A stretch of 26,195 nt of DNA, taken from IMG/VR virus record IMGVR_UViG_3300017707_000367, positions 1-26,195 of that record, one strand, 5' to 3'. Below the pieces are notes generated by a model. That model saw nothing but the letters and a program-made list of their open reading frames with translations, did not search any database and had not been told where the DNA came from. How positions within the stretch are numbered: the first letter of the stretch is position 1; the number at the start of each line of letters is the position of its first letter. The DNA comes from a virus (lineage: Duplodnaviria; Caudoviricetes). This document shows positions 1 through 26,195 of this stretch, piece after piece. The position numbers and the translations under genes were made by a program.

Positions 1-396
1 ATCACCAAACTGGATGCAAAGGTTGTCGCTGATGCCATTGCTAAACTTGCCAAAGCAGAGTTGATTAAATCATACGAAGATGGTCTTGAAACAACCCCGA
101 AAGGAGTTGAAGAAGTGAAGAGATTGGAAACCGAGATTGTGGTTCGTTATCGTTATGGTTTAGCCGCTGGGATTCAAGGTGCGTTGGTGATTGATACAAC
201 TCGTGACTTTTGCAGACAGATTGCAGAAAGCAACCGTGTATATTCAAGAGAGGATATCAATGCGATGTCAACTCAATTGGGATACGATGTATGGAAGAGG
301 AGAGGTGGTTGGTATCACAACCCCGTCTTTGATGTGAACACCCCACAATGCAGACATATTTGGGTTCAACAATTATTAAGGAGGATTAAACGATGA
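1..396 (+). CDS. C-terminal part of a probable portal/head morphogenesis protein (5' truncated)
   Basis: Frame 1 is open from base 1 (ITKLDAKVVADAIAKL...), so the track's start at 61 is internal. Ends in RDFC...YSREDI...WKRRGGW...CRHIW, a Cys/His MuF-like tail seen on phage head/portal proteins. ATGA-coupled to the next gene. Confidence 0.55.
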   Translation: MTKLDAKVVADAIAKLAKAELIKSYEDGLETTPKGVEEVKRLETEIVVRYRYGLAAGIQGALVIDTTRDFCRQIAESNRVYSREDINAMSTQLGYDVWKRRGGWYHNPVFDVNTPQCRHIWVQQLLRRIKR

Positions 397-953
397 CCAA
401 TTTTGTATATTTCATTTCAACCACTTACTTGAAGGACAACACCCCTTTGAATGAGAATGTTGACGATAAGTTGTTGAAATCAGCAATCAAAGAAGCTCAA
501 GAAATCTACATCCGTGATGTGATTGGTTCAGGCATTTATAATGAGTTGCAAGTACAGGCATTCGCTGGAACATTAACCCAGTTGAATACTACCCTTTTGG
601 ATTCGTACATCGCACCTTGTTTGAAGTATTATACCTTGACCGAAGCAATGCTTCCAATGACATTCAAATTGATGAACAAATCGGTTGCATCTCGTGAGAG
701 TGACAATGCAAGGGCGGTATCTGTTGAGGAAATGACAATGATTGAAGGGCGTTATCGTGATAAAGCGGAATACTATGCCAACAGATTGAGGGACTATCTG
801 CGTACAAATACCAATGATTATCCTTTGTTCTTAAATCCCGGCAGTACCTTTGATACAATTAGACCAAAGAACACCGCTTTTGTCGGTGGTATTTATCTTC
901 CCACATCACAAGATTGTTTCTGGAACTATGACTTCCCCAACGAGGACAAATAA
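393..953 (+). CDS. Putative head-tail adaptor/connector protein
   Basis: 186 aa helical ORF with N-VD-LL--AI-EAQ--YI---IG--LY pattern; follows the putative portal; AAGGAGG at 378-384. Confidence 0.55.
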   Translation: MTNFVYFISTTYLKDNTPLNENVDDKLLKSAIKEAQEIYIRDVIGSGIYNELQVQAFAGTLTQLNTTLLDSYIAPCLKYYTLTEAMLPMTFKLMNKSVASRESDNARAVSVEEMTMIEGRYRDKAEYYANRLRDYLRTNTNDYPLFLNPGSTFDTIRPKNTAFVGGIYLPTSQDCFWNYDFPNEDK

Positions 954-997
954 GTGGCAAAAAAACAACGAAGCCAAACTGCTCAAATTTCTCAAGA

Positions 998-1438
998 ATG
1001 ACACTAAACCAAATAATTCAAAAGATTCAAACGGCAGCCGAAAGCCATAAGATGGTTCACAAGTTTGGCGTTGGTCAGCAGTCAAATATGACTGTTGAGA
1101 ATGTTGAATACTATCCGTTGGTTTGGTTGTATCCAGATGGCTTCAATTTGCAGTCAACTGGAAACTTGATGACATACAACTTTGCATTGCTTGTGATGGA
1201 CAGAGTATTTGAAAGCGAGAGCAACACCATTGAGGTTCTTTCCGATACTGCACAGATTATGACTGACATCTTTGCATTGATTGAAAACAACACACAAGAT
1301 GATGAGGATTTTGAGATTGTGATCAACGGCAATGCATCTCCTTTCTACGATTCAAAAACTGATATTCTCGCTGGTTATGCAATCAACTTCCAAGTCATCA
1401 CTCCTTATCTCCATAATACTTGCGTTGTTCCTGTTTAG
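998..1438 (+). CDS. Putative tail terminator/neck protein
   Basis: 146 aa acidic ORF with YPLVW motif and beta-rich pattern, in head-tail joining context. Confidence 0.5.
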   Translation: MTLNQIIQKIQTAAESHKMVHKFGVGQQSNMTVENVEYYPLVWLYPDGFNLQSTGNLMTYNFALLVMDRVFESESNTIEVLSDTAQIMTDIFALIENNTQDDEDFEIVINGNASPFYDSKTDILAGYAINFQVITPYLHNTCVVPV

Positions 1439-1661
1439 TTGGTTGTGGGCGTTCTTCAATTATGATGAACCAGTCCGTTATATCAAACCACTAAATGTTG
1501 AGATGCACGAAAGGATTATAGTGAAGGAGAAAATCAAAAGAATGCGTCTAATTGATTCAATCAATCACTTTGATACGATATACCTTGACACTTTCAAACC
1601 TTCAGCAGAGGGTCTAAAAAAGGCAATAGGTTTGCACATCCACTTGGATACCACTCTATGA
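1377..1661 (+). CDS. Hypothetical membrane-anchored protein (i-spanin-like topology)
   Basis: N-terminal hydrophobic helix LLISIILALFLFSWLWAFF followed by a charged region; start uncertain (1332 or 1377); ATGA-coupled to 1658. Confidence 0.5.
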   Translation: MQSTSKSSLLISIILALFLFSWLWAFFNYDEPVRYIKPLNVEMHERIIVKEKIKRMRLIDSINHFDTIYLDTFKPSAEGLKKAIGLHIHLDTTL

Positions 1662-2497
1662 AAAACAATAACATCATTGTGATCCCAAAGCCGTGGGAAG
1701 AAACTAAAGTTCTTTTGATCTCGGATTTGCATTGGGACAATCCAAAATGTGACAGAGATTTGTTGAAGAAACATCTTGACGAAGCCTTGAAAGGAAACAA
1801 TGATGTGTTGATCAATGGTGATTTGTTTTGCTTGATGCAAGGTGCATACGATCCCAGGAAAAGCAAATCGGACATAAGACCTGAACACAATGTTGCAAAC
1901 TATTTTGATGCCATCATCAATACTGCTGTTGAATGGTTTTTACCATATGCACATATCATCAAGTTTATCGGATACGGCAATCACGAGACAAGCATCTTGA
2001 AGCGACAAGAGACCGATATCATTGAACGCTTTGTGACTTTGTTAAACTATCGGGGAGGTACAGCAATTCAGGTGGGCGGATATGGTGGATGGGTGAAATA
2101 TCAATTTAACCATCACTCCAAAAAGATTGGATACAACATTAAGTATATGCACGGGTTTGGCGGTGGGGGTCCTGTAACTCGTGGAACTATCCAGCACAAC
2201 CGGATGTCGGTGAATGTTGAAGGGGCTGATGCGATTTGGATGGGGCATGTTCACGAAGATTACGAGATGACATACACCGTGGAATACTTGTCAGCCGTTG
2301 GAACTGTTTTGCTTCGTGACATTTTAATGATTCGTACTTCAGCCTACAAAGAAGAATACGGAGATGGTTCAAAGGGTTGGCATGTTGAAAGAGGTGCATC
2401 ACCAAAGTTCACCGGTGGTCGGTGGTTGTATATGTTGCCCACAAGAACCGAGAAAGGTGACAGAATAATTCGGGCATACACACACAAGACAATATGA
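1658..2497 (+). CDS. Calcineurin-like metallophosphoesterase
   Basis: Motifs SDLH, NGD, GNHE, MHG and GHVH in canonical order. Confidence 0.9.
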   Translation: MKNNNIIVIPKPWEETKVLLISDLHWDNPKCDRDLLKKHLDEALKGNNDVLINGDLFCLMQGAYDPRKSKSDIRPEHNVANYFDAIINTAVEWFLPYAHIIKFIGYGNHETSILKRQETDIIERFVTLLNYRGGTAIQVGGYGGWVKYQFNHHSKKIGYNIKYMHGFGGGGPVTRGTIQHNRMSVNVEGADAIWMGHVHEDYEMTYTVEYLSAVGTVLLRDILMIRTSAYKEEYGDGSKGWHVERGASPKFTGGRWLYMLPTRTEKGDRIIRAYTHKTI

Positions 2498-2748
2498 TCA
2501 AGGTTCAAATCATACACGAGACCAAGAACGACAACTGGATGGGTTTGATTGAAGGAGAATCCGACATCATACAAATCTTGGAAGATGGGATGGTTGATGA
2601 ACATCAAATCGTTGCCATATCGCAGTTGTTTGAGAACACCCAACTTTATATGCGAGGCGGTCACATAATCTTGATTGAAGAAAACTATTATACCTTTGTT
2701 GTCAAATGGATGCAGTCAACCCAACACACTACAAGCAAGGCGAAATAG
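2494..2748 (+). CDS. Hypothetical protein
   Basis: 84 aa ORF, ATGA overlap with the upstream gene. Confidence 0.6.
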   Translation: MIKVQIIHETKNDNWMGLIEGESDIIQILEDGMVDEHQIVAISQLFENTQLYMRGGHIILIEENYYTFVVKWMQSTQHTTSKAK

Positions 2749-2942
2749 AATGTATTGATGCCATTGAATCTGCCACCATCAAAAAGAAAGGATTGGTTGC
2801 GGTTTGCACTGGTAACATCATCAAGTACTTGTGGAGGTGCGAAGACAAGAACGGATTGGAGGATTTGTACAAAGCGAAGTGGTATCTTGACAAGCTCATC
2901 GCAGAAAAAGAAAAACAATCCAAGAAGAATGCTACCTTATAG
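2706..2942 (+). CDS. DUF3310 (SaV-like / T7 gp1.7-like nucleotide kinase family) protein
   Basis: VNPTHY...IECIDAI...GNIIKYLWR...KNGLEDLYKAKWYL signature. Confidence 0.85.
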   Translation: MDAVNPTHYKQGEIECIDAIESATIKKKGLVAVCTGNIIKYLWRCEDKNGLEDLYKAKWYLDKLIAEKEKQSKKNATL

Positions 2943-2943
2943 G

Positions 2944-3300
2944 ATGAAAGCAATGATAAAAATATCAACCTATGGGTTAATTTTCTTCATCTTTTTTGGA
3001 AAAATTCATGCACAAGTCCTGATTGATACAAATACAATCAAACAAGCCAACACATATTTGGTCAAAGGTGCGATTGCAAGGGAACAAGTCACGCATTTAC
3101 GCAAAATTGTGACATCGGATTCCATCATTATTGCTGAACAAGATTCGGTCATCACCAAACAAAAGTCAAATATCGCATATCTCAATGCGGAGAATGATTC
3201 ACTTGTGAAGCAAAATAAAGCCATCTCACGCACTTTGTCCGTGTTCAAGGGTATAAGTATAGGTTTAGGGATTTTAAGCGTTTTAATGTGGCTACAATAG
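2944..3300 (+). CDS. Hypothetical exported coiled-coil protein with C-terminal membrane anchor (possible spanin-like)
   Basis: Signal-peptide-like N-terminus ending IHA|Q, heptad-rich middle, C-terminal GISIGLGILSVLMWL. True start likely 2944 or 2953 rather than 2755. Confidence 0.5.
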   Translation: MKAMIKISTYGLIFFIFFGKIHAQVLIDTNTIKQANTYLVKGAIAREQVTHLRKIVTSDSIIIAEQDSVITKQKSNIAYLNAENDSLVKQNKAISRTLSVFKGISIGLGILSVLMWLQ

Positions 3301-3824
3301 ACATTAACAAACTGCCTGATGCACTTGATACATACTTGGATGATGTCAATCAAGGCTCACTCCTTCAACAAATCATCGTTGATTGGTGGAACAAGAAGGT
3401 GATTCCACCCATTTGGGCGAATCTTGACAACAAAAACATCAATGCGTCTTCAGTTCTTCGCCAATCTTTTGTTCCCGGACAGATCACCAAATCACCCACA
3501 TCCATCAACACAATCCTTCTTGCAGAGGATTACTGGGAATTTGTGGAATACGGAAGGAAGCCAACAAGAAATGGTCACACCGAAGGCACTCCCTATTTGT
3601 GGCAGTCAATCAAAGAATGGATGGCATACAAAGGAATCAAGCCACCACAAACAATGACCTACGATTCAATGGCGAAGGCAATCGCAAACAAGATTCACCG
3701 AAGAGGAACGAAGGCACAACCATTCCTTGAGGATGCGTTCACCGAATCAATACAGATGGAATTGGTGAATGAGTTGAATGCTCGTTTCGGAGATTTGATA
3801 TTCTCGGAAGACATAAAATTGTAA
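3288..3824 (+). CDS. HK97 gp10-like tail completion/neck protein
   Basis: ASSVLRQS...YWEFVEYGRKP...IKEW...KGI...AIANKIHRRGTKAQPFL pattern typical of gp10-like neck proteins. Confidence 0.65.
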   Translation: MATIDINKLPDALDTYLDDVNQGSLLQQIIVDWWNKKVIPPIWANLDNKNINASSVLRQSFVPGQITKSPTSINTILLAEDYWEFVEYGRKPTRNGHTEGTPYLWQSIKEWMAYKGIKPPQTMTYDSMAKAIANKIHRRGTKAQPFLEDAFTESIQMELVNELNARFGDLIFSEDIKL

Positions 3825-3841
3825 CAAAAAGAAAAGTTTAT

Positions 3842-3872
3842 TTGCATAATAGATAAGTTTATTTTACTTTTG
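3842..3872 (+). promoter_or_regulatory. Bacteroidota-type sigma promoter (-33 TTG / -7 TAnnTTTG)
   Basis: TTG 3842-3844, 20-nt spacer, TACTTTTG 3865-3872; ATG at 3881. Confidence 0.7.
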
Positions 3873-3880
3873 CTCTTGTT

Positions 3881-4066
3881 ATGGATTACAACAAAGCAAT
3901 TGAAACAATTAAACTGAAACGCAGACAAGGGCTATTTCAAATAGTCGCTCGTAAAACAGGTGTATCACTTCCAACGGTTCGCAAGTATTTGGTTGAGGGA
4001 AACATCGTTTCACCCAAAGCAAAAGCCGTCATTGAAATTGCATTGAGGGAGGTGAACAATGATTGA
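3881..4066 (+). CDS. Small HTH transcriptional regulator (Cro-like)
   Basis: IVARKTGVSLPTVRKYL helix-turn-helix pattern; first gene of the early operon. Confidence 0.7.
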   Translation: MDYNKAIETIKLKRRQGLFQIVARKTGVSLPTVRKYLVEGNIVSPKAKAVIEIALREVNND

Positions 4067-4316
4067 AGCAACAATCAACGGATGGATTCTCACAATCGGT
4101 GGGGATAAGTATGTTTACATTGACAAGCAAGTTGATGACTATTTACTTGAGCATCACTTTGATGAACTTGAACCGTACCTGATCAAGCGAGATGTGTATT
4201 TCGGTGGATGCGTTGAGACCAATTTAGTGGGTATTGAGACGGAAAGATTCTTCTATCTTGAACCCGACAAGTTTACAGTATTATTTATGCTCGGACACAA
4301 AACAAATTTCCTATGA
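4059..4316 (+). CDS. Hypothetical protein
   Basis: 85 aa ORF overlapping both neighbours; GGAGGTGA at 4048-4055. Confidence 0.65.
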   Translation: MIEATINGWILTIGGDKYVYIDKQVDDYLLEHHFDELEPYLIKRDVYFGGCVETNLVGIETERFFYLEPDKFTVLFMLGHKTNFL

Positions 4317-4849
4317 ATAAATCAGAATCAATCAAGAACATCGCTGGTGCGTTGGTAAAATTCCAAGCATCGGTGAGCAAGGTAGCAAAGGAAGCCAACA
4401 ATCCTTTCTTCAAATCCAAGTATGCAAGTTTGGCGAACATACTGGACACAATCCAAAAGCCATTGAGCGAATGCGGTTTGGCAATCAGTCAGTTCCCTGA
4501 TGAGAACGCACTCACAACCATCATCCTTCACGCTGATTCGGGCGAGTGGATGGAATCATCCTATGTGATGCCGGTTGCAAAACAAAATGATCCACAAGCA
4601 ATGGGAAGTGCGATGACCTACGCACGGAGGTATGCACTTGGTTCAATCCTAAACTTGAACATTGATGATGATGATGATGGTGAGAAAGCAATGGGAAGGC
4701 AGATTCCAAAGAAAGATGAACTCACACCAAAGCATCCATCGTGGGCGAAAGCAGTTGAACATTTGAAGACAGGCGGAATGATGACCGATATCACAAGCAA
4801 GTTTGAGGTATCTCCGGTGAATATGAAACTTTTAATTGGCGAGAAATGA
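4313..4849 (+). CDS. erf: ERF-family single-strand annealing protein
   Basis: NPFFKSKYASL, GL..SQ, H.SGEW, PQAMGSAMTYARRYAL...DDDG signature. Confidence 0.92.
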   Translation: MNKSESIKNIAGALVKFQASVSKVAKEANNPFFKSKYASLANILDTIQKPLSECGLAISQFPDENALTTIILHADSGEWMESSYVMPVAKQNDPQAMGSAMTYARRYALGSILNLNIDDDDDGEKAMGRQIPKKDELTPKHPSWAKAVEHLKTGGMMTDITSKFEVSPVNMKLLIGEK

Positions 4850-5493
4850 ATCAGTCACATCCAGTTATTCACACTTCTTTGAACGAAGAAGATTGGCAAA
4901 GGTTGAGAAGTTCACGCTTCACCGCTTCCGAAATCCACAAACTGATGGGAACTCCGAAAAACAAATCGGAGTTCTTGTCGGAAACTGCAAAATCATTTGT
5001 CTTTGAGAAGGCAGCGGAATACTTAACCGGTGCGAAATCCGAGATCTATGGTCGTGCTTTGGATTGGGGCAAGGAACACGAGAAGGAAGCCTTCCACTAT
5101 TTCTCACAACAAACCGATGAGTTCTTCACATACTACGGTGCAGAGACATACACCTTCATCACTTATGGCGAATGGGGTGGGTATTCACCTGATGCACTCG
5201 GTCACCAGTTGGTAGAAATCAAATGTCCGTTCAATTCAGGCAACCACTTGCAAAACTTCTTCATCCAAAACAATGAGCAGTTGAAGAGCAAACGCACGGA
5301 GTATTTTTGGCAGATGCAAATGGGAATGATTGCAACCGGATTGGAAGAAGGTTTGTTTGTCAGTTATGATCCACGAATGCCCATCGGCAAGAAGCTCACA
5401 ACCACTCTCATCACTTTGGAAGAGGACATCCAAGAAATGATTGATGAAAAATTGACCTACGCTGGGGAGTTGTTTTTGTCAATCACAAAATAA
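4846..5493 (+). CDS. YqaJ-like (lambda exonuclease family) recombination nuclease
   Basis: W..LR..RFTASEI, WGKEHE..A, SPD, EIKCP, Y.WQMQ..M motifs. Confidence 0.92.
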   Translation: MNQSHPVIHTSLNEEDWQRLRSSRFTASEIHKLMGTPKNKSEFLSETAKSFVFEKAAEYLTGAKSEIYGRALDWGKEHEKEAFHYFSQQTDEFFTYYGAETYTFITYGEWGGYSPDALGHQLVEIKCPFNSGNHLQNFFIQNNEQLKSKRTEYFWQMQMGMIATGLEEGLFVSYDPRMPIGKKLTTTLITLEEDIQEMIDEKLTYAGELFLSITK

Positions 5494-5527
5494 ATCGTTC
5501 ATTCACAAAGTCAATCAGAAAATAAAT

Positions 5528-5558
5528 TTGCATAAGTGAAAGAAAGTATGTTGTTTTG
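5528..5558 (+). promoter_or_regulatory. Putative Bacteroidota-type promoter
   Basis: TTG 5528-5530 (within TTTGCATAA, identical to 3841-3849), 20-nt spacer, TTGTTTTG 5551-5558 (1 mismatch to TAnnTTTG); ATG at 5563. Confidence 0.5.
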
Positions 5559-5562
5559 AACT

Positions 5563-5769
5563 ATGGCACTTGACATAATTTATCCAATCGTTTTAACACC
5601 CATCGTTTTTGCGGTGGGTTACTCTATCCATTGCATTAAGAAGGCAATGAACAAAGAACTTCCTGAAGCCAAACCATACCAGTTTGAACGGGATCAGTAC
5701 AATCCGGAGTTTGACCAATTCAGTCAAACCATATTCAATCACAAATTCTACAAAGGAAAAGCAAAATGA
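5563..5769 (+). CDS. Hypothetical small membrane protein
   Basis: 68 aa with an N-terminal hydrophobic segment. Confidence 0.65.
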   Translation: MALDIIYPIVLTPIVFAVGYSIHCIKKAMNKELPEAKPYQFERDQYNPEFDQFSQTIFNHKFYKGKAK

Positions 5770-6056
5770 TACTAACAATCGCACTTGGTTTGACTTCATC
5801 CGTCTTCGCATATAGATTATATACGAATGAGAAAAGGTCACAAGATTTCATCAAAGAGTTTGACCGTCTTAATCGCATTAATAGGGATTTAGATGAGATG
5901 GTTTGGTCAATGAAGATTGATTTGCAACAATCAAAGAATGAGACAGTAATGGCGAAGATGGAACACGAGAAGACCAAACAAGAACTGGAAGATAAAATTC
6001 AAACTTGGCAGAACCAATTTACAGAACTAAACAATGTTAAAGGCAAGAGTAATTAA
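5766..6056 (+). CDS. Hypothetical membrane-anchored coiled-coil protein
   Basis: Short N-terminal hydrophobic stretch then heptad-rich; ATGA-coupled. Confidence 0.65.
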   Translation: MILTIALGLTSSVFAYRLYTNEKRSQDFIKEFDRLNRINRDLDEMVWSMKIDLQQSKNETVMAKMEHEKTKQELEDKIQTWQNQFTELNNVKGKSN

Positions 6057-6171
6057 AGCGACAATCAATTCAATTGAGAAATGGCGTGTGTACTTCGCTG
6101 GTGAATTACTCGCCACCTTTGAAACGGAAAAAGATGCACGAGATTACGCAGAATTTATAGACAGACAATGA
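6034..6171 (+). CDS. Hypothetical 45-aa protein (not in ORF track)
   Basis: MLKARVIKATINSIEKWRVYFAGELLATFETEKDARDYAEFIDRQ; fills the gap; ATGA-coupled to 6168. Confidence 0.65.
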   Translation: MLKARVIKATINSIEKWRVYFAGELLATFETEKDARDYAEFIDRQ

Positions 6172-6199
6172 GCAACAATAAACAACAAACGGCAGTGGA
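6168..6199 (+). repeat. Cassette start repeat A (copy 1 of 3)
   Basis: ATGAGCAACAATAAACAACAAACGGCAGTGGA; near-identical copies at 6701-6732 and 12865-12893. Confidence 0.9.
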
Positions 6200-6416
6200 C
6201 ATCCTATGTGGAAAGTTAGCAATGAAGTTAGGCATACCACAAGCAATTACTTTTTACATAGACCATCAAGAAGAAATCCGGGAAGCCAAAGAAATGCACA
6301 AAAAGGAAATAGAAGATGCTTGTAAATCATCTATTGCAAGTTGCGGAATGGGGCATATTTTTATTGAACTACCCGAACAATACTACCAAGAAACCTACGG
6401 AGGAGGTGAGCAATGA
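6168..6416 (+). CDS. KQQTAV...TYGGGEQ family microprotein 1
   Basis: Starts MSNNKQQTAV, contains AKEM, ends TYGGGEQ. Confidence 0.75.
   Translation: MSNNKQQTAVDILCGKLAMKLGIPQAITFYIDHQEEIREAKEMHKKEIEDACKSSIASCGMGHIFIELPEQYYQETYGGGEQ
6391..6416 (+). repeat. Cassette end repeat B (copy 1 of 3)
   Basis: AAACCTACGGAGGAGGTGAGCAATGA; identical at 6555-6580, 1 mismatch at 6945-6970. Confidence 0.95.
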
Positions 6417-6580
6417 ACGACAAAATAAAACAACTCCTTGAAAATGCCGAGCAATCGGATGCAATAGCAATAAACAAATGGCGTATTGAAAACCGAGAGC
6501 AACTAAGAAAAGAGCGTAAAGAAAAACTCAAGGAACTAATGGGAAAAGACAAACAAACCTACGGAGGAGGTGAGCAATGA
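6413..6580 (+). CDS. 55-aa microprotein ending TYGGGEQ (not in ORF track)
   Basis: MNDKIKQLLENAEQSDAIAINKWRIENREQLRKERKEKLKELMGKDKQTYGGGEQ; bounded by two B repeats. Confidence 0.75.
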   Translation: MNDKIKQLLENAEQSDAIAINKWRIENREQLRKERKEKLKELMGKDKQTYGGGEQ

Positions 6581-6714
6581 ATAATTTAATATGGTTTACG
6601 GTAGGTGCAGTAGCAAGTTATATTGTATCTCCAACAATTAGAATGTATGTTGAAGTATTCAAGAAAATGAGCAAAAATGCAAAAAGCAAAACAGACGGAG
6701 ATGACAAACAATAA
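6577..6714 (+). CDS. 45-aa single-pass membrane microprotein (not in ORF track)
   Basis: MNNLIWFTVGAVASYIVSPTIRMYVEVFKKMSKNAKSKTDGDDKQ; starts in a B repeat and stops inside an A repeat. Confidence 0.7.
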   Translation: MNNLIWFTVGAVASYIVSPTIRMYVEVFKKMSKNAKSKTDGDDKQ

Positions 6715-6970
6715 ACAACAAACGGCAGTGGATAGAATAGTAAATCTTTTAAACAAAGAAGGGTTTGCTCCTGTATTAATTGAGAAAGAAATTAAGTCAT
6801 TCACAGAAATGGACAAGGAACAAAGTAACGCTAAAATAAACATGGCAATTAAAGAGTTTGAAACTCTGAAATCAAAAGCAAATTCATTAAAAGATATAGT
6901 GTATTTCGACGGTGTTTTGGCAGTATTAGATTCAATTAAAAACAAAACATACGGAGGAGGTGAGCAATGA
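6701..6970 (+). CDS. KQQTAV...TYGGGEQ family microprotein 2
   Basis: MTNNKQQTAVDRI...KTYGGGEQ; start placed at the A repeat (6701) rather than 6677. Confidence 0.75.
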   Translation: MTNNKQQTAVDRIVNLLNKEGFAPVLIEKEIKSFTEMDKEQSNAKINMAIKEFETLKSKANSLKDIVYFDGVLAVLDSIKNKTYGGGEQ

Positions 6971-7110
6971 ACATCAGGGTTAAACACAGAAACACGGAGA
7001 TAGAACTTGAAGACATCAGGACCATCAATCACAATCTTGATATAATCAGTTTGATCAAAGCCATCTCACAACAGATTCAAGAAATAATCAGCAATGAAAA
7101 CACCAATTGA
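6967..7110 (+). CDS. 47-aa hypothetical protein (not in ORF track)
   Basis: MNIRVKHRNTEIELEDIRTINHNLDIISLIKAISQQIQEIISNENTN; starts in a B repeat. Confidence 0.65.
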   Translation: MNIRVKHRNTEIELEDIRTINHNLDIISLIKAISQQIQEIISNENTN

Positions 7111-7267
7111 CCGCTTGGTTGAACACCTACGCACGGAGTTCCCCGATTTGGATATTAGCCCACACCTGATCTTCAACTTTAAGCAACTTGAAAAAATGGA
7201 GCAACAACTCGCATACAATGCCGGGTTTGCCAATGCAAAGAAAATCTATTGTGAAAAATCTAACTGA
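7094..7267 (+). CDS. 57-aa protein, possibly a divergent KQTAV-family member (not in ORF track)
   Basis: MKTPIDRLVEHL...KQLEKMEQQLAYNAGF; resembles QTAVDRI...KEME...Y..G of the family. Confidence 0.6.
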   Translation: MKTPIDRLVEHLRTEFPDLDISPHLIFNFKQLEKMEQQLAYNAGFANAKKIYCEKSN

Positions 7268-7400
7268 TAAACAAGCACTATGTTGGGCAATCGCAATCCT
7301 TCGTGATGATATGCGTTGCACCTGGAGACAGATTGCCCAGCGAATGCAATTCAGCGAATGCAAAGTGCGTCACCTTTACACCCAAACAAAACCCCTATGA
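7251..7400 (+). CDS. Small HTH-like DNA-binding protein
   Basis: TWRQIAQRMQFSECKVRHLY resembles a sigma region 4-type HTH; GTG start at 7251 is tentative. Confidence 0.5.
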   Translation: MKNLTDKQALCWAIAILRDDMRCTWRQIAQRMQFSECKVRHLYTQTKPL

Positions 7401-7405
7401 AACAA

Positions 7406-7436
7406 TTGGAACAATCAAATTGATTTGCTATATTTG
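7406..7436 (+). promoter_or_regulatory. Bacteroidota-type promoter of the HNH/replication operon
   Basis: TTG 7406-7408, 20-nt spacer, TATATTTG 7429-7436. Confidence 0.7.
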
Positions 7437-7481
7437 TATAGTGATTGACAAATGCGGGTTTGTCTATAATCAAAACTTTTT

Positions 7482-7533
7482 GCCTTCCTGATAGATGCGT
7501 TCCCGCAGACCTTCTATCTCGAAGGCTTTTTTT
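7482..7533 (+). terminator. Intrinsic terminator/attenuator in the 5' leader
   Basis: GCCTTC(7482-87)/GAAGGC(7521-26) plus GATAGA/TCTATC stem, followed by a T-run 7527-7533. Confidence 0.7.
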
Positions 7534-7544
7534 ATGCAAAAAAA

Positions 7545-8069
7545 ATGAATACACAAGAAGAATGGAAAGCAATTGCGGAATGCAATGGTCAGTACTATGT
7601 CTCCAGTTGGGGGCGGGTTAAAAGTTTTAAAGGTGGAAAGGAAAGAATTTTAAAATATGCACTGTATAATGGTTATCCATATGTGCATTTAAAATTAAAT
7701 CAATCTAAAGATAAAGTAATTTCAATACATCGTTTAGTTGCTATCTATTTTTTGGAAAATCCTAAAAACAAAAAAACTGTTAACCATAAGGATGGCAACA
7801 AATCCAACAATCATATTGATAATCTTGAATGGATGAGTCAAAAAGAAAATGTCCAACACGCTTGGCAAAATGGATTGTGCGAAAAGCAACGATTGGCTAT
7901 GGGCAAAGCAAAATCAAAGCCGGTTATTGATATTGTAAGTGGTAAGAAATACGATTCACTAACTTTGGCTTGTCAAGATATTGGTGAAAATTATAGCACT
8001 CACAATACTCGTATATTTTATCAACGTAAAAATCAACGCTTTTTTTATTTAAACGATGGCAACAGATAA
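7545..8069 (+). CDS. NUMOD4-HNH homing endonuclease
   Basis: EEWKAI...YYVSSWGRVKS (NUMOD4); IHRLVA..F...VNHKDGNKSNNHIDNLEW (HNH_3); more AT-rich than its flanks. Confidence 0.93.
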   Translation: MNTQEEWKAIAECNGQYYVSSWGRVKSFKGGKERILKYALYNGYPYVHLKLNQSKDKVISIHRLVAIYFLENPKNKKTVNHKDGNKSNNHIDNLEWMSQKENVQHAWQNGLCEKQRLAMGKAKSKPVIDIVSGKKYDSLTLACQDIGENYSTHNTRIFYQRKNQRFFYLNDGNR

Positions 8070-8610
8070 AAAATCATTCTTGCTTTACTGCGACCTAATT
8101 CACACGGTTGAGCAGTTAACTGATGAACAAGCCGGTCATTTGTTTAAGCACATATTACGCTATGTAAACGATGAAGAACCACAAACGGAGAATGTAATCA
8201 CACGGATAGCATTTGAACCAATCAAACAATCACTAAAGAGAGATTTGCAGAAATACGAAGATATACGAAAGCGTAATCAAGATAACGCTCGTAAGCGGTG
8301 GGATGCGACCGCATCAAGTGGCATACCAAAGAGTACCAAAAATGCCGATAGTGTAAGTGATAGTGTAAGTGTAAGTGTAAATGATAAAAAAGTATTTAAT
8401 AAACCAAGCATTGAAGATGTTAAAACTTATATGAAAGAACTCGGAATGAATGACATTTCGGAAAGATGGATGTCTCATTATGAATCAAACGGTTGGTTGG
8501 TTGGTAAAAATAAAATGAAAGATTGGAAAGCATCGGTGAGAACTTGGAAATTAAATAATCTCCAAACCGAGGAAATTAAAACTAACAAACCTAAAATTGC
8601 AGTACTATGA
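8056..8610 (+). CDS. Putative replication initiator (DUF6291-like N-terminus)
   Basis: KKSFLLYCD...LTDEQAGHLFKHI; C-terminal F.KPSIEDV...HYESNGWLVGKNKMKDWKASVRTW; directly upstream of DnaB. Confidence 0.75.
   Translation: MATDKKSFLLYCDLIHTVEQLTDEQAGHLFKHILRYVNDEEPQTENVITRIAFEPIKQSLKRDLQKYEDIRKRNQDNARKRWDATASSGIPKSTKNADSVSDSVSVSVNDKKVFNKPSIEDVKTYMKELGMNDISERWMSHYESNGWLVGKNKMKDWKASVRTWKLNNLQTEEIKTNKPKIAVL
8347..8385 (+). repeat. Tandem hexamer/dodecamer repeat in the initiator gene
   Basis: GATAGTGTAAGT x2 then GTAAGT GTAAAT GAT (encodes DSVSDSVSVSVND). Confidence 0.85.
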
Positions 8611-9839
8611 ACACAGAAAGAATCATCCTATCCAATATGCTGTTTTACGATGACGCAAAACACTTCCTTCCAAGAATCAACAAGAACTGGTTTACAGATT
8701 CAATGTCATCCAAATTGGTTGAAGTTATGACAGAGATGTACTACAACAACGAAGCCATTGACTATGTGAGTTTATCCAAACACTTTGACAGAGTTCAAGT
8801 GCTGGAGATTATCCAACTACAACAACAAGCATCCGGCATCACAGACATCAAACCACACCTGATGAAACTTGAACACGATTACATCAAGAAGCAAGTTGTT
8901 GAAGGCGTTTTGTCTTTAGATGTAACAAAGGAATTGAATGAGCTTGTGACTGACATTCAAAATGTAGTTGAACGCACAACATTCTCAACACACAAAGAAC
9001 CATCCAGTATTGTCAAGGTGACTAACAAGGTTGTTGATCAAATCGTTTTCAATGCACAGAATGGTGGAAACTTGACTGGAAAGCAAACCGAATGGAGATT
9101 TCTTGACAAGTACATTGGTGGATACAATGAAGGGGATTTGATTGTGGTTGCTGGAAGACCGGGAATGGGAAAGACGGCAATTGCTTTGACCTTAACAAAG
9201 GAGTTTGCACAGATTGGTGGGAAGGCATTGTTCATTTCACTTGAGATGTCCAATGAGCAACTTGCAAAGAGATACATTTCCCTGATTGGAGACATTGCAA
9301 ATTGGAAAATTCGCAACGGACAATTGAGAGAGAATGAAATCCTTCAGGTGTGTGATATTGCCAACAGACAAACGATTGAGTTCTTCATTGATGATGATGT
9401 GGATTCTCGCATTGGACAAATCAAAGCCAAAGCCAAACTTCACAAATCAACGAAGGGATTGAACTTGCTGGTGATTGACTACATTCAGTTAATCAAAGGA
9501 ACAAAGACAAACCGTGAACAAGAGATTGCAGAGATATCACGAACGCTGAAACTCCTTGCAAAGGAACTTAAAATCACGGTGATGATACTTGCACAGTTAT
9601 CACGGAAGAGTGAAGAGAGAGCAGACAAGAGACCGATGTTGAGTGACCTTCGGGAATCAGGTGCAATTGAACAAGATGCCGACATCGTGATGTTTCCATT
9701 CCGACCAATGTACTATGAGCAAGAAAAACCCGAAATGGAAGAAGCGGAGTTGATAATCGCAAAGAACCGAAACGGAGAGTGCGTGACAATACCGACATAC
9801 TTTGAAGGAATGTACACAAGTTATAAAGAGAAGATATGA
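8607..9839 (+). CDS. dnaB: Replicative DNA helicase (DnaB family)
   Basis: Walker A GRPGMGKT, SLEMS, IDYIQL, AQLSR, RP.LSDLRESGAIEQDAD, IAKNRNG. Confidence 0.97.
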   Translation: MNTERIILSNMLFYDDAKHFLPRINKNWFTDSMSSKLVEVMTEMYYNNEAIDYVSLSKHFDRVQVLEIIQLQQQASGITDIKPHLMKLEHDYIKKQVVEGVLSLDVTKELNELVTDIQNVVERTTFSTHKEPSSIVKVTNKVVDQIVFNAQNGGNLTGKQTEWRFLDKYIGGYNEGDLIVVAGRPGMGKTAIALTLTKEFAQIGGKALFISLEMSNEQLAKRYISLIGDIANWKIRNGQLRENEILQVCDIANRQTIEFFIDDDVDSRIGQIKAKAKLHKSTKGLNLLVIDYIQLIKGTKTNREQEIAEISRTLKLLAKELKITVMILAQLSRKSEERADKRPMLSDLRESGAIEQDADIVMFPFRPMYYEQEKPEMEEAELIIAKNRNGECVTIPTYFEGMYTSYKEKI

Positions 9840-11098
9840 AACACGGTTCATTGTTTAGCGGAATAGGTGGGTTTGATCTCGCTGCCGAATGGATGGGATG
9901 GGAGAATGTCTTTCATTGCGAATGGATGGAGTTCCCACGAAAAGTATTGGACTATCACTTCCCTGATGCGGATAGTCACATTGATATATGTAAAACTGAT
10001 TTCAAAAAATATGCAAACAAAATTGACATTCTTACTGGAGGATTCCCCTGCCAACCATTCTCCCTTGCCGGGAAAAGAAAAGGCACGGATGATGAACGCT
10101 ACTTGTGGGGCGAAATGCTACGAGCAATTCAAGAGATTAAACCCAAATTCGTCATCGCAGAAAATGTCTTTGGTATCACGAATATTGATGGCGGATTGGT
10201 ATTCGAGCAGGTGTGCCTTGACTTGGAAACTCAAGGGTACGAAGTTCAGCCGTTTATTATTCCAGCTTCAGCCAAAAACGCACCGCACCGAAGAGACCGA
10301 TGCTGGTTTGTTGCCTACGCCAACGGCAATGATGGACGAAGCACCAATAGAGAAAGTGGATGCCAGGAATCAAAAACAAATGGAGAAGGGGAACAGTCCG
10401 TTTATTCTCGGACTTGGACAACAAGCAATGAGGGGGATGCTACCGACACCAAGAACTGCGGATGCAGAAGGGGGATGTGTCAAAAATGTGCAGATGGAAA
10501 ACGGGAATTATTTCAGAACCAACAAGGAGGGTGTGAGATGGGGTGTGAAATTGAGGGATGTTGTGGAGTCGGGGATGCTACCAACACCAACGGCAATGGA
10601 TTCAACGAACGCAACGGCAACAATGAAATCAACACAAGTGAAGGAGGGGAGTATGCACTCGGTGACATTGACAAGAGCAATGGCAATGGGGATGCTACCG
10701 ACACCAAAAGCAATGGAAGCTCCATCGGCAAGTTGGGAGAATCGCAAACCAAACAGCAAGTTCAAACCAGGAGTGACATTGACGGATTTGAAAGTGTGGG
10801 GGATGCTACCGACACCAACGGTATCGGACAAGAACGGAAGCGGAAGCAAGGAGGCGTTGGAAAAAAGGGGGAGAGGGGAACGCAACGATTTAGGCAGTTG
10901 GGCAACAATGAACACCGATGGGAAAAATTCCCAACTCAATCCCCGGTTTGTGGCGGAGATGATGGGATTCCCACCGAACTGGACGGAATTACCTTTTCAA
11001 AGTGGAGAGCAGAATCAATCAAAGGATATGGGAATGCCATAGTTCCACAAATCGCATATCAACTTTTTGAAATAATACAAGAACTAAATGCAAAATAA
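9836..11098 (+). CDS. C5 cytosine DNA methyltransferase, main (alpha-like) polypeptide
   Basis: Motif I FSGIGG, IV GFPCQPFS, VI ENV, VIII HRRDRCWFVA, X KGYGNAIVPQ; no recognisable motif IX in this frame. Confidence 0.93.
   Translation: MKHGSLFSGIGGFDLAAEWMGWENVFHCEWMEFPRKVLDYHFPDADSHIDICKTDFKKYANKIDILTGGFPCQPFSLAGKRKGTDDERYLWGEMLRAIQEIKPKFVIAENVFGITNIDGGLVFEQVCLDLETQGYEVQPFIIPASAKNAPHRRDRCWFVAYANGNDGRSTNRESGCQESKTNGEGEQSVYSRTWTTSNEGDATDTKNCGCRRGMCQKCADGKRELFQNQQGGCEMGCEIEGCCGVGDATNTNGNGFNERNGNNEINTSEGGEYALGDIDKSNGNGDATDTKSNGSSIGKLGESQTKQQVQTRSDIDGFESVGDATDTNGIGQERKRKQGGVGKKGERGTQRFRQLGNNEHRWEKFPTQSPVCGGDDGIPTELDGITFSKWRAESIKGYGNAIVPQIAYQLFEIIQELNAK
9867..11042 (+). CDS. Overlapping alternate-frame methyltransferase polypeptide (beta-like) with five LPTP modules and motif IX
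   Basis: 391 stop-free codons in the +1 frame; ends LNPRFVAEMMGFPPNWT (motif IX-like); true start unknown. Confidence 0.75.
   Translation: MGLISLPNGWDGRMSFIANGWSSHEKYWTITSLMRIVTLIYVKLISKNMQTKLTFLLEDSPANHSPLPGKEKARMMNATCGAKCYEQFKRLNPNSSSQKMSLVSRILMADWYSSRCALTWKLKGTKFSRLLFQLQPKTHRTEETDAGLLPTPTAMMDEAPIEKVDARNQKQMEKGNSPFILGLGQQAMRGMLPTPRTADAEGGCVKNVQMENGNYFRTNKEGVRWGVKLRDVVESGMLPTPTAMDSTNATATMKSTQVKEGSMHSVTLTRAMAMGMLPTPKAMEAPSASWENRKPNSKFKPGVTLTDLKVWGMLPTPTVSDKNGSGSKEALEKRGRGERNDLGSWATMNTDGKNSQLNPRFVAEMMGFPPNWTELPFQSGEQNQSKDMGMP
10433..10818 (+). repeat. Four dispersed 20-bp direct repeats GGGGATGCTACCRACACCAA
   Basis: Copies at 10433, 10571, 10688 and 10799 (spacings 138/117/111); a diverged fifth copy near 10305. 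Confidence 0.92.
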
Positions 11099-11105
11099 CA
11101 TTCTA

Positions 11106-11579
11106 ATGAACCCGTATCAAGAAACCCACAACCTGAAGCAAGAAATTCGCAGATTGCGTTTACAGATTACAGAGATAACCGTCAAGCACGACAAAGAAAT
11201 TAAAAGGCTTAAACAAGAAATCATCAACCCCAAGTGCGATTTGAATACCATTGATGCTGACTGGACAGATGCAATGAGGGTTTGTTGTCAAGCCTACGAT
11301 GTGACACCTGATCTTGTTATTTCATCATTGAGAAAACAATCGGTGGTGTATGCCCGTCATATGTTTTCCTTCATTTGCCGTAAGCATTTGAAGATGACAT
11401 TCTCATCAATTGGCTATATATTAGGGAGAGACCATTCCAGCGTGATGAATGCCATCAATGTGTTTGACAATTTAATTACACACGACAAAACCATACGACA
11501 AACCTATGAAACATCCGTTCAGTTATTGGGTGATTACTTGCACCAAAGGACTCTCGTCATCGATACACATTTTGTATGA
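11106..11579 (+). CDS. Protein with a DnaA C-terminal (domain IV)-like HTH
   Basis: SSLRKQSVVYARHMFSFICRKHLKMTFSSIGYILGRDHSSVMNA matches the Bac_DnaA_C pattern; N-terminal coiled coil; start 11088 or 11106. Confidence 0.85.
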   Translation: MNPYQETHNLKQEIRRLRLQITEITVKHDKEIKRLKQEIINPKCDLNTIDADWTDAMRVCCQAYDVTPDLVISSLRKQSVVYARHMFSFICRKHLKMTFSSIGYILGRDHSSVMNAINVFDNLITHDKTIRQTYETSVQLLGDYLHQRTLVIDTHFV

Positions 11580-11655
11580 GGAAGATCAGGTGATAAGATG
11601 TCAAAAAAAATACGAAAAAGATGGTTATATTTGCATTATTGAAAAGAAAAATTGA
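11506..11655 (+). CDS. 49-aa hypothetical protein (not in ORF track)
   Basis: MKHPFSYWVITCTKG...DGYICIIEKKN; its stop overlaps the TTG start at 11652. Confidence 0.45.
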   Translation: MKHPFSYWVITCTKGLSSSIHILYEEDQVIRCQKKYEKDGYICIIEKKN

Positions 11656-12161
11656 ATAAAGCCGACATCATATTGGAACTATCCAAAGCAGATTGGCTGA
11701 GGAAAGCAACCAAGAACATTGCAAAAAACAATGAGTTGGCAAGGGAGTTGTATCAATTTTACTTTTTGACTATACTTGAGAAACCTGATGAGCAAATTGA
11801 AAAAATATACAGAGACGGATACATCCAGTTTTGGTCAATCCGTCTTTTATACCTTTGTATCAACGGCAACCGGCATCCCTTTGGCGAATCAAGAATATAT
11901 GATCAACACGATGTGTACGAGCTTGACTTCGCTGAGGAGATTGACTTACTGGATGAGAGGGAACAAGCCGAAGGAATTGAACTTGAACGAATCAACAAAA
12001 TAAACCAAGTCACAGAATCAGCATATTTTTATGAAAGGGAGTTATTCAAACTATGGTGTTCAGGAATGTCAGCAAGGGCAATCCACCGGAAGACAGACAT
12101 CTCCGTTCGTGAGGTGCTGCGAGTGATTAAATTAATGAAAGAAAGATGCACACAGAAATAA
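11652..12161 (+). CDS. Sigma-factor-like transcription regulator (probable late activator)
   Basis: LARELYQFYFL (region 2-like) and YERELFKLW.SGMSARAIHRKTDISVREV (region 4 HTH). Confidence 0.7.
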   Translation: MNKADIILELSKADWLRKATKNIAKNNELARELYQFYFLTILEKPDEQIEKIYRDGYIQFWSIRLLYLCINGNRHPFGESRIYDQHDVYELDFAEEIDLLDEREQAEGIELERINKINQVTESAYFYERELFKLWCSGMSARAIHRKTDISVREVLRVIKLMKERCTQK

Positions 12162-12400
12162 TTGGGATTGCTTGTTTGGCAATCATCATCGTAAACTTTG
12201 GCAAACCAGCCGATCTATTAAAACGCTATCTGTACGGAAGCGATTATTCAAAATGGAAGCGAATGAAACCCCTTGACTGTGCGTTCTGCTTGTCGTGGTG
12301 GTTGGGTTTGTCCTTTTTCCTATACACATACGGTTGGGTGGGGATACTTTACGCATCCATCGCCACCGTGATTGTCGCACTATTAGAAACTAAACTATGA
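12146..12400 (+). CDS. DUF1360-like membrane protein
   Basis: KPLDCAFCLSWW motif with hydrophobic helices. Confidence 0.6.
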   Translation: MHTEIIGIACLAIIIVNFGKPADLLKRYLYGSDYSKWKRMKPLDCAFCLSWWLGLSFFLYTYGWVGILYASIATVIVALLETKL

Positions 12401-12606
12401 CACCACAAGAGAAAGCGAAAGAATTGGTTGACAAATTCACCGTAGTTGGATTGCAACAACGAAACGAAGGGATTCAATGTGCATTGATTGCGGTTGATGA
12501 GATAGTAAAAGAAATTGAATGTAACGAATTTGATTTTCAATCAAATGTTCCAATGTCGGTGTATACATATTGGAAAAATGTAAAACAAGAAATAGAAAAA
12601 CTATGA
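12397..12606 (+). CDS. Hypothetical protein (MTP.EKA.EL family)
   Basis: MTPQEKAKEL...CALIAVDEI...YWKNVKQEIEKL; paralog at 14104. Confidence 0.75.
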   Translation: MTPQEKAKELVDKFTVVGLQQRNEGIQCALIAVDEIVKEIECNEFDFQSNVPMSVYTYWKNVKQEIEKL

Positions 12607-12875
12607 GCAACATTGAATTTATACTATCACTACAACCGTTGTACGACAACTGGAAGAAAACACAAGTATTTGCACCATCACCAGAACAAGGGGCAATCCT
12701 GAACAATGTCCACCGTGAAATCTTTGGAAGGAACTTGCCGAATTGCAGTACCTGTATAACCGAAGCCTTGCACTCACTTTTGATATGGGCAAACCAACAA
12801 CAAGAAGCCATCACCAAAGCACAACTTGCCGATGATGAGCAGAAACCAAAGAGGAGAAGAAAGAATGAGCAATAA
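12603..12875 (+). CDS. Hypothetical protein with CxxC
   Basis: MSNIEFIL...CSTC; ATGA-coupled start at 12603. Confidence 0.7.
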   Translation: MSNIEFILSLQPLYDNWKKTQVFAPSPEQGAILNNVHREIFGRNLPNCSTCITEALHSLLIWANQQQEAITKAQLADDEQKPKRRRKNEQ

Positions 12876-13065
12876 ACAACAAACGGCAGTGGAGTGGTTA
12901 TGGGAAATAGCATATAATCGAGAATTAACCGTTGAAGATTGGAAACAAGCCAAAGAAATGGAAGTGATGGGAAAGGAAACGAGTTATGCCGATGGTTACA
13001 AAGAAGGTTATAAACGAGCAATGGAATTGGTAGAGTGGGGAATTACAAAAAAAATAAAGGGCTAA
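12865..13065 (+). CDS. KQQTAV family microprotein 3
   Basis: MSNKQQTAVEWL...QAKEME; begins at an A repeat. Confidence 0.75.
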   Translation: MSNKQQTAVEWLWEIAYNRELTVEDWKQAKEMEVMGKETSYADGYKEGYKRAMELVEWGITKKIKG

Positions 13066-13068
13066 CAA

Positions 13069-13290
13069 ATGAAAGCAATCATTGAATTCAACCTTGACGA
13101 AGAACGAGCAGAGTTTGACTTTGCCATCAATGGGTCAAAATATCATTCAGTTATTTGGGACTTAGACAACCACCTAAGAGGATTAACAAAATATCCACCT
13201 GATAATCAAAGCGAAGACACCTACAACGCATTGCAAGAAACAAGAGACAAACTGAGAGAATTGCTGAATGAGTACAATCTTGAGTTATGA
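13069..13290 (+). CDS. Hypothetical protein
   Basis: 73 aa ORF, MKAIIEFNL..., coupled to the next gene. Confidence 0.75.
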   Translation: MKAIIEFNLDEERAEFDFAINGSKYHSVIWDLDNHLRGLTKYPPDNQSEDTYNALQETRDKLRELLNEYNLEL

Positions 13291-13544
13291 AGAAACACAC
13301 TATGGTATATTTCAATCACTTTGGCTATGACATAAGTGACTTCATCCCTTGTGAGGTGTGTGGTCAAACTGCCGTGGACATCCATCACATTGAACCAAGA
13401 CAAATGGGAGGGAGTAAGGAAGCCGATGCGATTGAAAACCTGATGGCATTATGTCGTGAGGATCACATCAAGTTTGGAGATAGGAAACAATACAAGGAGT
13501 GGTTAAAATCCATTCACGAACAAAGATTGTCAATGGTAAAATAA
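13287..13544 (+). CDS. Small HNH endonuclease (packaging-associated type)
   Basis: CEVCG...DIHH...NLMALCREDH; immediately upstream of TerS. Confidence 0.8.
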   Translation: MKKHTMVYFNHFGYDISDFIPCEVCGQTAVDIHHIEPRQMGGSKEADAIENLMALCREDHIKFGDRKQYKEWLKSIHEQRLSMVK

Positions 13545-13566
13545 CAGCGAAATAACAACGAGAGCA

Positions 13567-13944
13567 ATGGCAAATGAACAGAACTTGAAACCATTCAAAA
13601 AAGGTGGGGATGAAAGGATAAATCTGCAAGGAAGACCGCAGAAACTCATCACACAAATGAAGGAGATTGGGTACACCAAATCCCAAGTTGAAGATACGAT
13701 GTTGTCAATGTTGTCGCTTGGGCGTAAGGAACTGGAGAAGATAGACCGTGGTGATGAATACACGATAATGGAACGCACCATTGCCGGGGCATTGCTCAAA
13801 GGTCACGACAAGAACTCTCTGTTTAACTTGGAGATGTTGTTAACACGATCACAAGGCAAACCAAAAGAAACAATTGACCAAACGATAGAAAGTAAAAATT
13901 TCACAATAACTTTGAATTTAGATGAGAGCAAGTTGGAGAGGTGA
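13567..13944 (+). CDS. terS: Putative terminase small subunit
   Basis: N..NLKPFKKG...NLQGRP N-terminus and ..R..GKPK C-terminus typical of DUF5681-like TerS. Confidence 0.7.
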   Translation: MANEQNLKPFKKGGDERINLQGRPQKLITQMKEIGYTKSQVEDTMLSMLSLGRKELEKIDRGDEYTIMERTIAGALLKGHDKNSLFNLEMLLTRSQGKPKETIDQTIESKNFTITLNLDESKLER

Positions 13945-14107
13945 TGATAAACTCCCACCACAAGACGAAGACATCCAAGTGGTTTACACTACGGATGCAA
14001 GAATAACTTTGGCAAGGTACTTTGATGACCTTTGGGTTGATGAGTACACCAATGCAATTATTGATGTGGCATATTGGATGCCTATCCCAGTAACCCCGAA
14101 CGAATGA
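13922..14107 (+). CDS. DUF551-like protein
   Basis: W...DKLPP...V.YWMPIP pattern. Confidence 0.7.
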   Translation: MRASWRGDDKLPPQDEDIQVVYTTDARITLARYFDDLWVDEYTNAIIDVAYWMPIPVTPNE

Positions 14108-14283
14108 CATCACAAGACAAAGCAGAAGAAATCAAAGAATCGTTCAACAACTCGTTGACGGTGAAGGATTGCTCATTGGTTGCAGTTGACCAAATCATTG
14201 AGGCGTTGTCTCATAAAACTTGGGAGAATCGCAATGAGTTGATGTTTTATTTGGAGGTCAAAGAAATACTTCAACAACTATGA
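14104..14283 (+). CDS. Hypothetical protein, paralog of 12397..12606
   Basis: MTSQDKAEEI...CSLVAVDQII...FYLEVKEILQQL. Confidence 0.7.
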   Translation: MTSQDKAEEIKESFNNSLTVKDCSLVAVDQIIEALSHKTWENRNELMFYLEVKEILQQL

Positions 14284-15023
14284 GAGTTATCCAGTCGGGA
14301 CATCTTGGTGATTTGATCTATTCACTCACGGCAACCAAGCGAGTTGCAGAGTTACACGGTGGAGTAGATTTCCACATCGGATTCCGTGAGCAGAATACTG
14401 TTTCCGGTCATCCAAGCGGAGGATACTGTATGAACTTAAACTCATACGAATATATCAAGCCATTACTTGAGCATCAATCGTACATAAGAAAGGTTGAGAT
14501 GCACTCGCATATTGATATGGGGTATGACTTTGATAAGTTCAGGCATCACGGGTTGAATCTCGCTGCTGGTGATTTGAGACGCAATCACTTTCTTATCTAT
14601 CCCGAATTGATTACAGATCTTCACGAACCTTGCATTGAAGCCAGTGAACCGATTCCATACTTTGCGGACAAGATTCTCTTGAACTTCTCTGCTCGTTATC
14701 GCAATCACGATATCAACTATTTCCCATTGAAGGAACACAAGTGCGTTTTCTTTGGATACGAATCCGAGTACATCGCATTTACAGAGAGATGGCAGTTGGA
14801 TTGTGAACTATTGAAATGTCAGGATGCTTTGATGTTGGCAACCATTGTGGGCAGTTGCAAGGCGTTCATTGGCAATCAGTCAAGCACCTACGCAATCGCA
14901 GAGCAAATGAAAGTAAAACGATTGCTTGAGGTATGCGTTCACTCACCAAATGTTATACCTGTCAACAATGGCTTTGACTATCTCACGAATCAAGGCTTTA
15001 ATTACTTACTTAATACCCTATGA
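14280..15023 (+). CDS. GT9-like (heptosyltransferase-like) glycosyltransferase
   Basis: N-terminal GHLGDLI and C-terminal AFIGNQSSTYAIAE resemble GT9 GD and FIG.DSG..H.A motifs. Confidence 0.65.
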   Translation: MRVIQSGHLGDLIYSLTATKRVAELHGGVDFHIGFREQNTVSGHPSGGYCMNLNSYEYIKPLLEHQSYIRKVEMHSHIDMGYDFDKFRHHGLNLAAGDLRRNHFLIYPELITDLHEPCIEASEPIPYFADKILLNFSARYRNHDINYFPLKEHKCVFFGYESEYIAFTERWQLDCELLKCQDALMLATIVGSCKAFIGNQSSTYAIAEQMKVKRLLEVCVHSPNVIPVNNGFDYLTNQGFNYLLNTL

Positions 15024-16006
15024 AACTTTTAATACTAACAGACGGAATCAATGGTGTGGTTTACCATCGCATTTACGCACCACATTTGAGAATGCAGATA
15101 AACGGAGAAGCGGTGGTTGATGTCTGCCAATCACAAGCCGAATGGATGACGGTTGACCTTGCACCATACGATGTGATTGTTTTCTCACGATGGCTTGGAA
15201 AGAACCAGTACGATGTCTTGAAACGCATCACGGATGCCGGGAAGCCTTATGTCATAGATGTGGATGACTATTGGGTACTCCCAAAATACAACCCTGCATA
15301 CTGGGCATATCGCAAAGGAATCAAGAACGCCATCAAGGATGCCATCAACTATGCGGATGCGGTATTCTGCACAACTCAAAAACTCGCCAATGAAGTGAGG
15401 ACAATTAACGAGAATGTCTACATTGTGCCAAACTGCCTGGATACATCTCACAACCAATGGAAGCAACCAAAGGAGAAGAATGAGAGAGTGAAAATAGGAT
15501 GGGTTGGTGGAATCACACACGAGGAGGATTTGAAGCTCATTGCGGATGACATCAATTCAATGGATGTGGATTTATACATTTGCGGATACACTCCAAGTGA
15601 TCATTGGAACAACATTGTCAAACTGATTCCAAAAGCCAACATCGTTCAAGGCACTTCGGTATTTGAATACGGTGAGGTCTACAAGCATTTTGACTTTGTA
15701 CTTGCACCCCTTCAGGACAACCACTTCAACAACTGCAAATCGGAGTTGAAGATTGTGGAAGCCGCTGCCTATTCTTTGCCCATTATCTGTTCGGCAGTTT
15801 ACCCATACTTATACCATACCGGAAATGATGGTGTAATCTTCGCAACTCAAAATAACTGGAAGGCATCCATTGAGAAATTGATTGATGCTGGTCATTCGGT
15901 GAGACAATCAATGGGCGAATCAAATCGCATCTATTGTGAGACCTACCACAACCTTGAACTGCACAACCTAACACGATTGAGTGTTTACCAAAGTTTATGC
16001 AAATAA
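15020..16006 (+). CDS. GT-B fold glycosyltransferase (GT4-like)
   Basis: IDVDDYW, AD.V.CTT..LA, VPN, IGWVGG.TH.EDL, LAPL.DN.FN.CKSELKIVEA...PIICS...Y. Confidence 0.85.
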   Translation: MKLLILTDGINGVVYHRIYAPHLRMQINGEAVVDVCQSQAEWMTVDLAPYDVIVFSRWLGKNQYDVLKRITDAGKPYVIDVDDYWVLPKYNPAYWAYRKGIKNAIKDAINYADAVFCTTQKLANEVRTINENVYIVPNCLDTSHNQWKQPKEKNERVKIGWVGGITHEEDLKLIADDINSMDVDLYICGYTPSDHWNNIVKLIPKANIVQGTSVFEYGEVYKHFDFVLAPLQDNHFNNCKSELKIVEAAAYSLPIICSAVYPYLYHTGNDGVIFATQNNWKASIEKLIDAGHSVRQSMGESNRIYCETYHNLELHNLTRLSVYQSLCK

Positions 16007-17184
16007 CCTATCAAAGACCATATGTCACGAGTTACCAAAAAGACATCCTTGATTGTGATGCTCGTTTTACCATTACTGCTGCGTCTACAAAGACGGGCAA
16101 GACGGCAAGTCATATCATATGGTTATTTGAACAAGCGTTGAAATGCAAGGACAATCAATCCGTGTGGTGGGTTGCACCGGTATACCAACAAGCGGAGATT
16201 GCATTCCGAAGGATGAAGTCACAAGTCACAGACAAGAATTTCTTCATCAGCAACGAAACCAAACTTTTGCTCACGCTTCCAACGGGTGCAAGGATTGAAT
16301 TCAAATCAGGGGAGAAGCCGGACAACTTGTATGGTGATGATGTGTATGCTGCCGTGATAGATGAGGCATCAAGGATGCGTGAGGAATCGTGGTATGCTAT
16401 GCGTTCAACCCTAACTGCCACACAAGGCAAGTGCAAACTGATTGGGAATGTCAAAGGGAAAAAGAATTGGTTCTACAAGTTAGGGGAAAGGGCAAGAAGC
16501 GGTGAGAATGAATATAAGTATTTCAAGATTACTGCATATGATGCCGTCAAGGAAGGGATTCTCAAACTTGAGGAGGTTGAACAAGCCAAACGAGATCTCC
16601 CACTTCATGTCTTTAACGAGTTGTATTTGGCAGAACCAGCCGATGACAAGACAAACCCATTCGGAATTGATGCAATCCGCAGTTGTTACAAGCCAGTAAC
16701 CAACAAAAGTGTTGTTGCTTGGGGTGTGGATTTGGCAAAGTATTCGGATTATACAGTTATAATTGGTTTAGATGCGAATAATTGCGTATCATATGTTGAC
16801 CGATTCCAAGCGGATTGGTCGCAAACATTGGCAAAGATTACGACATTGATTGGTGTGATTCCTGCATTCGTGGATTCAACAGGTGTTGGGGATCCTATCG
16901 TTGAGCAATTGCAACGAAGCCATCCCCGAATCAAAGGATTCAAGTTCACATCACAGAGCAAACAACAACTCATTGAAGGGTTGGTCATCAGCGTACAAAA
17001 TAGGGAGGTGTATTTCCCTGAAGAACCGATTGGGAGTGAGATGGAAAACTTTGAATTTGAATACACAAGAACGGGTGTGAGGTATACTGCACCACAAGGA
17101 TTGCACGATGACTGCGTGATGGCTTTGGCTTTGGCAGTTGACTGCAAGAAACACAACAGACCTGGAACTTTTTATTTTGCTTAA
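15997..17184 (+). CDS. terL: Terminase large subunit
   Basis: Walker A-like ASTKTGKT, Walker B AAVIDEA, nuclease GVDLAKYSDYT, VDSTGVG, HDDCVMALALA. Confidence 0.93.
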   Translation: MQITYQRPYVTSYQKDILDCDARFTITAASTKTGKTASHIIWLFEQALKCKDNQSVWWVAPVYQQAEIAFRRMKSQVTDKNFFISNETKLLLTLPTGARIEFKSGEKPDNLYGDDVYAAVIDEASRMREESWYAMRSTLTATQGKCKLIGNVKGKKNWFYKLGERARSGENEYKYFKITAYDAVKEGILKLEEVEQAKRDLPLHVFNELYLAEPADDKTNPFGIDAIRSCYKPVTNKSVVAWGVDLAKYSDYTVIIGLDANNCVSYVDRFQADWSQTLAKITTLIGVIPAFVDSTGVGDPIVEQLQRSHPRIKGFKFTSQSKQQLIEGLVISVQNREVYFPEEPIGSEMENFEFEYTRTGVRYTAPQGLHDDCVMALALAVDCKKHNRPGTFYFA

Positions 17185-17205
17185 ACCGTTACAAATTGAA
17201 ACGAT

Positions 17206-17751
17206 ATGAACTGGAACAACATAACCATCCACCAACTGCAAGAGATACACTCTTGTCGTGATATGTCCAACATTGAACGGACAATGAACATACTTGCCAT
17301 CGTTAACAACTGGACAATGGACAAGGTAGAATCAATGCCGATTGATGACCTTACAAGAGAGTTCAAAAAGTTAGAGTTCTTGAATGAGCTTCCAAATAGA
17401 CCTGTGCAATTTATGTTCAAGCATAAAGGCAGATATTTCCGATTGGCAAAAACACCGAACGAGATTTGCGGTCATCACTTCATTGAACTCCAGCAAGTGT
17501 TCAACGGAGATACAATTGAAAGCCTTCACAAGATAATGGCTTTACTTGCATACGAGGTGGATTTCTTTGGCAAGTCAAAGACCATCAAAGACGCACAAGC
17601 ACACTACCAAGACAAGTGCGATTTGTTTTTGTCAATGGATGTACCGCTTCCCTATTCCTATGCAGTTTTTTTTTCGGCAGCCTATCCAAAGTTATTGCAA
17701 TGTATCCACTCCTTTTTGAAGGAGGAGATGAGCAAATTGGAGAAGCAGTAA
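17206..17751 (+). CDS. Probable tail assembly chaperone (gpG-like)
   Basis: 181 aa ORF with an in-frame slippery T-run (GTT TTT TTT TCG, 17665-17676) leading into the overlapping -1 ORF. Confidence 0.6.
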   Translation: MNWNNITIHQLQEIHSCRDMSNIERTMNILAIVNNWTMDKVESMPIDDLTREFKKLEFLNELPNRPVQFMFKHKGRYFRLAKTPNEICGHHFIELQQVFNGDTIESLHKIMALLAYEVDFFGKSKTIKDAQAHYQDKCDLFLSMDVPLPYSYAVFFSAAYPKLLQCIHSFLKEEMSKLEKQ

Positions 17752-17960
17752 GTCCATTCAATTGGCTGGAGATGGTGCATCATATGGCGAACAAAGACCG
17801 CACAAAGTGGGATTTCTTTCTTCATATGCCATTGATTGAATTCCTCAATGCTATGGCTTTCTATAAGCAACAATCAAAAGACAAGTTGAAACGATTAGAT
17901 CAGGCATCAACAAAAGGATTTGAGACCTATGTCATTGCTTGTTTGAATGAGATGTTGTAA
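17673..17960 (+). CDS. -1 frameshift extension (gpT-like)
   Basis: The -1 frame is open across the slippery site to TAA at 17960, with protein-like sequence YPLLFEGG...FNW...DRTKWD...IEFLNAMAF. Confidence 0.6.
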   Translation, partial: FGSLSKVIAMYPLLFEGGDEQIGEAVSPFNWLEMVHHMANKDRTKWDFFLHMPLIEFLNAMAFYKQQSKDKLKRLDQASTKGFETYVIACLNEML

Positions 17961-18320
17961 CAAATAATAGTGCAAATTTGTTACGGCAGTATTTCAAATT
18001 ATTGCCAATTTATAGGATTACTGGCAAATGTTAGTTGTTAAATTTTTCCACTATACTCGGTGATTACCCGAATAAATGCATGAATTTTTCCAGTATATTC
18101 ATTCCTAAAAGTCATTTGTTGCGATAAGTATTGGGAATCACTACTGATTGCAAAGTATTTATGTCTGATTTGTCCATCATAACTATACGCATCCGGGTAT
18201 AATGTGTTATATATCGGACAAATTATACGCTTTTGCGTATTATAAGACACATTGTGCAATTAATATGCAATTCACCGGTAAATTGTGCAACCCCTGATGC
18301 ACATTTGGAACGCATTCCAA
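17957..18320. repeat. Intergenic mosaic of short inverted and direct repeats
   Basis: At least 10 different imperfect palindromes plus three duplicated motifs (detailed in findings). Confidence 0.75.
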
Positions 18321-18335
18321 CGAGTGCTATTTTTG
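18305..18335 (+). promoter_or_regulatory. Bacteroidota-type promoter of the tail operon
   Basis: TTG 18305-07, 20-nt spacer, TATTTTTG 18328-35; overlapped by the palindrome TTGGAA-CGCA-TTCCAA. Confidence 0.6.
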
Positions 18336-18338
18336 TGT

Positions 18339-19472
18339 GTGGCATTATCTATCACTCAACAACCCAACAGTTATCACCCAGCATTCAATGACACGAACTT
18401 CGTGATCACTGAATCTTCAGGTGGGATCTACACAAAGGACAATTTCAAGTTCATTGCAGATGTCAAGATCGCATCAACTACCGTGGCTAAACTCAAAGCA
18501 CCCATCTATTTTGGAAGTACCAACAAAGGGGTGTTCAACATTGGGCGAATCTTGGAATCTTATGTGACCAACAATTGGGAGTTCACCGATTCATCACCAA
18601 GCGGATGCGTAAACTCATTCACGGATTACAAGGTTGAATTTGGGTATGAGTACTCACCATCAGCAACGGGAACAATCACCGAATATCTCAACTTGAGTTC
18701 AGCAACTGGAACAGTTTGGAACGCATCATTGAACCCATTTGATTTGGTGACATATGCTGAAGGGCAATATCTTGCCACATCCACATCCGCAAAGTTCTTG
18801 ACCAATGTGAGAACACGAACCATCCACAGAACGCAAAAGGATTGGCTCTATTGTTTGAAGGGAGATGCTACAAGCGTTTTGATTACTTACTCCGATGCCA
18901 GTACACAAACATTCTCTTTGCCATCTTCAAAGGTCGTGAGGATTCCCGTGGGTAGCCAATTGACAATACCCGGTGGGGCAACCTATTTTGATGTGGTGTT
19001 GAAGGCGAGTGGTGTTTCCAAATCCGAGACATACCGATTCAACATAAAAGATGAATGCAGTAAGTACGAAACAACTGACATCTTCTTTATGAACCGTTTG
19101 GGAGGCTTTGAATCCTTCCGTTTTAATATGGTGCGAAGAGACAACTTTGAAGTCACACGGAAACAATTCCAACAGAACCCATACACACTTGGTGCAAGTT
19201 ACGGATATCAAACATCTGCAAGAACTCGCACCAATTATCACACGGAGACAAGCCAAAAAATCAAACTGTTTAGTAACTGGATAAACGACACGGAATCGGT
19301 TTGGCTGAAAGACCTGATTGAATCTCCGGTGGTGTATATGTATGACGGCACTTTGTATGCGGTCAACATTAATAACGCCAACTACGAGCAGAAAAAGACG
19401 GTACAAGATAGGATGTTCAATTTAGAACTTGACATCACTCTTTCATTCGCTGACAAATCTCAACGGATATGA
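18339..19472 (+). CDS. Virion tail structural protein
   Basis: Thr/Ser-rich beta protein with C-terminal FMNRLGGFESF...WL.DLIESPVVY; GTG start (MALSITQQP) preferred over 18285. Confidence 0.7.
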   Translation: MALSITQQPNSYHPAFNDTNFVITESSGGIYTKDNFKFIADVKIASTTVAKLKAPIYFGSTNKGVFNIGRILESYVTNNWEFTDSSPSGCVNSFTDYKVEFGYEYSPSATGTITEYLNLSSATGTVWNASLNPFDLVTYAEGQYLATSTSAKFLTNVRTRTIHRTQKDWLYCLKGDATSVLITYSDASTQTFSLPSSKVVRIPVGSQLTIPGGATYFDVVLKASGVSKSETYRFNIKDECSKYETTDIFFMNRLGGFESFRFNMVRRDNFEVTRKQFQQNPYTLGASYGYQTSARTRTNYHTETSQKIKLFSNWINDTESVWLKDLIESPVVYMYDGTLYAVNINNANYEQKKTVQDRMFNLELDITLSFADKSQRI

Positions 19473-22315
19473 TTCAAATCTATGTCAAAATTCCTACATC
19501 TCAACTTGAAGAGATTGAGGGAAGTTTTATCAGTAGAACAAACGATGCTATTCGTGAAGCAGATAGTTGCCGTATTTCAAAAGAGGAAGCACTTGGTGGC
19601 TCATTTGTCAATCGCAGATTGGATTTGTATGACGATTTTGAGATTTTAATCAACAAGGCAATTGCTGACATTCGTGAACCACAATCACGATCTTCGGAAT
19701 GGACAAAGACAATCATTATTCCCGGAACGGCACAAAACAACAAACTCTTTTCCCACATTTTTGAGATTGAGCATACTGTTCAAGCATCAACACAATTCGC
19801 ACCGGATTTCAATCCAAACAAGAAAGCATCAGCAGTCGTTCTGTTAGATGAGATTGAGCAGTTGAGTGGGTTCATTCGCTTAATTCAAATCAATGTCCTT
19901 GATTCAACGGACATACAATATGAATGCTCACTTCACGGACAATCTGCAGATCTGTTCACCAACATTGCAGACCTTAAACTGAATCAATTAGATTTCACAG
20001 AATACAACCACACCTTGTCAAGTGGGAATGTGATTGATTCGTGGGATGCCCAAATCTACAAGAACGGAGTACAACAAGCCTTTGCCTATGGTGATGGGTA
20101 TGTCTACGCAATGATTGACAAAGGTCATCCGTCAAACATCACTATTTGGGAAACAAATCAATTCACACCTTGCCTTTATGCAAAGACGGTTGTTGATAAG
20201 ATATTCACAAATTCAGGGTTTACATACACAAACGATTCGTATTTCAACAACGACAAGTTCAAGAGATTAATCCTACCAAATCCATCCTCATTGACTGCCG
20301 ATGCAGCCATTTTGGAATCACGGAGGTTCAGAGCTTCTCGCACAACAACTGCTCAATCACTTGATTTGAACTCAATCTTGTTGTTTCAAAACGATTCAAG
20401 CGGTGGGAACTACGATAACGGAGGTCATTACAACAACACAACCGGACAATACACCTTGCCTGTGGGCGGTAACTTTGTGTTTGATGTAAACTTGTCTTTG
20501 AATTATGTATCAACTGGATATGCACCAGTATTCCAAGAGGACATTTGGCTTGTATTTGGATTGTATGCCAACGGAGTATTGAAGACAACTGCAACTGTAA
20601 CCGTTGATTTTGGCTCTCCAGCGTTCAATGTGGCTTTGTATTTCCAACCAATAACCTTGCTATCAGGTGAGGTGGTTGACATCCGATTGGCTCAAGTGTG
20701 GGATCAAGCAAATACTTACAATTTAACCAATGCACAATTCCAACTTGATATGGGGATTGGCTCTTATATGGAGAATGACCAAACATCATACACCTTTGGT
20801 TATGGTGAAACAGTTGATTTTGGGGTGTTCTTGAATTCGGAGATCAAGCAAAGTGATTTGCTGATGTCTTTCATCAAGATGTTCAACCTTTACATTGAAC
20901 CAAACAAAGACAATCCAAAGCAATTACGCATTGTTCCTCGTGATGAATTCTACAACGGCAGTCAAATTGATTGGACGGCAAAGTTGGATTATTCACAAAG
21001 TGTGGAAATCGTTCCAATGGGAGAACTTGAAGCAAACCCATATGTGTTCACATACAAAGAAGGAAAGGATGATGCCAATGTCACCTATCAAGAGAACTAC
21101 CAATCAAACTACGGTTCACGAACTTACAAGGTAGACAACCAATTCATCAAGAATGAAAAGAAGATTGAGATTGCTTTTTCTCCAACTCAAGTAAGGTCAT
21201 ACAACTCGCAAAAGAATTTTGTCTTGTCGTATATGCCAAACAATCAGGATGGTGATTTGAGGATCCTGTATTATAGCGGTTTGGTTACTGGGGTGAATTG
21301 GAGGTTATGGTCGCAATATGCTGGTGTTGGTTTGAATTACGCAAACCGTTATTCATTGCCATTGACATTGCACTACGATTCAATCACTAATCCAACTTTT
21401 GACATTCTCTTTGGGATGCCGAAAGAAATCGGAATCGGTGCTGGTTACAAATACACGAATTCAAACCTTGTCAATAATTTCTATTATCGGTTTTTGTCGG
21501 AAATAACTGGAAGCAATTCCAAGTTGTTTAGGGGATACTTTAGAATTACTCCAAAGGATTGGTTGAACTTGTCTTTTGCTGATGCTTACTTTTTTGAAGG
21601 TCAGTATTGGAGATTAAACAAAATTGAGGATTACAATCCAAGTGAAGATGGTGTGTATTTGTGTGAGTTCTTATTGGCTCAATTCATTCAACCAGCAACT
21701 ATAACACAAAAGACCATCGGTGCTGGAACTGGACAAGGTCAGCAAGGAGAAACCTATGGTGATACTTATCCGGGTGGAAACAGACCATTCAAGCCAGGTA
21801 TCAAAGGAGTGACCGTTGGTATTTCACAAGGTGGTGGAGGATTGGTTCAAGGAGATGGTGTGGTTCAAAACAACAATGCAAAGGATTCATTTTGCGTGGT
21901 ATCTACCAACACAACATTTCAGGCTGGGACGGATGGTAGTGCTGCGATATTATGCAATGATTTTGCAGTTACTAAAAAGGACACATTGTATGTCGGCAAT
22001 TACGAGATGTATCCATCCTTTTTGAGTGGTGGTTCGGTCAAGACGGTAACGGCAAACACAACGGCAACAAAAGACGATAGATTGTTTTTGGTTGATACCA
22101 CCAGTGGAAGCAAGACAATTACCTTGCCTGATCCAACTGGGTTGAGTGGGAAACAATTCGTAGTTAAAAAAATCACATCTGGAAGTTCTGTCATAGTTGC
22201 TACGACAGGAACGGCAAAGATAGACGGAGGAGATACACACACAATGATTTTACAATGGGCATCACACATCTTTGAAACGGATGGGGTGGATTACTTTATA
22301 ATAGCAGAAAAATAA
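19469..22315 (+). CDS. Large tail/baseplate hub-type protein
   Basis: 948 aa; LDLY...IADI....S.TI.IPGT..NN..F N-terminus; FI.MFNLY; Gly-rich linker; C-terminal VDTTSGSKTITLP beta domain. Confidence 0.75.
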   Translation: MIQIYVKIPTSQLEEIEGSFISRTNDAIREADSCRISKEEALGGSFVNRRLDLYDDFEILINKAIADIREPQSRSSEWTKTIIIPGTAQNNKLFSHIFEIEHTVQASTQFAPDFNPNKKASAVVLLDEIEQLSGFIRLIQINVLDSTDIQYECSLHGQSADLFTNIADLKLNQLDFTEYNHTLSSGNVIDSWDAQIYKNGVQQAFAYGDGYVYAMIDKGHPSNITIWETNQFTPCLYAKTVVDKIFTNSGFTYTNDSYFNNDKFKRLILPNPSSLTADAAILESRRFRASRTTTAQSLDLNSILLFQNDSSGGNYDNGGHYNNTTGQYTLPVGGNFVFDVNLSLNYVSTGYAPVFQEDIWLVFGLYANGVLKTTATVTVDFGSPAFNVALYFQPITLLSGEVVDIRLAQVWDQANTYNLTNAQFQLDMGIGSYMENDQTSYTFGYGETVDFGVFLNSEIKQSDLLMSFIKMFNLYIEPNKDNPKQLRIVPRDEFYNGSQIDWTAKLDYSQSVEIVPMGELEANPYVFTYKEGKDDANVTYQENYQSNYGSRTYKVDNQFIKNEKKIEIAFSPTQVRSYNSQKNFVLSYMPNNQDGDLRILYYSGLVTGVNWRLWSQYAGVGLNYANRYSLPLTLHYDSITNPTFDILFGMPKEIGIGAGYKYTNSNLVNNFYYRFLSEITGSNSKLFRGYFRITPKDWLNLSFADAYFFEGQYWRLNKIEDYNPSEDGVYLCEFLLAQFIQPATITQKTIGAGTGQGQQGETYGDTYPGGNRPFKPGIKGVTVGISQGGGGLVQGDGVVQNNNAKDSFCVVSTNTTFQAGTDGSAAILCNDFAVTKKDTLYVGNYEMYPSFLSGGSVKTVTANTTATKDDRLFLVDTTSGSKTITLPDPTGLSGKQFVVKKITSGSSVIVATTGTAKIDGGDTHTMILQWASHIFETDGVDYFIIAEK

Positions 22316-24078
22316 TGGCAATAACAGCAGCGATTGACTTAACCGTCAAAAAACCTTCATTTGGCTCAATAAAGTCAGAAATCAAACAACTATCTCTTGA
22401 AGCACAAAGAGCAGTAAAAGAATTCGGTGCATTCTCACCTGAAGCGAGGAGGGCTGAACAAGCACTTGCTGAAGCACGAGATATGATGGAGGATTTCAAT
22501 GATCGTGTGGCAGCATTGAACCCTGATAAGTTTGCACAAATCAACACGGTTGTTCAAGGTGTGGCTCGTGGATTTCAAGCAGCACAAGGTGCAGTTGCAT
22601 TGTTTGGCAACCAATCCGAAGAACTGGAGAAGACATTGGTCAAATTGCAAGGTGCAATGGCATTGGCTGAAGGTCTTGAAGGTCTTGGAAAGGTTCAACA
22701 ACAATTTGGGGCGTTGGCAAATACAATCAAGGGCAAAGTTGTAAACGCATTTACGACATTAAGAGGTGCAATCACGGCAACTGGAATCGGTTTGTTGGCA
22801 GTTGCTTTGGGTTATGTTGTCGGCAACTTTGAGAAATTGAGTGCTGCAATAACAAATGCAATACCCGGATTGAAAACCGTTTCTGCCATTGTTGGGAACT
22901 TGGTTCAGCAGTTTACAGATTTCATCGGAGTAACTTCACAAGCGGAAAGAAACTACAAAGCATTCAAGAAATCAATTGAACTTTCCAATGAAGAAGTTGA
23001 ACAAGAGATTGCGTTGTTGGAAATTGCTGGAGGTAAAGAGTTGGAAATCTTTGAGCAGAGAAAAGAGCTGGTAAGAAACAACATCGCATTGATTGAAGAA
23101 CGCAGAAAGCAAGGCGTTAAACTGACTGAGGAAGAATTGACCGAAGAAGCAAGATTGTATCGTGAATACAACAATACTTTGAAAGTCATTGATGCGGAAA
23201 GGGAAAAATTTGTCTCCGATAAAGCAAAAGAATTTGTAAAAGAGAGCGAAGCGATAAATGATAGATTGGTTCAATTGGATGAAGCAAAATCAGATATTAT
23301 CACGGCAACCTACATAAAGCAAAATGAAGATGCCATTCAAAATCTTGAAGCGAGAGAAGATAACGAAAAAACAATTATTGATCGCAGCACAAGGGATAAA
23401 TTGGAATTACTGGAGAAAGAGAAAGAGGAGATGTTGAAGAAATATAAAGACATTGAAGGTGGTCGTGAATACATTTTGGAGTTATATGGAACTCAAAGGA
23501 GAATAATTGAAGAAACTCAACAAGCAGAACTTACGGCAACTACAGAAAAATATGCAAAAGAAAGAGCAGATATTGAAATCAAAACTGCAAATCAAATTAA
23601 GGATGCCAAATTATCAATTGCCAAAAGCACCGTTGATGGCTTGACTTCTTTGAATACCATCTTGACCAACGAAGAGAAGAAGCGAGAGAACATTCAAAAG
23701 GGCATTGCATTGGTTGAAATTGCCATTGATAGTGCGATTGCATTTTCGGGATTGAATGCGGAATCTGCTCAAGCATCTGCGAAGGTCGCTGGTATTCTCG
23801 GACCTGCAACCCCTTTGTTCACCGCTGCATATTATGCTCAAGGTGTGGCAAGGATTTTGGCGAATGTAGCGAAGGCAAAACAAATCCTTTCCGGTGGAAG
23901 CGGTCAAGGTGGTGTGAGTGCGTCACCCATTGCAATCAATCCACCCAATTTGACATCATCTTCTTTGCCAACGGAAACTGGAGTGGGTTATCCGCAGAAA
24001 GTATTTGTAACCGAAGGTGACATCAGCCGATCACAAGCAAGGGTGGGAAACACAAAAAGGGTATCTGTTGTACAATAA
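22315..24078 (+). CDS. Tape measure-like protein
   Basis: 587 aa with Ala/Gly amphipathic N- and C-terminal regions and an E/K-rich coiled-coil middle. Confidence 0.7.
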   Translation: MAITAAIDLTVKKPSFGSIKSEIKQLSLEAQRAVKEFGAFSPEARRAEQALAEARDMMEDFNDRVAALNPDKFAQINTVVQGVARGFQAAQGAVALFGNQSEELEKTLVKLQGAMALAEGLEGLGKVQQQFGALANTIKGKVVNAFTTLRGAITATGIGLLAVALGYVVGNFEKLSAAITNAIPGLKTVSAIVGNLVQQFTDFIGVTSQAERNYKAFKKSIELSNEEVEQEIALLEIAGGKELEIFEQRKELVRNNIALIEERRKQGVKLTEEELTEEARLYREYNNTLKVIDAEREKFVSDKAKEFVKESEAINDRLVQLDEAKSDIITATYIKQNEDAIQNLEAREDNEKTIIDRSTRDKLELLEKEKEEMLKKYKDIEGGREYILELYGTQRRIIEETQQAELTATTEKYAKERADIEIKTANQIKDAKLSIAKSTVDGLTSLNTILTNEEKKRENIQKGIALVEIAIDSAIAFSGLNAESAQASAKVAGILGPATPLFTAAYYAQGVARILANVAKAKQILSGGSGQGGVSASPIAINPPNLTSSSLPTETGVGYPQKVFVTEGDISRSQARVGNTKRVSVVQ

Positions 24079-24093
24079 TGCTATTTGAATAAG

Positions 24094-24807
24094 ATGAAAC
24101 TACCAGTTTACAAATTAGACATCAACGAATTTGACGAGGAAACAGGCATTGACTTTGTTTCCCTTGTTGAAAACGCAGCCATTCAAAAGGACTTTCTCGC
24201 ATTCAATGAGCAGTTTGTTAAACCCAATCCAAACGAAAGTGAAGAAGAGTTTGTTCAAAGATGCATCCCAATTTTGATTGGAGAAGGCAAGGATAGTGAA
24301 CAAGCCGTGGCAATCTGTTATTCAATGTATCAAGATAAAACACAGATGCACAAATTTGCGATCCAAGATGAAGAGAAAAGAATCGTGACTGGTGCTGCGA
24401 TGATTGCCGATTTACCCATCTATCGCAGAGATGACATCCGTGGTGAGTACTATGTGGTTTTTGACAAGGAATCTATCTTCAAGATTGCGAAGAAATGGGC
24501 GAGGTCAAATCAGTACAACTCCGTGAACGCACATCACAAAACACCCATAATGAATGGCGTGAGCTTGTTTGAATCATACATCATTGATCGTGAAAGAGGG
24601 GTGATGCCACCAAAGGGATTTGAAGAAGTTGCCGATGGAAGTTGGTTTGTCTCTTATCTCATTGACAACGATGATGTGTGGGCAAAAGTGAAATCCGGTG
24701 AGTTCAAAGGATTCTCGGTAGAGGGTGTTTTTGATTTTCCCGAAGACAAAGAAGAACAACTGATTGAGCAGATGAAAGAGATTCTCTCAAGGTGGAATGG
24801 AAAGTAA
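24094..24807 (+). CDS. XkdF-like putative prohead serine protease
   Basis: SLVENAAI, DEEKRIVTGAAMI, GSW.V.....ND.VW..VKSGEFKGFSVEG.F. Confidence 0.85.
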   Translation: MKLPVYKLDINEFDEETGIDFVSLVENAAIQKDFLAFNEQFVKPNPNESEEEFVQRCIPILIGEGKDSEQAVAICYSMYQDKTQMHKFAIQDEEKRIVTGAAMIADLPIYRRDDIRGEYYVVFDKESIFKIAKKWARSNQYNSVNAHHKTPIMNGVSLFESYIIDRERGVMPPKGFEEVADGSWFVSYLIDNDDVWAKVKSGEFKGFSVEGVFDFPEDKEEQLIEQMKEILSRWNGK

Positions 24808-24845
24808 AATTGCAACAAGTAAACATAAACTCTAATTTTATACAA

Positions 24846-25382
24846 ATGAACGCAAAAGAAACATTGAAAGAAATCCGGACAATGCTCGGATTCTCTGAAG
24901 AAGAAATCAAAGTTGAGATGGCAACTGCCACCTTGACTGATGGAACAATCGTTGAATGGGAAGGTGAATTGGTTGTAGGAACTGCCATCTTTGTTCAAAC
25001 TGCTGAAGGTTCAATTCCAGCACCTGACGCAACTCACGAGGTTGAAGGTGGTTTGTTGGTGACAACTGTTGACGGAATCGTAACTGAAATCGTTGAACCA
25101 GAAATTGAAATTGAGATTGAAGCCAAAGAAGAGTTTGCAACCGTATCTCATTTTAATGATGTTGTGAGCAAGTTGGAAAGTGCAATCGCTGAATTGTCTG
25201 CAAAAGTTGTGGCTTTGTCTGCATCTAACACCCAGCACAAAGAAGCAATGAGCAAAGCAATTGACCTAATTGAAAAGGTTGCTGATTTGCCAAGCGAAAC
25301 CCCAATCAAAACTCCAGTTTCAAACAAAAAGAATGATCAGTTTGAAGCACTTAAAAAATTCAAAAACGCAATAAATAAATAA
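24846..25382 (+). CDS. Putative capsid scaffolding protein
   Basis: Acidic, with TLTDGT, PAPDATH and a C-terminal coiled coil; lies between the protease and capsid genes. Confidence 0.65.
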   Translation: MNAKETLKEIRTMLGFSEEEIKVEMATATLTDGTIVEWEGELVVGTAIFVQTAEGSIPAPDATHEVEGGLLVTTVDGIVTEIVEPEIEIEIEAKEEFATVSHFNDVVSKLESAIAELSAKVVALSASNTQHKEAMSKAIDLIEKVADLPSETPIKTPVSNKKNDQFEALKKFKNAINK

Positions 25383-25386
25383 AACT

Positions 25387-26195
25387 ATGTCATTTTCAGT
25401 AGGAACACTCGCAAACTACACCAATGAGCAGTCAACTGACTTGTTGGTAAAAGCCCTTTTCGGGTCAAAAACTGCAACCTTGTTGCAATCTTCTAACCAA
25501 GTTCAAGTTGGTGTAAAATCTGCATCTGCTTTGAACATCCTTGCTTCAACCGTTTTCTTCCAAGCCGATGGTTGTGGTTACAATCCAAGTGGTACAACTG
25601 CCTTCACTCAGCGTAACATCACCGTTGGTGCTGTAAAAGTTGAAGAAACTCTTTGCCCAAAGACATTGGAAGCAAAGTGGATGCAAACTCAAATCATGCC
25701 TGGTTCACCAACTATGATTCCTTTTGAAGAGCAAGTAGGTGCTGAAAAGGCTGCCGTTATTGCACAAACTTTGGAAGTTGCAATGTGGCAAGGTGATACC
25801 GCTTCTGGTAATCCTAACTTGAATCGTTTTGATGGATTCAACAAAATCATTGCTGCCGCTTCTCCAGTATTGGCGAACTCTGCACCAACTACATTTGCTT
25901 CAATCACCGCTGCAAACATTGATGACATCTTGGATCAGGTTTACGCCAACATACCCGCTGCCGTTGCTGAAAAAACTGACTTGGTTTGTTTCTTGGGAAT
26001 TGATGCCTACAAATTGATGTTGGTTAACTTGAAGAACGCTAACTTGTTTCACTATGTTGCCGATGCTGCCACTTCAATGGAGATGGTTTACCCCGGTACT
26101 AATATGAAGTTAATCGCTGTTGGTGGTTTGAACGGAACTAACAAGATTGTTGCTGGTTCTTTGAGCAACTTCTTTATGGGTACTGACTTGATTGA
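25387..26195 (+). CDS. Major capsid protein (3' truncated; absent from the ORF track)
   Basis: ATG at 25387, open to the window end: MSFSVGTLANYTNEQ...LCPKTLEAKW...AMWQGDT...FDGF; position after protease and scaffold. Confidence 0.85.
   Translation, partial: MSFSVGTLANYTNEQSTDLLVKALFGSKTATLLQSSNQVQVGVKSASALNILASTVFFQADGCGYNPSGTTAFTQRNITVGAVKVEETLCPKTLEAKWMQTQIMPGSPTMIPFEEQVGAEKAAVIAQTLEVAMWQGDTASGNPNLNRFDGFNKIIAAASPVLANSAPTTFASITAANIDDILDQVYANIPAAVAEKTDLVCFLGIDAYKLMLVNLKNANLFHYVADAATSMEMVYPGTNMKLIAVGGLNGTNKIVAGSLSNFFMGTDLI

Follow-up and report, generated by a model that had tools for sequence, protein, structure and literature searches.

Integrons and CALINs hold their genes between attC sites whose bottom strands fold into hairpins, and a tyrosine recombinase of the IntI type encoded in cis is optional for a CALIN. 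Shufflons (Rci/sfx) are composed of segments that a tyrosine recombinase inverts at inverted sites. The array described here, at 6168-6970 of a 26,195-bp virus record (this whole stretch of DNA is called the window), resembles both of them in part. As in an integron or CALIN, small exchangeable genes are arrayed behind one putative upstream promoter and set apart by a fixed junction, and as in a shufflon, protein halves appear to be exchanged in frame at a short coding repeat. However, the array lacks an attC-like hairpin, an integrase and a fixed base for crossover, and its junctions, which we term A, M and B, are coding, so that the integron-like nature proposed in an earlier, sequence-only reading fits only loosely. 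Likewise, unlike those of shufflons, the sites are all direct, exchange would take place between genes and genomes, and the tyrosine recombinase domain PF00589 was not found in the records searched. Since hairpin and tyrosine recombinase are missing and the crossover points are variable, the array is not an integron, and these features speak against a shufflon too.

Another parallel is provided by the PeSL of T4-type phages, described as intergenic units of a promoter and a stem-loop, closed by an SD and a start codon, which lie in variable regions and at which recombination removes, adds or replaces genes without an integrase, mini-circles having been demonstrated (PMC2839356; PMC4122927). 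Here too, small genes of unknown function are flanked by short repeats, gain and loss map to these repeats and there is no integrase; judging by its letters, B also closes with an SD and a start codon on its 3′ side. In contrast to what the accessible text of those papers describes, our junctions lie inside coding sequence, including a mid-gene junction that reassorts halves, and are common to phages of 31-295 kb that have no other DNA in common. Six sigma-70-like promoters were predicted in 5400-7700, against 7.0 in shuffles, and none of them over A or B. The Bacteroidota promoter motif TAnnTTTG was not found between 5523 and 7429. No stem-loop terminator was detected in the repeats, the sole terminator-like site being at 7510-7525. 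Because neither promoter nor stem-loop was detected within the repeats, the array is not a PeSL; by analogy, it would work like PeSL shuffling but within coding sequence.

Relaxed recombination by Rad52-like recombinases such as Red-beta, RecT and Erf (PMC3945230) bears a likeness in that short identity is enough for it, and Erf and an exonuclease are encoded side by side 0.7 kb upstream of the array. Nevertheless, that work, in its accessible text, deals with homology scattered over temperate phages of enterobacteria and not with dedicated repeated junctions, and ERF is absent from the other carriers found here. As regards B only, the SAS of Cluster K mycobacteriophages (PMC3203893) is also a non-palindromic, SD-containing repeat placed before the ATG of small non-structural genes. 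SAS are proposed to be translation or regulatory signals, however, nothing in them corresponds to A or M, and cargo exchange at them is not described in the accessible text of that paper. No description of the family or of the junctions was found in the literature searched, which consisted mostly of non-subscription papers without their supplements. What is distinctive here is that the junctions are coding, that half-genes reassort and that small and jumbo phages share the system. From the sequences compared, we consider this recombination-junction system to be real and well supported. Our main reading, to which we give a probability of about three in four, is that the short junctions A, M and B are common to many freshwater phages and that homologous recombination at them swaps small genes and half-genes, the products probably remaining translatable.

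The array, its setting and the A-M-B family

The window has an estimated completeness of 84%. Four close relatives of 30-32 kb (97-100% complete) carry a terminase 86-99% identical to that of the window, all four also carry ERF, and we take the phage to be about 31 kb in size. The array sits in a run of small genes bounded by YqaJ on one side and by a NUMOD4-HNH gene, DUF6291 and DnaB on the other; the NUMOD4-HNH endonuclease gene (7545-8069) is missing or replaced in many close relatives. The position about 0.7 kb downstream of ERF and YqaJ given by the sequence-only reading was accurate, both genes being confirmed and lying 675 bp upstream. Metagenome runs containing the array were freshwater or without label, and no RNA dataset was among those listed. 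The features are as follows.

4048-4062, + strand: B-core variant with one mismatch, in a stop/start overlap upstream of ERF; second landing site
4313-4849, + strand: ERF single-strand annealing protein (PF04404, E 1.2e-26), candidate recombinase in the lineage
4846-5493, + strand: YqaJ-like exonuclease (PF09588, E 1.4e-12), anchor for gathering relatives
6034-6171, + strand: conserved upstream anchor gene (pN/pS 0.17), its stop overlapping the first ATG of the array
6168-6199, + strand: junction A1, N-terminal block MSNNKQQTAV, with stops in both other frames
6168-6416, + strand: gene x, 82 aa, family chimera (front half 6200-6281, back half 6297-6390)
6282-6296, + strand: junction M1 (EAKEM), internal crossover block
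6391-6416, + strand: junction B1, comprising TYGGGEQ, stop, SD-like motif and next ATG
6413-6580, + strand: gene y (55 aa), cargo outside the family onto which a B end is grafted (pN/pS 0.19)
6555-6580, + strand: junction B2, bridged by an X1 contig (6497-6730)
6577-6714, + strand: gene z (45 aa, GC 0.30), likewise cargo outside the family
6701-6732, + strand: junction A2, which gives z its stop in another frame
6701-6970, + strand: gene w, 89 aa, family member, its halves reassorting at a degenerate M (about 6803-6820)
6945-6970, + strand: junction B3, spanned by X1 (6703-7002) and also by X2, an independent study (6713-7108)
6967-7267, + strand: two downstream small genes (6967-7110 and 7094-7267), variably present in relatives
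12865-13065, + strand: another family gene, the third, which marks a second array site (A core at 12871-12893; M at 12946-12960; back half not of the B type)

The three copies of B are exact and the 23-nt core of A recurs at 6177 and 6710, neither block giving any match in 100 shuffles; a third exact A core at 12871 starts the gene 12865-13065, and all matches to A and B in the window are on the + strand. The four array ORFs of 45-89 aa that had been proposed all exist. Concerning the content of B, the peptide TYGGGEQ, the stop and the overlapping ATG are present as had been read, whereas a ribosome-binding role for its GGAGG is doubtful because the host is probably a member of the Bacteroidota. 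A supplies a stop as well, as z ends within A2 with a 14-nt overlap. Since A has stops in both other frames, joins to it yield either a stop/start overlap or an in-frame fusion: among 223 A starts, 104 had a 4-nt overlap, 64 a 14-nt overlap and 12 an in-frame fusion, and 43 had no incoming ORF. X1 is possibly the run from which the record came, and the independent study X2 also contains w. No contig bridging B1 was seen among the matches listed, and a contig joint that skips 6171-6966, and may hold other letters there, was present, among the matches listed, in two of four metagenome runs. In freshwater runs, contig depth summed over 6658-6731 (A2) and 6362-6509 (B1/y) rises into the thousands, which would make the junctions very common in freshwater communities. 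Further upstream, the 85-aa gene behind the B-core variant (4059-4316) exists as two divergent alleles that alternate among near-identical relatives.

The sequence between the repeats had been taken to be unrelated. This holds for y and z, which are non-family cargo, but not for x and w, which belong to one family with M as its conserved middle block. The aligned sequences place A at the start, M in the middle and B at the end of a single large family of small proteins, predicted to be acidic in 50 of 50 aligned members (pI 4.05-5.88). Its layout is A, a variable segment, a QAKEMEK-type block (M), a second variable segment and a B-type tail, and most genes that start with A or end in B are members. 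A search with a 50-member profile retrieved 7,135 clusters (50% identity) at E 0.001 and 902 at 1e-10. None of the 50 members matched Pfam, one matched PHROGs (E 7e-4) and four single weak matches were obtained in NCBIfam, no model for the family being found in these collections. The predicted structure of x is all-helical, with four helices (pLDDT 75); Foldseek gave no match to it in the PDB, and the best VIA row (Z 4.9, rmsd 2.4 over 51 residues) was, like the others, generically helical.

The halves of the family genes are distributed as if they moved separately, with M between them; this third junction, like the exchange with unrelated phages, had escaped the sequence-only reading. Out of 22 matches to x, 18 cover the front half only and end at 6291-6308, four start at 6283 and none covers both halves; the back half is found at 99% identity in another locus (L022) behind a different front half. 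Similarly, among 65 homologues of w, 36 match the front half only, 18 the back half only and five both, and in one protein (P0159) the front half of x is joined to the back half of w. Altogether, 88 genes comprised 36 front modules and 40 back modules in 60 combinations. In two relatives (L157 and L164), A/B arrays are found downstream of the first site, at a distance of several kb. The phrog_21441 gene at 12397-12606 (TPQEKA type) represents another abundant small family, which occurs in the same arrays and takes A or B grafts. Yet another family, starting with MKLYTEEQ and carrying an internal PIELPSDEEI block, is found among the downstream genes of L501-L504; its halves also seem to reassort, which suggests a fourth junction.

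Exchange among relatives and between unrelated phages

Relatives were gathered by means of YqaJ (80 loci, 86-99% identity), and 36 of them span both anchors. The interval between the anchors ranges from 29 to 1,507 bp in these 36 and falls into 14 length classes, and the array as found in the window is present in none of them. The sequence-only reading anticipated that cargo would change at the repeats; in the alignments of relatives, insertions, deletions, duplications and chimeras do end at junctions, and homologous recombination is the process that we infer behind them. As many as 99 of 102 distinct breakpoints lie at most 5 nt from a junction, against 30% expected, a comparison for which a binomial P overstates the case because the breakpoints share ancestry, and so are not independent, and the loci were mostly picked for carrying a junction. 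The same alleles are found again in independent samples. A is present in 11 of the 36 spanning relatives and the B core in six, so the site varies without these blocks too. Indeed, genes are also gained and lost in the slot nearest to the promoter and where neighbours meet in a bare CAATGA overlap, and the empty forms of the site join at such an overlap. The first slot behind the putative promoter (5500-5563) is hypervariable, with about 20 alleles (L123-L202); it has a duplicated short start of the ACTATG type, and A and B are absent from it.

Cargo outside the family is moved as well. In relatives, the B core upstream of y is kept under several different genes, and the 3′ end of y varies, being fused to the A family or to other short tails. 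Near-identical copies of z in phages of 233 and 295 kb terminate in the B core instead. Unrelated genes carrying A or B grafts include phrog_21441-like and lipoprotein-like genes and one for a 629-aa CHU_C protein; the counts of 57 A-start and 27 B-end non-family clusters are upper bounds, as the regular expression used for M misses some members. At the 4048 site, one relative (L161) has a family gene inserted between 20-bp direct repeats and another (L193) a block of four genes, the first of which is y. A 1.08-kb tandem duplication with 98.2% identity, bounded by A-type starts, is present in the large phage G001 and not in G002. No cassette-sized tandem copy of y was seen in 505 sequences, and no y-to-y joint, the signature of a circle, among the joints listed for contigs (not reads) of four runs. 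In the G002 locus L501 (204500-210500), two jumbo-phage proteins of about 630 aa with type IX secretion CHU_C domains flank the array, the second beginning with a partial A block.

In five phages of 112-295 kb, the only DNA in common with the first 20 kb of the window consists of junctions and small-gene cassettes, the latter being 96-99% identical. Thus z with its flanks (152 nt) is 96% identical in G001 and G002, and a two-gene block of 491 nt is common, at 97% identity, to the close relatives L187 and L194 and to the 295-kb G002. The GC content of z and w (0.30-0.31) is below that of ERF and YqaJ (0.44) and near that of the surroundings of large-phage arrays (0.32-0.35), which suggests import. 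The link with ERF made by the sequence-only reading is not specific, as ERF was found in none of ten non-relative carriers, six of which are less than 90% complete. RecA-like matches were obtained in five of these ten, three of them above the cut-off, and Rad52/Sak (PF04098) in 0 of 14.

Junction DNA, a proposed mechanism and competing explanations

If the repeats were conserved as peptides only, their synonymous sites should be saturated. IMG/VR was scanned with patterns degenerate at third positions, and these sites were near-invariant in the stretches listed, which were 125 out of about 370 for one pattern and 123 out of about 190 for the other. Among the matches listed, a 24-nt stretch of B is the same in 44 of 47 cargo clusters and A keeps ACG in 60 of 75 (background 13%). 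M lay outside the scan pattern; among the matches listed for it, GCC, AAA and GAA are used in 43 of 43 front-half clusters, for a window background of 14, 53 and 63%, respectively. The modules between the junctions do gain synonymous change, the front half of x having nine such changes across 14 alleles, with pN/pS of 0.09-0.29 (the two extremes being two front halves) indicating purifying selection; the proteins therefore appear to be made and selected. Comparison of these sequences shows the junction blocks to be constrained as DNA.

Which process might move the cargo? We propose that a general recombinase of the phage or of its host catalyses the exchange, ERF/YqaJ in this lineage and, in other carriers, host or RecA-like enzymes. 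An identity of 15-45 bp would suffice for it while phages co-infect a cell or replicate, and repeated crossovers would keep the junctions homogeneous. The SD-like motif of B may then serve homology alone. The Erf/Exo of D3 is described as an efficient recombinase, and minimal pairing lengths of 23-27 bp for Red-beta and 31-34 bp for RecA are given (PMC3945230). Matched graft lengths vary from 17 to 33 nt or more for A and from 15 to 41 nt for B, and of 159 B-core junctions, 41 are B-A composites. The Red-beta minimum is reached by A, by the composite and by full B, but M (15-18 bp) and the B core on its own (15 bp) fall short of it, which is a weakness of the proposal.

This shortness for homologous pairing, together with the near-invariance of the DNA across unrelated phages, is what one would expect if the junctions were sites of a site-specific recombinase or DNA-binding protein yet to be recognized, in the manner of integrons or shufflons. 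We hold this to be highly improbable: no hairpin was predicted on either strand (11 folds, z-scores from -0.72 to +1.40), A, M and B have no sequence core in common, graft lengths vary, and PF00589, which covers tyrosine recombinases only, was found in none of 11 records, four of them at least 90% complete, while controls were recovered in 14 of 14. Selection might alternatively act on translation signals and protein ends, with microhomology joins surviving at gene boundaries and the repeats arising as by-products. Such an origin would be in keeping with B being, by its letters, a perfect SD plus an ATGA overlap (duplex -17.7 kcal/mol), with A being A-rich and unstructured and with the variation of other operon slots that carry neither. 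It does not explain M, which lies mid-gene, has no role in translation start and is synonymous-invariant in all 43 clusters listed, unlike the front half of x. Moreover, a strong SD was found at 2 of 42 starts examined outside B and its variant, and Bacteroidota ribosomes are reported not to use the SD, even at overlaps (PMC6728339; PMC10798248; PMC7797042). On balance, we regard it as unlikely.

The family gene could also be a selfish linker whose ends spread by homology, its proteins being of little weight. A is indeed grafted before genes that keep their own Met, including that of the 629-aa CHU_C-domain protein, and the array is wholly absent from many relatives; but purifying selection on the two front halves and the acidic nature of every aligned member make this explanation very unlikely. 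Finally, much of the reassortment might be an artefact of assembly, mixed-population graphs having been mis-joined at shared short blocks. All the evidence comes from metagenome assemblies, in which exchange is read from sequence and no event was witnessed. The A2 and B1 bins reach about 1,000-5,700 in summed contig depth against about 5-300 for single-copy parts, one locus (L124) carries a 125-bp repeat with 100% identity and another (L500) is an insert with flanking gaps within a bacterial contig. Against this stand the recurrence of alleles in independent samples, the bridging of B2 and B3 by X1 contigs and of B3 by X2, and the 1.8% divergence between the duplicate copies of G001. Besides, copies of A, M or B mostly share about 30 nt or less of exact identity, which is below the usual final word sizes of assemblers. 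The chance that assembly created the pattern is thus slight, and homologous recombination at A, M and B remains the reading that we prefer.

Host, protein function and significance

The host is probably a member of the Bacteroidota, as suggested by several sequence hints. Flavobacterium phages account for 91 of 171 records with blastn matches, all of them short, and Cellulophaga and Polaribacter phages also appear; a related array is flanked by CHU_C genes, one family homologue comes from a Bacteroidota MAG, and SD motifs are scarce. A single GTDB match to B, in a Chitinophagaceae MAG, was given little weight, as it adjoins an N gap and looks mis-assembled; in that contig (L500, 2700-2830), a B junction and a phage gene fragment lie beside the gap, probably through a scaffolding artefact. 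No tblastn match to x or to another family member was found among 50,697 records of isolated phages, so there is no cultured model at hand. Elsewhere in the window, a C-5 DNA methyltransferase is overlapped by a long second open frame of 391 aa (9836-11098 and 9867-11042), in which repeats of 33-59 nt (10433-10831) encode repeated LPTP motifs; the gene may be a methyltransferase that has been split or frameshifted and that carries tandem repeats for target recognition.

The proteins are small, acidic, selected and variable and are encoded in an early-type operon, features that suggest host interaction or anti-defence. We tentatively see them, at somewhat less than even odds, as early host-interaction proteins in which a conserved helical frame holds two exchangeable variable segments that would be diversified against host defences. 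PADLOC gave weak matches only for the family (E 0.002-0.005), neighbours in the ESM Atlas were viral clusters without names, and the BFVD rows were uncharacterised phage proteins with E 0.09 or worse. A wider and more doubtful possibility is that freshwater Bacteroidota phages of 31-295 kb share a community-wide standard of parts, indifferent to the recombinase, in which three coding junctions turn the thousands of small acidic helical proteins of this one unannotated family into a combinatorial library, front by back, of host-targeting binders, with unrelated genes recruited to the pool.

How do unrelated phage lineages trade small accessory genes? This long-standing question is usually answered by rare illegitimate recombination. 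Here, the candidate sites of exchange can be named and placed on a map, and they can be mutated. Junctions located within genes would create new proteins by swapping halves, and they would link small and jumbo phages. With about 7,100 clusters and no Pfam, PHROG or NCBIfam model, the family represents a large block of freshwater phage sequence that awaits explanation, and its modular form may ease screening for host targets.

Follow-up and report, generated by a model that had tools for sequence, protein, structure and literature searches.

The stretch analysed here (the window, 26,195 nucleotides) is a phage contig that encodes a terminase, a helicase, and ERF and YqaJ proteins, as identified by a protein-family scan of its genes, and that was matched in freshwater sequencing runs. 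It carries a C5 methyltransferase gene with a second chain nested within it in another reading frame, and no restriction partner was found among the scanned genes of the window. The two chains, referred to as alpha and beta, and their surroundings are laid out as follows.

4313..5493, plus strand: ERF annealing protein and YqaJ exonuclease, given for context as the pair that the initial annotation suggested might act at the repeats, about 5 kb upstream of the module array
8607..9839, plus strand: DnaB helicase of the replication module, directly upstream of alpha and overlapping its start
9836..11098, plus strand: chain alpha, 420 amino acids, frame 0, C5 methyltransferase motifs I to VIII and X
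9854 (motif I), 10046 (motif IV, PCQ), 10283 (motif VIII), and 11030 (motif X, GN), plus strand: motif positions in alpha, where motif VI is also present
9867..11042, plus strand: open frame of chain beta, +1 frame, nested in alpha, with its likely start at ATG 10011 (343 amino acids)
10011..10310, plus strand: N-terminal part of beta, conserved, overlapping alpha motifs IV to VIII and modelled as two helices and a beta-hairpin
10014..10031, plus strand: QTKLTF, a hexapeptide resembling sliding-clamp-binding motifs, at the N terminus of beta (MQTKLTF from 10011)
10322..10915, plus strand: passenger stretch of alpha beneath the array, 198 amino acids, 12% hydrophobic, no stops
10935..10973, plus strand: motif-IX-like stretch of beta, LNPRFVAEMMGFP, located 92 nucleotides before motif X in 53 of 53 loci

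The alpha chain matched PF00145 over residues 1 to 168 (E 1e-43), with further matches to TIGR00675 and phrog_363, and C5 motifs I, IV (PC), VI (ENV), VIII, and X were all present. Inspection of the alpha motifs found motif IX to be missing from frame 0. A variable region and motif IX do lie between motifs VIII and X, but in the +1 frame, where LNPRFVAEMMGFP, which we take to be motif IX from the usual anatomy of C5 methyltransferases, has a pN/pS of 0.16 and a counterpart that precedes motif X in single-chain relatives. The alpha residues beneath the array are likely disordered; their counterpart in the model of one relative has a pLDDT below 50. The initial annotation had described an array of modules in the +1 frame and overlooked that this frame is a whole second chain, which begins about 300 nucleotides upstream of the array and includes motif IX.

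Beta matched phrog_1008 (E 6e-34), and PHROG 1008 already includes beta under the label DNA methyltransferase. This is a label only, as the literature searched held no account of the modules, their shuffling, or their function. Both frames are annotated in phage Tadhana, and Paenibacillus phages have doubly annotated genes. Profile scans assigned beta to no Pfam or NCBIfam family, comparison with PDB sequences gave nothing informative, and the ESM Atlas returned unnamed viral clusters only. Against solved folds, the beta model reached a best Z of 3.7, an absence of match that is no evidence of a new fold, and no DNA-binding fold was found in the model or in this comparison; among viral models, Foldseek gave two matches at E ≤0.001, both labelled methyltransferase and both with low TM-scores. 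A beta profile search reached 19,583 clusters (at 50% identity) at E ≤0.001 and 7,263 at E ≤1e-10. RNA run X19 yielded only short, dissimilar pieces, which say nothing about expression.

Between its N-terminal part and the motif-IX-like stretch, beta consists of five modules joined at four copies of a 20-bp repeat.

10311..10439, plus strand: module 1, 43 amino acids, type 3; found 15 times in the set, 14 of them as the first module
10440..10577, plus strand: module 2, 46 amino acids, type 6; 9 copies
10578..10694, plus strand: module 3, 39 amino acids, type 0; 68 copies
10695..10805, plus strand: module 4, 37 amino acids, type 27; 4 copies
10806..10934, plus strand: module 5, 43 amino acids, type 5; 10 copies, last in all
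10433..10452, plus strand: junction repeat copy 1, coding for GMLPTP in beta
10571..10590, plus strand: junction repeat copy 2
10688..10707, plus strand: junction repeat copy 3
10799..10818, plus strand: junction repeat copy 4

All five LPTP motifs quoted in the initial annotation are present in the +1 frame, where LPTP occurs five times; over the whole window, the remaining five frames together contain it once. The repeats start at 10433, 10571, 10688, and 10799 with spacings of 138, 117, and 111 bp, and both frames stay open across the array, as had been reported. The modules (37 to 46 amino acids) are indeed unrelated to each other, with core local scores of 12 to 27; the similar terminal helix claimed for each of them was predicted in modules 1, 2, 3, and 5 and not in module 4, in a beta model of low confidence (pTM 0.30). 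Two contigs from run X1 (possibly the source sample) match 10239-10670 and 10642-10966 with zero differences and between them span every junction, and one contig from run X2, which belongs to another study, covers 10642-10957 with zero differences and spans two. An assembly artefact in the array of the window was ruled out by these contigs, which bridge all junctions.

A set of 237 records, made up of the window and 236 viral loci, was reduced by the removal of 101 duplicates and the loss of 12 further records (3 cut at contig ends, 3 intact but missed by the patterns used, 5 with a stop in motif IV, and 1 with a stop in beta). The nested layout, with motifs I to VIII and X in alpha and motif IX in beta, was found in the 124 distinct, intact viral loci that were left. 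These hold 390 modules with a median length of 40 amino acids, 1 to 6 per array, which clustering divided into 101 types, a few of them unsplit doubles; the 124 arrays display 113 arrangements. Variation in module number and identity, which the initial annotation had proposed to look for among homologous loci, is evident from these counts, although most of the loci are metagenome contigs whose long-range order is possibly chimeric, and they are related, so that the counts are not independent.

Where backbones were at least 97% identical, 4 of 58 pairs had the same array, and both orders were seen for 10 of 302 co-occurring type pairs. All five module types of the window recur elsewhere with other neighbours; type 0 (module 3) has neighbours of 30 kinds on the left and 33 on the right, and it is usually internal, yet it is also found as a sole module. 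Loci L228 and L237 have in common the first module and 1,105 nucleotides after motif IX and differ from the next junction onward. Module variants in metagenomic data, which the original proposal also called for, were found as contigs in runs X1 and X2 that join module 4 to module 3, opposite to the order in the window. Near-identical modules on backbones below 85% identity were limited to 2 pairs. Among the 44 types with at least three copies, 17 were always last, 23 were never last, and 4 were both, which indicates that modules are not freely interchangeable. The description of the array as programmable was overstated, as no sign of directed switching was seen. Several intact loci carry a single module. 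In three loci (L051, L066, and L075; types 20 and 51), one module type reaches about 140 amino acids through an inserted segment that is helix-turn-helix-like, indicating that large inserts are tolerated. Some assemblies contain two or three copies of the locus (L256 and L257; L297 and L298; L290, L312, and L318), a possible pool for exchange between prophages.

Junction and tract analyses were used to place the breakpoints. At 255 junctions, codons at −3 and further upstream of the LPTP leucine track the upstream module and codons at +4 and beyond track the downstream module, such that ancestry switches at codons −2 to +3, within GMLPTP. On the 5′ side, 137 of 187 identity tracts end within −12 to +23 nucleotides of a module start, an interval comprising 27% of positions, and part of this count is expected in any case, since arrays with different first modules have to diverge at the first junction; on the 3′ side, the end coincides with a junction for only 10 of 18 tracts. 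These analyses bear out the suggestion that modules are gained, lost, and swapped, and reordered as well, with a switch of ancestry inside the repeat. In two phages, L247 (Tweety) and L251 (Shauna1), apparent within-module deletions fuse a module to the segment preceding motif IX; some rearrangements therefore fall outside the LPTP junction.

The near-identity reported for the 20-bp repeat holds in the window, where copies are identical pairwise at 18 to 19 of 20 nucleotides, and does not extend to the family, in which copies match at a mean of 14.3 of 20 nucleotides versus 13.5 expected from the peptide alone (above that expectation in 63 of 89 arrays). The window is an outlier in this respect, with a match of 18.7 versus 15.2 expected (0 of 5,000 simulations). 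The repeat mainly reflects the peptide that it encodes. The idea of a dedicated site for site-specific recombination was rejected, as junction copies match no better within arrays (14.25 of 20) than between them (14.31 of 20) and barely exceed the peptide-only expectation. The pattern would fit short-homology recombination combined with ordinary recombination in shared modules. Chimeric modules look rare; 16 type pairs have a common inner sequence, most of them double modules that the parser left unsplit.

The constraint on each frame was assessed with a stop test in which synonymous codons were resampled in one frame and stops were counted in the others. This was applied to 53 non-identical loci drawn from a first scan (80 loci kept of 593 confirmed) that used the modules of the window as query, which favours type 0. 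When alpha was kept over motifs IV to VIII, the +1 frame had 0 stops versus 139 expected, and the third frame had 309 versus 304; when beta was kept over the array, alpha had 0 stops versus 480 expected. Across 414 same-type module pairs, pN/pS was 0.11 in beta versus 4.1 in alpha. Although the loci are related and neither stops nor pN/pS pairs count as independent events, these values identify beta as the selected product in the array and alpha as a passenger that is read through to motif X. Further upstream, in 57 of 57 loci no stop interrupts the +1 frame from a point at least 56 nucleotides ahead of the catalytic PC. Across motifs VII and VIII, the alpha synonymous rate falls from about 0.5 to 0.06-0.13. 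Beta is thus a whole chain and not an array alone. The same two-frame layout was found in 63 of 67 loci of a more distant set, comprising 80 loci, mostly from Bacteroidota genomes (prophages), of which 11 without a motif and 2 duplicates were left out. Three proteins in which the start of alpha is fused to beta (P0039, P0044, and P0098) were rejected as natural fusions, since the resulting chain has none of motifs VI to VIII and X, and were taken to be frameshifted sequences or gene calls.

That the modules occupy the position of the target-recognition domain (TRD), as originally proposed, is supported by single-chain relatives and by an HhaI-like model. Among the matches listed for the WillSterrel protein, 90 of 120 relatives carry their modules in a single chain, between motifs VIII and IX. 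The model of protein P0143 (pLDDT 84, pTM 0.83) aligns with M.HhaI over its whole length (Z 23.4, rmsd 3.3, 246 residues aligned) and has its module within the variable region, the part responsible for specific contacts in solved C5 methylases (PMC3404938). Thirteen actinophage loci from cultured phages, chosen from the spread of 212 matched records, were also compared. In 11 of them, 1 to 5 modules are found with motifs IX and X in the catalytic frame and 1 or 2 more on a short +1 chain; Rhodococcus phage ReT1v-1 has four modules in the +1 frame, but motifs IX and X in alpha, and Inventum has modules, IX, and X all in the +1 frame. Module number and order vary among these 13 loci, and their layouts indicate that the split point between frames has slid and that either chain can carry modules. 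In all 124 loci, the array is situated between motifs VIII and IX and contains one module or more, and the alpha stretch beneath the array is not under selection, which leaves no other TRD candidate. The threonine of LPTP is invariant in 253 of 253 junctions, recalling the conserved threonine of TRDs.

Homology to known TRDs was not detected. The modules had no match in Pfam or among PDB sequences, and a profile of 66 module types scored the TRDs of SPbeta MtbP and the two phi3T enzymes at −3 bits, below shuffled sequences (best, 2.3), versus 7 to 19 bits for actinophage modules. The parallel drawn in the initial annotation to multispecific methyltransferases of Bacillus phages therefore stands for tandem units between motifs VIII and IX and fails for TRD homology. 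A search of the literature, consisting mostly of freely available papers as listed, found no description of LPTP module arrays; supplementary tables of the REBASE type may hold specificities of members. Short palindromes are strongly depleted in the window (seen/expected: GGCC, 0/31; GCGC, 0/26; ACGT, 1/60; CATG, 7/120), as would be expected under restriction pressure, and no tie between this avoidance and any module was found. Over positions 1-26195, CGCG and CTAG are also absent and TCGA occurs 5 times, whereas CCGG, GTAC, TGCA, and CCSGG are largely kept; these kept palindromes are candidates for methylated sites.

The N-terminal segment of beta carries a further conserved feature. Shortly before motif IV, a QxxLF or QxxLxF pattern was found in 104 of 108 distinct stretches versus 3.2 expected, and in 52 of 78 diverse representatives versus 0 in a control stretch (60 of 138 were set aside for a short N terminus), although the pattern was picked after these data had been viewed. 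In a held-out prophage set, it was present in 32 of 63 loci versus 0.2 expected. Its position differs by lineage, as do its forms (QISLF, QTKLTF, and, in 5 of the 13 actinophage loci, QMDLF or QVDLF), which argues against a mere shadow of alpha. The sliding-clamp consensus is given as Q-aliphatic-x-[LM]-[FL] or Q-aliphatic-x-[LM]-x-[FL] in PMC11139829. QISLF, QLTLF, and QMDLF of relatives fit or nearly fit this consensus, whereas QTKLTF of the window deviates with a threonine at position 2. From this resemblance we infer that the motif may bind the sliding clamp; the same type of literature search (mostly freely available papers, by listing) found no clamp motifs described in such methylases.

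Overall, we favour, with a probability of roughly 0.6, a two-chain methylase in which a catalytic C5 chain would act together with a nested chain of exchangeable modules, probably as a multispecific, anti-restriction enzyme. Beta would be made by internal initiation near 10011 and would bind alpha to form one enzyme. The modules would serve in turn as the DNA-reading head, one docking at a time through the invariant LPTP threonine beside motif IX and presenting its variable loop to the major groove. Several sequences would thereby be methylated and the phage shielded from host restriction. New module neighbours would arise by short-homology recombination at the GMLPTP junction, and these would spread by ordinary recombination within modules and flanks that loci have in common. 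Through its N-terminal motif, beta would keep the enzyme attached to the sliding clamp of the host, behind the phage fork.

Other explanations were weighed against this one. The modules could act jointly, or bind DNA loosely, to give one relaxed or near-nonspecific methylation pattern. Modules of median length 40 amino acids that begin at the PT motif, where Bacillus TRDs have preceding sequence, and that show no homology to known TRDs agree with such an activity, but about 100 selected types exchanged as intact units fit discrete specificities better, and a single module is enough in several intact loci; we regard this as unlikely. It is also improbable, in our estimate, that only the last module, beside motif IX, reads DNA while those upstream form a silent store activated by deletion or recombination. 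Such a role accords with the 17 types that are always last and the 23 never last, and packing of internal modules was not predicted in the beta model. However, the 23 never-last types could not act as a store, same-type modules, mostly internal, are under purifying selection, and some actinophage modules lie on a beta chain that has no motif IX. More doubtful still is that the modules bind host proteins, with the methylase displaying, for example, inhibitors or decoys of restriction enzymes: diversity and shuffling are also typical of protein-targeted counter-defence, and a DNA-binding fold was not found, but this reading does not account for the placement of all 124 arrays between motifs VIII and IX with at least one module each, over an alpha stretch that is unselected and offers no alternative TRD.

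A single polypeptide made by two ribosomal frameshifts, into the +1 frame after motif VIII and back after motif IX, would restore the usual order of motifs I to VIII, TRD, IX, and X. We consider it very improbable, as it leaves unexplained both the stop-free alpha frame under the array and the stop-free, selected beta frame upstream of motif IV, and the point of frame change differs between lineages. Misassembly at repeats is a scarcely credible source of the array and its variation, even with most loci coming from metagenome contigs, given the zero-difference contigs across all junctions and the like variation in cultured phages.

The two-chain methylase has partial counterparts among known systems. 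M.EcoHK31I (YGGCCR) is a two-chain C5 methyltransferase with motifs I to VIII and X in alpha and IX in beta, as described in PMC2836561 and PMC3404938. Its layout resembles that of the window in that beta lies wholly inside alpha in another frame and the motif split is the same; in these sources, however, its TRD is predicted to lie in alpha, and the enzyme recognises a single sequence. The window differs in having the selected variable region in beta, with 1 to 6 exchangeable modules in the family, and in being a phage orphan gene; a TRD in alpha is at odds with the pN/pS of 4.1 for alpha under the array versus 0.11 for beta. Two plasmid methylases considered as M.EcoHK31I relatives proved to be ordinary single-frame genes. 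M.AquI (CYCGRG) likewise has two chains, the small one holding the distal variable region and motifs IX and X (PMC3404938). This small-chain content recurs in the relative from phage Inventum, whereas the window keeps motif X in alpha and its chains are nested.

The multispecific C5 methyltransferases of temperate Bacillus phages (SPbeta MtbP and phi3T) act against restriction, as stated in PMC12707154. Their recognition units also stand in tandem between motifs VIII and IX, a likeness of position only. In contrast to the window family, they are single chains with 18 to 61 stops in the other frames, their TRDs have no detectable likeness to LPTP modules and no such repeat-bounded junction, and they carry extra sequence before the PT motif, at which the modules of the window family start. 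Type I and IIG TRDs read parts of one bipartite site. In the DOMO process, the repeat-bounded TRDs of Type I and IIG specificity subunits shift position and number by recombination at repeats, according to PMC3077401. Units of the window family similarly change position and number at flanking repeats; the DOMO genes, however, are chromosomal restriction-modification specificity genes, whereas the gene here is a C5 methylase of a phage, and its short modules lie where two frames are coding. The layout matches that of M.EcoHK31I apart from the place of the selected variable region, the shuffling is DOMO-like, and the locus would use the principle of the Bacillus multispecific enzymes without membership in that group.

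More tentatively, and with less confidence than in the reading for the window, these data may describe a very large phage family of mix-and-match methylases, in which heads of about 40 residues, drawn from a pool of at least 100 and reading one sequence each, sit in either chain, are exchanged at a six-codon junction, and are clamp-tethered at the fork. If each module sets a sequence, the family would constitute a natural library of minimal, portable C5 reading units, far larger than the small number of Bacillus TRDs, and a widespread phage countermeasure to restriction, one that gene callers conceal (7,263 beta clusters at E ≤1e-10). The question of how TRD sequence relates to specificity could be tested by module swaps, including in cultured mycobacteriophages. 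The locus also offers a clear example of dual coding: for about 600 nucleotides one frame is kept open solely so that a distal motif can be reached, and the point of division between the frames moved during evolution. Clamp tethering, if true, would couple protection of phage DNA to its replication.

Several further observations were made. Eleven viral contigs carry an identical in-frame insertion of 6 nucleotides, which includes a stop codon and separates the Pro from the Cys of the catalytic motif; the records named for this motif IV stop sub-lineage are L336-L346, L320, L053, L058, L142, and L146. The insertion-bearing contigs differ at synonymous sites and in module sets, and both halves of alpha and all of beta are open and conserved; the insertion is possibly a recoding signal or a spreading inactive allele. 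In L065, a stop codon lies within the last beta module while alpha is open, either an inactive allele or a sequence error. Elsewhere in the window, positions 14280-16006, just before the terminase, hold a glycosyltransferase gene and an upstream gene of 247 amino acids with no family match, for which a role in DNA or surface modification is possible. A DnaA C-terminal helix-turn-helix is encoded at 11088-11579 by a gene that overlaps the methylase end, and such a gene also follows the methylase in L148.
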